64,000 nt of DNA, from contig JAIVFI010000001.1 of NCBI GenBank assembly GCA_025558095.1, forward strand, positions 1,302,001 to 1,366,000. The letters are read 5' to 3'. The notes under the pieces were generated by a model that saw only the letters and a list, made by a program, of their open reading frames with translations, was not told the origin of the DNA and did no database searches. A program made the translations under genes and the position numbers. The DNA comes from Hyaloraphidium curvatum SAG 235-1 (lineage: Eukaryota; Fungi; Monoblepharomycota). Shown one piece after another: positions 1-64,000 of the stretch. Numbering within the stretch: the stretch's first letter is position 1; the number at the start of each line of letters is the position of its first letter.

Positions 1-1592
1 CGAATAGCTGACTCGATTGTGAAGCCGGGTCTTCGCTCGAGGGCCACGTTGTTCCGCTTCCTCCGGTCAACGCCACACCCGAACCGACCATCGTCCTGGA
101 CTGTTCCAACATGGATAAGGTTATTGAAGTCAGACCTCACGATTTGGATTGCGAGGTTGAGCCCGGGATTGGTTGGATGGACCTGGAGCGTCAACTGAAG
201 CCCACCGGCCTCTTCTTCCCGCCCGACCCGGGTGCCGCTGCGGCTCTTGGCGGAATGTGCGGTACCAGCTGCTCAGGGACCCTGGCATGGAAGTGGGGCA
301 CGATGAGAGGTTGACGTTTGGGCTTGTTTTCATTGCCAAACTCTGATTCTCTGAACAGAGAACGTTCTTTCGTTACGTGTCGTGCTCGCGGACGGCACGG
401 TCGTCAAGACGCGGTCGAGGGCAACCAAGTCCTCCGCGGGCTGTGGGTGTCTACCATCCCGAACCAGATCCTTTTGCTAACGAAACGGATTACAGACGAC
501 CTGACCCGGCTCTTCATTGGCTCCGAGGGAACCCTGGGCGTCGTCTCGTCGTGCACTCTCCGCCTCAAGCGAATCCCCACCCACAAAGTCGCCGCGACCT
601 TGCAGTTTTCCACCCTCGAGGGCGCGTGCCGCCTCGCACACGCTATCGTCGAGCGGTGCATTCCGCTGCAGCGGCTGGAGATCATGGATGCCGAGGCCGT
701 TCGGGTGAGTCGCTTCGGGAACCGCTTCACCACAAGCTCTGACGAGTTTCCAGGCTGTCAACATCCACTACGATGCCGAGCTCCCCATCGCTCCGCTCAT
801 GCTCCTTGATGTGGCTGGCCAAACCAAGAACGAGGTCGAGAGCCTGCTGCGTCAGACGGAAGAGCTTGTTGGGACCACCCGCGCGGCGATCGAAGCTGGC
901 CAGGCCGGTGCTGGCGGCGCGTTCGGTGTTATTGGCTGGAAAATGACGTGGGACGAGAAGGAGGCCGAGGAGCTGTGGAGCACGCGCAAACGGGCCTTTT
1001 TCGCGAGCCGGAGCTTGAGGAAGGACCTTCTCGACAAGAAGGTCAAGCTCGAGGTGCTCGTCACGGATGTCGCGGGTCCGTTGTCCATCGCCCGCTCCTG
1101 CTCTTTCCGTTTGCTGACACCATTGTTGCCATCTAAAGTCCCGATCTCGAAGCTCGCGGAGGCGCTTCCTCGAATGCAGGACTTGGCGGCAAAGTACAAC
1201 CTCGTGAACTGCGTCGTTGCCCATGCCGGTGTGGTTTCCTTTCTCGCGCTTTGTCGGTCTTTGCTTATCTCTAGGCTACAGGCGACGGGAACTGGCACAA
1301 CCTGCTCGTCGTCAAGGAAGGCGATCACGAGGAGATTGAGCGCGCGGAGCTGTTCAAGGACGCCATGGCCGAGCTCGCCATCTCCTTGGGCGGCACCTGC
1401 ACCGGCGAGCACGGTGTGGGCACCGGCAAGAAGCATCTCCTGGAGAAGGAGCTCGGGCCCGAGGCCGTGGCGCTGATGCGGACGATCAAGAAGGCGCTGG
1501 ACCCGCGCAACATCCTCAACCCTGGCAAAGTGATCGATTTGGACCCGAAGGCGCCGCCGCGGACGCACTGGCTTGGCAAGCCGAAGCTGTAG
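1..1592 (+). CDS. FAD-linked oxidase, D-lactate dehydrogenase (cytochrome)-like; multi-exon, 5' end outside the window
   Basis: Motifs FFPPDPGAAAALGGMCGT, LFIGSEGTLGVV, AHAG..DGNWH and GGTCTGEHGVG..LDPRNILNPGK are spread over ORFs 111-314, 318-809, 799-1476 and 1365-1592, joined by short GT..AG introns. Confidence 0.9.
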
Positions 1593-1667
1593 GCGGGCTC
1601 AAAGTAGATCGTGCTGTTCCGATCAAGTGTCAATTTGCGAATAATTACCATACAGCAGGATCTCCAT

Positions 1668-2148
1668 TCAGGATTCGGTCAACGCCTTCAGCTTTGCGTC
1701 GTCGGCACAGTCAGGAACGTCCACAAGCCGCGCAATCTCCCCTTGCTGTTCCGTTCGTGAGGACAAGGAGCGAATGCTCATGACGAAGCAACCCACTGCT
1801 CCCCACTTGATCAGAGTCGGTACCGCGGTTCCTTTTACTTCCGCCAAATGCCTGTAGTAGTTGCCGGGGTCCTTCCAGGTCGGCTTGTCGCCTCCGTCAA
1901 GCAGCAGCAAGGTCGCGTCGGGAGACAGCGCTGCCCGGATCGTAGGCTCCGACCGTCGGCAGTCCGGGCACCACTGTCGATCGTGAGACGCACATGCAAT
2001 GTGCAGTGGTCCGAAGACCGCGTACCGATGCCCCGTTCGCGTCCCGGTGGCCGTGAAGGTAGACAAATACGGGGCCGGATTCGGCGAGCGAGGCGACGAG
2101 CGGCAGGAACCGCTCCCGCTCGGCGTAGGGGAGAAGGACGTCCGGCAT
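1668..2148 (-). CDS. TXNDC17: Thioredoxin domain-containing protein 17 (TRP14)-like, probably 3 exons
   Basis: MPDVLLPY..VFVYLHGHRDANGAS | WCPDC..WKDPGNYYR..AVPTLIKW | ..ALTES*. The WCPDC active site and VPTL motif are typical of TRP14. Confidence 0.85.
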
Positions 2149-2319
2149 CGCTCGGAAAGGAGGGATGAAATGCGTTTTCCCACTCAAGTGGACGGTCAAT
2201 TTGGCTCCCGGAGTTCGGAATGTCACCCACAGACACGATCACTCCTCCACCTCTGACGAGATCGGACGCCAATTCGATGACATCAGGGATCGTAAGCTAA
2301 GATTCGTGCTATGGTAAAA

Positions 2320-3567
2320 TTAACCAGATGCTGCTGCTGCGGTACCGTTCTTCAGAACGGAATCGCTTAACCACTTTTTCACCTGGGCGACAAAGATCTT
2401 TCGCGCCGCCAACGGATTCTTGTTTCCACACTGCCACTTGATGCTAGCCAGATGGATGTTCCCTACCTGCAGCCGAGGAACGTCGTCCAAGTGTCCAAAC
2501 TGGCATTTGACCACGTGCTGAACGCCAGCTGCCGTCGCGAATGCGATGGCCTGGTTCAAGTCTGCTCGCTGATCAAATGGTCGATCAAGAGCAATCTTGT
2601 ACTTGACGTCTCCGACCGCGACGCATTTCGTTTGATGCTTGAAGACGAGGTCTGGATTGAACCCGTACTCTTTGCCGCGGCTGTCCTTAACCATCGTGCG
2701 TGACTTCGATACGCTTATGCCCAGATGCGACCACAATGTCTTCCTCAGAATGGCGCGAAGTCCGTCCTCAGCAATCGCTGCGGAAGGCAGAAGGAAGCAC
2801 CAGCTGATCGTGTCTCCGAACTCAGCGGATCGTGAGATGGAGTCAAGAATGTGACAAGCAAATGTCCAAGCGGTTTCATAATGGGCCATCCGGCGGCTCG
2901 GTGGAACGTCCCTGTCTCCAGGCTGAAGATCTCCGACGCCGTCGAACTTTTTCAGTAACCCTTGCGCGTCAGAAGCATAGACTCGTGTCCGCGGTCCGCG
3001 AAGTTCCGCGACGACTTCCAGCGCCGCTCGCAAAACCCTGTTCACAGCAGTGTTTGGGGACTGCACATCCGCTGTGACTTTTGGCTCCAAAACGCCTTCA
3101 TAAAATCTTCTAGCAACGTGCATGGGATCTAGAGCGCCGTTCCACGTTTCCCCGACGACTTCGGCATCTCGGTAGTCACGGAAAAGAGGAGAGTATAGAA
3201 GAAGCTCCAGTTCGTCCAGAAACCATCTCAAGATGAGTTCCACGAGGCCGCAGGCTGGCGCGGCCTTGAGTTCGGTAGGCTCGAAGCTGGGTACGAACTT
3301 GGCCACGCCGGCGAGGTACAGAAGATGGTTCAGAGGAATCTTCGAGCTAATGACTATGGTCCGTTCGCCTGCACCGATGAGACCGACCACGTTCATCGCG
3401 CTGAGCTGCCATTTGCCATTGTCCAGGCGTTCGATGTTGACACGGCGGTCCTCCTTGAAAGTCGTTGCCCTCTGGAGGCCATCGACCATCGCCTTGAGCG
3501 CCAGACCCTCAAATTCGTCAATATCAATCTCGAAAGGCCGCCCATCGTCCTGGAAAGGGCGTTTCAT
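2320..3567 (-). CDS. mcrC: McrC-family PD-(D/E)xK nuclease (type IV restriction McrBC subunit), intronless
   Basis: 415-aa ORF. N-terminal NVVGLI..IVISSKIPLNHLLYL and NTAVNRVLRAAL segments; C-terminal NPDLVF...VGDVKYK...ADLNQAIAFA catalytic motifs of McrC. Adjacent to an McrB GTPase gene. Confidence 0.85.
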   Translation of the reverse strand: MKRPFQDDGRPFEIDIDEFEGLALKAMVDGLQRATTFKEDRRVNIERLDNGKWQLSAMNVVGLIGAGERTIVISSKIPLNHLLYLAGVAKFVPSFEPTELKAAPACGLVELILRWFLDELELLLYSPLFRDYRDAEVVGETWNGALDPMHVARRFYEGVLEPKVTADVQSPNTAVNRVLRAALEVVAELRGPRTRVYASDAQGLLKKFDGVGDLQPGDRDVPPSRRMAHYETAWTFACHILDSISRSAEFGDTISWCFLLPSAAIAEDGLRAILRKTLWSHLGISVSKSRTMVKDSRGKEYGFNPDLVFKHQTKCVAVGDVKYKIALDRPFDQRADLNQAIAFATAAGVQHVVKCQFGHLDDVPRLQVGNIHLASIKWQCGNKNPLAARKIFVAQVKKWLSDSVLKNGTAAAASG

Positions 3568-3796
3568 TTGTCCAGGGGTACGCTACTGCGGGCTGCCACG
3601 GTCCCGCGCGCGCAGCGTGGCGCCGGCGTGCACATACATGTACATCACCACGCGCCTGCCATACTCCGTCTTGGGTTGATGCGTTGACGTCGAACAACGC
3701 GGCAGCTTGTTCGTTTCAGCACCCGTGTTTTATTCGCCCGCGAACGGTCGCCGGAACGCGCATCGAACGACAACCAGTTTTGCGTCTCCCTTGGGA

Positions 3797-4766
3797 ATGG
3801 AGCCATTGCCGGGTAGTGACGGCGCATCAGAGTCCTCTCTTAAACGATCAGTGGATCGCAGTGGCACTACTGATGAGCCGCGGAAGATCCAGCGGACGAA
3901 CGGACCAGGCGGCGCTGCGGTCAAGGAGGACCAAGGACAGCCCCCTGTCCCCGCTGTTCCCGGCAGAAACTGGAGGGGTTTCCCTATAACTTTTGATGGG
4001 CTACTGTCAATCGTGGCCTCGGATCTGTCGGACGAAGTTGTGGACGATATCATCAATGGCGAACCGTTCAAGAGGAAGGACATTGATCAAGTCCGGCTTT
4101 TGAGGGTGTCGAAAAGTGCTGTTAAGGATGCTTATCATCGCGTGTTTCACGACATGTCTTACTTCACCCTTGAGCGCGAAATCGAAAGCAATTGCTTTGC
4201 GTTCCTGGCCCAAGAAGCTCAATTATTCCATCTCCACATGTGGGGCCGTGGAGGGCTGAGAAGCCAAGGATGGGCACGCTTACTGCATCTCTTCAAAGGT
4301 GAAGGCCTGGATGTAGTATGGCACAGGAAGCTCCCAGGCCCAGACAAGCTCATCATCGAGTACATTCAAGTTGCTGTTTCCCAATCACATTGCCTTCGCA
4401 TGACTAGCAGACCATGTTCTAGACAATCACATTGCCTTCGCATGACTAGCAGACCATGTTCTAGACAAAGCAAAGCTCTCTGGTCTTTTTCTTGTAGATT
4501 TGAATTTGGGGATGCTCGATGAGGAGGTTCTTGCTTCCAGTCTGTCTAAGTTACCTCAGTTGCAGCAACTGTCCTTGAAAGGCAATCACTTCAAGAATGG
4601 GATGCTGCCATTCTATGCTCCAATTGGTGGAATGAAACACTTGACCTACCTGGGACTCCCTAGCTCATGGGAGGAGGACAGTGATAAGCTTATTGGATTA
4701 CTGAATGAATTGAAACAACTGGAATTCATTGTCACTCCTATCTTGAATGCTTTGTCGGCCAGGTAA
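3797..4766 (+). CDS. Putative N-terminal region of the McrB gene: NLS-like, F-box-like and LRR-like segments, either spliced or disrupted
   Basis: ATG at 3797. KR-x11-RKIQR (3842-3895); F-box-like SDLSDEVVDDII..LLRVSK..AYHRVF; LRR-like LSKLPQLQQLSLKGNHF / MKHLTYLGLP / LKQLEFI (4500-4763) in the same frame as McrB. Contains a frame break and a TAA at 4764. Confidence 0.5.
4382..4465 (+). repeat. Exact 42-bp tandem duplication
   Basis: caatcacattgccttcgcatgactagcagaccatgttctaga at 4382-4423 and again at 4424-4465. Confidence 0.95.
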
Positions 4767-4817
4767 TTTTTTCAATGTGTACTCGATGCATCGCCTGCGT
4801 TAGCCAACCTTTCTACC

Positions 4818-6065
4818 ATGTACCTTGCAACACCTTCCTTGGAAATGCCAGCAGAGTCATTTTATGGGTCAAAGCTCGAGGACATGAAGCAACGATGGCC
4901 CGAGCTGTACTTTTCAGGTTACAACAGTGCCATCAAGCATCTGAACGAACCAGTTAAGGTGCTGAATGAGACTTCAGTACTGGACACGCAAGATCCAGCA
5001 GTAACCAGTTCAAATGAGCTAGACATGGGCTTGTATGAACGCCAGGATCAGCATCAGCTGCTTGCAAACCTGGCAAATGTTCGGGTGGACAAGTTCAAGG
5101 CATGCATTGACATCCTGTGCAGCTCGCGACCAAACTTACTCCTCAGTGGACCACCTGGGACAAGCAAAACGTTTCTGGCAGAGAAGCTGACCGAACACTT
5201 CTTTCGAAGTTCGGAAGAGCGGAAGCAGCGGGTGACATTCGTGCAATTCCATCCCTCGTACACCTATGAGCAGTTTGTCGAAGGCTTATACCCGCAACTC
5301 GTGGATGATAAAGTGAAATTCGATGTTCGTCCCGGGAAGCTAAGGCTTGCTGCGGAGTGCGCGAGAGTGAACGCAGCTGAGCGGCCAGGTGCCATCCTCG
5401 TTATTGACGAGCTCAACCGTGGAAACGTTGCTAAGATCTTTGGTGAACTCTTGTACCTCATCGAATACCGTGACAAGGAGATCATGCTCCAGCATTCCGA
5501 CCACTCTAAGGATTCGGAGCGCTCCAAGGACCCTCCGAACTCCTTTTTCTCGATCCCCAGCAATCTGGCGATCATTGCGACCATGAACACGGCCGATCGC
5601 AGCATCCAGTCGCTCGATGCAGCAATGCGGCGGCGGTTCAACGTCGTGGAGCTTCCTCCGGACGCGGACGTGCTCGAGAGTTTCTATGGAGACCGAGCGA
5701 ATCTCTTGCGTGGTGCGGAACTGGTGGCGCTGATTCGTGGATTCAATCAGCTTAACGAACAACTGAGGACCGATCTATCGGAAGATCAGCAGTTCGGCCA
5801 CGCGAATTTTCTCCCGCACCCAAAGTCGGACGTAAAGGGGAAAGGGCGAGAGGGAACGTCCGACTATGAGCAGTTCGGTCCCCAGCAACTTCAGCGTCGT
5901 TGGAAAGAGATCATCTACCCGCAACTCCGCGAGTACTTCCACGGCAATCGAAACAAGAGCAAGCTTGATTCCTACACTTTTTCTAGCTTTTGGGGAAGGA
6001 GCAAATGGGTCGAGGGATGGACAGAGCCAAAGACAAAGCAGGGCTCTGGTCGTCGACAAACTTGA
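4818..6065 (+). CDS. mcrB: McrB-family AAA+ GTPase (type IV restriction McrBC motor subunit)
   Basis: Walker A LLLSGPPGTSKT, FVQFHPSYTYEQFVEG, Walker B LVIDELNRGNVAKIFGEL, the McrB NxxD signature MNTADRS, DAAMRRRF, QFGHANFL and W..IIYPQLREYF. Confidence 0.93.
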   Translation: MYLATPSLEMPAESFYGSKLEDMKQRWPELYFSGYNSAIKHLNEPVKVLNETSVLDTQDPAVTSSNELDMGLYERQDQHQLLANLANVRVDKFKACIDILCSSRPNLLLSGPPGTSKTFLAEKLTEHFFRSSEERKQRVTFVQFHPSYTYEQFVEGLYPQLVDDKVKFDVRPGKLRLAAECARVNAAERPGAILVIDELNRGNVAKIFGELLYLIEYRDKEIMLQHSDHSKDSERSKDPPNSFFSIPSNLAIIATMNTADRSIQSLDAAMRRRFNVVELPPDADVLESFYGDRANLLRGAELVALIRGFNQLNEQLRTDLSEDQQFGHANFLPHPKSDVKGKGREGTSDYEQFGPQQLQRRWKEIIYPQLREYFHGNRNKSKLDSYTFSSFWGRSKWVEGWTEPKTKQGSGRRQT

Positions 6066-6138
6066 ATGATGTTTCCCGTGCAAACATTTGCATTGCAGCC
6101 AATACATTCCCTGAAACCGCGTCTAAAACCGCGATCGT

Positions 6139-9100
6139 CTAATCGGCGAGCTCGTCCCAAGCCCCGTCGCCGGCGCCCGAATGTCCGTGGAGATCGTGGT
6201 CGTCGCCCAGCACGACAAACTCGTCCAGCTCCATCCCCGCGGTCGGCAGTTCCAAGTGGGATCCGGGAGCCTGCATCAAGTGTCCGTCGTGCACCGCAGG
6301 CCCGCCGTGCGGACTGAACTGGCCGCTCGGGAAAAGCAGGTCGTCGTAGGTCTGCATCCGGGGCGGCGTCGTCGACATGGAAACCGAGCCCGACGCGACA
6401 CCGCCCGCCGGAGTCGTTTCTTTGGGCGGCTGCGCTGCCTTTGGCGACGAGACTCGCGAGATCGGGTCCGAGCCGCCGGCATCCGGAAGGTCCTCCGCCG
6501 ACGCCGAAGCCGTCGTTCTCCGCCGCCGCCTGCCTCCGCCCTCCTCGTACGAAACGACGGGGTCCAGCTTCTCCATCTCCTGCATCTTCTTGAAGCGATC
6601 GGCGTACTCGGGCGGCAGGTCGACGTCCTCGATCCCGCCGTCCAGGTCCTCCTCCTCGACGTCACGGAGCAGATCGTCGTCGTCGTCGTCCTCCTCGGCG
6701 GCCGCATCCCCGGGCTCAAAACCGCGGTCGCCACCGCCCTGCACATCCGGTTCCGACGGTTCGCTCGCCGCCTCCCCAGCGTCCGCCAGCCCCACCTGGG
6801 CCAGGCCTTCCTGATACTCGCCGTCGTCGCTCTCGTCTTCTTCCTCTTCGGCGAGACCCGCGGGTGCGGCTTCCTCCTTCATGCTCCGCATAGCGTCGTC
6901 CGCGGCCGCTCTCCGCCTCCGTCCGGGCACCACGCCGGCGTCCTCGCCGGCGTCCTGAAGCAGATCCGCGAGCTCGTCTTCAGAAACAGCGAGCGGCTCC
7001 TCCTCTCGCACGGGCGGCGGCTGGGGCGCGTGCGGGAACGACGCCTCGGACCGCGCGCTCCCCTTCTCGCTCGCCGCTTCCTCCGCCGCGCTCGCCGTAC
7101 CGGGAGGCATGAAGGAGCCCGCGGGCCGCGCTACGCGGCCCGGTGCCCACCGGGAAAAGCTTTTTTTCACCTGCACCTTGGCCATGTTCTCGAACTCGAG
7201 CTCCCAGCCGGGCCGCACGCCGAGGCCGGCGGCCTGGTGGAAGACAAAGTTGAGCAGGTCCACGCGGAAGAGGGAAAAAACGTATTCCGAGGTCACGTCC
7301 TCCTCGCCCGCCGAGATGACGGCGCCGTTGGCGGGCGAGGCGCGGACCTTGCTTCCGGCAGGGTTGGAGTGCGCGAGGACGACCCGCGAATGCTATGCGA
7401 TTGCTCGGCGTCAGCCAAATGGAGCAGCGAGACGAGATTGGGCTACCAACGTCGTAGTACCACTGCTCCTTGCCGTAGATCGCGGCGGGCGGGTTCGAGT
7501 CGCCCATGGCAAGCGCGACACCAGCAACACGTCCTTCAATGGCTGGAAAATGAACGCCGAGAGGTTGAAAAGCCTGAATGGAGTGATCGAAGAGTGCTAC
7601 TCACGTCGCTGGTTGATCAGGTTGACAACGCTCGTGCACGTGTTCCCAACTCCAATGAGCACGGCCGGATGGAGCAAATCCCCGTTCGGCCTGATCCACT
7701 CGACGTCAGAACAGCTCGCCGCGCGGCAGGAGATGTCAATCAACTCACTCGATCAGCTCGTCCCAAATCCCGCCCAGCAGTTCGTCCAGCAGCTGCATCC
7801 TGTCCAGCCTCTCCAGCCCGGACCGCTTCATCTCGTCCATGTCCGCCTCGACGACAAACACCAGCACGTCCTCCGGGTCCACGTGCGTCGTCAGCGCCTT
7901 GAGGAAGCTCACGGTCGGGTCCAGCAGGTGCGAAGACCCCCGCTCCAGCACGTTCTCGTACGGGTCCAGGACGGCGCGCACCGAGGGCGACTCGTGCACG
8001 AAGATGATGGGGTGCCGGCGCGCACGCGGCTGTTCCCAGCGCTGCCCGCCCGCGCGGGGGAGCGAGGCGACGTCGCCAAAGACGTGGATGTCGCCGTGGA
8101 AGCGGTTCCGGATGTGCGGCGAGAGCGAGGACTCGTCCCAGCGGAAGTGGACGAAGCCGAGGGCCGTCGTGAGGAGCATGTGCCGGTAGACCGAAAGAAC
8201 TTCTGCAGAGATCGCAAGAAACGAATCAGAATCAACGATTGGGTGGCAGACGGCCGAGAAAACCAACCCTGCATGCTCCACGCGGCCGCCTTGTAGACGG
8301 TGCGGTCCCTCTTGTTCCTGTCCACGCGCATGTGGTGCCTGGGCAGCATGCTCTCCCAGTAACGGCTCTGGATCCTCACGACCTGCTCCACCACCTCGTA
8401 CGCCTTGCGGCACGGCACGCCGACGCGCCCGTAGTCGAACGACGGCACGGGGTCGCCCAGGAGCACGCTCGTTACCGCCGCCATGGACAGCGACACGCTC
8501 CGCGCGTTGTACCCGCCCTCGAGCGCCACCACGACCCGCCCGCCAGCAAGGGAAGACAGCATGTAGGTCATGTGCGCGTAGCCGAACGGCGTCACCCGGC
8601 ACCCGCCCAGCGGGTCGTCCATGGCCGCGTCGAAGCCGGCCGAGATGATGACGAGCTCGGGGTTGTACTCGGTGGCGATGGGCATGACCACGCGCTGGAA
8701 GGCGTGGATGTAGTCCGCGTCGCCGAGGCCGCCGCCGCCCTCCCAGGGCACGTTGACGTTGAACCCCGTGCCGGGGCCCTCGCCGATGGCGTTGGCGGCC
8801 GCGTCGTTCGAGTTGGGGTAGAACTGCATGTTGTCGTATCGGTGGATGGAGATGTAGAGCACCGCGGGGTCGTTGAAGAAGGCGTTCTGGGTGCCGTTGC
8901 CGTGGTGCACGTCCCAGTCCAGGATCAGGATCCGGCGCAGGCCGTGCTTGGCCTTGAGCACGTTGGCGGCCACCGCGACGTTGTTGAAGACGCAGAAGCC
9001 CATGGGCTCGTGGGCCTCGGCGTGGTGGCCGGGCGGGCGGACCACGCAGACGCCGTTGTGCAACTCGCCGCGGGCCACGCGCGAGCACATCTCGATCACG

Positions 9101-10211
9101 CTGCCGCACGACAGCATCGCCGAGGCGTACGACTCGTGGTTGACGTAGAGCGAGTTGAACGCGTTGCCAAAGTTGCGGAGCTCGTACGAGCTCATTTCTG
9201 GACCGCCGAAAAGTCAGCTGATCTGCAGTCCATGAGGCCAAGAAAACGCCTACCGGTGGTCCGCACGATGTGCGCAATCATTTCTTCGGTGTGGAACAGC
9301 CTCAGCTCGTCCAGCGTCGCGTTCCTGCACTTGACGCGCGAGCACCGGTCCGCCAGCCCCTCGCGCCGCAGGGTCTCCCACACCTTGCGCAACCGCTCCG
9401 GGTTCTCGGGGTGCGTGTCGTGCTCCTCGTCCAGGATCCGGTGCGCAAGCATCCGCGCGTCGTAGGCCAGGCCGGTGATCCGCGGCGGACGCCCCGGCGG
9501 GGCGATGACGTACGGCGTGGCGTACGTGCGCGCCGGGCGCGGCGGCGAGGCCGGCAGCGGCATCGGCGGCGAGGCCTCGCGCCGACGGGGCACCACGGGC
9601 GGATAAAACGGGTACATCCGCGGATCGTACTCGTCCTGGTCGGAGCGCGAGTCGACCGAGACAGCCCGGGGCGAGCGGCGCACCTCGGGCGAGCGCCGCG
9701 ACACCGGGATCGCGGGCAGCGGCGGCGTGGGGCCGGCCGACGGCGGCTGCACCGAGAGCGACGGCCCGCCGATCGTGTAGGACGACGGCCGGCGCGCCGA
9801 AAAGGCGCCGGGGTCGAGCTCCATCTCCTCCTCGAAGGCGGCCGCGTCCAGGCCGCCGTACGCGCCCGAGCCGACGTAGGCCGTCGACCCCCCGAAATTC
9901 GCAGAGGCATTGAATCCGCCCAGTGATCCGTGCGAGTTGTGCGAGTTATGTGCCGGGAGGGCGCCCGGGAACGCGAACGCGTCGCCGAAGAAGCCGTCGG
10001 AGGCGTCGCCGCCGTCCTCGCCGTGCAGCAGCAGGCTGTCCATGCGCGGGTTCTGGTGCAGCGGCAGCGACGCGCCGGGCGGCAGGTCCGACGGCGGCGT
10101 GTGCGCGCGCGCCGGGTGCGCGTGGCGCGGCCCGCGCCGCGTCGGCGACGGCAGCGGCTCCGTCAGCGGGTCGGCGTCCGAGTCGGACTCGACCTCGAAG
10201 ACGCGCGACAT
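6139..10211 (-). CDS. Class II histone deacetylase (Hda1/Clr3-like) with Arb2-like domain and acidic low-complexity tail; multi-exon
   Basis: HPENPERL, RPPGHHAE..MGFCVFNNVA, ILDWDVHHGNGTQ, ISAGFDAA.DDPLG and LEGGY motifs. The downstream minus-strand exons (8206-7745, ~7400-6139) are inferred to belong to the same gene. Confidence 0.9.
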
Positions 10212-10511
10212 GGCGGCGCCCGGGCGGCCCCGGTGCGCAAGGGCGGTTGGCACCGAAATGGGAGGACGAGGGACTTCGCCCAGACCGCCAACCCAACCCA
10301 GATGCAGCTGGAATCCACGCCCATCCGTCCACTCTATGGCCTAAAGAAAGCCACTAAAACTCAGTCAGAGCACTCGGTTCGATGAACCCGGGGTCCATCA
10401 CCCCGTAGCGGCACCACGACCAGGTACCGATCCGAAGCCCGTCTCACGACGCTCACAGTCAGCAGACCCATCTAGTTCCCCAATACATGTCAAAAGGCAG
10501 GTCCCCACCCC

Positions 10512-12217
10512 TCAGAGCGGCAGCTGGAAGTTGACAGACACGCCCGATTGCCGCGCCAGGCGCACGATCGAGGCCAGCGACACGGCCTGCTTGGCGGCCT
10601 CGTCGAGGTCGTCGATGGCAAACATACGCAGGCCCGACTGGGAGATGAGCGCCTTGCCGGTCTCGACCTCGGTGCCTGAACATCAAAGGCTGGTCAGAAC
10701 ACAGCAATGGATGGGTCCGCAAGCGGTCAACGCACCCTGAAGACGGACGACGAGCGGGATCCGCAGGCCGAGCTGGTTCACGGCCGCGATGATGCCCTGC
10801 GCAATGACGTCGCACCGCATGATACCTCCGAAGATGTTGACCAGGATGGCCGAGACGTTGGGGTCCGACGAGATGATCTTGAACGCCTCGGTGACCTGCT
10901 CCGACGAGGCGCCGCCGCCGACGTCGAGAAAGTTGGCCGGGTCCCCGCCGTGCAGCTTGATGATGTCCATCGTCGCCATGGCCAGGCCGGCGCCGTTGAC
11001 GAGGCAGCCGATGTTGCCGTCCAGGCCGATGTAGTTGAGGTTCCACTTGTGCGCGGCCACCTCGCGGGGGTCCTCCTGCGAAAAGTCGCGCATGGCAAAG
11101 ATGTCCTTCTGGCGGAAGTCGGCGTTGTCGTCAAAGTTGAACTTGGCGTCCATGCACACGACTGCGCGCGCAGCGCGAGGGCGAGGGCAGCGGAAGGGGC
11201 AAGCACGGCAGTCAGAACCCCGACCGAAACCGACTCCGGAAGCACGCACCATCTCCGGTCGACACCTCCGACAGCGGGTTGATCTCCACCATGGTCGCGT
11301 CCTTCTCGTTGAAGATCTTGAACAGCTTCATGAAGGTGTCGGCGGCCTGGTCCTTGGCCTTGGGGTTGAAACCCATCTTCTCGGCCACCTCAAGCGCGGC
11401 CTCCTTGGTCAGGCCGGTCTTGAGGGGGATGGAGCGGGTGATGATGGCGTCGGGGTTCTCGGCCGCGACGCCCTCGATGTCCACGCCGCCCTGGGACGAG
11501 GCGATGATCACGGGGCCCTGGGTCACGCGGTCCAGGAGGATGGCGAAGTAGTACTCGCGGCGCGCAAAGAGGCGCTCCACGATGTAGACCTGGAATCGCA
11601 AAACGCGGGGAATCGTCAGTGGAAGGCTCAGAGGGCAGACAGCCGGTCGGAAACCCACGGCGTTGCAGATGCGGCCCCCGGCGCCGGTCTGCTTGGTGAT
11701 GAGCTTGTGGCCCAGCATCTTCTCCGAGAACATCTTGACCTCCATCGGCCTGCAGGGGCGCCCGAATTGAGACAACCCGGTCCAGCACGTTGCCGAAACC
11801 CGGAACGCACGAGTAGACGATCCGCACGCCGCCCTTCAGCCCCGAGTCAAAGACACCCTTCCCACGGCCGCCGGCGAGCACCTGCAACCGCGATGCCGTA
11901 AGATTTCCGCGCGGAACGCCTCCGAGCACCGAGCAGCCCACCTGGGCCTTGATGACCATGTCCTCCGTCGCCAGCTTCTGCGCAGCGTCGTAGGCCTCCT
12001 GCGGCGTCTTTGCCACGAAGCCGCGCGGCGTCTTGACGCCGTACTTCTGCAGCAGCCCCATCGAGTTGTACTCGTGGATGGAGAGGTGGCGCTTCTGCAT
12101 CTGCGCGGCGGGGCGGGCGAGGCCGGCGGCCTGGGGAGGGACACGTCAGCGATGTCTTCAATTTACTGGTGCGGCAGTTCGCACCCGGGGGACCGCGGCG
12201 CGGGCGGCGGCGAACAT
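10512..12217 (-). CDS. LSC2: Succinyl-CoA ligase beta subunit, mitochondrial; multi-exon
   Basis: [66 protein letters not shown]; arginine/alanine-rich presequence. Confidence 0.95.
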
Positions 12218-12537
12218 GGCGCTGGGAGGTGCGCGGTGGCGGCGGGGTTCCGGGGGGCAGACGGGACGCCGGGAGGGCGTAGCCGGTCGCGGAACGTCAG
12301 GAGATGCCGCGGAACGCGGGATGGCGCGCTCCGCACCAGGGAATCGGGAAGGGAGAGGGGACTGACGCGAGGCTTCGGAAGGGCCGGGTGAGATCGCGAC
12401 CCGGTCGTCCCTAGCGATTCTGGTAGGAACGGGACGGTGATAGGCGAAAACAACAACGACCCCAAGGACACGGGGATCTCTCGAAACAGCCATTCCTGCC
12501 CTCTGAGCCCGGTTTCCGCGGTCCCTGCCCCTCCAGA

Positions 12538-13716
<1,179 letters not shown>

Positions 13717-14135
13717 TAGAAGGCGTGACTATGCCATTTCTTATTGAATCATGGACGTTTCAACCTGCTTTCTCTTCCCTGATCGCTCATCCGCGAGCAG
13801 TGTCGTCCCCGTCGGCGCTCTGATCGCCAGATCAGCGTCTTTTCCGTGGCCGCGCGGGACCCACCCACCGGCTTCGGAAACCTGTTGTCCGGTCCGAGCT
13901 GTTCGGGAGCTTTGACAGCCACTATCTCGGGCATTTCCGCGCGGGCGGCGAGCTCCGACGGGTTGGGAACCTGCGCCTGCGGGAGCGAGGGCTGCGCGAC
14001 GGCTTGGGGGGGCTGCGGCGGAGGGGGGTTGTGCGGGGGGGCGGTGGGCTGCGGGGGACGTGAAGGGACGTGAGGGAACGCGAGGGAAGGAGGAGGGAGA
14101 GGGACCTGCTGCGTGCTCGAGTGAATCGTCGACAT

Positions 14136-14246
14136 CCTTTCGGCCTTTCGGGCGTTGAGTTGAGGATGAGTTGGCGTTGACCTTTCGGCCTTTCGGGCGT
14201 TGAAGGTTGAGGAATGCGTTGGCGTTGACGATGAGTTGGCGTTGAC
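14136..14246. repeat. Imperfect ~45-bp tandem repeat (2 full copies plus a partial)
   Basis: cctttcggcctttcgggcgttga...gttggcgttga twice, followed by a further gatgagttggcgttgac. Confidence 0.7.
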
Positions 14247-14467
14247 GCCATCACGACCCGACCGCCCCAACCCCGTCACCTGCACGAGGGGAAATTGATG
14301 AAGAAAAATCGCAGTTTCGTTGACAAAAACACGAATCAGCAGCAATCAGAAAGCAGAGAGCTTGCTCTGAAGAGTGCGGAGGGCGTCGACGGCGACAAGA
14401 AGCGCGGCATCGCAAGCGGAGGCGATCACTTGCGTTCTTTCACGGACTCCGTTTCGCGTCCCGGCCA

Positions 14468-17400
14468 TGGATCCCGACGCGGCTGCGTCGCCTCGGAATC
14501 CCCGCGGCTCGGCGTCGGGCGTGGCGGTCACGGCGGGGTCGGCGACGACCGCCACGCGGCGGCACTCGCGGCTGCCCGTCGCGGCCCCCGCGCCGCCCGC
14601 GCCGTCCCCCGCGAAGCCGCCGCCGCCGAAGCGCACCGCCGCGTCGCCGCCCGAAACGCCGTCGCGCGCGTCGTCGGCCGCGTCGGTCGGCCGCCCGCCG
14701 GTCGCGCTCTCTCCCAGAATCACACAGCCCACTGCCGCATCGCTGGGGAAGGTGGTGCCCAAACCGGCAAATGCGCACGTCTCTAGGCCGAGGGGGTCGA
14801 GCAATATCCGTGCCGCGTCGAGGGAGTCGCGGGAGGCCCGCAGCGAGCGCGGCAGCGGGGACGGGTCGCCGGAGGACTCGCACTTTTCGCCGGACTCGCA
14901 GTCCGCGGAGCTAGACGCCCTCAGGGCCAGGATTGATTTTCTGGAGGACGAGGTGGGCATTTCTTGCCGTGCTTCGGTATATCTGGACTGCTCTGACGCG
15001 TTCTCGTGCCGATTCAAGAACCGGCGCCTTTCCAACTCCCTCGCGGCAAGGCCGGAACCGCAGCCCGCCCAGCAACCGGCCCCGCAGAACGAGCTTCTGG
15101 CCTCCAAGGACGCCGAACTGTCGTCCCTGCGCTCGCAGCTCGCCGTGAGTCCCCCCCACGCCCTCAATGTCGCCTCCAAGCTGACCATATCCCCCAATCT
15201 CTTAGTCCGCCCTGGCCCGCGCCAACCTCCTCGAAGCCACCGGCACCGAGTCCGAATCCGTCTACAACGAGGCCATCGAGCGCCTATCCGCGCAGCTGGC
15301 GGCATCGAAGCGCGAGGCGGCCGAGGCGCATGGCCGTGCGCGGGACGAGGCGGAGCGGGCCGTTGCGGAGGCGAGGAAGGAGGCGGAAGAGGCGCGGAAA
15401 GTGGCGGAGGAAGCGCTGGACGAGGCGGAGAGGCTGAGGAAGGGGGGTGAGGAGGCCGGGAAGGATGCGGCGGGGCTGGGGGAGGAGGTGGCGAGGCTCA
15501 CGAGGGAGTTGGAGAGGCTCAAGGCCGAGGCGGGCGAGGCGGAGGGCTTAAGGAAGGAGCTGGAGGAGGTGGGCAATCTGAAGAAGGAGCTCGAGGTGGG
15601 TTCGAGGCTGGCACTGTCAGACATCTGTTGTCTGACATAATGGTCACATGCGCTGAACCCACAGTTCAAGACCTCGCACATCGCCGAGCTCGAATCTGCC
15701 CTCGACGCCGCTGCCTCGGAGCGCGACTCTCTCTCCTCCTCGCACGCCTCGCGCCTCGCCGCCGCCGAATCCGACCTCCGCACCGCGCGCGAGCACGCGG
15801 CCGAGGTCGAGGCACGGCTGATCGAGGCGCAGCGCGCCGCGGCGGCGCACAAACGCGCGGCGGAGGAGCGTGGGGAGGCGGCAAAGGCCGCAGAAGCGCG
15901 CGAGGGGGAGGCGGAGGAGCTCCGGAGGAAGTTGGAGGCGGCCGAGCGGAGGAGAGAGGAGGCCGAGGAGAGGGCCGAGCGCGCGGCGGGCGACGGCGAG
16001 GCGCTGCAGCAGGTGCTCGCCCTGCGGGAGGAGGTGGACACGTACAGGCGGTACCTCGCCGCGGCCGAGGAGCGGTGTGCGGAGCTCGAGGCGCGGCTCC
16101 CCGACGACGACGCGGACGACCTTTCGGCGGAGCTGCGCCGCCGCGCCGAAGCCGCCGAGGCGGACGCCCGCGCGGGCTCGCTGCGCGCCGCCGAGCTCGA
16201 AGGGCAGCTCGCCGCCGCGCGGGGCGACGCCCGCAAGGTCAATGAAGACCTGGCGCGCTACGTTGCCGAGCTGCAGGGTGCCAACGCCAACCTCGCTCTT
16301 TTGGAGGGCGAGGTGGGCCGCCTGCGGGCTGCGGCGGAGGGGTGGAGGGGCGAGATGGAGGCGCTCCGGACCGGGGGCGAAGCGGCGGAAGAGAGGGCGC
16401 GGGCGGCGGGCGAGGCCAAGGCGCGTGCCGAGGCCGAGGTGGAGGGGGCGAGGAGGGAGAAGGAGTTGCTGGAGCGGCGGATGGCCGAGGCCGAGGCAGC
16501 GAGGGACACACTTGCGCAGGACGTGAGGGCGAGGGAGGCCCAGGCGGTGCAAGACAGGGACGCGGCCGAGGCCGAGCTTGCCGCGCTCAGGCGGGCGGTG
16601 CAGGACGCCGAGGCGGGCGCGATGGCCAGGCTGGCGGCGGCCGAGTCGTTGCTGGCGGAGCGCGAGGCGGCCGCCGGGCGGGACGCGGACGCGCGCGCCG
16701 ATGCGGAGCGAGACCTTGCGTCGGCGAAGGAGGCGCTGGCCGCCGCGGCCGCTGAGGCGGACGAGCTGCGGGACCGCAACAGGAAGCTGGTCAAGGACCT
16801 CGAGACCGCCATGCGGGACGGCAAGGAGCGCGCGGCGGACGTGGAAGCTGAGCTGGAAAAGGCCAGGCAGGAGGCGGACGAGCTGCGCGACGCGGGCGAG
16901 GAGGCGGCGACGCTGCGCGGACGGATCGAGGAGCTCGAACGGCTCCTCGACGAAGCCCGGACCACCCATGCCAGCGGCGCGTCAGATGCATCTGCGCTGC
17001 GCGCAAAGCTCGAAGAGGCGGAGCGCGCGCTCAAGGAGGCCGAGGAGGCCAAGGACGCCGAGGTGGAGGCGGTGGTCCGCGACGCCGAGGAACGGACGGC
17101 CGCGCTGCGGGCCGAGCTGGAGGCCGCAAAGGGGGTTGAGAGCGCTGCGGACGGCGAGGCGGCCGACCTGCGTGCTCGGATCGCGGAGCTCGAGGCGGCG
17201 CTCGACGAGGCCCGACGAGGTGCCGGCGACGCGGACGGTTCGGCAGCTGCGCTGCAGCGAGAGCTTGAGTCCGCGCGTGGGGTCTACAAGGACCTCGAGC
17301 TCGAGGTGGACAAGGGCAAGCTCCTCGAGCGCGACCTGCAGGAGGCGCAGCAGCGCGTTTCGGACCTGGAGATCGAGCTGGACCTTCTGCGGCAGCAGGC

Positions 17401-19656
17401 TGCGGACCAGCGTGGCGGAACCGAGAAGGTGGACATGCTGATGCGGGAGCTCGCCGAGTCGCAGCGGGTTGCGGACGAGCTGCGCGCGGAGCTCGAGGCC
17501 GCGCGGCGCGCGATCATCGATCTCGAGAGCGAGTCGGCGAGGGCCAAGCTGCTCGAGGACGACTTGGAGGACGCCAAGAAGGAGGCGACCGTTCTGCAGC
17601 AGGACCTCGACCGGCTCAAAGAGACGATCGGGGAAGTGGAAAGCGATGCGGCCAGGCTACAGAACGAGCTTGCCACAGCTCGGCAGGAGAACGCGGACCT
17701 GCACAGCGCGATTGGCGACGTGGAGGTCGAGGCTGACAAGGTGCGGCTGCTGCAGCACCAGCTGGAGGTGGCGCGTCAGGACGCCGCGGACCTGCGCGCA
17801 TCCTTGGGCGATCTTGAGGAGGCTTCGGACCGCGCCAAGTACCTGCAGAATGAGCTTGACGAGGCTCGCAAGGACGCTGCAGACCTGCGCCGGGCGTTGG
17901 GAGACCTTGAGCATCAGCGGGACCGCGTCCGACACCTCGAAGAGGAGCTGCAGCAGCGCAAGACCCTGATGGCCGAGCTCCAGAGCGCGCTGGACGACGC
18001 CAGGCTGGGCGTGGGCGACCTCGAAAAGGAGACGGACAAGGCCAAGCTCCTGCGCAGGGAGCTGGACGACGCGCGGGCGCGCACACGCGAGCTCGAGGAC
18101 TTGGTCGACCAGGTCCGACGGGAAAAGGAGGAGCTAGAGGATCGCGCCGGCCGCGCCGAGACGGACTTTGCCAGGCGGCTGGCGGACGCGGAAGAGCAAG
18201 AATCGAAGCTGCTCAAGGATTTGAGCGACCTTGAAAGCGTTTCGCGCTCCGAAATCGAGCGACTTAAGAGCACGGTGGAGGGTCTCGAGCAGCAGGTTGC
18301 TGCCAGCGAGGAGACGCGGGCTTCATCCGCGGCCGCGCTGAAGGAGCAGCTCGAGGCCGCGCGGACGCAAGTCCAGGAGCTCCAGGAGCGCAACTCGACT
18401 TTGGAGCGCCTGGCCGACGACGCGCGCCGGAACGAGCAGGAGCTCGAGGCTGCGCAGGACCACATCCGCTCCCTCGAGTCGCACATCGCCGTGCTCGAGC
18501 GCAAGTCCGAAACCCTGATGCACGATGCCGACCTCGCCTCGCGGGTGCTCACGCCCGAAAGCGTGGTCGAAAATCCAGTCTTTGCCGCGCTGCAGGAGGA
18601 GCTCGAGGTCGCGCGGTCGGAGCTGGTCGAGGCCGAGCAGCGGTTCGAGGCGCAGGGCAACCAGCTGCGCGTCGAGATCGAGACGCTGAAGCTGCAGAAT
18701 TCGGTGCTCAAGGACCGGTTGGTGGAGCTCGAATCGTCCGCTGGCGCTTCCGTCGCTGCACCAGCGGCGGACGAGGGGCTGGCCGCTGAAGTGGACCGCC
18801 TCAAACGCGAGCGGGATGGCCTCGCCAAAGAGCTCGAGATCGCCGCCTCGAGGCCGGACCCCGCAGAATTGGAGGGTCTGACATCCAAGCTTGCTCATGC
18901 GCAGCGGAACGTGGCCGATCTGGAGGAACGGCTGCGGCTCGTCGAGACCGCACGGGAGCGGGCCGACGACGCCGCCCGAGAGCGCGCAGACGCGGACGGG
19001 GACTCGATCGGGCAGCTCAAAGAGCAGCTGGAATCGCTCACGGAGCGCAACGCGGAGCTCGAGGACGAGCTGTCGAAGCTGCAGGAGGACGCGGAGCTCG
19101 TGTTGCAGGAGCGCGACGAGCTCGTCCAGCGGCTCGCGGACGCGCAGGGCTCCATGCGGCACGCCGCGTCGGGCGACACCCTGGTGCCGCCGGGGCAGAC
19201 CGACATCGAGTCGCTCAAGGCCCGCGTCGCGGAGCTGGAAGCCTACGCGGATGAACTCGCCGAGCTCCGGGACGAGGTGGCCAGGCTCGAGAACGAGAAC
19301 GCGGCGCTCAAGGTGCAGATCGAGGCGGCGAGCAACCCCGAGGCGAGCGCGGACATTGTTCGCGACCTGCTGGAGCAGGTGCAGGCGCTCGAGGAGAAGA
19401 CGGCCGAGCTCGAGGCGGACAACGCGTCCATCCGGACCAAGATGGAGCTCGTCAAGCCGCAGGTGGCCAAGATCTACCAGGAGAACCAGGAGCGCGCGGC
19501 AGAGATCGCGGAGCTGAGGCAAGAACTCGAGGCAGTGGCCGAGGAGGTGAGCACGTCGCCCTTTGGCAGCGAACTCTGCTAACACCATTGTCGACGCAGA
19601 ACGAAAAGATGAGGCAGACTCTGGCGGATCTGGGGCATTCCGTGGAGACTTTCTGA
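14468..19656 (+). CDS. Very long coiled-coil protein (myosin-tail-like composition) with Pro/Ser-rich N-terminus; multi-exon
   Basis: 1216-aa E/A/R/L heptad-rich ORF at 15932-19582 plus upstream exons. Last intron GTGAGC(19547)..CGCAG, then NEKMRQTLADLGHSVETF*. Confidence 0.8.
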
Positions 19657-19763
19657 GCAGCATAGGCGGGCGAGACTATACCAAGGCGGACTACTACCAC
19701 GCAATCTTTGTAATTTTGCCAGAGATGAGATTCCATGGCCGAGCATCAATCAGATCCGAGCAA

Positions 19764-21223
19764 TCAGTCGAAAGGCATGGGCCTGTTGGCCGTGCTGGAA
19801 ACGAACCGCGGCATCGGCATGGGTCCGGCGTCGGGGTTCCTCGGCTTGCGAGCGAGGTAGCCCGTCTCTGCCACCTTCCCCCTCGGGCCGTCCACCGGGC
19901 TAACCGCCCCCCCCGCCGCCCCCTGCATCCACGGCCCCGCGACCCCGCCGCCCGCCTCCCTCTCCCTCTCCCTCGCCGCCGCCAGCCCCGCCGCGGCGCT
20001 CGGCACCCGCATGTTGCAGCACTCGGGCGCCTCCTGCCCCATGGCGTGCACGTGCGCGTGGCCGCAGTCCCCATCGAACCGCGCCAGGAGCGCCGGCTCG
20101 CCCGCCGCGCTCGAGGGCGAGTCGAACGGCAGCGCGGCGCCGAAGAGGAGGTGCTGCACGATCGGGAGCTTGCCGAGCACCTCGGCGGCGTACATCCTCG
20201 CCAGGCCCTCGGAGACCTTGCGCCAGTTGGGCACGCCGGAGATGTCGTCGAGCAGGGGCGAGTGCCACCGCAGGCTCGGCGCGCCGATCTTGGTCGCGTT
20301 GGCGTGGCGGACCATGTCCAGGTAGAGGTACGCGCGCGAGAAGCCGTCCAGGATCTCGGCCGAGTGGATCGATTTCGGGCGGATGCGCGGGTGGTCCGAG
20401 AGCTGCGAGGCGCCGAAGAGGAAGGGGAGGAAGTGGTAGTCGTCCAGGCCCCAGACGCCGTGCGAGCCGGCGGGCTCGAGCCAGTAGACGGATTGGAGCG
20501 AGCGCATCAGGAGCACGTAGCGCCGGAAAACGAGCAGAACGAGCTGGGCGCCGTATTGCCGGGCATCCACGAAGCCGGACGCATGGAGGCAGTAGCTGGA
20601 AGGAGGTGAAATGTTAGACGAGAGAGTTTCTGCGCATGGCCAGAAAACGCTCACAGGAAAAGGAGGAAGTGCAGCTCGTGCCCCGTTCCGTAGTCGATCC
20701 TCTGAATGTTGCCGAAACTGTTTTCGAGGTACTCCGCAGCCTCGTCGGCGAGTCGGCCGGCCGGGACACCCAGGGAGCGAACCAGCTCGGGGGCCCGTTC
20801 CCGCACCCTGCCCAGCCAGCCGCGGAAGCTCGGGTTCCCGAACCTGCTCTGCCCGCCTGTCTCCGGCGCAAAGTCCGCCATCCACGCGTCGAGCAGGTCC
20901 AGCATGTCGAGCAGCGCACGGACCGGGGCTGCGCACTCCTCGACTTCCACATCGGAAACGGCGCAGTTGCGCACCGACTCGGCGAGCAGCTCGACGAAAC
21001 TGAGAATGGAGGCGTGCGCAGGCGAGGACTGGAACGCGTCGAGGTCGTCGCGCGTGAGGATCCGGCGCGAGAGCGCGGCCGGCCGCGGCGACGACGAGGC
21101 GTGCGCGGGGTTCTCCCCGCCGTGCGCCTCCGCGGGCCCGCCTTTCGCGCCCGCTCCGACGCTGAGATCGTCGAACCGCGTTGCGAGCGCGTCGCCGTTG
21201 GCGGCTGCCACGTCGGACGTCAT
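19764..21223 (-). CDS. Protein phosphatase 2A activator PTPA (Rrd1/Rrd2 family); 2 exons
   Basis: SRFGNPSFRGW, SFGNIQRIDYGTGHELHF, YWLEPAGSHGVWGLDDYHFLPFLFG, EVLGKLPIVQH. Confidence 0.95.
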
Positions 21224-21294
21224 GGCTACACGCGAAACTGAACTCCTGTCTTCCGCGTTCTTCCTCTGAGAGGGGCTCGTGGGCGCGAACGAGT

Positions 21295-22476
21295 ATGTCT
21301 CGCAAACGCGACTCGCGCGGCCGTTTCGTCTCGTCCCGGCAAGTGAACGATGATTCCGAAGGCCTACGAGCCGAGATCGCCGCCCTGCGCGCGCAGCTGG
21401 CCGAGCGGGACGCGGAGCTCGCCAAGGAACGTGCCTCCCGCAAAGATGCTGAACGCGCCCTGGCCGATCTGAGGGCCCGCGTCCCGCTGCCTCGGCTGCC
21501 GACGGAAGTTTGGGAGCAAGTGTTCCAGCTCCTGAAGGGCGCATTGCGGGTCCGCAGCGCCGCCAAGCTCATGGCCACCTGCAAGGACCTTCTCCCAATC
21601 GGGAGACAGGTCATCTACCGGGGTCTCATCGTCGGCATGGACGTGGAACCTCGGAATATCACGTCCACCATGCCTCTGCACCTCGTCGGCAATCTTGATC
21701 TGCGGCACGCCAACGGGCTGCGAGGACTTACTGTTCTGGAGCTCGTCAATCGTTGCCGCAACATCCAGGCCCTCCACCTGCCCGGCGCGCTCCTTGCCGA
21801 TCACGGGCCGGACGATCTCTGCACTGCGCTTCTGGGTCTGCGCAAATTGAAGAGTCTGAACATTACCCATTTGCCCTGGAGGCTTCCCGGCCTACGTTTT
21901 CCATCGTCGCTTGAGGAACTTGACATTTCTCTGTCGTACGGCGCGTCCTCCGGATCCAGGCTCGCATGGCTCGTGGACGCCGTGGAGGCCGCGCCGGTGC
22001 TGCGTCGTTGGTCGGTGAAGACGTTCTGCCTCCCCGACTTTGCCGGTCACCCTCGCGCTGCGAGGACCTTGGACGAGGTCTGGTGGTACAACAAGAGCCT
22101 GGATGACCATCCAACTCTCGAGCCCTGGTCCATCTCCCTTGTCGCGCACTCTGGGCTCACCCTGAGGAAGGTGTACGCCGAGCGGTGGCACGATTTCCTG
22201 GCCGTTCCGTCCGTCGAAGCGGTGGAGATGGGACTGGCTGGTCGGGCCATGGGGCCCGGCGAAAGGTTCTGGGAGGTGGTCCTCCCGCCGCGGCTCAAGC
22301 TGCTCGAGTTTGCCAAGCTTTCCGTCGCCGGCCCGATCGACCGGGACGAAGTGCGGCTGTGGCTCGAGAAGAGGCCGGAGCTCCGCGTGCGCGTGCTCTT
22401 CACTTACGCGACCGATCTGTGGGGTTCGTTCGACCAGGTAGAACTTGTCGATGAATACGGCATTGGATTTGATTAG
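21295..22476 (+). CDS. Coiled-coil plus F-box-like/LRR-like protein, intronless
   Basis: PRLPTEVWEQVFQLL..LMATCK F-box-like segment, then LRR-like NIQALHL / KLKSLNI / SLEELDI. Confidence 0.65.
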   Translation: MSRKRDSRGRFVSSRQVNDDSEGLRAEIAALRAQLAERDAELAKERASRKDAERALADLRARVPLPRLPTEVWEQVFQLLKGALRVRSAAKLMATCKDLLPIGRQVIYRGLIVGMDVEPRNITSTMPLHLVGNLDLRHANGLRGLTVLELVNRCRNIQALHLPGALLADHGPDDLCTALLGLRKLKSLNITHLPWRLPGLRFPSSLEELDISLSYGASSGSRLAWLVDAVEAAPVLRRWSVKTFCLPDFAGHPRAARTLDEVWWYNKSLDDHPTLEPWSISLVAHSGLTLRKVYAERWHDFLAVPSVEAVEMGLAGRAMGPGERFWEVVLPPRLKLLEFAKLSVAGPIDRDEVRLWLEKRPELRVRVLFTYATDLWGSFDQVELVDEYGIGFD

Positions 22477-22503
22477 ATGCCGCGCCTACACGCGTCGCCC
22501 GCT

Positions 22504-24449
22504 TCATCCGGCTTTTGCCCGCCCCTCGATCGGCACTATCCCGCACGCGAACCTCTCCCCAAACACCTCCGCCTCCCCGTTCCCCCTTCCCCCCACGTAC
22601 GCCAGCACCACCTCTGCCTCCCCACCCCCCTTGACGAACCCCGCCAGCCCCTCCTTGGGCCGCCCGAACGCGAGCACCCACCGCGCAGGGAGAGGCTCCG
22701 GGATCCTCCACGCCTCGCCCGTGCGCGCGTCCCGGCCCGTCGGAAGCTCGAACGCCAGCACGGGGAAGGTGCGCAGCCGGAGGAGCTGGTGCGCGTGGCG
22801 GAGGGCCGAGACGGTGGGGTTGCGGCATGGGGAGGGGATGCTGTTGGGGGTTGGGGGATCCGTGGGGGAGGGGTGGTGCGGGCCGGCGAGGGCGTCTATG
22901 AGGAGGAGGGGTGGGTGGGTGGGGAGGTCGGAGGCGGTGGGGATGGGGGTGGGGAGGTGGTCGAGCTGGCTCGTAACGGCCTGGCAGGTGGTTTTCGGTC
23001 AGAACGACGAGATCCATCGCCGTGGACGACCGGGCAACGCACCTCGCAGAACGGACGGCTTTCCCGGGCAACGAAACAAGCCACCTCGGCCCCGAAATTG
23101 GCAAGGTGCCTCGCGCAAGCGAGCGCGAACGCCCCCGTCTCGTGATCCCCCGCCAGCACCAGCACCTCGGGCCCGCCGCCCGCGTCCCCGCCCTCTTTCC
23201 GGCGCTTGGCGCGCGTCTGCGACAGGAACGGCAGGCACAGGGTGGCCCCGCCGCGCCCGGCGTTCTCGGCCACGGAGGGCAGCGCGCCCGTCGCCCGCGA
23301 CACCTCCAGGAACGAAGTCCACTGCTCCGGCGAGTACGTGTCTACCGGCTTCCCTGTTGCCGTGGATTTGAAGTATGCCGGCGGCGAGTCCGTCGCGGGT
23401 GGCGCCGCTGGGACCTGCACCGCCGCTGGCGGGATCCCGTTCGGCGCCGCCGCCGCCGGTGCCGGCGCGGCCCGAGTCCCGCTACCAGGAACCACCGCCG
23501 CCGGTCCTCCCGCGCGCTCGTCGTCGGTCAGCACCATTTCGCGGATGCCGAGCTTGCGCTGGCCCTCAGGCAAACGGTTGTGCGCGACCAGGCGCTCCGA
23601 CTGCGGCGTCTTGTCCTCGGAGGCGATCTCGGCGAAGATGGCGGGTTTGTCGAATAGCGCCAGGGAGCGCTGGAAGTCGAATTCCTAATTCGGTGTAATG
23701 AGAAACGTTGGGAAATGAGTACGGGCGTCGTAACGGGGCGTGTCGGCCAACGACATACCTCGAGGTGGTACTTTCTAACCTCCTCGTCCTGCCAATTGCT
23801 CGGCTGGCCCATGTACTCCTTTTCCCGGTCCCGCTTCCGCCTCGACGAACCCGCGGCCGGCTGCGGCTGCGGCTGCGGCGGGACCTCCTTCCTCTCTCTC
23901 TCCTTCCGCTGCCCGCCGCGAGCTGGCGCGGCCACCAAATCGTTGTAGTCCACCTCCTCCTCGTCATTGTCCGCGTCCTGCGGCCGCGGAGTCTTTTCCT
24001 TCTCCTTCTCCTTGGGCTTCGCGGGTTCGCCCCGCTTTGCGCGCTCCTTTGCCGGCGCCGGCGGCGGGGGCGGCAGCGGCAGCCTGGGCGATCCCCTGCT
24101 CTGCGTCGGCGATGGCGCCGGCCTGGTCTGCGCCGCGGGGATCAGCAGCTGCGGCGGCAGCGCGGGGGCGACTGGGCCGGGAAGCGCCGGCAGGATCTGC
24201 AGGTCCGCGATGTCGCGCGCGGGCAGCACAAACGCCGGCAGCGACTGCGGCGGCACGGACGGCGCCGTCAGCGTGGCTGCAATTTCGAAATTATTCGGCT
24301 GCCGGCGCGTCCGGGGAACGGGAGTGCCCACCGTCCTTGAGCGTCATCGTCTGCGCCGCCTGCTGGATCTCGCTGACGACGCCCGTCACGACGAGTCCCG
24401 AGTGCAGCGTCACGCGGACGGGCAGCCCGAGGAATTCGGACGCCGCCAT
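22504..24449 (-). CDS. EDC3: Enhancer of mRNA decapping 3 (LSm + FDF + YjeF-N); multi-exon
   Basis: MAASEFLGLPVRVTL (LSm), EFDFQRSLALFDK (FDF), ENAGRG..VLVLAG..GAFALACARHLAN (YjeF-N). Confidence 0.85.
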
Positions 24450-24941
24450 CGCGTCTTCCGTTGGGGGAGGTGACGTAGGAGAAGGACGACTTTTCGGCTT
24501 CCTTGGCATGGAGTTGGCGCGGCCGAGTGGACGCGCGCACAAACAGACAGACGGCGGACCGAGGATGGTCGGATCGGAAACGAAAATCCGGGCGAGTTGG
24601 GCCGGGATTCGGACGAATGTGATCAAATGTGAGCTGGAGGCGTCGAATGATCGTGACCGTCACTCGAGAAAGGTGCGAGAGGACCGTATGGGTCCACAAA
24701 GCAGTGGATGGGACAAGCTTAGGGATGATGCAGAGATTGACGGTCCAAAAGTGCGCGCGGGGGTCCGTCCGAGGCCGTCCGCCCCGCCTCCAACGCACCT
24801 CCACGCGTCCCCGAGGCGGAAAACGGTGAGGCCACACACAGAGGAAGAGCTATGGTGACGCACAGATTTCCAAAAGAGCTCTCTGGCTATACCTCCGGGT
24901 CGTACGGCCGCGACAACGCGTCCCTCAGGGGCCAAAAGGGG

Positions 24942-25027
24942 AGGCCGCACACAGAGTCGAACTGTGGTTTGCAGAGATTTCCGTCGAAATCAGAATCTGC
25001 CGTGATAACCACCTACACTATGCAGCT
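24942..25027 (-). tRNA. tRNA-Gln(CTG) with a 13-nt intron after position 37
   Basis: Reverse complement AGCTGCA-TAGTGTAGGTGGTTATCAC-G-GCAGA-TTCTGA[TTTCGACGGAAAT]C-TCTGC-AAAC-CACAG-TTCGACT-CTGTG-TGCGGCC-T folds as a cloverleaf. A TTTT run lies just downstream. A1.C72 is mismatched. Confidence 0.85.
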
Positions 25028-25419
25028 CATGTTCTCCTAAGAAGGGGTAGTCAAAGAGGACCCTGCGGCTCTGCGGCGCCAAAGGAGGCCTAACGTTGCT
25101 CTCTGGACTTCGAGCAACCGCATCGCAAGGACACTACATCAATAGAGCAAGCCCAGGAGGTCGTATGCGCTACATCCTGCGCGTCTGAACCTACCCAGGC
25201 CCGTCCAGGTACACCATGTGGGGTGAGGACTGACGCTCAGCCCACTTCGGCCTGCGGCTATACGCTCGCCACCTTGTCTTTCTGCAGCGCCCCATCCTTC
25301 GCCTGCCGAGCCCAATCCTGCATCTGATGCTAAAGATCCGTCCAGGAAGCTGAGCTGCTCATAGGAGTGCTTGCCCGTTGAGTCGGTTCTCGCGCTCCAT
25401 CAACACGTAGCATTCGCGC
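24969..25419. repeat. Left arm of a 451-bp inverted repeat
   Basis: Reverse complement of 27248-27698 with about 2 mismatches seen by eye; includes the 5' two-thirds of the tRNA-Gln gene. Confidence 0.95.
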
Positions 25420-25724
25420 CTAGAATGAAATTGCACCCGCGCAAGAAGCTCTGTAGTTGCAATGATGAAGGCGCTAGGACCGCGGGCGGCCGTTGGACGG
25501 AGGGATTGCTTATTTGTACGGTTGATCTAGTGGAACGTAAGCATTTGCGTTTGAAAGGCAGGTCTTGAAGGCGCCACAGCGGAGTTGGGCCAGGGAAGCA
25601 AATCGGCAAAGCTGGAAACGGCTGAGCTCAGGTCATAGTTCCATCATTTCTTATTCCCCAGAAATAGATAGTGTAGGGATATCGACAGAGAGAGAGAGCA
25701 AGTCTCTGATCGAGTTTGCGGGCC

Positions 25725-27002
25725 CTAAGAAACCTGGGTGATCCTCAGCAAAGCCAGCCCGTGCGCATCCACTTTCGGAGGTCCCCTAAAGACCGTCCTG
25801 CCCGACCACCGTGCCTGCAGGTCCTTCTTCGCAAACACGTCCCGGATGCTGAACCTCCGGCCGTCGGCCACCTGCGCCTTGGTAAGGCCTAGGGAACCGG
25901 CGATCGCGGCAAAGTCCACGGCCATCCAGCGCGCGACGCCGTCACGGTTGAGGAGGGCGACGACGCACGAGGGTTTTGCGCCCGCAAGGGGGCCGGCCCA
26001 GACCTCGCGGCCGCCTGCGGCCGAGATCCGGGTAACGGTTTTGCCTCTAGCGTCCTGGTTGATCGCGATGACCTCCCCGTTGAGCAGGATGGCCTCATTG
26101 GCGGGGCTGATGGTCCGCAAGTCCGTGCCGATGATGAGCGGGGACTTGAGCGCGGCCCACATGCCAAAGTGCGCCCTGTTCTCTGCTGCATTCAGACCCG
26201 GATTGCCGACCTGCAGCATGTCCGCGTCGTTCCAACCCCTGGTCGGCCCCTGGTACGCCGAAAGGGGGGCCATGATGTCGATGATCCCCGTGACGGATTT
26301 GAACCAGCCGCAGTCCACCGAGAACGAGCGGCAGATGTCGTGGCTGACACGCCAGTAGTCCGCGATCTGCCACGCCCAGGTCCACTCCCGGTAATCGCCC
26401 CACGCACACATGGCGTAGACGATGGGTCGGTCCTTCGGGGCGTACTTTTTGAGGGCGTTGGCCATGGCCGTGAACCGCGGTCGCGGTGGGCGATCGTCGT
26501 TGTTGCAGTTATCGTACTTGAGCAGGTCGACCTTCCAGCGGGCAAAGGTCCTGGCGTCGATGTCCTCGTGATCCAGCGAGCCGGGCCGCTTTTCGCAGGT
26601 GCCCCAGCCGGCGGAAGAGTAGATGCCGAGCTTCATGCCCCGGGCGTGGACGTAGTCCGCGATGAAGGCGATGCCCCGCGGGAATCGCGTCGGGTGCGGG
26701 ACCAGCTCGCCTGTGGCCGGGTTCCTGGCGTCCGCCATCCAGCAGTCGTCGATGTTGAAGTAGTTGTATCCTGCCGCCACATAGCCCCGCGCGACCATCA
26801 GGTCCGCGTTGGCGAGCACCTTCCTCTCGTCGATGTCGCAGCCGAACGCGTTCCACGTGTTGAAGCCCATCGGCGGGCGCGGCGACAGGGGCTTGTTGGC
26901 CGTCAGGTTGGTCGCGCCCGCGCCGAGCTGCGCGTCCGCCTGCGGCGCCGCAACCAAAGCCAAAGCGGCCAGCGCCAGGGCCGAGAGCCCCGGCGTCTTC
27001 AT
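25725..27002 (-). CDS. Secreted GH27 alpha-galactosidase, intronless
   Basis: Signal peptide MKTPGLSALALAALALVAAPQADA; PPMGFNTWN, NIDDCW, DLLKYDNC, WRVSHDI, GWNDADMLQVGN, SPLIIGTD, IAINQD. Confidence 0.95.
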   Translation of the reverse strand: MKTPGLSALALAALALVAAPQADAQLGAGATNLTANKPLSPRPPMGFNTWNAFGCDIDERKVLANADLMVARGYVAAGYNYFNIDDCWMADARNPATGELVPHPTRFPRGIAFIADYVHARGMKLGIYSSAGWGTCEKRPGSLDHEDIDARTFARWKVDLLKYDNCNNDDRPPRPRFTAMANALKKYAPKDRPIVYAMCAWGDYREWTWAWQIADYWRVSHDICRSFSVDCGWFKSVTGIIDIMAPLSAYQGPTRGWNDADMLQVGNPGLNAAENRAHFGMWAALKSPLIIGTDLRTISPANEAILLNGEVIAINQDARGKTVTRISAAGGREVWAGPLAGAKPSCVVALLNRDGVARWMAVDFAAIAGSLGLTKAQVADGRRFSIRDVFAKKDLQARWSGRTVFRGPPKVDAHGLALLRITQVS

Positions 27003-27247
27003 CTCGATCGCACGAATGAAGAGATTGCGGGGAGAATGGGGGCGATGCGGTCAGAGCCGCACAGGGGCGTGAGGGCCGCGACGTGTGGCGCAGCGGCGGG
27101 GACTCGGGCTCCCTTTGGGGTTGTTTACGCGACGCCGATACGTAGCGGACAATTCGAAGAGTCGAATGGCAATGTCGGAGAAGTCGTTAGACAAGTTGAT
27201 GGCTAGAAGAATGACGCTGGCGCCGTGCCCTAGGAAGCACGTTCTCC

Positions 27248-27698
27248 GCGCGAAGGCTACGTGTTGATGGAGCGCGAGAACCGACTCAACGGGCAAGCAC
27301 TCCTATGAGCAGCTCAGCTTCCTGGACGGATCTTTAGCATCAGATGCAGGATTGGGCTCGGCAGGCGAAGGATGGGGCGCTGCAGAAAGACAAGGTGGCG
27401 AGCGTATAGCCGCAGGCCGAAGTGGGCTGAGCGTCAGTCCTCACCCCACATGGTGTACCTGGACGGGCCTGGGTAGGTTCAGACGCGCAGGATGTAGCGC
27501 ATACGACCTCCTGGGCTTGCTCTATTGATGTAGTGTCCTTGCGATGCGGTTGCTCGAAGTCCAGAGAGCAACGTTAGGCCTCCTTTGGCGCCGCAGAGCC
27601 GCAGGGTCCTCTTTGACTACCCCTTCTTAGGAAAACATGAGCTGCATAGTGTAGGTGGTTATCACGGCAGATTCTGATTTCGACGGAAATCTCTGCAA
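27248..27698. repeat. Right arm of the 451-bp inverted repeat
   Basis: Reverse complement of 24969-25419. Confidence 0.95.
27640..27698 (+). pseudogene. Truncated tRNA-Gln(CTG) copy lacking the T-arm and 3' acceptor strand
   Basis: agctgcatagtgtaggtggttatcacggcagattctgatttcgacggaaatctctgcaa is identical to the tRNA 5' part, then diverges. Confidence 0.85.
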
Positions 27699-28322
27699 GA
27701 ACGGGGATGTGGCTGCCGCTGCCGCCGGCTGGGTACCTTGGTGCACCCGGGCGGGCCGGGAATACAGCAGGTCGCACGTGGGTGATCGCCAGCCCTTTTG
27801 AAGGGAGAGGAATTTGACCCTCTTTCTCTTTTGGCCCGGATTGATAGCTGCCAGGGATTACAAGGTCTGAGGACGGACGCCGGCCCCGGCGATGTGATCA
27901 AGTTCGTCGGCTGGTCGTGGCACGGCTTTCGTCGAGAGACGGAGACATCCACCTTCTGTCGCAAGCTAGTTCTTCATTTACTATGCCAATTTAACTGTTG
28001 GATGTCGTTTAGACGCGAATAGACCGCGCGGACGGGAGAGATCCCTGACGTCAGCACTTCAGCACATCACTTGGCCAGGGTTTCACAACCCGCTCCGAAT
28101 CCATCAGCTGAAGGCCATGTAGATTGTGATTCGTCTGACGTCGTTGGCACGCATTAGGGAGAGGCGGATTTCTGGGTTGGATGGGCAAGTTCAATTTCCG
28201 TCTCGCCATTGATGGACTTCACCGCGCTTGCCCATTAGAACCTCCCCGCGAGACTCCCGGCGCTTCCCCGCGCCTTCCTGCGGCGCCTTCCTTTCCGCGA
28301 CGCTCATTTAGAACGCGCCGCG

Positions 28323-28664
28323 ATGGTCTCCGCGCCGCCCAGCAAGGAGAAGGACGCGAAGGACACGCCGAACGGCACGGCCGAGCCGGCGAAAAAGGAC
28401 GCCAAGAAGGACAGCGGCCGCGCGCGCCCGACGCTCGACTCGATCAAGGTGGCCAAACCGAAGAAGCCGACCGACGAGGGCATCGACGCCGTCGTCGACG
28501 ACGAGTTCGAGGACTTTCCGGCGGACGAGTGGGAGGCCGGCCCGGACGGCGAGGAGCAGCAGTGGGAGGATTCGTGGGCGGACGAGGTCGAGGAGGAGGA
28601 CTTTGCCGCCGTGCTCGCGAAGGAACACGCCAAGGCCGGGGGAGCTCAACCCATGAAGATCTGA
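28323..28664 (+). CDS. SEM1: 26S proteasome subunit Sem1/DSS1
   Basis: DDEFEDFPADEW...QWEDSWADE..EEDFAAVL signature. Confidence 0.85.
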   Translation: MVSAPPSKEKDAKDTPNGTAEPAKKDAKKDSGRARPTLDSIKVAKPKKPTDEGIDAVVDDEFEDFPADEWEAGPDGEEQQWEDSWADEVEEEDFAAVLAKEHAKAGGAQPMKI

Positions 28665-29488
28665 TGGGGGCGGAGGAGCGGACATGGGACGCGTTGGCCG
28701 CGCGACCGAGGGACACGGGGCATGCTGCCGCCTGCCGATGGCCAGCAAGCCGACTGGAAATGCCGGATCTCAATATACCTCGCTTCAGGGGCGGATCGCC
28801 CCGGTGCTGCTTGAACTCGTGGGCTTGTTGCGGTCGACTCGTTGCCCGCACCCCGACCTTGCCCACATATTGGCGCCTTACGCGACTTCATCTACACGAT
28901 TACCTTCCCTCCGAGCTGATCTGCTTCCCGTGTTGGAATTAGTAGGATGCCTCAGTGGTGGATGTGTAGATCGAGGTGCTGTTGCGAACCCAGATCGGTG
29001 CCGCAAGTCCGTCTATATTCACAGACACACTGCAATCGATTGCATTTGCAGTCGAACCGTTCGGATCCGATCTAGGCCCTTTGAGTCGGACCTTCGCAGC
29101 GGTGGCGGCCTGAGTCGGCCGAGCGGCCCGGCGCCCCACGCCAAAACCCCGAGTGGCGAAGAGGAGACAGACCGTGCCAAGTTCGCCGCGAGGTGCGTTT
29201 CTGCGACGATTCCGCGCGCTTCTTTGCCGTCGCGCCTGGATGGCCTCCCTGCGGAACGGCGCACGGCGGCGCTGACCCCCGGGCGTCGGACTCATTCGCC
29301 GAGTCGGGGTCCGCTCCGCGCACGCGACCTGCGTGGCGTACGGAGCTGCCGAAGTCGGCAGCAGCTGCCGCATCTGTTCATTCTTTCTTCGCTCTTCGAC
29401 GACGCAAAAGCTGCCGTCGCGCGGGCTGCCTTGCTCGCGATGGGAGACGACTGACACGTCTCCCACTTCAGAACCGGCCAGCACGACC

Positions 29489-31008
29489 ATGTCTGTTACC
29501 CTGCAGCCCGAGCCAGCTCCGGTCAAGAATGACGTACGTGTGCCTCGCCATCCGCGGTGGTGCCGGGCTAACCTTTGTCTGTCTCGTTCGGCATCGTTGT
29601 CACCCGCCAGCGCTACACTCAGCGCCCCAAGGGCTCCACCTGGGGCGACTTCGGCGCCGACGACCAGAAGGGACGCCTGAACCTGGTCACGGCCGACAAG
29701 GTCCGCGAGGGCTTCTCCGAGGTCAAGGACTTCAAGACCATCTGCCTCTCGCTCCCGCTCGACCTCCCCGGCGGCGAGCTCCTTTCGGTCGGCCGCGGCC
29801 CCCCGAAGCTCAAGCCCACGTACGCCGGCGAGCACCCGATGTTCTGCACCCCCATGACCGCGATCGGCTTCCCCGGCACCGACGTCGTGTGCGACGACGA
29901 GGTCACGATGGTGCTCCAGTACAGCAGCCAGTGGGACACCTTGGCGTGAGCATCGCACGGGTGAACCCCTTGTCGCCGCTACGGACGCTGATCAAGCTTC
30001 TGATCAGGCACGTGGGCGGCGTGTTCGACCCCAAGGGCGACGGCAAGCCCGTCATGTGCTTCTGTGGGCCTCGATCACGCTGGTCGTCCTGGAGCATCAC
30101 TAATCCCGCCTCCGACGACAGACAACGGCTACCAGGCCCAGGAGCACATCAAAGGCCCCGTCGTCTACTCTCCCGACGGCAAGGTCCTCGAGAAGCACGA
30201 GCACCACCCCGGCGCCCACGCCCTCGGCGTCCAGAACCTCGCCGAGCACCCCATCCAGGGCCGCGCGGTGATGATTGACCTAGCCAAGCACTTTGGCACG
30301 GGTAGGAACAAGATCGGGTACAAGCAGCTCAAAGAGGTGATCGAGAAGGACAAAATCGACGTCAAGAAGGGCGATTTTGGTGGGTGCCGATCGGCGACCT
30401 CTGCCTCCGATTGATCGCTGACTTGGCCGGCTCGCAAGTGCTCCTCCACACCGGCTACGGCCAAATGCTCATGGACGCCAAGGGCCAGCCGACCAAGGAG
30501 CTGCTCTTCGGCACGGGCGCCGTCCTCGACGGCCGCGGTGAGTAGCACGATCTAGCGGACCGAACCTTTTTCTGATTTGCGGCTCCCCGGCAAGACCCCG
30601 AGCTCCTGCAGTGGGTCACCGACTCTGGGGTCGTCGCCCTGATCTCGGACAACTACGGTAGGAAGCGGATTCCTGGCAGGCCCTGGTGCCGGACTGACGC
30701 TCTCGCCAGCCGTCGAGGCCTTCCCCGAGCCCAACCCGCCCGCGGACCCCAGCATTCCGCACGCTGCTCTCGGTTTGCACGAGCACTGCCTCTTCAAGCT
30801 CGGCTGCTACCTCGGGGAGCTCTGGTACCTCACCGAGCTCGCCGATTACCTCAAGTCCGTCGGCCGCACCGCTTTCCTGCTCACCGCCCCGCCGCTGAGG
30901 CTGCCCGGCGCCGTCGGCAGCCCCGCCAACGGTGGGCAGCGCCGCACTAGCTTTGCCGGATTGAATTCTGACGGATTGCGCCCGGTCGCAGGCATCGCCA
31001 CCGTCTGA
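29489..31008 (+). CDS. Cyclase-family (kynurenine formamidase-like) metal-dependent hydrolase; many introns
   Basis: STWGDFGADDQKGRLNL, QYSSQWDTLAH, QGRAVMIDL, ALISDNYAVE, HEHCLFKLGCYLGELWYL, LTAPPLRLPGAVGSP. Confidence 0.85.
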
Positions 31009-31546
31009 ACGTCTCGGCGTCGAGATTCCGCACTAGGGATAGGAAGCCGACGAACCCGGTTTCGGTCCTTAGCCGCTCTTGATGGACCGCGCATGCGATC
31101 GCACAATAGACCGGGCTTCATAGCATCTGAACTAAGAAATCAGTCCTTTCATGCACGGTGCGGTCCAGGATGACACGTGATGTCATCTGCAACCGAGCGG
31201 GACTCTGGCTTTCATTCGGCTCGTAGCCCTCGGATAGTCCTTTCGGTCCTTCAGAGAGCTTGCCGTCGCCGAGATATGTGTCCACTGGGAGCACTTCCGC
31301 GGCCCGCCGCCTTGTCCTTTCCGAATCACGTGCGATGACGCCACGTTGCCTTCTCAGACACCGATGGACCCGCTGATTTCCAGAATTCCTCGCAAGGACC
31401 CCCCCCCCACAAACAGCACCGTCAGGCATCCCCACACGGCTTCGCAGTGAGCTGTAGGCCGGGGAAGACCACCCGCGGCAGCGTGGCCGCGATTCACCAA
31501 CAGGGGGCGCCCCGCGCTGCACCCGTCGCGGACAACCAAAGCCGCG

Positions 31547-32542
31547 ATGCTGAGCGGCCTCTCCATTCCCGCCTACATCCCCAAGACGGCCAACATCGAG
31601 GAGTTCTGCGAGCTCGCGGGCCGGATGCACGCGTTGGTGCCCCAGGCGCGCGGGGAGGCCGGGGGCCGGGAGAAGGGCCCCGGGCAAGATAACGACGCCA
31701 CCGGGGCCGACCCGGCCAGCGGAACGCTGCCGCCGTCGACCGGCTCACAAGGAGCGCCGGTGGCCGAATATGGAACTTCCGGCCCGGGCGGGAAGGATGT
31801 AGCGGCCGGGGGGACCGTCGCGGACATCCCGGCGGGCGCCGTCGTGGCGTGCACTTGCGGCATACGCCTGCCAATCGAACGGCGGGGCGCGGCCCTTGTC
31901 CCGCTCTTTTTCTTCTATTCGGAAGCTGCTCAGCACTCGATTGACATTCCCAAAGGTGCCGCCCGTCCTCCCGCTGCCTGCGACCCAGTATCTGATTCCT
32001 CTCCTCCAGCCATGTGCTGCTTCAGGAAGCCGGAACCGTGTGTCATCCACCACGGCGCTCCCCTCCCGGCCCACGCCTTCCCACCCACCCTCCATGACGA
32101 CACGGATCTGCGTGCCCTGCCCACCATTTCGGACCTTCCCCGCGACATCTTCCACATGCACATCTTCCCCCTCCTCTTCGACTGCGAGCTCATCACCGTC
32201 GCCCAGGCTTCGCGTGCCTTCCGCCAGCTCGCAGAGCCAGAGATCCGCCGCCGTTGCGAGCGCCTCTCGCTCATCATCCCCACCGGCCCCTCCGAATCCG
32301 AGGCCGGGCACGCCGCGTTCAAGCGGAGCCTCACGAAGCACCACCGCCGGATGGAACGCCTCCGCGCGGTGCAGGAGAACCAATCGGGGCCGTACTGGAA
32401 CCTGGCGGTCGACACGGCGAGGGGTTTCCCCAGGATCTTGCCGTGGGTTGCGCGTTCGTGCGCAAGCGTACATCCCAGGCCGACAACGTGTTCTTGCCCT
32501 CGCAGATCTCTCGACAGCTCCGTCATGTGCTCGGTGATGTGA
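31547..32542 (+). CDS. F-box protein with C-terminal CaaX (paralog A)
   Basis: ISDLPRDIFHMHIFPLLFDCELITVAQASRAFRQLA F-box; ends CSVM*. Confidence 0.7.
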   Translation: MLSGLSIPAYIPKTANIEEFCELAGRMHALVPQARGEAGGREKGPGQDNDATGADPASGTLPPSTGSQGAPVAEYGTSGPGGKDVAAGGTVADIPAGAVVACTCGIRLPIERRGAALVPLFFFYSEAAQHSIDIPKGAARPPAACDPVSDSSPPAMCCFRKPEPCVIHHGAPLPAHAFPPTLHDDTDLRALPTISDLPRDIFHMHIFPLLFDCELITVAQASRAFRQLAEPEIRRRCERLSLIIPTGPSESEAGHAAFKRSLTKHHRRMERLRAVQENQSGPYWNLAVDTARGFPRILPWVARSCASVHPRPTTCSCPRRSLDSSVMCSVM

Positions 32543-32700
32543 CTGCTGTAGCCGTACGGGCAGCCTTCCTTCAAGGCCGCGCCGCATCCTGCTCATCTGC
32601 ACGACTAGTCGCGCTGAGAACCAATGACCAGCCGGGCCAGAAGCGCCAGATCTCATTCATCGAATAAGAATACACGCATTCTTTTCGAGCGGAATGCCCG

Positions 32701-33638
32701 TCAAGACGGGCAAGCACTCTGCACGGTGAGGAACACGCTCGTCCTCAGCGCGGACCACAGCCCGACCCCGACCGTGAACGCCGCCACCGCCACCGCGCGC
32801 ACGACGCCGAACGTCACCGGCACCCCGAAAAGGGCCAAGACTGCGGAGCGAACGCGATCATCGGGGAGATGTGGGCAGTCAACCAGAGCGCGACACCAAG
32901 GCCCAAGGCGACGAACAGCGTCGCAAAGGCTTCCGCGAGCTCGACGCGGGGCAGGAGCTGTCCCGCACAGCCGGGCGCCGGGCACGGACACAGCTTGTCC
33001 GTAGGATCGTGCCTCAGGAGGCGCGGGAGCTCCTTGCAGCCCTCGGTTGCCCCTTCCGCGTCGACGGCACCGTCGCTGCGCGGCGCTCCCACAAGCTCCA
33101 ACCACCTTGCCAGCCCCGCGTAGACGTCGTCGTCCAGAATTTTCGCGTCGCCAGCGAGCCTCTCTTCCGGCCCGTCGGCGCCCCCCGAGGCGCGCACACG
33201 CCACGAACCGAGGCCGTAGCTGCGCTCCATGAGGGCGGCCGCTGCCACCGACGCAAGCACCGCCAGCGTGACCCCGAAGTTGGACACGACATATGCCACG
33301 GTCCCCGTGATCAACTGCCGCGTCCCGAAGCGCCCGTCGTTGAACACCCAGGTTCCCGCGAACATGGCGCACGACGCCGAGGCGTAGAAGTTCTGGCGGA
33401 AGGGGCCGAGGTCGGAAAACGGGCGCAGGGCGAAGCTGACGCGCGCCTTGAGGCGCAGGACGGGTAGCGGAGCGAGCAGACGGAATAGTTTGGCGCGGGT
33501 CAGCGGGGAGGCATCGCGCGCCGCGGCCGCCGGGTCGGGTGCCGGCGGGGACGCTGCGGGGAGGCTGGAGTCCCCCGCCGGGCTCGGCGACGCCGGGAGC
33601 ACGACAAGCCACTCATCGGGCGTCAGAAGCGGCTCCAT
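32701..33638 (-). CDS. Hypothetical membrane protein with a CPCPAPGC motif; possible frameshift near the 3' end
   Basis: MEPLLTPDEW.. with hydrophobic segments. The main frame stops at 32814, but a hydrophobic continuation runs to 32701 in another frame. Confidence 0.5.
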
Positions 33639-34072
33639 GGTCCCCTGGCACGGCTGGAGACGCGTCGGTGGCAGCTTCCAAATCGAATGTCGATCCGTCG
33701 ATCGAGGTGGCGGTGAGCCGATCGAGCCCGGGGATAACCGCCTCTGAACCCCGCGAACTCTTGGATTGCATCGGTCCATGCTGCTTGATGTCATCCAGGG
33801 CGGGGCAGGATGATCCGATTCCCGGCGGCCCCGTGACGAGGCTGCGTGCCAGTCTGCCGACGTGCAGGCGGTCTGCACACAATCGCGCCAGTGGCCCGTG
33901 CTGAAGGCAGCCGGTATCATTTCAGGAGGTCGCCTTTTGCGAATCGCACGTGAGAATCCCCCCTGCTTGCATTCAGTCGGTCGGGGGACAACCCGCGGCA
34001 CGCCGTGACGAATGGGGCCGATCGAGGACCCCGAACAAGGGACCACACTCCCCGAACTACCGCGGCCGCACG

Positions 34073-36649
34073 ATGGACCACGTGTTTGCGGGAGCCGAGA
34101 AGGCGCCCGACGGCGCGATATACGCGCGCGGCACGGACCCCGACGCGGCGGCGGCCGCGCTCGTCGAGCTCACGGGGTCGCTCGGCTCGGTGCCGCCGGG
34201 CGCCCGCGTCGACGACTATTTTGGGCCCGCGGGCCCGGTGCCGGCGTGGAAGCGGGCGCTGCGGCTCGCGCTCCGCCCTCGGCGCCGGCAGCTCGCCCGG
34301 GCTCTGCGGGCAACGGCGATGCTGTGGGGCGTGCTGCTGGTCGGCCTGTACGGCGGGTTGCGCATCCCGCTGAGCGTGCTGTCGCTGTTCGCGATCTACA
34401 TGCTCGTGGCCGGCTCGCCGTTCCGCGTGCTGCTGACGGCCGTGGCCTGCGTGGTCATCGGCGTCGTCGGAGGCTGCCTGAACCTGGCCGGTATCGGCTG
34501 GGTCGCCCTGTACAACTCGCACGGTGGTACGGACGACTACGCCCGCGCAGCCATCATCGAGGCCTGGATCGTCGTCGTCGTCTGGGCATTCTCGGCGCTC
34601 GAGTTCTCCCTCGCCGGCACGCCCGCCGCCGCCGCCGCCAACCTCGGCGTTGTCTTCATGCCTCTGCTGGTCAAGCTGGGCCTGGACGCCGTCCGCCTGC
34701 CGTCGGTGCCCGCCGCCGACCTCTTTTCCGTCCTCTTGCCCCCCTTGGGCATCTGCCTCGCCCTCACAGTCGCCTCGGCCATCTTCGTCTTTCCCGAGAA
34801 CCCCGTCGAGGCCGCCCGCGAATCCGCCGTCCTCGCCGTGCGCTCACTTCGCGCCGTGTTCGCCGGCGAGGGCATCGGCAACCCCCCGGTGCGCGCATTC
34901 GTCCTCGCCCGCATGCGCAACGACCTCGCCGCCCTAGACGCCGACGCCAAAGCCTGTGCGTCCGACGTGGGGCGCTACGTGGACGACCCGTCCCGCATGG
35001 CAGCGCTGGACCGGGCGCTGGGGAAGCTGGCGCAGTACGCCCGCGTGCCCTCGCGGGACCCTGCAATCGTGCACACCCTCAACGGGGTGCTGGCGGCGCT
35101 GGCCGTGCCCCGATCCCCCTGGATGCCGTCCCGCTGGATGTATCCCATCGATGTCCCCGAGACGGACCGGGAAAAGGGCGGAGGCCCGCCGCCATTCGAG
35201 CAGCTACGAGGCGAGATGGCCACGGACCGCGCGGCGATCCTCGCGCGCGACCCCGGCGAAGAGCTGGACGACGAGGAGCTTGATGCGTTCGCGGGGTACC
35301 TGGCGATCGGCGAGGCGGAAAAGGTGATGGCGGCGGCCGAGGAGCTGGTCGCGGCGCGGGCGGCCGGGCCGGGGTGGTACTTCTTCGGGCGGCGGCTCGG
35401 GGGCGGGGCCTCGAAACCAGGCAGGCAGGAGGCCGCGGCCGCGCCGCCCGCTGCCCGGACCACCACCGGATCCCTGCTGCCACCCCGCAAGTGGAGCTTC
35501 GGCAAGTACTTTGTCGACGGCCTCTACGCCCTGCAGCAGTTCATGCACTCGGACGCCGCGCATTTCGGCTTCAAGCGCGCCTTTGCCTTCTTCATCTGCT
35601 CAGTGTGGGCCTTCCTCCCCTCAACCGCCGAGTTCTTCCGGGAGGAAAACCTCTACTGGCTCATGTTTTCCGTCATCATCCTCGTCACCCCCTACGTCGG
35701 CTCGGGCACCCTCCTGAGCGCCGTGCGCCTGGCCGTCACCGGCCTCGCTGTGCTCTTCGCCTACTTCGCCTCCCTCGCCGGCGGGCCGGGCACCTACCTC
35801 TCCGCCGTCCTGGGCTTCTACGCCCCGATCTCGCTGCTGGCCTTCTACCTGCAGCACTGCGTCTCCCCGCAGGCCGGCACGATGCTCGCGCTCGCCTACA
35901 CTGGGATCACCCTGCCCGACCCCACGGGGTCCTCGGCGGTGAAGTTCGCGGGGCAGCGCGCGGGGTGGCTTGTCGTCTCGGTGCTGGGATGCCTGCTCTA
36001 CAACATTTCGCTGTTCCCCATATTGGCAGCGACCGACGCGCGCATCCGGCTGGGCAATGCGCTGCATTCCACCGCCGCGGTGGTCCGCCTCGTCGAGGCC
36101 GGCAAGCCGGCCGAAGCGGGCGCAGAGGCGCCCAGGGTGCAGGCGGCGCTCACCCGCGTGCGCATGTTCTCGCTCGCGGAGGCGGCAGGGGAGCCGTACC
36201 TGGACCGGCCGTGGGACCGCGCGGTGGCCACCGCGATATGCGCGTCGGCGCAGCGGCTCGTCTCCCTGGCGTCGATCCTCGCCGATTACTCGGAGCACCT
36301 GGGCGGGCCCGTGCCGGCGTGGACCGCCGCGCTCGTCGACGCTGCGGTCTGGAAGCTCAACACGCTCGCGATGGCGCTGGTCACCAAGAAGGCGCTGCCC
36401 CGGCTCCCGCAGCTCGGCCGCGCGGGGTTCGGCAGGCCGTCGCTGATGCTCGCCGAATCGGGGGAGCGCAGGGTTGCGGTGGCCGGGGGGGCGGCGGCGT
36501 TTGCCGCGCTGCTGGGGGAGACGGACGTGCTGGAGGTGCTCGTGGGGACCATCTACGGGCGCGAGGGGGAGGCGGGGGCCGCGGCGCCGCCGCTGGAGCA
36601 GCGCGGGCTGCAGGCGAGCGCCAAGATCGGGTACAGGAAGAGGGAGTAG
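34073..36649 (+). CDS. FUSC/aromatic acid exporter-like multi-pass membrane protein, intronless
   Basis: Two transmembrane clusters separated by a soluble region; HFGFKRAFAFFICSVWAFLP..W..SVIILVTPYVGS; FPILAATDARIRLG. Confidence 0.75.
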   Translation: MDHVFAGAEKAPDGAIYARGTDPDAAAAALVELTGSLGSVPPGARVDDYFGPAGPVPAWKRALRLALRPRRRQLARALRATAMLWGVLLVGLYGGLRIPLSVLSLFAIYMLVAGSPFRVLLTAVACVVIGVVGGCLNLAGIGWVALYNSHGGTDDYARAAIIEAWIVVVVWAFSALEFSLAGTPAAAAANLGVVFMPLLVKLGLDAVRLPSVPAADLFSVLLPPLGICLALTVASAIFVFPENPVEAARESAVLAVRSLRAVFAGEGIGNPPVRAFVLARMRNDLAALDADAKACASDVGRYVDDPSRMAALDRALGKLAQYARVPSRDPAIVHTLNGVLAALAVPRSPWMPSRWMYPIDVPETDREKGGGPPPFEQLRGEMATDRAAILARDPGEELDDEELDAFAGYLAIGEAEKVMAAAEELVAARAAGPGWYFFGRRLGGGASKPGRQEAAAAPPAARTTTGSLLPPRKWSFGKYFVDGLYALQQFMHSDAAHFGFKRAFAFFICSVWAFLPSTAEFFREENLYWLMFSVIILVTPYVGSGTLLSAVRLAVTGLAVLFAYFASLAGGPGTYLSAVLGFYAPISLLAFYLQHCVSPQAGTMLALAYTGITLPDPTGSSAVKFAGQRAGWLVVSVLGCLLYNISLFPILAATDARIRLGNALHSTAAVVRLVEAGKPAEAGAEAPRVQAALTRVRMFSLAEAAGEPYLDRPWDRAVATAICASAQRLVSLASILADYSEHLGGPVPAWTAALVDAAVWKLNTLAMALVTKKALPRLPQLGRAGFGRPSLMLAESGERRVAVAGGAAAFAALLGETDVLEVLVGTIYGREGEAGAAAPPLEQRGLQASAKIGYRKRE

Positions 36650-37159
36650 GTCGTGTTGCTGCATCATCGGGCGAAGGCGTTGCCGTTTTCCGGCCCAACT
36701 CGTAATTCTCCGACCCCGGCGGAGGCCAAATCAGGGCGCGGTGCGGAATCCGAAGGGAGCGGACGGTGGAGCAGGGACGCCACACTGTGGGCGACGGGGC
36801 GCGAGAGCACGGGAATGCCGACGTTGTAAATCGCCTCGAGTACACCTTGGCACCTATATCTGCCGTTCCGTGCGGTTCTCTTGCAGGATTCGGTGTGTCT
36901 TTCGGTGCCCCGGAGTTAATGAGGATCACGTGTCATGACGTTCGTCCCCGGTTCCCCGCATTGCGCGAGATAACGACGCCATCCCCGGAATTCCACTCGG
37001 AACCCCCGGACACCGGCCCCGCCCGGCATTCTGGGCATTTTCTGAAGCGACTGCCCGCCTGCCCCGTGCCCCGGAGGCGGTGCCAGCGCAATCCCGCCCG
37101 AGGAAGGCCAGCTCAGCGCGCTCCCTGGAAACCCCTGCCCGCGACCCCCCGGCAACGCC

Positions 37160-38245
37160 ATGGCCGCGCCCTCCGCCCCCGTCGACATCCCCGCGCCCGC
37201 CCACGGCGCCGCGTGCCACCACCGCGTGGCGTCGCTGCGGGCGGGCAAGGCCCACGAGAACGCGACGCTGCCGGGGAGCTTCCCCGACAGCGCCGCCACG
37301 CTGGCCGGCTCCCCCGGCGAGCGGTCGGCGCGGAGCCCCAGCCCGGCGAGCACGATGATGAGCGAGACGGACGACGAGGGGTTCCTGCCGGGGGAGGCCG
37401 GGGACGCCGTGGTCGGGGACGCCGACGCCACATTTGAGGAGGCAGCCCTGGAAGTGGCGTCGGGAGCGGTGGACGCCCCCGGATCATGGGTCGAGGAGCC
37501 GGTGGCCAGGCCTGTAATCCCGACCGAGGCCGTTGCCGTCTGCACCTGCGAGCCCAGGCTGTCGCCGGAGCAGCGGAGCACCCACGTCGTGCCTTTCCTC
37601 TTCTACTACTCCACGATCCAGCAAGACAGGCTCGAGCTGCCTAAAGGTAGGCTTGCTGCCATCGCCTGGGAAGCCAAAGCTGACGGTTCGGTGCCCATTC
37701 GCCAGGGGTTTGCTGCTTCAGGAAGCCCGAACCGTGCCCCTTCCACGACGGCGCCCCCCTCCCCGCCCACGCCTTCCCCCCGCCCCCCCGGAACCCCGAT
37801 CTGCCCGCGCCCCCGAGCATCTCCGACCTCCCCCGCGAGCTCTTCCACATGCACATCTTCCCTCTCCTCTTCGACTGCGAGCTGATCGCCCTCGCCCAGG
37901 CCTCGCGGTCCTTCCGCCGCCTGGCGGAAACCGAGGTCCGCCGCCGGTGCGAGCGGCTCTCGCTTGTCGGGACCGGCCCCACGGCGCCCGCGGGGGAAGG
38001 CGCCGAGACCGAGATCCAGGTGGCGCTCAAGCGCAGCCTGGCGAGGTACCACCGCCGCATGGAGGGCCTCCGCGCGGTGCAGGACGGTGACAAGGGACCG
38101 TACTGGACTCTGCGGGTCGACACGACGCCGGGGTTCCCCAAGATCGTCTCGTGGGTTGCCTGTCATGCTGAATCGACATCGTGATCGGGCTGATCGCTCC
38201 TCCGACAGGTCGCTCGACTATGTGAGCCTCTGCTCGATCATGTGA
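37160..38245 (+). CDS. F-box protein with C-terminal CaaX (paralog B); 3 exons
   Basis: ISDLPRELFHMHIFPLLFDCELIALAQASRSFRRLA; homologous to 31547-32542; ends CSIM*. Confidence 0.7.
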
Positions 38246-38443
38246 CGGCCCACTGTTCTTGTGCCTGGCGAGCTCCGTCTGCCGCCGTGAACATGTCTTC
38301 CCCATCTTGACAAGTCTTGAAATCTTGAAATCTTGACTCTTTACGTCGCCCGGAACCGAACAGTAATGAAAAGTCGTAATTGTCGTTAGAACATAGATCA
38401 AACAGATCTAGAATAGAGATATCCTCGTCGTCGTAACGCCTGA

Positions 38444-39448
38444 TCACTTCTTCTTTGGATGGAACAGCCCCACCACGGACGAGATCACGTCTCGTCCCTC
38501 CGTCTTCTCCGGCGTCCGTCCCGTCAAATCGAGCTCGAACTTGCCCTGCCCCGCAGCAGCTTTCCGCAGCGCGACGAGCGCTTCCTTGTTCTTTTCGATC
38601 GCCTGTGCGTGGTCGAGCAACACCACGTTGCCTTGTCCAGGAGGTCCTACACGGATGGCGTCGACGCGGCCTCGCAATTCGTTCCGCACCGAAACAATCG
38701 TACTCGTGGACCTGTCGGAATGATTAGCTCTCGCTGTCGGAAAAGATGCCGGCTTGTCCTCACTCTGCAAGCTGCTTCTGAAGGTCCTCAGCCAGCAACT
38801 CCAGCCTGGTTTTCTCGGCTTTGAAGGTTGTTTGCTTCGCTGCTGCCTCGCCTTCACTTCCATCTCCCGAATCCTTTGGCGCAGGGCGGCTGCTTCCTCG
38901 GCCGCGGATTTGCGAAGCACTTCAAGATCGGCAACGAGAGCCATAGCCTTGGCTTCGAGCTCCCGCTCCTTTTGTGCCTGCAGCTCCTGCTGCGCGCTAT
39001 GTGCGTGCCGGTACAGAATCTCGGCATTCGCGCTGTCGATGGCCTTGCGAACTTCATCGAGGTGACGGAACCGATGATGCAGATCTTGGCGTTCGTGTTG
39101 CTCGCGCTCGTGCATCGCTAGCGCCTCCTTCATCCGGGCCTCCCAGGAGGCGATCTGATCCTGAAGCTCCGCGACCGTGGCCTGGACCTCCCCATCGCCG
39201 ATCTCCTGGGGCCCAACAGTTTGCCTCCGCAAGCGGAGAACGCCCGCAATCTCCTCCCCAAGCACACGTGCATCCCTGAGCGCGGCCTGGAGCGCGTTTT
39301 CGAGGCCCTTGGAGGCGCCGCTGACGCCTGAGGAGCCATCACGCCCGCCAGGCATCTCCTTAATCTCGTCAAGAAAACTGGGAACGCCGTCGAGAGCGAC
39401 CGCGGGCCCTTGCTCAACTGTCTGTTTGAGTTCCGATTTCCAAAACAT
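38444..39448 (-). CDS. Hypothetical coiled-coil protein, lower GC, apparently intronless
   Basis: 334-aa ORF with an E/Q/A/R-rich heptad centre; no family recognised. Confidence 0.5.
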   Translation of the reverse strand: MFWKSELKQTVEQGPAVALDGVPSFLDEIKEMPGGRDGSSGVSGASKGLENALQAALRDARVLGEEIAGVLRLRRQTVGPQEIGDGEVQATVAELQDQIASWEARMKEALAMHEREQHERQDLHHRFRHLDEVRKAIDSANAEILYRHAHSAQQELQAQKERELEAKAMALVADLEVLRKSAAEEAAALRQRIREMEVKARQQRSKQPSKPRKPGWSCWLRTFRSSLQSEDKPASFPTARANHSDRSTSTIVSVRNELRGRVDAIRVGPPGQGNVVLLDHAQAIEKNKEALVALRKAAAGQGKFELDLTGRTPEKTEGRDVISSVVGLFHPKKK

Positions 39449-39694
39449 CTGCAGCGCAGCGGGCAGCCTTTTCTTCGGGGGCGCCCGATTTCTGATCGTT
39501 CTGCGGTCGCGAAGGAGTTGACGGAGGCGTTACCAGTGTTGAGGCTTCATTGTTCGTGACTCATGTGTCAAACCGCGTTGCGAAGCCGGCTTTCCATCAT
39601 CAAGGAATCCAATTCAATGATCGTGAATGTACAAGGTCAGAGGGTACCCGTTGCACACTTCGCCCGCCGCAAGCCAACCGACAAATCACCCTGT

Positions 39695-42600
39695 TCAAGT
39701 GACAGCTCGACCCTCCAACTCCAGTAACCTCTTCCTCCCTAATAGGTCGCTACTCGTAGCGCACCCGGTGATTGATTGTCTAAGAGTCGCGGATCAGCTT
39801 CAGTCCATGTCGGAACGTGTGACGGACCCACCTCGTTCAGCAGCTGGTGCACGAAGCAGAGCGAGTAGCGAACAAAGGTCAGCGCATCGCCCGGCCGGTC
39901 GCGCATCAGTTCCTCCAGATCTCGCTTGCCGAGGTGCCACAGCACGGCCTCCTCGTCGACGACGAGCGTCGCCAGACGCGGTCGGCTGGCGACCAGCTCG
40001 ATCTGGCCGACCTATAGCACCATGAAGTCAGGATCCTTCTCGGCCCTGTTGCGAGCACGCCCACCATCGTGCCCGCCAAGAGGATCTCCGCCGTCGCCGA
40101 CCCCATCTCCGACTGCCCTACCAGGCTCAGCTGCCCCCGTTCCACGACGTAGAGCCCGTCCGCGTCCCCGTTGGCGCCCCACAGGATGCTCCCCGCCGGC
40201 ATCTCCATACGCCGGAAGCTCCTGTACACGGCCTCGACTACCTGCTCCAGCCGCGCGTTGTCGCCGTCGGCGGCCTCGGCGAGAACAGAGCACAGCAGGT
40301 TGTACGGCTCGGGCGCCGACCCCGTGGGGAAGGTCAGCCCGAGCAGGGCCTGCTCCACCGCCTGCGAGAGCTGCCCCGATCGCACGGTGGAGCCGAGTAT
40401 TTCGGCGCCGGGGGCGGCGGGCTGCGAGGGCACCTGCCGCGGGGCCTCCTGCCGCGCCTTGACCCGCGCCTGGTGCCGGAAAAAGCTCTCCAGGAGCAGG
40501 TTCTCGCAGAACTCGAGCGCCGAGTCCAGCGTGTCGAAGATCCGCACGTCCTCCTCCAGCATCCCCACGCGGTCCAGGGCCTGCAGGATGGACGAATCGG
40601 AGGAGATGCCCGCCAGGCAGAGGATGGCCTGCTTCCGCGCCAGCGCGCGGCGCAGCTTGGTAAAGGCCTCGGCGGCGGTGTAGTCGAGCGCCGTGGTGAG
40701 CGCAAAGTCCATGACCAGGCACCGCAGCACGCGGTCCTGCTGCACCTCCTTGACGATCGACTCGAGCTGGTTCACGGTGCCGAAAAAGACCTGCCCCTGC
40801 AGCCTGTACACCCGGATCTGCTCCCCGACGCGCTCCAGGAAGCGTTGCTGCCGGTACAGCCGGTGCACGGGGGACCACATGTGGCGGCCCGTGTACTGCC
40901 CGCGCACGATGGAGCGCCGCGAGGTTTGGATGACGAAGAAGAGCGAGGCGGCCATGATGCCCAGGATGATGCCCTCGGTAAAGCCCCACACGGGCATGGA
41001 GAGCGCGACGAGGACCACGGTGAGGTACTCGAGGCGCGAAAGGATGGGGAAGGTCTGTAGACGGAGGCGATCACGTTAGCTCGCCTCCAAATGCAGTCTG
41101 AGAGCGCGGTCAACCCACGTCGACGAGCGACTCCCGCACGAGGTCGAACCCCAGGTGGAAAATAAGCGCCCCCACGACGATCACGGGCACGTAGTCCACC
41201 AGCCACGTCCCCACGAAGAAGCACACTCCCGTCGCGGCCGCCAGCATCGTCCCCGCGACCCTAGAATCGCCCCCGCTCCGGATGAACAGCAGGCTGTTGC
41301 TGTACACGAGGTAGTTCTGCACCGTCCCGAACATGCCCGCCACGAGGTTCGACACCCCGTGCGCGATGAGCTCCCCGTTCGTGTCGACCTCGGTGCCCGT
41401 CGACACGGAGAGGGCGGGGATGTTGATGGGCACGTGGAGGACGCCGAAGAATGCGACAGCGAGGATGGTGGGCACGCAGGCGAGCACGGCGTCCCACCGC
41501 GTCAGCGAAAGGGAGAAGTAGGAGTAGAATTCGAAGGGCGATGACTGCTCCGAGCCGGGCTGGGCGAGATCAAACAGCCAGCCGTTACGGCGGAGCTCGT
41601 CGAAGGGGATGCGGGCGGAGAAGACGACGATGTAGAAGATTGCGGGGACGAGCATGAAGAAGCAGGGCACGAAGAGCGGGTGGCGGATGCGGTGCGAGAG
41701 CACCTGCAGCACCACGGCGATCGCCGCCGAGGTGCCCCAGAGCATCAGCTTTGCGGGTTGGAAGATGTCCCTGAGGTACGAGAAGCCGAGGGTGAAGGGC
41801 ACCTCGGCCGTGACCTCGACGCCGGTGAGCACGAGGAACATGCCGATGCCGCCGATGGTGGCTATCAGCAGGTGCCGCGGGAAGAAGCTCATGACGTTGC
41901 CGAGCTTGAGGAAGCCGAGCAGAAAAAAGGCAGCGCCGGTCGCGAGCGTGCTCAGGACGTAGCAGACCATGACGGTCGCCAGTACCGCCTTTTTCCGCTC
42001 GACCTCGTCGCCGCCGCTCACGGCGCCGCCGACGATGCCGCAGATGGCGTGCAAAAAGGGGATGACCTCGATCATCATGCTCCCGTTGGCCCCGCGGAAG
42101 CGCGACATGCCGAGGGAATAGGTCAGCTGCGCCACGACGGTGGTGATGAAGAAGATGGAGATGCCGGCCGAGGGCGCCGAGGCGGGGAATGTGTCCTCGT
42201 TGGGGAAGATGATGAGGCCGTAGGAGAGGGCGTCGAGCACGTTCATCAGCACACCCAGGAACACGGCGGGGAGGTAGCTGGCCGGGCTCAACACGAGCCC
42301 CTTGAAGTTGAGCTCGTCCTTGATGGTTTGCCAGGTCCACACGGGGGGCCCCAGTGGGGAGGGCTCGCCGTCGCCGCGCCCCGCCGGGCAGAACATGCCC
42401 AGCCAGCGGCTCCGCCGGGAGGATTCCTCGGCATCACCGACGTGCTTGAACGTCTGGTAGGTCGGCGTGCGGGTGGGCATGCCGAACTCGCTGTTGTAGG
42501 CGTACGAGAGGAGGGGAGCAAAGTCGTTGGGCTGCTCGCCGGACTCGTGGTGGAAGCTGATCTGGTGCTTGGACGCGAGCATGTCGGCGGCTTCCAGGGC

Positions 42601-43420
42601 CTCGGTCTCCAGGTCGGTCGGGCTGAGCACGTCCGGGGTATAGGGCTCCGGCTCGGGATCAGCAGTGGCCACCTCCACGGGCACGGCCTGCGGCACGATT
42701 GGGACCTTTCTGATCTCGATTTCCGGTTCCGGCAGCGGTTGTGCGGGCTCGGGATCCGGTTCCGGATCGTCCTCCGGCGGCGGCGAGCCGAGCTTCTTGT
42801 GCTTGGCGTAGCCGCGGAACGGCCGCCGCACCGTGTCTACCGCGGGTGGCCTGCCGGTGCCGGCGCCCGCGGTCTTGAGGGCCAAAGACAGATTCGACGA
42901 GCCCGCCCGCCCGACGGGCGGCAGATCCCCGGCCAGCAGCGCGTCCGGGGCGGGCTGATCTTCTGCAGCCGCTGACGTGGCGGTCGAAAACGCCGGCACC
43001 CCCGCTCCGACCAGCCCCGAATAGTCCTCGGGCTCGGCATGTATGATGCCAGCGACTGCCTTGCCGATCCCGTACTCCCTGGCGCTGTCAATGAAAGGTG
43101 GTCAGCTATAGTACGGCCCCGAGCCCCAACCAGCTGTCCCACAAGCTCTTCACGGTGTCTGCCCGGACCTGCTCCCGCGAAATTGCGATTTTGGCGAAAC
43201 TGCTTTCGCCCTCCTCGGAGGCGTCGCCCGGCCCGCGCACCGCGTCGCCCGCCGCGGGCCGCGCCGGCGGCAGCACGTGGTGCGAGCTGCGGGCCGACGC
43301 GCGCGCGACGGGGCTCCGCAGCGCGTCGTCCGCCACGCGCGGCGTCGACGCCGAGCGCGGCAGCGACGACAGCGACCCGCGGCCGCTCTCGCTGCGGCGC
43401 ATGGCGCCGCCGGAAGCCAT
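39695..43420 (-). CDS. SulP/SLC26-family transporter with STAS and cNMP-binding domains (Vsb1/YGR125W-like); multi-exon
   Basis: LPAVFLGVLMNVLDALSYG, GSMMIEVIPFLH, ELIAHGVSN..GTVQNYLVYSNS, STAS LQGQVFFGT..LDSALEFCENLLL, cNMP DGLYVVERG..GTMVGEL. Confidence 0.88.
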
Positions 43421-43795
43421 CGGCTGGAGGGGCGCGAACGCGGTCACGCCGTCCGCCGCATCGCCCGCCCGCCCGCCGCGGCAGAAATCAAACTCGATTG
43501 CCCGGCCCAGTCGCGCCGGACGCGCCGAATGGACGTCCGAGGGGCGTTGGTTAGGGTGGAGCTTTCGCCTATCGTGGTCCGAGAGCTGGCTCCGATAAAG
43601 GTCTGGGCCCGACGCGCCGCCACATCCCTGCCCTACAGCACGCAACACGATGGCGATAGAATTGGAAACAAGGAAGCCATCTAGCTGCATCAAGATCGTT
43701 CCACGCGCGGCTATAGATTACGCACTACATACTACAGCGTTCGGCACTCCGTCTCGCGGACAGTCAAGGAAGTCGAGGAAGTCGAGTTCCAACGA

Positions 43796-44423
43796 TCATC
43801 TCGCCTTCTTGCCGTTGGCGGCGACGGCGGAGCTCCCGTCGATCCTCGCCGCAACCTTTGGCCACAAGTACGCCATGATGGCGACCGAAAAGACGAGCCA
43901 GAGCCCTGCGTTTGCCGGTGTTGTCAGCCGAAGGCGGGATCAGCAGCCCGCGTCCGTGCCCACCGTTGGAAAAGTAGTAGAGCGCCTTCATCCACGGCTC
44001 CCCGTTGCGCGTGCTGCAAAAGTTGCCAAAGATGTCCGTCCCCACGAACACGCAGGTCCGGACAAACACCCCCATCGACAGGACCAGCGCCAGCAGCGTG
44101 CCGCGCGCCTGGGTCGCGGGGGAGCGCCACCACAGCAGGCACAGCGCCTGCAGCGGTATGTCCGTGGTCCACTGCGAGATCGCGATGACGGTGGCCAGGC
44201 CGTGCGCGGTGTCGCCCTCCTCGTACACGGGGCGGGAGTAGCTCAGGTCCATCTTGACGTAGAGGTCGTTGTACGCCTTGTAGAGCGTGGAGCCGAGGAA
44301 GGTGCCCTCGTACGTGTGCGGGCGGAGGAGGAGGAACATGGTGTCCCAGATGGCGAGCGGGGTGGCGATGGCGAACCACCAGACCATCCAGCGCGGGGGG
44401 GCGAGGTCGCCGGCGGTTCCCAT
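43796..44423 (-). CDS. Small multi-pass membrane protein (EXPERA/EBP-like)
   Basis: WWFAIATPLAIWDTMFLLLRP..Y..MDLSY; spliced last exon NGLWLVFS..KKAR*. Confidence 0.6.
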
Positions 44424-44767
44424 TGTAAGGCGGGTGTGCGGGTTGGGAGACGGTGCGGCAGAGGTGCGGGCGGTGTGCGTGGGAGACGGTGCGGCAGAAA
44501 ACGCCGCCGGCACGGTGTCCGACGAGAAAAAGCGGTCCTCGGCGGCCGCAGCCCGAGGTGGGAAGTACAAGAACGCGATTGCCCTTTCGCACGGCCCCTG
44601 CAGCTGCGCACTACGAGCAAGCGACGTCGGCGGATCCGGGCTGGAGGGTCAGACCACGCCGTCTCCCGCAAGTCCCTTTCCGCACGGTCAGCGGTCACTC
44701 AGGGTCGGGGATTTGATCCAGTCGGGGCTTCGCCCGTTCCCATTCCCACTCATTCCGTGCAGCAACC

Positions 44768-46366
44768 ATGCCGGGCCCCGTGACGGCCGTCGCCGAGCGG
44801 ATGTGGAGCGGCGCCGAGGCGCTTCGCGACCCGATGCGGCCGACGGGCCAGGCGGCGCCGCCCGCGGGCGACGGCAAGCTCCGCACGTCGCCCACGAAGG
44901 TCCGCGAGGGGCTGCCGGTGTGGGAGCACTTCTACGAGGACAAGGCGGCCGGCGTGCGGGTGACGGCGATCCTGACCTTTGCCAAGTGGGTGTCCCCAAG
45001 GGAGGAACGGGACCGTCTCCCGGGCTGACTCGACGCGTCGCCGGCCCGCTTCCGAAACGTGTTTTCCCCCGCATTTCCCGCGATGCAGCGTCTACACGAT
45101 CGAGACCCCCGCGGGGCTCGTGATGATCGACGGCGGCTCCAAGCAGACGGCCCCGCTCGCCTTCCAGTCCATCAGGCAGTTCACGCCGCAGCCCCTGTCG
45201 ACCTGCATCTACACCCACGGCCACGTCGACCACGTGTTTGGGCCCACGCAGTTCATGGCAAGTCTCTCCCTCGCAGGCCGCCGGTGTCGCGCTCATTGCC
45301 CGTCCGCAGAAAGAGCCCGGGCGCGACACGTCCAAGCGGATCCAGATCGTCGCCCACGAGAACGTCCCCAGGCGCTTTGCCCGCTACAACCTCACCAACG
45401 GGTACAATTCGCTCATCAACGCCGTGCAGTTCCAGGGCGGAATCCCCACCTGGCCGACCGACTGGCTCCACCCGGACGTGCTGTACCGGGACTCGCTCTC
45501 GCTCAACATCGGCGGCGTGGCGCTGGAGCTGCACCACGCCAAGGGCGAGACGGACGACGGCACGTGGGTCCACATGCCGCAGGCGGACGCCATCTTCGCC
45601 GGGGACCTGGTCATCTGGGCAGCGCCCAACTGCGGGAACCCGCAGAAGGTCCAGCGCTTCCCGCTCGAGTGGGCGCAGGCGCTGCGTGCCATGCAGAGCA
45701 AGGGGGCGTCGATGCTGTTCCCGGGCCACGGCCCGCCGATCCTCGGCAAGGCCAACGTGGAGCAGGCGCTGGACGACGCGGCGTCGCTGCTCGAGGCCAT
45801 CGTGGACCACACGCTGGCGGGGATGAACGCGGGCAAAAGGCTGGACGAGATCATACACACGCTGGCGGTGCCCGCGGGGCTGCTGGAGCGGCCGTACCTG
45901 CGGCCCATCTACGACGAGCCCGAGTTTGTCGTGCGGAACGTGTGGAGGCTGTACGGCGGGTGGTACGATCAGGTAAAGTGGTCGGCCGAACTGGGGAGGC
46001 ACGAGCAGCTGACGCTGTCACCCGCTCGTTGGACAGAACCCATCTCACCTCAAGCCTCCCCCGGAGCCCCTCCTCGCCGTCGCCGTGGCCAAGCTCGCCG
46101 GCTCCCCCCTGGAGCTCGCGCGCCGCGCCTCGGAGCAGCCCAACACGGCGGTCGGCTGCTCGCTGGTCGAGCACGCGTGGCTCGCGGCGGCGGAGCTCCG
46201 CCCGGCGCCGGCGGACCGCGCCGAGATCAACCGGATCCGAGCGGAGCTGTACGCCAAGCGGGCGAGGGAGACGACGAGCCTGATGGCGCAGTCGATCCTG
46301 ATGAAGGCCAGCGACACGAGCAGGAAGCTGGCCGAGGAGGCGGCGTCGGCGGGGCAGAGGCTGTAG
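44768..46366 (+). CDS. Alkyl-sulfatase-like metallo-beta-lactamase-fold hydrolase; multi-exon
   Basis: GLVMIDGG, IYTHGHVDH, HAKGETDD, PNCGNPQKVQR, LFPGHGPPI, YDEPEFVVRNVWRLYGGWYD. Confidence 0.88.
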
Positions 46367-46554
46367 ACGGGGTAGGCCGGATGCTGGATTGCATTGTACT
46401 GCCTGCCAATCGATCGAGATCGGACCCAGAATATTCGCAGCGGCGGTGCCAAGGCGTGCTTCTCGGAAGGGTGCACGTGTTGCGGGTCCAGTGCGCCGGC
46501 TCGGCTTCGGCATTACGGCAAGACTTTGGTCCGGACCGGCGCACACCCCGGAAA

Positions 46555-48321
46555 ATGGCCGCCGACGCCGCGGCGGGCTCCGCGGCGGACGAATCGGCGA
46601 TGGCGCAGGCCGATGCGGGCGTCACTTCCCCGATTTTGGGGGTGTTTGCGGGGACCGCCGGCACTTCCGCGGCCGACGCGCCGGGCGCCGAAGACGCCGC
46701 GTTCGTCGCGTACGCCGTCCACCGCATCTCGAAGCACCGCTTCGCACGGCACTTTCTCGCCGCCGCCGGCAACGCGCCGTCGCTGTCGGCCGTCGCGGCC
46801 CGCGCACGCACCCCCGGCACCGCGGCCGCCGACCTCGCGAACGACATGGAGGCGCTGCTTTCGCACCTGCTCGCGCGGCCGATGCCGGAACCGCGGCCGC
46901 CCGCCGATGGCGAGCCGCCGGGGGAGAGGGAGGCGGCCGATCGCGCCGAGGTGGAGCGATGGGCCGTCGAGCAGGACGCGGCGGGGGAGCTGCAGCGCGA
47001 GTGGATGAGGGTGTGGGCGGCCAGACCCGGCACGGCCGGTTGGGAGGTCAGTACTATCTGCGAACATTGCCGGGGGGCGGGATGGGCTGACCTTCGACTC
47101 GTCGGGCCGTTGACAACTCCTCCGGATCCGCCCGACTGTCGCCTGTCACAGAAAATCAAGAAGGACCGCGAGCGCGACGCCAAGCGCAAGGAGGCACGCG
47201 ACGCCAAGAAGCCCGCGCGGGGCCGCGGCGGCCGTGCAGGCCGGGGCGGCGCCCGCAGCGGCTCCGTCAGCGCCGGCAGCGCGTCGGCCGAGGCCGAGTC
47301 GGTCGAGGGCGACACCGAGGGCTCGCTCGCGCCGGCCGAGACGGACCTCATGGACGTGGATACCAAGTACAAGGAGGAGACGACCAGGCCTGGCTCGCGG
47401 GGAACCGGGGAACACGCCGCCCACGCCGGCGGAGCCCGCGAGCACCACTCGGCTTCCCCGAACCATGCCAATGGCAAGGGCCACTCGGACCACGACAATG
47501 GGCACCATGTCTCCGATCCGGTGAACGGCGCAAGCCGCAAAGGCTCTGCGTCGGAGTCTTCCGAGCTGTCACCCGACGCCCCCGGCCCCGCCGACGACAC
47601 GATGCCGCTCGCCAGCGAACCCACGGGCACCGCCCAACCCCGCCCCACCAAGCGCAAACGCTCGAGCTCGCACGTGCTCCCCTCCCCCCGGCGGACGGGC
47701 GTCTCCCCCGACGCGGAGCTGGCCGCCAACCGCGGGTTCGCTCGCCGCCTCTCTGTCGCCGACCTCGTCTCGCACAGCGCCTCCAACGCCGCCCTGGACC
47801 TCCTCGCATCCACCGCCGTCTCCTCCAACCCCTCGAACCCCTCCAGCGCCCGCACCACCTCTCCCGCGCCCCCGCAGCAGGCCCGCACCCCGCACTCGGC
47901 CCCGCACAGCTCGTTCCCCCCGCCGGCCGCCGGCGGCGCGGTGCACCACCCCACCCCCCGCTTCCCGCGGTACGCCTCGCACCCCTCCCCCTTCTCCTTC
48001 CCCGTCACCTCGGACGTCTACCCCGGCACCAACGAGCTCCCCGTGCCCGCGCCGACCCCTCCCCCGGCATGCGGCGGCAAGCCCGCGCCGTCCCCCGCGG
48101 ACATGCTCACGCCGGCGACGGTGCTCACCGCGCGCGCGAGGGACAACCTGCTGGGCTCGCTGTCGACGCTGCTCCGGGAGTACGAGGAGGCGATGACGGC
48201 GGAGCTGGCGGGGTGGCAGGCGGCGGTGAGGGCGAGGGAGGGGAGGATAAGGGAGCTTGAGGGGGAGCTGGAGAGGGCGAGGAGGGAGGTGGAGGAGCTG
48301 CGAAGGGGGGGTGGCGGGTGA
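46555..48321 (+). CDS. Hypothetical, largely disordered protein with basic NLS-like stretches and a C-terminal coiled coil
   Basis: MAADAAAGS..; KIKKDRERDAKRK, PTKRKRS; probably one in-frame intron near 47047-47150. Confidence 0.6.
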   Translation: MAADAAAGSAADESAMAQADAGVTSPILGVFAGTAGTSAADAPGAEDAAFVAYAVHRISKHRFARHFLAAAGNAPSLSAVAARARTPGTAAADLANDMEALLSHLLARPMPEPRPPADGEPPGEREAADRAEVERWAVEQDAAGELQREWMRVWAARPGTAGWEVSTICEHCRGAGWADLRLVGPLTTPPDPPDCRLSQKIKKDRERDAKRKEARDAKKPARGRGGRAGRGGARSGSVSAGSASAEAESVEGDTEGSLAPAETDLMDVDTKYKEETTRPGSRGTGEHAAHAGGAREHHSASPNHANGKGHSDHDNGHHVSDPVNGASRKGSASESSELSPDAPGPADDTMPLASEPTGTAQPRPTKRKRSSSHVLPSPRRTGVSPDAELAANRGFARRLSVADLVSHSASNAALDLLASTAVSSNPSNPSSARTTSPAPPQQARTPHSAPHSSFPPPAAGGAVHHPTPRFPRYASHPSPFSFPVTSDVYPGTNELPVPAPTPPPACGGKPAPSPADMLTPATVLTARARDNLLGSLSTLLREYEEAMTAELAGWQAAVRAREGRIRELEGELERARREVEELRRGGGG

Positions 48322-48550
48322 TGGGCCCAACGGGGGGGGGTGGGCGACCGACCGGTTCTGGGCCGCTTCGTGGTCAGCGGCCGCGGGATGCCGCTCAGAC
48401 TAGACGTTCTTGGCAATACCGAGACTCGTTCTTCGATTTCATCCTATTGTCTCCAAGATGCGAAGCTATATGCCAAGAGCAACGCTAATGCCGTACCACA
48501 AGGAATGTGCAAATCAGAGACCAAGACTGTCGGCCTTCATCCACGAGCAC

Positions 48551-49696
48551 CTAAAAGAAATCCTCCTCCTCCTTGACCAGCTCGATCTTGACCCCCGGCA
48601 CGGACTCCCAGAACCTGACCTCGGGGTCCGGATTGTCGTGCATGAAGAGCAGCAGCTCCCTCAGCACGAACTGCACCTCGATCGCCCTGGCCCGCTCCGC
48701 CCTCTCCGCGAGCATCCGCCGCACCGCCTCCCTCTCCTTCTTCCGCAGGTCCAGGTCGTTGGGCCTGATGCTCAGCCTGCGCAGGTTGGGCGGGATGCCC
48801 GAGGCAAAGGTGGCTTTGGTGGCGGCGTCGTTGACGTGCAGCTCCTCGACGGAGGGGAGCGACATGGCCTTCCCGTAAGCGGCAGGGAGCGTCTTGTTGC
48901 CGGCAACGTAGTGCTGCATGAACCCGAACGCCAGGACGCGGGGCCGGAACCCGGGATGGGCCAGGAGGCGCCCCAGCATGTCGAAGCGGACGACGGTCTC
49001 GACGAGCGAGAGCTTCGCGGCGGCCGCGGGAAAGTCCGAGGGGCCCATCTGCCAGACGCAGTCGATCGATTTCCAGTCTTCGAGGTCCGGGAGCGCGTCG
49101 ATCTGGCGGACCAGCGGGGTGACGTCGACGCCGTTGCCGAAGGTGCAGAGCCGCAGGGTGGTCAGGCCCCAGGGGAGCACCAGGGCGGCGATCTTGTCCG
49201 CGTCGGACGGCTTCCAAGCGATGCCGAGGCTTTTGAGCACTTGGGCGCCCGCCAGGAGCGTCGAGAGGCGGTAGGCGGCCGTGTCACCCCCGACTTCCAC
49301 GGTGACAAAGAGCTTCGTGAGCCCCGGCGCACAGCGGCCGAGGATGTCGAGCTGGAGCTCGTCGGCTCGTGCATCGCCCTTGAGCCGCAGCTCGAGGTCG
49401 CGGACGTGGCGGAACTTGCCGGGTGCGACCTCGTCTCGTGCCACGCCCTCGAGCCAGGCCACGTTCATCCGCGAGAGGTCGAGCGTACGCAGGAGGACGG
49501 GCAGGCCGAGCACGTAAAGCCGCTTGCTGGCCTTCATGAAGCGCAGGACGGCGTTGCGCCGGTAGTGCACGTCCAGCAGCGGGCCGAAGAAGCCCGGCGT
49601 GGGGTCGAGGGCTTCGGGCACGAGCTCGGCGATGCGCGTCACCACGTGGTCGGGGAGCGCGGCTAGAGAATCCGCAGGCACGTCCTGGGTCGCCAT
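48551..49696 (-). CDS. F-box-like/LRR-like protein, intronless
   Basis: LAALPDHVVTRIAEL..FMKASKRLYVLGLPVLLRTL, then LRR-like VRDLEL / LTKLFV / LTTLRL / LRRLSI. Confidence 0.65.
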   Translation of the reverse strand: MATQDVPADSLAALPDHVVTRIAELVPEALDPTPGFFGPLLDVHYRRNAVLRFMKASKRLYVLGLPVLLRTLDLSRMNVAWLEGVARDEVAPGKFRHVRDLELRLKGDARADELQLDILGRCAPGLTKLFVTVEVGGDTAAYRLSTLLAGAQVLKSLGIAWKPSDADKIAALVLPWGLTTLRLCTFGNGVDVTPLVRQIDALPDLEDWKSIDCVWQMGPSDFPAAAAKLSLVETVVRFDMLGRLLAHPGFRPRVLAFGFMQHYVAGNKTLPAAYGKAMSLPSVEELHVNDAATKATFASGIPPNLRRLSIRPNDLDLRKKEREAVRRMLAERAERARAIEVQFVLRELLLFMHDNPDPEVRFWESVPGVKIELVKEEEDFF

Positions 49697-49808
49697 CTCT
49701 GTGCTGGAGGTCGTTTGGAATGGTGATGGCTCGCGCCGGCGTTGTCGCGCGTCGGCGGGCCGCTGCCGGTAGTACGAGCTGCCGCCGGGCGCGCAGACGC
49801 TGGGCAGC

Positions 49809-50936
49809 ATGCGCCACGTCGCCGTGTTCCCGAACGACGCGCGGGCAAAGCCGACGCGGACGGTCGAGCTGCCGCCGCTCGAGGCCGCCGAGAAGATGTA
49901 CGAGGAGATCGAGGGCCCCGGCGGTTTCCGCATCGTGAAGCGCAGGCTGGGCGGCTGGCCGGCCGGCAAACCGCGCAAGTACGTGCTGCCCGGCGAGGAC
50001 AAGGGGGTGCACAACACCGAGGAGCCGGACCAGCCCGGCCACCGTTGGGGCGGGTGGGAGTTCGTCTACGGCCCGATCGACGCCGACGAGGCGTCCGTCG
50101 CGCGGGGGATCCAGCTGGACCTGTACATGCGCCCGCTGAACGCCGGGATCACCCTCCACTGCCGCTCCTCCGGGCCGACGCTCAACAGGAAGGAGAGCGC
50201 CGACGCGAAGATGAGGTTCTTTGACCTGGCCGTCGGCCAGCTCAAGGATATGGACTCGTACTACGTCCTGTCGCCCATGGCGCTGGCCAGCGCCAACCTC
50301 TTCCACAAGGACCTGCCGCGCTTCATCGCCACAATGGACTCGATCGAGCCCGTGCTGCGCGCGAAAGCACTCGTGCAAGACGTCGCGCTCTTCCTCATGC
50401 GGCGCGGCGAGGCCCACGAGGCCGCTGGCCACGCGGACCGGGCCATTTTGGACTACTTCGACGCGTTCATGCTGGTCGACGCAAACCGGAGCAAGACGGC
50501 GGCGCCGATGGTCGCCACGGCGCTCAACTACCTCGGCCTGGCGCTCAAGCGCGCCGGCCGTTTCGACGCCGGACGGGAGTACTTCCTCAAGCTGTTCCAC
50601 AACCTCTCGCGCGCCCGCGGGCTGGACGCCGACGCGCGCAAAACGAGCAACCGCCAGAGCATCAGGGACCAAAAAGCACAGAAGCACGCGCCGCTGGCCC
50701 AGTGCCACGGGTGCGGGGTGTCGAGCGCGGAGCTCGTCTCGGGGACCGTGCCGCCGGGCGGGAAGCGCAGGGAGCTCAAGATGTGCTCGAGGTGCAGGAG
50801 CGTCATGTTCTGCTCGCAGGAGTGCATCACCGAGGCGTGGGGGAGGCACAAGGAGGCGTGCAACCGCGTGCGGGCGGAGAGGGCGGGCGTGGTGGGCGGC
50901 GCGGGCCAGGAGCCGGGGGCGGCAGAGGGGGCGTGA
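49809..50936 (+). CDS. MYND zinc-finger protein with TPR-like helices
   Basis: CHGC..LKMCSRCRSVMFCSQECITEAWGRHKEAC. Confidence 0.8.
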   Translation: MRHVAVFPNDARAKPTRTVELPPLEAAEKMYEEIEGPGGFRIVKRRLGGWPAGKPRKYVLPGEDKGVHNTEEPDQPGHRWGGWEFVYGPIDADEASVARGIQLDLYMRPLNAGITLHCRSSGPTLNRKESADAKMRFFDLAVGQLKDMDSYYVLSPMALASANLFHKDLPRFIATMDSIEPVLRAKALVQDVALFLMRRGEAHEAAGHADRAILDYFDAFMLVDANRSKTAAPMVATALNYLGLALKRAGRFDAGREYFLKLFHNLSRARGLDADARKTSNRQSIRDQKAQKHAPLAQCHGCGVSSAELVSGTVPPGGKRRELKMCSRCRSVMFCSQECITEAWGRHKEACNRVRAERAGVVGGAGQEPGAAEGA

Positions 50937-51110
50937 TCGACCTGTCAACTGCATGGATGAGAAGCTACAGCGAGTGATGAACTTGATCCATTGCAGATAT
51001 ATAAGCTGTTTCTATCGCGAGCCCCACGACGAAGCGGGACGAATGTAGACTCAGACGAGGTGCATAGGTGCAGACGCTCGTCTGGACGCTCGCCAACAAC
51101 CCTCCACAAA

Positions 51111-53323
51111 ATGGACGAACCACCGCCGCCGGGCCTCGCTCTGACGCCTGCCGCGTCGGATGCCTATGCCCTGCCGCCTGGCTTTACGCTGGCGCCGCCA
51201 ACCGATATCTACTCGCAGGATCCGGCGTTCCAGCGCACCCCTCTCGTATCGCCCGTTCCGCCGCCGCAGATGACGCCGCCGAGCGTCTTCTTCGCCGAAA
51301 ACCCCGAGGAACCGCGTCCCAAACCACGCAGACGCGCTCCGAACGCGCCGCCGCCGGCCGTGATGTCTGGCTGGGGCCGCCGCAAGGACCGCGACGCGTT
51401 CGCGGGCTCGGGGAGCAACGCGCTGCCCGTGGGCGAGCGGCGCGATTTTTCGGGCGGACGCGGCGGGGACGACCGCGATGTGCGCGATCGGGGCTACGGC
51501 GGGTACGGAGGGCGCGACGGGTACGACAGGCGGGACGACCGGTGGGACAGGAGGGACGACAGGGACGATTACTACCGGCGCGAGCCGAGGCGGGACGACC
51601 GCTACTACGGCGACCGCCGGTACGGGGACCGGCACGATGACCGCTACGACGACCGGGACAGGGGCTACGGGCGGAAACGGGACCGGGACGACGAAGGGTG
51701 GGGCGGCAGGGACCACAAGCGGCCCCGCGGCCCGCCCGGGGCGCCGTTCGACGGGCCGCCGCCGGACGAGCTCACGGCGCAGATATTCCCGGAGCTGGTG
51801 CCGCGGCCGGAGCCGCTGCCGCACCCGCCCAAGCCCGAGATCGCGTGGTTCGTGGGGCGGTACGAGGAGGACGACGCGTGGTTGGAAGCCGACGGCGAAT
51901 CGGGCATGCTGCGCGCGACCTGGGGAGAGGTGCGTTGCTGCACATCGACAGCTGTGGTACGTGTCGTCCCAACTGCCTTTTGCCAGCCCCCGTCGGAGCC
52001 CGACATTGGCGAGTTCATCGACGACGTCGACACCGTCAAGGCGCTCTACGACCTCAAGTCCAAGTTCACCGACGTCCCCCAGGCGACCTTCAACAACGCG
52101 CGCGTCAAGAGCAACCCGTGGGAGCGCTTCGGCAGGATGGGCTTCATCTCGCGGTCCGCGTGCAAGCTCGCCCTGCTCGACTGGGAGATGGATCTCATCC
52201 CGACCTCCGAGGCCATCGTCGACATGAGCCGCGCCGGGCGGGAGTGGCGCTGGGTCGATCTCTGCGGAGGGCCCGGCGGCTTCAGCGGTGAGCACTCGGA
52301 ACTGCTCGAGCAGTGTTGGATTTGGACTTGACAAGTTTGGCGCGGGACGCAGAGTACATCCTGTACCGCCTCTCGCAGCACTACTCCACCGCCATCACTT
52401 CCTCCTCCGTCAAATCCCCCCCCTTCCGCGTGCGCGGCTTCGGCACCACCCTGCGCCACCCCGACAGCGCGCCTTCGCACCAGTTCCCCGATTTCGACCA
52501 GCAGCACTTCCACCCCCTCGCGCGCCGCATGCTCCCCGCCTTTTCCGTGCACTACGGCGCCGACGGCACGGGCGACCTCACCCGGCTTGCCAACGTGCGC
52601 GGGTTCGCGGGCCACGTGATGGAGAAAACCGAGAGCATGGGCGTGGATTTGGTCGTCGCGGACGGCGGGTTCGAGGTGGCCCGCGGGGAGGAGAATGCGG
52701 TCGAGGCCGCATCCTTCCGGCTGATCCTCGCCGAAGCCCTGGCGGCGCTCATGACCCTGCGCCGCGGGGGCACCCTGGTGCTCAAGACGTTCGACTGCTA
52801 CGGCGCGCCGATGGCGGGCCTGGTGCACGTGCTCGCGCGGCTGTTCGAGAGGGTGCACATGACCAAGGGCGGCCTCAGCAGGCCGGCGAGCCCGGAGAGG
52901 TACATCATCTTCCGCGGGCTGGCCAGGGAGTTCGAGGGGCGCGTGGTGCAGTTCCTCGGGAGCGTGCTGGAGAAGCTCGGCGAGGAGCAGGGCAAGACCG
53001 AGGCGGCCGACAAGAGGGCCTCCGAGAAGGATGCCGGGGCGGCGGATGGCGAAGGCGGAGAGCCCCAGCCCGAAGGAGACGCCTCCACGGCGCCGCCCAG
53101 CACTCTGACGGACCTCATACCAAGGAAGCTCCTCCTCGCGCAGTCCCCGTTCGTCGACTGGATCTCGACCAAGAACCTGCGCTTCGCGATGGACCAGCTG
53201 CGCGCGTGCGAGGAGCTGTGGTCGTACGTGGAGGAGCCGGAGAAGCCGGGCAAGGGGGTGTCGGACGAGGAGATCGAGGAGATGGTGACGAGGCTGAGGA
53301 TCCCGAGGGACGATCGGCGGTGA
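51111..53323 (+). CDS. Cap-specific mRNA 2'-O-methyltransferase (CMTR-like, FtsJ/RrmJ fold) with an RD/RG-rich N-terminus
   Basis: NARVKSNPWE..FISRSACKLA, DLCGGPGGFS|EYILYR, DGTGDLT, LVVADGGF, GGTLVLKTFD, SRPASPERY (K-D-K-E tetrad). Confidence 0.85.
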
Positions 53324-53515
53324 TTTCTACGCTAGGAAATCTTGCAAGAGCAGACGCTCGACCGAGATCTCCTCCTCTTTCTAGACTGAAGTGGCCAGTT
53401 TCGTCCCCTTGCTCGCCCCCAAACCTCGTGGCGGGGATCGACCAGGGCCGGGACCGGAGTCGCGGCTCCAACAGATCTCTATCACAGGCGCTGAGCGCCC
53501 CCCAACCCCGATACA

Positions 53516-56185
53516 TCACGTCACGCCATATACATTGAATTCGGGGAAGAGGGGAGGGGTTAGATGTCCGCCGAGCTGCCGGGTACAGGCTTCCTTGAAC
53601 CTGTTCATAAGCTGTTGGCAACCCAGTACGCGCCCCCGCTGAACAACGGCGCGCAGACGGCCGGTCTGGCGGGCCATGAGACCATCGACATCCCAGTCTT
53701 TGCCGTCAGATTTGGTGCGCGGGGGAGAGATCTCTCGAGACCAAACACGGAGTTGTTCGTCCGCCGCGTCGTGCAGGCGGCCGAAGGTCGAGACCGCAAA
53801 CCAAACGAGGTTGTGCACGGGGGGATCGGGAACGTAGAACTGGTTGGCAAGGGCCGTCGCCTTCTTCTGAACAGCGCGGCGCAGGAGCGAGGTCTCGTTG
53901 CGGGAGTCCGTCGAGCGCGAGGCCGTGACGCTGGGGGTAACAACGGTGACGTCGACGAGGTCAGAACGAGCGCCCACGCGGCGGATGACGATGTCGGTCG
54001 AGGTTTTCCCGATGTCCAGGGCTCGTGCAAGTGTGGTGTCTTTGGGCACGAACCCATTCTCGAGGTAACCACGATGACGACGGTCGACGACCACGCCACG
54101 GGAGGCGAGCTTGTCCTTGAGCTCATCCGCCAACGCAGATTCAAGCGCGTTGTGCCGCGCAACCTTGCCCATTATCGGGCACGTGAAGGCGTGCAGGAAG
54201 TCGGCTCCCCGCGGCGCAAGGATGCGTGTGACCTGCCTGCCACTGCCGTCGTCGACAGTGCACCCGAGCGGGCAGAGCATCTGCGATGGTAGGGCCGAGA
54301 GCCAAGGGGCAGGGAGACCGAGGTCGGTACAGATGTTCAGCTGCAACGCCTCGTCGTCCAGGCCGGTGTCCTTCTCCAAGCACTGCGCACCCAGGCAGGC
54401 ACCCGAGTGGCCGGCCTTGACGCTAAGCCAGATGGCGCGCTGCTGGGAGCCCGCGGGAAGGTCCGCCAGAATGGCCTGGTGGATCCAGGCCAGCTGTGCC
54501 CGGTACAACTCGTGCTGCAGGCCTTTGACGCCGATGGAATCCATCCACAGCTCGATGCCCGACGCGGAGAGCGAGGCAAGCACGGGCTCGGCAAGCCCAG
54601 CGCCACGGACCGCGGTGAGCGCAAAGTCCAGGTCCGCGGTGAGCCGGCCAAGCACGTCCTCCGCGATGGTGTAGGAGTCACCGGCCCGGCGCAGCCCAAT
54701 GAGGCGGCGTAACCGCGCGCCAGAGAGCGCGTGGGCGCCGACGAACGCAAAGGGTGCGAGCCGGACCAGTTCCAAGAAACCGATGCCGCCGCCATCGAGC
54801 CAGAGGAAGATGCGGCGGCGGAGCTGGCGGAGCAGGCCGTGAGACTGCCAACGCGTGTTGGGCAGGGCGGCGAGCTCTCCGTGGCCCGCAAGAAGAAGCA
54901 GGCCCCGCATGGTGCACCAGTCGACAGCGTCCACGTGGGGGATGGTCAACCGCGGAGGGAGACCGCGGACAACGTGGATGAGGCGGCTGGCCACGCAGAG
55001 GCGAAGCACGGTGTAAAGACCGTGGCGTTTTGGGAAGCCCACCTCGAGCGGCCACTCCTCGCACTTGTTTACCACGGTCCGAACCAGATCCATGGTCGAG
55101 TCGCATGCCTGCTTGAGAAACGATTCGACGTACTCAGGGGAGCCAACAGGGAGTCCACCAGCAAGGAACCCGCGCTCGACGGGGTTGGCAGCCTCGTTAA
55201 CGCACGGGATGCCCGTGGCCGAGGCCCAGGTAGCCAGCGAGGCGTGGCCTTCGACCGGGGTGAGGAGCGAGGCGATGTCGGCCACGTACAGCGCGGATTT
55301 GCCGGGCTGGACAGCCAGCTGGTTTTCCTCCAGGACTTCAAGCAGCGAGACGTACGCGGCAACGACGGCTGCCGGGCGGCCCAGGATGTAGGTGTCGTCG
55401 TGCAGGGTGAGGATCCGTGTCGCCGGGTGCGCAGCACGCACCGCTGCCAACAGGAAACTGTAGACCACGTCGAAGACGACCCCGCTCTCCGACATGCCCT
55501 GGATCACGCCCTCGGCCGAAACGGCGAAGAACACTGCCTTGCCCAGGATGTCACGGTAGATGATCCGGCATGGCCCACCGTAGAAGGTCCGGAAGAAGGG
55601 AATCAGCGAGGGGAACTGGCGAACCCAACGGAAGACCAGACGCCGCGGCAGGCAGTTGAACGCGTTTCTCAGGTCCAGCTTGAGCGCCACCAGCTCCGGG
55701 TCCATCGCCAGCAAGGCCTGGATCGTGCGATAGAGGAGTGCCGGACCATCGGGGACGTAGGAGCCCTGGTCGTCGGCATGGAGGAGCCAGCGCAAGCCGT
55801 CCGAGTTGGCAGAGTCGGGTGAGACGTGTTCCTTCAAGTAGTCCACGATCCACGATCCCGCCAGGCGGACCAGACAGAGGGCAATCCCGATGGGGCGCCC
55901 AGTTCCCGGCCGGCCTGGTTTCGAGAGCGCGACGCCGTTCATCGTGGAGATCCAACTCCGCAGGGAGGGTGCAAGGAAGGTGCCGGAAAAGACCAGCTCG
56001 ATGAACTTCACTGGCGTGTGGAAGCGTACCCGAGAGGCGTCCGCACGGCAGTTGAATTGGCGGAGGAGCCGGCGGTAGGACACACCGTCGACGCCTTTGC
56101 CCGTCGTGCCAAGCTTCTGCAGGAGCAGGTCGTAGATCTTGACCCGCGTCTCCTCATCGTCAGCACCCGGGAAGGTATCAGCCAC
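53516..56185 (-). mobile_element. CRE-like non-LTR retrotransposon ORF: reverse transcriptase, zinc knuckle and restriction-like endonuclease; probably 5'-truncated
   Basis: GVDGVSY (domain 0), ALSK..RPIGI..VRL, LDLRNAFN, GVIQG, LHDD, GLPVGSPEYV; CPLGC..HAFTC..RHN; TDIVI..VDVTVV..KK; FAVSTFG. Confidence 0.88.
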
Positions 56186-56218
56186 GCATCAACTCCACAA
56201 ACCCGACACTCGCCCAAA

Positions 56219-58168
56219 ATGGCATCTGCGGTGCCGAGGCCGCGCCTGGATAGTCTCCCGAGCGAGCTATAACTCCTCATCACTCGGTATCTCCCGCCGG
56301 TGGACCTGTACTTCCTCCGCTTCGCGTCGCGCTCCCTCAACCGGATCGCTTCCGTGGCCTTCGTGGAGCGCGTACGGCACGACGTCGTCGCCGAGAAGAG
56401 GCCTCAGCTGTTCATCAGCATGGCGAAAGAGGTCAAGGACGATTCCTCGCGGCGGTCGCTCCCCGGGCAGGACGTGGTGCCCCTCCCTCCGTGCAGCGTG
56501 GGCGCCCTGTTGCGGCGCTGCGGCGTCGCTGCGGACTCCATGGCTGCGTATCTGATCATTTCCGGGCTGGACGATGAAGAATTTGCGCTGGGAGGCAAAG
56601 CGAGGGGCGAGTTCTACCGCGAGCTCGGCCTGGGTCCTCCCGAGTTGCGCCAGGTCCTCGCTATGGACTCCGCGATGGTGAATCTCGAAATCGACGACTG
56701 GGAGGCGGTATCCCTGGGACTGGCTGCCATGCTCCGGAACGTTGGCGTGCCCCTTGATGAATGCGTACGGGCTTTGGCCGATGCCAACGTCCAGTTCCTC
56801 CTTCGCTGGGATGTCACGAGTGAACTTGAAGCTTGGGCGCGGAGTCGATTTGAAACCGAGGAGAGGCAGACGAAGGCCGTGGACTGTTTGCTCTCGGTCA
56901 TACGAGACGCCATGAAGATCCGGAGAGCGTCCGATCTGGGCGCAGCATCTCTGGCTTCGGACGTGTTTGGATCGTTCGATATTGTGCTCGTCGCCCGGGC
57001 TCTCGCACAGAGCCCGTTGACTTGGGAAGCTCGAGGTCTCATCTTCAGGGACAACATCAACGTACAAGGACCTGCTCCGATAACCATCGGCGAGGCGCTC
57101 AGGCTTCTCTTCGGAAACGGATGGCGCGATCCCTCCCTTCGACAGGACGACTGTGCTGGGTTCTTCAACATGGACATCACCAGCTCAGGTGTTTTTCCCC
57201 TTTCCGCACTCCTTTCCGAAGCTGTTTGGCCTCTGCATGAAGATTTTCAGCTCGCGCAAATGGTCATCGGCAATCTCGACACCAAGTCAAAGAGCAAAAT
57301 CATGCAGCTGGTCGGTGCGGTTTTGAACCCCGCTCCGGACGCCGATCTGAGCCGATTTCCTGCCCTCATCCGGAATGTTCTCGAACGAACCGGGCCCGCC
57401 GGCGTGGAGCTGTGGAGCGAGTCGTGCGTCACCCAGAGCGAAAACCACCTCTTTGCAAACTGTCCGCCCCTGCGGCTGGCATTCATTCTTTCGGCTTCGA
57501 GGCTTTCCGCGCGTCAACTCGCTCGCGTTCTCGTCTCCCGATACCGCCACGCACAAGCGACGGGCAAAAGCAGGTCGCACTATACGCTCGCATTGAAGTG
57601 GTTCCTCTCGGGCAGCGAAGGCCCGGAGAACATGGGCAAGCTTCTGGGTGCCTGCTTTTCTCTCGCCGTTGCGGAAGCGGAGGACAACAGCATGCAGCAG
57701 TCTTCGAAGGGTCTTCCGCTGATTCGTACGATCTAGCGTTCCCTGTGGATGGAAGCGACGAAGGGCCCGGGATTCGATCGTGTCGGCTTTCTGTGGCGCC
57801 CTCTACGCATCGTTGACCGGACGTTCTGCTTCTCCCCGACTCTCGAATCCTTTCCTCGACCTGGGACTCATCCTTGGCGCCCTAGACTCGAGCACCGATT
57901 TCAAACTGTGGGCTGAGCTCTTCGCTACATCGTTGGAAATAAGGGAGCTCTTCCTGACCAAGCGGCACGTACTGTTTTTCTGACGGGCCTGAGAGCGCAG
58001 GGCGATTTCGACCTGGCGAATCGACCTGGCCAGGCTTTCTCCTTTGGAGCAGGATACGATGACCTCGAGCTGGCTCGCTTCCTGCCGAACCAGAAGAAGT
58101 TCGTGGCGCTCGTCCTTGACCTCGATCGTGTCGCAGTGCCGATCCTTGGGGCGAGCTCAACGCTGTAG
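56219..58168 (+). pseudogene. F-box gene with a premature TAA in the F-box and a disrupted 3' part
   Basis: MASAVPRPRLDSLPSEL*LLITRYLPPVDLYFLRFASRSL (stop at 56270-56272), in frame with the 478-aa ORF 56300-57736. Fragmentary coding-like frames continue to ~58168. Confidence 0.65.
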
Positions 58169-58772
58169 CGGCTAGAACCAACGGAGCGTAATCTGGATAG
58201 CGACCGGACCCGCGACAAAGCACTCGCGACAAATCTCTTTCAGAGATGTCTCCTTTAGGTCGACTTTGGCCTTCGATTTTCGTCTTGATGTACAGCATGA
58301 TACAAGTGATTCCGTTCGATACACTCGCCTTGCTGCCGCGTGCCGCCAAGATCTGATTGCCAGCTGCGATCTCTGACGTTCACACCCCTACAACGGCTAC
58401 TACGGTCACCCCGGCAACTCTAACCCTGACGGCCCCCCTCCGGACTTCTTTCAGGTGAGCATCCATTACGGTCGGCACGCGGCACGGGCTCGGCGGCAGC
58501 ACGGTGAGCGGACTCGGTTCGATCCTGCACGGGCGTCGGCGCTGCCGGCTGGCGTCTCACTACATGCCTGGGTTACGGGTATGTCCCGGCCGGGTCCCAC
58601 CGGCTGCGCATTTTCGCTGAAGGGACGGTTGGACGACGAGGACTGTAGTGAAGGCAAGCCGATGCCGTGGATGGACCGATTCGGTTTGATTTGCGATGTT
58701 TTCATTGCTCGATGCATCAATGCAGCTATGCTCCTCCCTTTGTCGCGACTAGCTCTTCCCGACCTCGTCAAA

Positions 58773-59968
58773 TCAAGCCCCGGGAACCAGATTCGTGTCG
58801 TGCCAAGGGGCGGTGGGAACGCACTGCTTGATCACCCTTTCCATGCTCCTCTGCTCCTTCGGCCAGGCCTGGTTGGCCATGATCTCCAGGCACGCGCCGC
58901 AGATGGAGCCGCGCTTCATCAGGCACCTGGCAAGCACGTGGTCCGGGAGCTGCACGAGCTTCCATCCCCCGGCCCCCAGCACGCGGCAGATCCCGGGGGT
59001 CTCGTTCAGCTGCACGACGTCCACGCGGGTATCCTTGGGCAGGCCGAGGGGTGAGGCTTCGGATTCGACGGTGGCGCAAAGCACAGTGGAGATCCCGTCG
59101 CCCGTGCGCGCGAACCAGCGGTTCGGCTCGCCTTGGCCGCAGTTGAAGAAGCTCCACGCCGACCGCTTCTTCTTGGGCTCCTTGGGCGCCTTGGCGAGCG
59201 GGAGCGCCCGAAGGACCATGAGATCTTGGGGTGCGGACAGCTTCGGCGCCGGCAGGACCTCGCGGGAGATGACCTTGTCGTCGTGCGCCCGCACTCCGTT
59301 GATCTTCTTGAGCCGACCCCCGGGCAAGCCCTCTTTCGAATGGATGGCGGCCATGTACGAGTTGGTGGGGCCCGGGAAGCACGCCCAATCGGTCGACGCC
59401 GAAATGCTGCGGATCGAGCCGATGCAGTCTTCGCCGAGGCCCAGTGCGAGCCTCAAGGGATGGTCATGCACCGCGTACGTATAGAGGAACTCTTCCCGCC
59501 GTGCCGTCTTCGTACCGCGCGACCTGTCCAGACAACGAGGTAGAGCTCGACGTTCGACCGCGGACCGTTCGCCCCGCCGAAGAAAACGCTGCAGATCTTG
59601 ATAGTCGGGCCGGTTCCGGATCCGTGCGACGGAAAGAGGTTGATCACCGGGCACAGCGGCCTTGTGCTCCCGGTCGAGAAATGTCCGTCGGCATAGAGGT
59701 CAAACGGCCGGGCGAGCGCGGCGAAGACAAAGTCCAGCGCGCGGACCCAGAGCCCGCAGACGGCCTTGTGCCGCTGCCAATCGGCCCGCTGGCACTCCGC
59801 CCCGCAGTAGGCCACCATCTTGCAGCGGCCGCACGACTTGAGCCCGCGAACCTCCTTGCCGCACCAGCCGCACGCCCGAGGGAGCATGAGCTGGCGGCGG
59901 TCGATACAGTAGGTGATCGGCGGCGTGTTTGCGTTCAGCGCGGGGAGCGGCGGCGTGCTGGCGGCCAT
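58773..59968 (-). CDS. MYND zinc-finger protein split across two frames (frameshift or unrecognised intron near 59520)
   Basis: CGWC..LKSCGRCKMVAYCGAECQRADWQRHKAVC, continuing in ORF 58773-59654. Confidence 0.65.
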
Positions 59969-60091
59969 GGTTGCCGTGAGTGACCGATGACGTGTTGTCG
60001 GGCGTCCGGCTTGTTCACCTGATGGAAAATCGTCGAAGCTCCATGGCTCTGCAGCTGTACAGAAGCCGTTTCTCCACTACAACATTCCTCC

Positions 60092-60838
60092 TCATGACTC
60101 GGCTAGAGCGTTGTCAATCATTTGGAGAAGTTCGTCGCACCGGCCCGGCATCCGGCGGCGCGAGCATTCGGCCTCCAGCGCGGCACCTAGGGCCGCTGGA
60201 TCGGCCAGTTCGTCCTTCCGAATGACGAGCCGCTCTTCGGAGGGCAAGTGCCAGACAGAACCTGTCGTGAGGTGTAGCTTCGTGCTCTGTTCCATCCGGA
60301 ACAGCGGCTGAACATCAAAAGTGCCACGGTGGAAGAGCGAGGTCGGAATGGCGAGCTCAAAAGAGCCAGGCTCGCTGTCTGGGAGGGCGAGGGCAATGCC
60401 GAGGCGGCCGAGGGACTCCATCAGCGGAACGGTGTGGTCCAGTAGGGTTCCCGAGGGGCCCGCCGCGGTCCGGTACACCTCCCTGACGCGTCCTGCTTTC
60501 TCCGAGCTCGGCATCGTGCCATCGGCCAGATGCGGATCCGACACGATGAGCAGCTTCAAGTGTGTCCGCAAGACCAGTGCCACTATCACCGCCGAAGAGT
60601 TGCCGCGATCCCACAGGTTCGGAAGATACGCGGCGGCGCGGATCACGTCCAGTTGGGGATAGATTGCGGTCCAATCGGCAGTGCCGCCTACCGCCGTGGC
60701 AGCCGAGGCCGCGGCGGCGAATGACGCGCGTGCTTCTGCGGCGGACGCGGCCTCTTCGAGTGTCGGCAGCTCGGCGGCCGGGAGGGCCTTGAACCCGGCC
60801 AACGCGCCCGCGTGCACCGTAATGAGCACCTCCTTCAT
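60092..60838 (-). CDS. Hypothetical protein
   Basis: MKEVLITVHAG.. ~248 aa with protein-like composition; no family recognised. Confidence 0.45.
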   Translation of the reverse strand: MKEVLITVHAGALAGFKALPAAELPTLEEAASAAEARASFAAAASAATAVGGTADWTAIYPQLDVIRAAAYLPNLWDRGNSSAVIVALVLRTHLKLLIVSDPHLADGTMPSSEKAGRVREVYRTAAGPSGTLLDHTVPLMESLGRLGIALALPDSEPGSFELAIPTSLFHRGTFDVQPLFRMEQSTKLHLTTGSVWHLPSEERLVIRKDELADPAALGAALEAECSRRRMPGRCDELLQMIDNALAES

Positions 60839-60972
60839 GTTGCGGGCCTCTGGAAGCGCCCCTTGATAGAGATTCGCCCGGACCGGCGAGCACCGACCAG
60901 GCCCGCGAAATGGGACGGGCGACCCATGAGACTTCCGAATCTTGCTGCCTTTCCGGTCCTTCTTGCCGCGCA

Positions 60973-61362
60973 ATGGCGTCGGAAGACGCGTCTGTCGAGG
61001 CATTTGCTCGGCTGCAGGAACTTTCCGACGAGCTGCTCCTCCTCGTGGCCCTCTTTCTCCCGCTGGTCGACCCCTACTTCCTCCGGCTCGTTCGCCGCTC
61101 CGTCTCGCGCGCCGCCTTGCTGGCCTTCGAGGAGCGGATCCGGCGGTACTTGAAGGCAAAGAAGTCGTTGGAGCTCGCGAAGCTCCTGGAAAAGGTGCGC
61201 ACCACGGCGAACCAGCGGGCGCGTGGGCTGCCATCGTGCCTTGAACCGCAAAGCATGGGACGCCTCCTCCGGCAATGCGGTCTCGTGGCGGATTCCATGA
61301 CCGCATATATCATGCGCTGTCGCTTACGAATGAGGCCCTTGCCCTGGCCTCCACGGCCATAA
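60973..61362 (+). pseudogene. Truncated paralog of the F-box gene at 56219
   Basis: RLQELSDELLLLVALFLPLVDPYFLRLV..GRLLRQCGLVADSMTAYI aligns with RLDSLPSEL*LLITRYLPPVDLYFLRFA..GALLRRCGVAADSMAAYL. Confidence 0.6.
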
Positions 61363-61557
61363 ATGTCTTTGAAGTGGAACACCTGGCACGGGCTTTACTC
61401 CGTTGCCCTCTCACGTGACAGGCACAAGGATCTCTTTTCCACGACAGAAAGCGCATTGGACGGAGCACAAAACCGCCTGCAAGTAGTCTTCGATATCCTC
61501 TTGTGCGCTGGCGATCCTATTCTGAGCACTGAGCTTGAGGGAAGTACACCGCTTGTC

Positions 61558-62640
61558 CTAAACGGAAGCCAGGAAGCCGTGGAACGCCGCGCCGAACTCC
61601 TCCGGCTTCTCGACGAACGGCGTGTGCCCGCAATCCGCGATCTCCACCTCCTCGAACCGCGCCCCCGACGACCCCGCGTACTTGCGCAGCACCTCCCTGG
61701 TCTGCGCCTTCATAGGCTGGTCCGGGAACACGTCCTCGCCGGGGTAGCCCGGGATCAGCCCGGCCCTGCCGTGGGTCGCAAACTGCATCGGCCCGCCGCG
61801 GTCCGTGATGACCACGTCGTCGACCCCCTGGACCAGCAGCACCGGTGGCCCGGCTTTCAGCTGCATGATTGCACGGGCGTGCCGCGACATGTATAGCGCG
61901 CTCATGGCGTTGAACGCGCCGTGCTTGCCGGGTGCGAAGAAGGGCCAGTTGGCGCTGGGCAGCTTGTCGGCGGGGTCGTTGTGGCCCTCGATGCGGGCAG
62001 AGAGCAAACCCGACAGGAGCTCCTCCTCCCGTGGCGACCGGAACGGAGGCTTGAAGTAGAGGTTGTTGATGGCGAACCGGGGGGACCCCGGGACGTCGGA
62101 GCGGTCCTGCGTGTCGATCGCCTTGGCGAGGGCGGCCGTCGTAAAGCCCGCGCCCGCACCGGCGCCATCGGGGTAGTACAGCGTCCCGGCGACGTCCTTG
62201 GAGCCGCCGAAGCCGAACGGTGATGCTGGGCAAATCAGCGTGACCGAGAGCAGCCGTTCGGGGGCGCGCTCCAGCAGCGCGTAGCACACGGCGCCGCCGA
62301 ACGAGTGGCCGACTGCGTGGAATTTTGTGAGGCCGAGCGCGTCGGCGAGCGCGAGCGCGTCGTCGGCCCAGTCGAGGCAACCCCTCGTCGCGTCCGCCGG
62401 CCCGGGGAACTCGGTGTCGCCGAACCCGCGAAGGTCCGGCGCGATGCCGCGGAAGCCGGCCGGCAGCGCGAGCATCGTTTCCTCCCAGAACGTGGCCGAG
62501 CAGTTGTTGCCGTGGATGAAGAGCACCGGCACGCCGTCCGCCGTGCCGGCGAAGCGCGTGCAGACCGCCAGCCGCGGCGTCGCAACCATGCGGCAGGTGA
62601 TGCCGGGCAGCAGCGGGATGCGCGACGGCGGCGATGCCAT
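61558..62640 (-). CDS. Alpha/beta hydrolase, intronless, bacterial-type
   Basis: VLFIHGN, IAPDLRGFGDT, GHSFGG nucleophile elbow, CGHTPFVEKP. Confidence 0.9.
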   Translation of the reverse strand: MASPPSRIPLLPGITCRMVATPRLAVCTRFAGTADGVPVLFIHGNNCSATFWEETMLALPAGFRGIAPDLRGFGDTEFPGPADATRGCLDWADDALALADALGLTKFHAVGHSFGGAVCYALLERAPERLLSVTLICPASPFGFGGSKDVAGTLYYPDGAGAGAGFTTAALAKAIDTQDRSDVPGSPRFAINNLYFKPPFRSPREEELLSGLLSARIEGHNDPADKLPSANWPFFAPGKHGAFNAMSALYMSRHARAIMQLKAGPPVLLVQGVDDVVITDRGGPMQFATHGRAGLIPGYPGEDVFPDQPMKAQTREVLRKYAGSSGARFEEVEIADCGHTPFVEKPEEFGAAFHGFLASV

Positions 62641-63087
62641 ATCTGCGGAGACGGCGGTGCCTTCCAGGCGTTGACGGCGCCGCGTTTCGGGCGGAGGAAG
62701 AGAACGGCTGGTGTTTCTACGAGAAACCCCGCCCGCGACGGGAGACGTTCGGAAGCTGGAGGCATCACGAACACAATCAGGTGCAAGTTGAAGATTCATT
62801 GGATTGCTGGCAATCAGTTGCTCGAAAGGATCTAATCCAAGATGGGATGCTGCCACCGATCATTTGCGAGCTTGAGCGGATGCTGTTGGGAAGCACGAGG
62901 TTCGGGAAGGCCACGGAAGTAAGATTGCAAAGCCGGCGCTGACTGATTTCCATACCTCAATGATGGAAACCATTAGCAGGGAGGAGCAATGAATCGTCAA
63001 AATCGGTAATGAGGGCGGCGCCGGGACCTGGCGCGGGACCAAGGGCCCATTCCCTCTCAACCATCGAATCGACTTCGGTTCCTTGCG

Positions 63088-63881
63088 ATGCCCGCGGTCG
63101 GCGCCTACTCCGCCGTGCTCGTCGTCGCCAGCTGCGACGCCCGCGAATTCCCGCGCCCGCCGGGCCCGGCGGTGTACGTCGAGAGCGCCACCGGCGCCCC
63201 GTTCGCCGTGCGCGTTAAATCCGACGACCCGCGGCCCGTGACGGCGGACGTCTACGTCGACGGGAAATTCGCGCAGGGCCGGGTGCTGGAAGCCTCCGGG
63301 GAGTCGCTGGTCGATGGGGCGCTGGGCGCGGACAGGCGCGTGCGCCCGTTCCGGTTCGCGCGGCCGAAGCTGGTTGCCGACGGCGATGAGGGAGCGGACG
63401 AGCTGCTGGAGGCTCAGACGCGGGAGGGCTCCGAGGCCGGGCAGATCAGGGTGGGCTGCACCTGGCCGCCTCCTTGAATCCCCTAAGCTGTGCCCAGGTC
63501 GAGTTCTGGAGGTGGCGCGTCCGCTCGCGCGGTGCCCGGCGCCGCAACCCGGACCCAGACTCGGACGACGACTACGGGGGAGCACAGCAGGTGGCCCTGC
63601 ACGAGCGCGCCAAGAAGGGCGCGCTGCTCTCCCATACGACCGACTTTGACGACCCTCTCGACGAGGAACTGCCCCCCATCGACGGCGAGGTCGTCGGCGA
63701 CGAGCCGCTGGCGGTCGTCGCGTTCGAGTACCGGTCGCGGGGGCTGCTCGAGGCGTTGGGCGTGGACGTGGGCTCCAAAGGGGGCGTCAAGCGCGAGGGC
63801 GAGAGCGGGGGCGGCGGACCGGCGGGGAAGAAGCTGCGCGTGGAGCCGGGCGGGGTCATCGACCTGACGGGGGACGACTGA
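63088..63881 (+). CDS. Uncharacterised fungal-type protein; 2 exons
   Basis: YVESATGAPFAV..VYVDGK..RPFRFA | VEFWR..LHERAKKG..FEYRSRGLLEALG..VIDLTGDD, which resembles a widespread fungal domain of unknown function. Confidence 0.65.
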
Positions 63882-64000
63882 CGGATTCGCGGGCTGGATT
63901 CCCCGCCTTTTTGTCGAGATGGTACTGCCTTTCCGGGATCGTCCTGATGGGCAGCTTCGAAGCCAATGATAGGAACAGATGTATCTCCGTCGCAAGCTAT

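Follow-up and report, generated by a model that had tools for sequence, protein, structure and literature searches.

An McrB–McrC gene pair carrying LRRs in place of the modified-DNA reader in the genome of the fungus Hyaloraphidium curvatum

The closest described systems are the McrBC systems of E. coli K-12 and T. gammatolerans, in which McrB is an AAA+ protein with the MNxxDRS signature, Walker A and B motifs and arginine fingers (PMC7680126). The adjacent gene encodes McrC, with a finger domain, a PD-(D/E)xK nuclease and a basic GTPase-stimulating residue (R263 in TgMcrC; PMC7680126). E. coli McrBs is an McrB without the DNA-binding domain (PMC6344862). The preference for GTP is located in the McrB N-linker and is not readable from sequence, and a separate DNA-binding subunit is found in the three-gene systems LlaI and BsuMI (bioRxiv 10.64898/2026.08.31.748284). 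CoCoNuT systems form an McrBC branch with changed N-terminal domains (PMC11090510). In animals, McrB-family AAA proteins are on record, with no McrC reported (Iyer 2004, cited in PMC11090510). Eukaryotic McrB homologues are stated to be without a reported McrC, as an earlier note on the DNA analysed here had also held, and the largest McrBC census omitted eukaryotes on the ground that McrC was not on record from any of them (PMC11090510). Structural papers describe McrBC as free of eukaryotic homologues (PMC7680126; bioRxiv 10.64898/2026.08.31.748284). Searches of the literature outside subscription journals turned up no description of McrBC from a fungus or any other eukaryote. The animal proteins are presumably those of the UNC-53/neuron navigator and CTTNBP2 type, of which one carries ankyrin repeats as a fusion. 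NLR/STAND proteins are sensor-NTPase-effector systems, and plant NLR pairs can be arranged head-to-head.

We analysed a stretch of 64,000 nucleotides of the H. curvatum (Monoblepharidomycetes) genome, here called the window (Table 1). The earlier note had described a complete McrB and McrC pair lying side by side in a lower-GC island between host TXNDC17 and HDAC genes. The two genes are adjacent, 229 nt apart, but they are not operon-like. mcrC and mcrB lie head-to-head on opposite strands, which rules out an operon arrangement. The spacer is a candidate shared bidirectional promoter; corresponding spacers measure 126-164 nt in related pairs and 80 nt in L026. The locus has a GC content of 0.46-0.56 against 0.655 for the window, and the 1-kb windows with the lowest values in the 64 kb fall here; the lower GC is real. 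Both flanking genes match the expected Pfam families, and the TXNDC17-like introns (1746-1796 and 1974-2025) are spliced in RNA contigs of run X1. Beyond chance matches, no terminal repeats, target-site duplications or transposase were found at the locus.

Table 1. Features of the fungal locus (window coordinates) and of the bacterial sister operon.
Feature	Position or locus	Strand	Remarks
Flanking host TXNDC17-like gene	1668..2183	-	PF06110; outside the system
McrC nuclease gene, intronless	2320..3567	-	415 aa; finger domain + PD-(D/E)xK nuclease
Spacer between the start codons	3568..3796	.	229 nt
McrB 5' ORF	3797..4522	+	241 aa as written; leader, then first repeat-like part
CpG-depleted, TpG-rich segment	4200..5120	.	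CpG o/e 0.35; spans LRR + linker
Perfect 42-bp tandem duplication	4382..4465	.	In-frame TGA per copy (4401, 4443), LRR frame
LRR-coding segment, GTPase-ORF frame	4446..4763	+	Pfam LRR_8 E 0.012 (weak)
In-frame TAA within LRR region	4764..4766	+	L014 McrB homology continues across
McrB linker + AAA+ GTPase ORF, intact	4818..6065	+	415 aa
Flanking host histone deacetylase gene, 3' exons	6139..9195	-	PF00850; outside the system
Bacterial sister operon	L017, L027, L031, L113	co-directional	Helicase or HNH gene, SRA/EVE-McrB1, McrB2, McrC

By Pfam match, predicted fold and retained residues, the ORF on the minus strand is a true McrC. It matches PF10117 (E 2e-21). Its AlphaFold model (pLDDT 90) matches McrC of T. 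gammatolerans (E 3e-14) and E. coli (1e-13) in a fold search, with TM 0.61-0.65 to the solved structures (6ut7_G, 6ut6_G). PADLOC and NCBIfam searches gave no McrC match. The nuclease triad is retained as D306, D320 and K322. In a profile alignment, R225 is equivalent to TgMcrC R263, with K157 as the E. coli counterpart; the position is nearly invariant in one McrC comparison and invariant in another. On the opposite strand, the ORF at 4818-6065 is, judged from its sequence, a true McrB motor, with matches to AAA_5 (E 3e-20), NF008457 (E 5e-30) and PDB McrB (E 4e-31). It contains Walker A with a following aromatic residue, FHPSY, Walker B, MNTADRS and the arginine fingers. Both protein assignments of the earlier note hold, with all four McrB motifs that it named. 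When tested for STAND (NACHT/NB-ARC) membership, the best matches were AAA_5/McrB, and nSTAND3 fell below the cut-off.

The motor ORF is just the 3' part of mcrB, whose start is the ATG at 3797. The McrC and GTPase ORFs are uninterrupted, but McrB is not complete, since its LRR-coding 5' part is broken. The 5' ORF encodes an acidic/basic disordered leader and leaves the homologous frame at a frameshift near 4370-4400. The TGA codons at 4401 and 4443 and the TAA at 4764 are the further breaks. The 42-bp duplication is confirmed by contigs of run X1, and the segment at 4446-4763 aligns with the LRR region of the L014 McrB (E 0.001). The breaks are left unspliced in RNA contigs of this run, where depth over the 5' part is ~430 (contigs only, unstranded and without a silent control; host introns are spliced). 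No short canonical intron keeps the frame, and the 41-nt GT-AG candidate at 4763-4803 shifts it. The basic leader and LRRs occupy the position of the bacterial methyl-DNA reader. NLS-like leaders are present in all four McrB of the clade, and EVE, SRA, YTH and McrB-N domains are absent from every eukaryotic member examined. The LRR regions of eukaryotic members are 23-35% alike, in short stretches only, and no host paralogue of the LRR part was found in the genome. An F-box in the N-terminus gave no Pfam match and 1.8 bits with a species-specific HMM (negative control 1.0, positive 17.3); Atlas neighbours of the 5' ORF were F-box/LRR proteins, only at 0.78-0.80.

The H. curvatum genome contains three McrC genes, each accompanied by McrB. 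Contig C10 carries an intact LRR-McrB (KAI9026169.1 together with a predicted first exon) head-to-head with McrC, paralogous to the window pair on contig C1. This copy has a predicted spliceosomal intron and the same CpG-depletion scar as the window copy; a single-sequence model of its LRR region failed, at pLDDT 38. Between the C1 and C10 pairs, dS is about 3 and dN is 0.29 and 0.56, and dN/dS, with synonymous sites saturated, is at most about 0.1-0.2 and not near 1. On this comparison, the pair is under purifying selection and its transfer is old. The diverged paralogous pair, the low ratio and the predicted intron agree with the domestication that the earlier note had suggested. The head-to-head LRR-McrB/McrC layout is also seen in two to four other eukaryote-like contigs, with intact pairs in L014 and L016. 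L016 has F-box and ankyrin-RING genes and spliceosomal-type introns in its neighbourhood, and the contigs L015 and L026 are short and lack eukaryotic markers. Neighbouring genes differ among the C1, C10, L014 and L016 pairs.

The six eukaryotic McrC form one clade (support 100/95) with P0141 as sister (100/99), and the four eukaryotic McrB form one clade (98/91) with P0020-26 as sister (100/99). Both sisters belong to one bacterial operon, therefore an old co-transfer is indicated, and the horizontal acquisition proposed earlier is borne out. The operon comes from freshwater metagenomes, one copy being binned in a Pirellula sp. MAG. Both proteins have their closest relatives in it (about 50-56% for the McrB domain and about 34% for McrC), but it differs in its overlapping stops and starts, its two McrB genes and its DNA-reader N-termini. 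Of 78 McrC ORFs in the prokaryotic loci, 77 shared their strand with the matched gene, and neither the head-to-head layout nor the LRR fusion was seen in the bacterial loci examined. Pattern scans of metagenomes and genomes returned bacterial McrC only, or nothing. No relative was found among viral contigs, and a viral origin was rejected on this ground. An NCLDV capsid search of the host genome gave no match, with an uninformative control that was also silent.

The McrBC-core traits are all present in the fungal pair: motor, nuclease, stimulating residue, and adjacency with co-inheritance. Two canonical type IV traits, the N-terminal modified-DNA reader and the co-directional operon, are absent. 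Compared with the E. coli and T. gammatolerans systems, the fungal pair is eukaryotic, head-to-head and provided with LRRs and a basic leader; one fungal copy has an intron, and the window copy has a broken N-terminal part. The motor ORF resembles McrBs as a predicted headless McrB, in principle able to oligomerise and bind McrC, but its short form would arise by 5' mutations and not from an internal start of an intact gene. Altered N-terminal domains are shared with CoCoNuT systems, but the pair keeps the canonical MNTADRS and an intact McrC triad, and CoCoNuT traits (coiled-coil, YTH/CSD, variant signature, HEPN or helicase partner) were found in no eukaryotic locus examined. The animal proteins share an McrB-family motor in a eukaryote but are highly divergent, whereas the fungal ones nest among bacterial McrB and keep the nuclease. 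With NLR/STAND systems, the pair appears to share a repeat sensor on an oligomerising NTPase, an effector and a divergent gene pair. This is analogy, not membership: the McrB motor is AAA+ and not STAND, the repeats are N-terminal, and the effector is a separate McrC.

We favour, with a probability of about 0.55, a domesticated McrBC pair that would act as an LRR-gated, NTP-driven DNase in defence or cell suicide. In a single event, both genes of a bacterial motor-nuclease would have entered an ancestor of the fungus together, to be domesticated there. The operon would have become a head-to-head pair on a common promoter, and McrB readers of the SRA/EVE type seen in the bacterial sister would have given way to a basic NLS-like leader and RI-type LRRs. 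By extension from McrBC as described in E. coli and T. gammatolerans, the McrB protein would form a hexamer on which McrC docks, boosts hydrolysis via R225 and cuts DNA. The LRRs may recognise a protein, or some other ligand, from an invader (a DNA virus, endoparasite or bacterium), or restrain the motor until bound. Once activated, the complex could cut foreign DNA or, for defence by suicide, the genome of the cell itself, in an NLR-like, sensor-NTPase-effector manner. The intact form is the C10 pair. The window copy has lost a working LRR; this copy may be decaying, or its motor ORF and McrC may serve as a headless modulator.

An artefact of contamination or chimeric assembly would fit the lower GC, the intronless catalytic ORFs and the bacterial best hits, but its chance is vanishingly small. 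The locus lies within a 1.6-Mb contig, and contigs of two runs span the junctions, which the earlier note had wanted confirmed; one is continuous with spliced host exons. These junctions and the eukaryote-only clades in both trees led to its rejection, as far as these analyses reach; the diverged paralogue argues the same way, as do the head-to-head layout and the LRR fusion, both absent from the bacterial loci examined. A more serious rival, unlikely but deserving weight, is that the family is real and the window copy an early pseudogene whose motor and McrC have escaped damage by chance. The LRR part would have broken first because it is locally hypermutated, as the CpG loss confined to the LRR/linker part implies, and two to three disabling changes lie within about 1 kb while an intact paralogue exists on C10. 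However, every catalytic residue is retained, coverage in the RNA-type run X1 is good, and 2.5 kb of McrC and GTPase stayed unbroken, for which P is about 0.0007 (three events) or 0.007 (two) at a uniform rate, the actual rate being non-uniform. We find it improbable that the window McrB is intact once long, atypical introns are spliced. GT-AG pairs of 120-200 nt formally restore the frame, and an intron is predicted in the C10 copy. Host introns here, however, measure 51-56 nt and show clear branch points, of which the rescuing candidates have none; the run X1 contigs splice only the host introns, and LRR homology continues across the TAA.

Other rivals concern function. The earlier note had envisaged the system as complete, with modified DNA as its target. 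This was not supported: the modified-base reader is replaced by LRRs, and the LRR part is disrupted in the window copy. Classical type IV restriction of modified (5mC, 5hmC, 6mA) foreign DNA, through the LRRs or a trans reader, is therefore distinctly unlikely, even with a canonical motor and nuclease and with LlaI and BsuMI as precedents for a separate subunit. No third gene for such a subunit is linked, only host genes surrounding the pairs. A 5mC cutter would also endanger the host's own DNA, because several C5 methyltransferase genes occur in the genome, along with signs of CpG methylation. A selfish or self/non-self element, with a poison and its control (spore killer, incompatibility or addiction) maintained by drive, is unlikely. 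It would account for tight linkage kept at distinct loci with distinct neighbours, a fast-evolving repeat domain, copies born and decaying, and patchy occurrence. Against it stand the missing marks of mobility and the presence in the genome of only two copies of this clade, both very old. Little credence is given to housekeeping in nuclear DNA metabolism (repair, recombination or programmed DNA removal) on the model of the animal proteins. Apparently constitutive RNA-contig coverage and the NLS-like leaders would suit it, but conflict genes are a better fit for the patchy distribution, for gains made repeatedly and independently, for the decay of copies and for the highly divergent repeats.

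Complete McrBC pairs are retained in fungal genomes and have, more than once, been rewired with repeats of the immune type and a head-to-head gene order. Under the favoured reading of a domesticated, LRR-gated DNase, a restriction enzyme would join the few bacterial defence systems that eukaryotes have taken up. The pair is a candidate DNA-level defence for zoosporic fungi, which are infected by giant viruses (PMC13533422). Such pairs would also show an McrBC motor redirected in nature through a protein-binding domain, a case of relevance to nuclease engineering.

Contig C5 carries an ankyrin-McrB with McrC, which by phylogeny is a separate transfer from the C1/C10 pairs; a single origin for all H. 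curvatum pairs was rejected (AU test p 6e-9). Marine samples contain a further ankyrin-McrB/McrC pair, head-to-head, which is probably a third transfer. These ankyrin-McrB fusions with McrC are independent and show that repeat domains were grafted more than once. Clearly short of even odds, we would allow a wider reading in which eukaryotic microbes repeatedly made McrBC into repeat-sensor-gated innate immunity, with CpG methylation concentrated on the DNA that encodes the sensor and speeding its change. LRRs or ankyrin repeats on the AAA+ motor would then detect an invader and license the co-expressed McrC to destroy DNA. This would have happened at least twice in H. curvatum and, probably, again in a marine lineage.

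An McrC-like nuclease and an McrB GTPase with its named motifs had been recognised from the sequence between TXNDC17 and HDAC genes, and these identifications are all borne out. The 415-aa ORF is McrC-like by profile (PF10117), fold and nuclease residues alike, and the McrB ORF carries the complete set of motor motifs and matches AAA_5, NF008457, and solved McrB. The AlphaFold model of the window McrC (pLDDT 90, 149-row alignment) has the McrC proteins of T. gammatolerans and E. coli as its top structural matches. Residues D306, D320, and K322 of the nuclease site are all found, and R225 pairs in the alignment with R263 of TgMcrC, which stimulates McrB hydrolysis (PMC7680126). The Walker A Ser of the window McrB is common to the paralogue on contig C10 and one prokaryotic-type McrB.

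Features of the McrBC loci in H. curvatum
Feature	Position	Strand	Remarks
McrC	window 2320-3567	-	415 aa, PF10117 E 2e-21
McrB motor ORF	window 4818-6065	+	AAA_5, NF008457, and solved McrB matches; all motor motifs
In-frame TGA codons in LRR stretch	window 4401, 4443	+	within perfect 42-bp duplication
In-frame TAA in LRR stretch	window 4764	+	homology to related McrB spans TAA
CpG-depleted segments	window 4200-5120; L007 (C10 locus) 5420-6800		LRR-coding parts of McrB
C5 McrBC loci	L012 3690-6302; L010 3906-5600	-; +	ankyrin-McrB and McrC

The earlier note erred on two points. The genes are arranged head-to-head rather than side by side, with 229 nt between their starts, and McrB is not complete. 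It begins at ATG 3797 with a 241-codon ORF, which is followed by a frame change near 4370-4400 and by stops ahead of the motor ORF. The leucine-rich repeat (LRR) stretch after the frame change is in the same frame as the GTPase ORF. When the broken gene was translated with X at each break, this stretch aligned with the LRR region of a related McrB, unbroken across the TAA (E 0.001); this stop is thus a nonsense change, not an intron. Rescue of the frame by splicing is unlikely, as it needs introns of 120-200 nt without branch points, against host introns of 51-56 nt. The window copy can yield at most a headless motor, in which it would resemble E. coli McrBs; less probably, it stands at the start of decay.

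The lower GC content reported for the island holds, as it comprises the lowest-GC windows within the 64 kb. It lies on a 1.6-Mb contig (C1) of a 31.9-Mb assembly of 55 contigs. In contigs of the sequencing run X1, both TXNDC17 introns are spliced, the McrB break sites are unspliced, and no letter differs at the breaks. A single X1 contig covers, without a gap, the spliced host gene, McrC and the sequence up to 4411, and a second extends from 4439 into the HDAC gene. Both ends of the island are bridged in X1, and the left junction is also spanned by a contig of run X2; X1 and X2 possibly both derive from the sequenced strain. Where the repeats join, a contig of 57 nt reaches a depth of 433. This local value is suggestive of transcription, X1 being presumed RNA, unstranded and without a silent control. 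Mobile-element ends were looked for at the pair, and none were found. Across window 2183-2320, the TXNDC17-like gene follows on the same strand about 140-170 nt past the McrC end, and read-through or a common transcript is possible.

The genome of H. curvatum, a Monoblepharidomycete fungus, contains three McrC genes. On C10, an intact LRR-McrB (LRR_6, LRR_4, LRR_1; identical to KAI9026169.1 of H. curvatum) is head-to-head with McrC at a spacing of 138 nt. Its first exon, which is basic, is separated from the main one by a predicted GT-AG intron of 56 nt that contains a branch-like site; joined for a frame check, the two exons give a predicted in-frame product of 846 aa. Between C1 and C10, dS is saturated (about 3) and dN is 0.29 and 0.56; the duplication is thus old and was under long purifying selection, which makes no statement on present constraint. 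This layout recurs in L014 (SRR23967301) and L016 (SRR26194948). These contigs bear P450, F-box, ankyrin-RING, and intron-bearing genes with H. curvatum relatives of 42-55% identity, and they are probably fungal. On each of the short contigs L015 and L026, a divergent gene lies upstream of a clade member. Basic NLS-like patches occur in four of four McrB leaders, from which we infer nuclear localisation. In L016 (10047-10402), the NLS-like patch is doubled by internal duplications of 82 and 46 nt within the basic McrB leader.

The proposed co-transfer of the pair agrees with phylogeny. Six McrC sequences fall in a single clade (100/95), to which the prokaryotic P0141 is sister (100/99). Four McrB domains likewise group together (98/91), and their sister is P0020-26 (100/99). 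The trees are LG+G4 without mixture, with rows picked from best matches (75 and 47), and the McrC bootstrap is not fully settled. Since both sister groups come from one operon (SRA/EVE-McrB1, McrB2, McrC), the trees indicate that McrB and McrC were transferred together and that the readers, the N-terminal modified-DNA-binding domains, were lost afterwards. McrC of the bacterial locus L113 is 84% identical to P0141. A Pirellula sp. MAG includes one copy of the operon, on a lone 3.5-kb contig, which identifies the donor phylum only weakly. In L017, L027, L113, and L031, tandem McrB genes (SRA/EVE-fused and a second) and McrC are preceded by a DUF4011 helicase or HNH gene.

Contig C5 carries an 870-aa ankyrin-McrB and an McrC, convergent and 18 kb apart. 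The motor of this McrB shares about 50% identity with Lysobacter/Luteimonas-type McrB, and none of its best 120 matches has ankyrins. An origin shared with the LRR clade was rejected (AU p 6e-9), indicating an independent acquisition. The C5 McrB has a bipartite basic patch ahead of the motor, and GC3 of the pair is host-like. Two unannotated ORFs lie directly 3' of the ankyrin-McrB (L012 2214-3011 and 3078-3671, minus strand); the 265-aa ORF has no Pfam match. Marine samples (L030 1-4431, JGI 3300009436; ENA ERZ23498428) yielded a GC-rich, eukaryote-like contig in which a gene with tandem motors, ankyrin-McrB-McrB, lies head-to-head with McrC. Its tree branches are long, and shared ancestry with the LRR clade is weakly rejected (p 0.02). 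It is probably a third transfer.

The core is the known McrBC; what is new is the eukaryotic host, the gene layout, and the domain at the McrB N-terminus. PMC11090510, whose survey excluded eukaryotes, describes eukaryotic McrB homologues as having no reported McrC, in line with the earlier note. Within the limited coverage of the literature searched, no report of McrBC in fungi or protists was found. By conservation with solved McrBC, an McrB hexamer would form, McrC would dock, hydrolysis would be stimulated, and DNA would be cut. McrC on its own does not bind DNA stably. With the reader absent, targeting must come from elsewhere, and the LRR would be the sole candidate in cis. We put at roughly 0.55 the probability that LRR-McrB/McrC is a sensor-gated defence or suicide nuclease, which fits the repeated LRR/ankyrin grafting, fixed divergent pairing, fast repeat change, and copy turnover.

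In both H. curvatum copies, the DNA encoding the LRRs is strongly CpG-poor and TpG-rich (CpG o/e 0.35 and 0.42). All six of the lowest windows among 429 (about 190 kb of genome) are inside the two McrB genes; host F-box genes have a median of 1.1 (n=30), and the McrC and motor 3' parts are normal. The loss looks like a 5mCG deamination scar limited to sensor-coding DNA, and targeted 5mCG methylation of the LRR-coding parts of both paralogues is possible. TGA 4401 is compatible with a CGA to TGA change. The genome has several C5 methyltransferase genes. Two long, apparently intronless PF00145 matches lie 25 kb apart (C12:523184-524251 and C12:548189-549250), and the others are split and eukaryote-type.

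Follow-up and report, generated by a model that had tools for sequence, protein, structure and literature searches.

The window analysed here is a stretch of 64,000 nt from Hyaloraphidium curvatum (Fungi, Monoblepharomycota), and the locus under study occupies positions 3797–6065 together with the adjoining gene for a McrC homolog. The McrC gene and the ORF for a McrB-type GTPase are both intact and lie head to head, and the region between them contains LRR-like sequence in interrupted frames. The features are listed below, including two segments that an earlier note on this DNA had proposed as introns.

2320–3567, minus strand: McrC homolog, an intact ORF of 415 codons with the PD-(D/E)xK-type motif FNPDL...GDVKYK
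3568–3796, no strand: spacer of 229 bp between McrC and the first McrB-side ATG in the head-to-head arrangement, a presumed bidirectional promoter
3797–4522, plus strand: first ORF, frame 2, 241 codons plus stop, with a low-complexity N-terminus and then an LRR-like part
3842–3895, plus strand: bipartite-NLS-like motif KR-x11-RKIQR, read directly, residues 16–33 of the ORF from 3797
4299–4497, plus strand: first proposed intron, 199 nt, here assigned as former coding sequence holding a frame change and not as an intron
4382–4423 and 4424–4465, plus strand: exact 42-bp tandem duplication with a frame-0 TGA in each copy (4401–4403 and 4443–4445)
4446–4763, plus strand: LRR-like open frame in frame 0, the frame of the GTPase
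4763–4927, plus strand: second proposed intron, 165 nt, kept in the RNA, with a weak coding signal in frame 0 (p = 0.03)
4764–4766, plus strand: in-frame TAA, the one stop that separates the LRR frame from the GTPase ORF
4818–6065, plus strand: McrB-type AAA+ GTPase ORF, intact, 415 codons

The GTPase ORF carries a Walker A motif (GPPGTSKT), a Walker B motif (IDELNR), the signature MNTADRS, and RRRF, and its homology to McrB begins around residues 87–93, at about nt 5076. It belongs to the McrB AAA+ GTPases as judged by a match to the Pfam domain model AAA_5 (2.7e-20) and by motifs that align with those of solved McrB structures, and the McrB entries 6UT3 (4e-31; 4.3e-31) and 6HZ4 (3.5e-30) were hits in PDB. 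The equivalog model for E. coli McrB (NCBIfam NF008457) scored 104.5 bits against a cut-off of 637 and matched in the GTPase part only; the window McrB is a family member and not an equivalog of E. coli McrB. Pfam analysis of the window pieces found no nucleic-acid or modified-base reader domain fused to the GTPase, and a match of the GTPase to nSTAND3 reached only an e value of 0.005, under the cut-off of that model. The McrC homolog matched Pfam PF10117 McrBC (2.2e-21; 76.6 bits, the cut-off being 23.9), its motif FNPDL...GDVK.K is invariant across the three eukaryotic McrCs compared, and a search against PDB sequences gave no match. We retrieved no annotated protein of 228–1388 aa containing the window GTPase, though the annotated protein of a paralog was retrieved, and no annotated-protein record for the 415-aa McrC; the collection itself may explain both absences.

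To assess transcription we used contigs from a run (X1) whose label as RNA is no more than a guess, and a single spliced intron nearby is the ground for treating it as RNA. A 12,189-nt contig from this run joins position 1973 to 2026, removing a canonical minus-strand intron of 52 nt (1974–2025) that belongs to a gene on the minus strand encoding a WCPDC thioredoxin-like protein, and we therefore take the run to be RNA-derived. The locus is transcribed, with contig depths in the hundreds; such contigs are blind to minor isoforms, transcript ends, and strand. A scanning ribosome on a transcript starting near 3700 would not reach 4818, which counts against the reading of the locus preferred below.

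Intact relatives of the locus were found both in the same genome and in a second eukaryote. Contig C10 of H. curvatum carries an uninterrupted LRR-McrB ORF of 793 codons, annotated as a protein of 755 aa (P0121), head to head with McrC, and the second eukaryote (L009) encodes an LRR-McrB of 807 aa (P0129) that adjoins McrC. The window GTPase is 61% identical to that of the C10 paralog and 43% identical to that of P0129, and the window McrC is 44% and 37% identical to the McrCs of C10 and L009, respectively. The divergent layout is shared by the C10 paralog (spacer of about 330–470 bp) and L009 (126 bp), and L009 shows no synteny with the fungal loci. In P0121 and P0129 the LRRs pass Pfam thresholds and lie N-terminal to the GTPase, and a model of residues 150–470 of P0129 (pLDDT 61) consists of alternating strand-helix repeats that match NLRX1, NOD2, and ribonuclease inhibitor (Foldseek e values 4e-10 to 1e-7). 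The LRR-McrB architecture proposed in the earlier note is thus found intact in these relatives; Pfam detects no F-box in either of them. Overall, the three McrB paralogs of H. curvatum have eukaryote-type repeat sensors, two of them LRR and one ankyrin, and two of the three are paired with McrC. The window copy has the same head-to-head pair as the C10 paralog and P0129, whereas its LRR is shorter and broken.

Comparisons with these and other proteins show that the LRR-like coding sequence upstream of the window GTPase is real. The open frame at 4446–4763 is similar to the intact paralog's LRR (BLASTP 7e-4; shuffle p = 0.002 against both P0121 and P0129) and is detected weakly by a two-sequence HMM, so that the LRR-like repeats previously noticed in the McrB reading frame are borne out. 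Residues 75–150 of the first ORF match the LRR protein P0218 (e value 1.6e-4 among 1.84 billion representatives). Matches of the window pieces to the Pfam models LRR_8 and LRR_4 are below threshold (best LRR_8 match 15.9 bits against a cut-off of 27), the language-model neighbours of the LRR pieces all belong to LRR families at a similarity of only 0.84–0.86, and a single-sequence AlphaFold2 model of 3797–4519 has a pLDDT of 34.6, too low to read a fold. A word search with the first piece of 167 aa found no matches and no annotated protein, and a tblastn search of positions 3500–5100 with the N-termini of the paralogs returned noise only. A resemblance around GEGLD across position 4299 was also considered and is not significant alone (p = 0.14–0.26).

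Two further elements had been proposed for the N-terminal region. The bipartite-NLS-like motif is present, yet it lies barely above chance, the loose bipartite pattern occurring in 5.7% of shuffles of the 167-aa piece and in 80 of 272 (29%) same-sized chunks of the long open frames of the window; in the homolog P0129 the same N-terminal position is occupied by two KRK-x10-KKKK motifs that are much stronger. The second element, an F-box-like segment resembling F-box/LRR genes of the window itself, was not recovered: positions 3797–4297 matched no Pfam family even at an e value of 10 or less, BLASTP of the first piece against the supposed F-box/LRR ORFs (21181–22476 and 48551–50017) gave no hit (e values of 1.8 or more), and neither those ORFs nor P0121 and P0129 match a Pfam F-box model. 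At the level of sequence, then, a link to F-box proteins and SCF is not supported.

Upstream of the GTPase ORF we identified three independent lesions. The first is a frameshift near 4363–4385, between frame 2 of the first ORF and frame 0 of the GTPase: codon usage is coding-like in frame 2 at 4301–4381 (p = 0.0013) and in frame 0 at 4365–4496 (p = 0.0003), and in the first ORF the frame 2 signal fades near 4381–4390, with junk beyond up to the TGA at 4520. The second is a TGA inside the first proposed intron, through which the LRR homology to P0129 continues; in the alignment it stands opposite a basic residue in the LRR of P0129, and it probably arose from CGA. The junction of the tandem duplication that contains it is spanned by an RNA contig (4397–4453). 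The third is the TAA at 4764, present in an RNA contig covering 4439–6500 that has no differing letters. All three fall within the N-terminal part, which accounts for 1,021 of the 3,517 coding nt (if decay were uniform, p would be about 0.02), and the 2,496 nt of the GTPase and McrC contain none. CpG depletion, which is confined to the LRR-coding parts, was rejected as a sign of decay because the LRR region of the intact paralog is also depleted. The intact GTPase and McrC ORFs, which would be odd for a dead gene, speak against a reading of decay.

We consider it probable that the window locus is a decaying paralog of a eukaryotic LRR-McrB/McrC module in which the LRR has become uncoupled from the GTPase. 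Its ancestor would have been one intronless ORF that began with a low-complexity N-terminus, where a homolog carries an NLS, and continued through an LRR of the RNI/NLR type and a linker to the AAA+ GTPase of McrB; the gene for McrC, a PD-(D/E)xK nuclease, would have been transcribed in the opposite direction, away from it. The frameshift at about 4363–4385, the TGA at 4401, and the TAA at 4764 would have cut the LRR from the GTPase, and the tandem duplication of 42 bp would later have copied the TGA from 4401 to 4443, an order of events that we infer. There is perhaps an even chance that the intact GTPase and McrC remain useful, in which case the sensor-less McrB would be comparable to E. coli McrB-S and could associate with McrC or form mixed assemblies with the LRR-McrB of C10, to which it is 61% identical. 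McrB-S is a short, N-terminally truncated McrB product, a GTPase without the target-recognition domain, that is encoded beside McrC. In E. coli an intact gene yields it through an in-frame start inside the coding sequence, whereas the window GTPase, whose product is putative, would be what is left of a disrupted gene.

Alternatively, the whole copy might be an early-stage pseudogene. In its strict form this explanation treats the LRR remnant, the GTPase, and McrC as a neutral, recently dead pseudogene pair with intact ORFs that have not yet been damaged, and three disabling lesions, a recent exact duplication, the GC3 of the locus (0.55–0.63 compared with 0.94 in one host housekeeping gene), and the failure to retrieve an annotated protein for the GTPase or McrC all agree with it. 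We nevertheless regard it as unlikely, given the uneven distribution of the lesions described above, the conservation of every catalytic motif, and the transcription of the locus.

Considerably less likely still is the model put forward in the earlier note, in which removal of two long introns (4299–4497 and 4763–4927) yields a 634-aa NLS/F-box/LRR-McrB protein that acts with McrC as an NLR-like sensor. The arithmetic of this model is correct, as 502, 265, and 1135 nt add up to 634 codons in frame, but for the two frames there are about 53 and 38 alternative GT..AG pairs, respectively, that do the same, so that the restoration is not beyond chance. To obtain splice rules for this genome, we inferred 31 introns in HSP70, tubulin, and CCT genes, a sample restricted to GC-rich housekeeping genes. 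These introns are 50–77 nt long, all have G at position +5, 29 of the 31 end in CAG, and they usually contain a CTSAY-type branch motif. Neither proposed intron conforms to the resulting pattern (donor GTNNGY, length of about 50–80 nt, branch motif, and YAG). As had been conceded when they were proposed, both are longer than is typical, exceeding the observed lengths 2–4 times. The donor at 4299 (GTGAAG) scores -0.2 bits, the known minimum being 3.3, and neither it nor the donor at 4763 (GTAATT) has G at +5 or is followed by a branch motif. The acceptor at 4927 scores 0.7 bits, and a better AG lies out of frame at 4917. On the other side, AAG/GTGA and CAG/GTAA fit the donor partly, the acceptor at 4497 (4.4 bits) combines TAG with a good pyrimidine tract, neither the GTPase nor McrC is damaged, and a fused architecture is viable in the intact relatives.

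The RNA-derived contigs show neither of the two splices. The same 12,189-nt contig in which the neighbouring intron is spliced passes 4299 unspliced and continues unbroken to 4411, and the contig covering 4439–6500 is continuous through 4497 and all of 4763–4927, with no joints found. Local contigs within 4299–4497 have depths of 433–813 compared with 290 for the downstream contig. With both proposed introns still present in the RNA, the main transcript does not yield the 634-aa fusion, and a rare spliced form is possible. The codon-usage signal inside both proposed introns is also as strong as in the proposed exons, the F-box of the model was not found, and no annotated protein of the expected kind was retrieved for this GTPase although that of the paralog was. 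The claim of a single in-frame protein of 634 aa is thus not supported, given the retention in RNA, the violated splice rules, and the coding-like sequence in the removed segments, and the case warns against the use of ad hoc GT..AG pairs to rescue frames in annotation. Finally, it is scarcely credible that errors of assembly or sequencing created the frameshift and stops in what is really an uninterrupted LRR-McrB ORF like that of C10. The relatives are uninterrupted and long-read assemblies can contain indel errors, but the X1 contigs are identical to the window over 2026–4411 and 4439–6500 with no indels, and these stretches take in the zone of the frameshift, the TAA, and the junction of the duplication.

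McrBC counts as a defence system of prokaryotes. The fungal genes share with prokaryotic McrBC (E. coli; Thermococcus gammatolerans McrB, PDB 6UT3 and 6HZ4) the AAA+ GTPase with Walker A and B motifs, the NTAD-type signature, and arginine fingers, as well as an adjacent gene for a McrC-domain partner with the PD-(D/E)xK motif; unlike the prokaryotic genes, they are nuclear, divergent rather than operonic, and have LRR sequence in place of the modified-base reader. The nearest prokaryotic GTPase domains (47–52% identity to the fungal copies) are those of metagenomic bacterial SRA-McrB operons (the P0122/P0123 group), which encode an N-terminal 5mC-binding SRA_ScoMcrA domain, where the fungal genes have LRR, and in which a second McrB gene comes next downstream. 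Given the intact LRR-McrB genes of C10 and L009, the NLR-like model of P0129, and the SRA domain of the prokaryotic kin, we conclude that replacement of the McrB sensor by a eukaryote-type LRR is real at the family level; what does not hold is a working fusion at the window locus. No host look-alike turned up when the same genome was searched with the LRR of the paralog and with the first piece; the label host-type therefore refers to fold and family and has no donor gene behind it. According to Bell et al. (2024, PMC11090510), whose census excluded eukaryotes, no McrC homolog had been reported in association with a eukaryotic McrB.

In H. curvatum and the second eukaryote, a bacterial immune motor has thus been re-armed with an NLR-type sensor, and the window copy may offer a snapshot of turnover in which the sensor decays first while motor and nuclease stay intact. 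A bolder and, in our view, doubtful proposal is that LRR-McrB/McrC pairs serve early-diverging fungi, and at least one further eukaryote, as a functioning module of innate immunity in which the 5mC reader was lost and an LRR of the NLR type acquired. The GTP-driven nuclease would then be licensed in the nucleus by a ligand other than DNA, such as a protein, and the window copy would persist either as a sensor-less regulator resembling McrB-S or by forming hetero-oligomers with the intact C10 protein, or else a minor splice form would rescue it. By analogy, the module resembles NLR/STAND receptors (NOD2, NLRP, and NLRX1) in joining an RNI-type LRR to an oligomerising P-loop NTPase, and this resemblance is functional only, without membership in that class: the NTPase is an AAA+ McrB and not NACHT or NB-ARC, the LRR is N-terminal whereas theirs is C-terminal, and the effector is a separate nuclease gene.

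The McrBC locus of Hyaloraphidium curvatum, a fungus of the Monoblepharomycota, lies in an assembly of 31.9 Mb and 55 contigs (window, C1:1302001-1366000). An McrC homolog is encoded head to head with LRR-like and McrB GTPase sequence, and the region N-terminal to the GTPase reads best as what was once a single ORF, since disrupted by three lesions. The features are:

2320-3567, minus strand: McrC homolog, 415-codon ORF (Pfam McrBC, 2.2e-21)
229 bp before the ATG at 3797: spacer from McrC to the first McrB-side ATG
3797 (ATG) to the TGA at 4520, plus strand: first ORF, from translation
near 4363-4385, plus strand: frameshift (lesion)
4401, plus strand: TGA (lesion), copied to 4443 by an exact 42-bp duplication
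4446-4763, plus strand: second open frame, LRR-like, in the same frame as the GTPase
4764-4766, plus strand: TAA (lesion at 4764), the sole stop between the 4446-4763 frame and the GTPase open frame
4818 (ATG) to the stop at 6065, plus strand: McrB GTPase inside a 432-codon open frame (Pfam AAA_5, 2.7e-20)

The solved McrB structures 6UT3 and 6HZ4 match the GTPase (about 1e-30), and its Walker A, Walker B, MNTADRS signature and arginine motif align to them; its score does not come near the NCBIfam cut-off for an equivalog of E. coli McrB. The PD-(D/E)xK-type motif of the McrC homolog is invariant across three eukaryotic copies. All three independent lesions fall in the 1,021 nt 5' of the GTPase ORF, whereas GTPase and McrC together (2,496 nt) have none, a distribution that has a p of about 0.02 under uniform decay. 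The reason is either continuing selection on the motor and the nuclease or a higher mutation rate in the LRR part.

The earlier note had proposed a search for F-box-LRR-McrB paralogs, and relatives carrying LRRs, ankyrin repeats or an SRA domain were found:

G000:C10:312538-316511 (same genome): LRR-McrB, a 793-codon uninterrupted ORF, and McrC, head to head
L009:6570-10424 (Logan contig from sample SRR26194948): McrC of 434 aa and LRR-McrB of 807 aa, divergent, 126 bp apart
G000:C5:865690-868094 (same genome): many ankyrin repeats fused to an McrB-like AAA+ domain
L025:4299-8293 (metagenome contig): prokaryotic operon with SRA_ScoMcrA-McrB of 858 aa, then a shorter second McrB of 472 aa

The C10 protein (P0121) is annotated as a 755-aa "AAA domain-containing protein"; its LRRs exceed the Pfam thresholds, and identity between the window and C10 copies is 61% for the GTPase and 44% for McrC. 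This pair is the strongest candidate for a eukaryotic LRR-McrBC module that is functional. L009 is assigned to a second eukaryote because ankyrin-RING and F-box-like genes lie nearby. The N-terminus of its LRR-McrB (P0129) contains two nucleoplasmin-like bipartite NLS motifs (KRK-x10-KKKK), and its repeat domain, modelled at moderate confidence (pLDDT 61), retrieved the LRRs of NLRX1, NOD2, NLRP and ribonuclease inhibitor in Foldseek (E 4e-10 to 1e-7). The C5 copy, a third paralog, is 33-39% identical to the window GTPase by two measures and has a GC3 of 0.80; no McrC gene adjoins it, and a weak McrC-like match (E 8e-5) is found about 19 kb away. The nearest prokaryotic GTPases (47-52% identity) differ in being encoded in operons and in carrying an N-terminal SRA domain that reads 5mC; the L025 operon is downstream of two helicase-like genes. 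Given the intact LRR-McrB relatives and the SRA domain of the prokaryotic kin, replacement of the McrB sensor by LRRs is real at the family level, although the window copy for which it had been claimed is itself broken. Full-text literature searches for LRR-McrB in eukaryotes found nothing, and a 2024 census of McrBC systems left out eukaryotes and stated that an McrC partner had not been reported for any eukaryotic McrB (PMC11090510).

Judged from its sequence, the region upstream of the GTPase is LRR-like and not F-box. Pfam found no family in 3797-4297 and only LRR matches below threshold in 4446-4763, the segment in the GTPase frame where LRR-like repeats had been noticed; that observation is borne out by similarity to the LRRs in two intact relatives (BLASTP 7e-4; p 0.002 for either relative in shuffles that preserve composition). 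When the first piece was run exhaustively with phmmer against 1.84 billion representatives, one protein matched (E 1.6e-4); it is 1519 aa long and built of FBXL/RPS2-type LRRs, and four of its repeat units pair with residues 75-150. Language-model neighbours of the upstream sequence are LRR families throughout, at a similarity of only 0.84-0.86. The window ORFs 21181-22476 (+) and 48551-50017 (-), to which an F-box-like segment had been likened, show no similarity to the upstream sequence, and their own F-box/LRR label is unverified because Pfam returned no F-box or LRR match for either at E<=10; the F-box assignment finds no support. The bipartite-NLS-like KR-x11-RKIQR motif is in place, but its frequency is near chance.

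The earlier note had obtained one in-frame protein of 634 aa by removing two proposed introns, 4299-4497 and 4763-4927; the sequence searches covered the pieces of this protein separately. X1, the only public run with this stretch, is stored as contigs and labelled a guessed RNA run. One contig of the run, 12,189 nt long, covers 2026-4411, and the contig sequence before 2026 is identical to window 1944-1973, which bears on a neighboring gene:

2151 (ATG), minus strand: thioredoxin-like gene (WCPDC motif; TRP14/TXNDC17-like), ORF completed by removing 1974-2025
2025-1974, minus strand: first intron of this gene, 52 nt (GTACGC...CTCAC...CAG), absent from the X1 contig

Because the contig lacks 1974-2025 and this removal completes the WCPDC ORF, X1 is derived from RNA, on the basis of one spliced control intron. 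The same contig, with this normal intron spliced 2.3 kb away, reads unspliced across donor 4299, and a second contig is continuous over 4439-6500, across acceptor 4497 and the whole of 4763-4927, with no joints reported. The contigs break solely at the 42-bp tandem duplication. Inside the first proposed intron lie two short contigs, one at a depth of 813 (repeated words) and one at 433 (duplication junction), compared with 290 for the downstream contig, so RNA from this interval is no scarcer than RNA from its surroundings. The contigs do not support splicing of the two segments, but contig data could miss a minor spliced isoform.

Splice-site composition was compared with that of 31 introns inferred in the H. 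curvatum genome, where HSP70, tubulin, and CCT genes were matched exon by exon. Their lengths run from 50 to 77 nt with a median of 58; position +5 is G in every one (GTGNGT or GTRAGY), the last three bases are CAG in 29, and in most a CTSAY-type branch motif lies 10-30 nt 5' of the acceptor. The two proposed introns measure 199 and 165 nt; GTGAAG and GTAATT, their donors, score -0.2 and 3.9 bits (known range 3.3-13.1), and no branch motif was found within 60 nt of acceptors 4497 and 4927. The score of acceptor 4927 is 0.7 bits, and a stronger, out-of-frame AG comes before it at 4917. An in-frame splice solution is expected by chance, since about 53 alternative GT..AG pairs for the first and about 38 for the second would likewise bring the frame back.

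Both segments also look like coding sequence. A codon log-odds score was trained on the family's coding frames versus their own off-frames, with stop terms omitted, and its significance was taken from dinucleotide-preserving shuffles. It marks 4301-4381 as coding-like in the frame of the first ORF (p 0.0013) and 4365-4496 as coding-like in that of the GTPase (p 0.0003); 4767-4925, also read in the GTPase frame, is weakly coding-like (p 0.03). The signal per codon in both proposed introns matches that in the proposed exons. Translated in the GTPase frame from 4368 with stops as X, the sequence gives a gapless alignment with one LRR unit of P0129 across the TGA, which falls opposite a basic residue.

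Base composition bears on the possibility that the LRR part mutates faster. CpG observed/expected is 0.15-0.69 over 4299-5095, with TpG and CpA in excess, and is also low (0.47) in the LRR-coding part of the intact C10 paralog; the GTPase parts and McrC genes of both copies, like the remainder of the window, have values of about 1.1. This restriction of CpG loss to LRR-coding parts suggests local methylation-driven mutation or rapid sensor diversification.

By analogy with the family, an intact module would be a hexameric McrB GTPase bearing LRR sensors that, stimulated by McrC, licenses the McrC nuclease; loss of the SRA reader may, speculatively, spare methylated host DNA from targeting. The window copy is transcribed, and its first ORF, which encodes an N-terminal fragment of 241 residues, stops at 4520. 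Its GTPase could be translated only if initiation were internal or transcription began downstream; the product would be a sensor-less McrB, for which E. coli McrB-S is the comparator.

GC content at the locus (window 2000-6000) is 46-57% and GC3 about 0.55-0.63, against 65% GC for the genome and a GC3 of 0.94 for an HSP70 exon; these low values would fit a foreign origin or a low level of expression.
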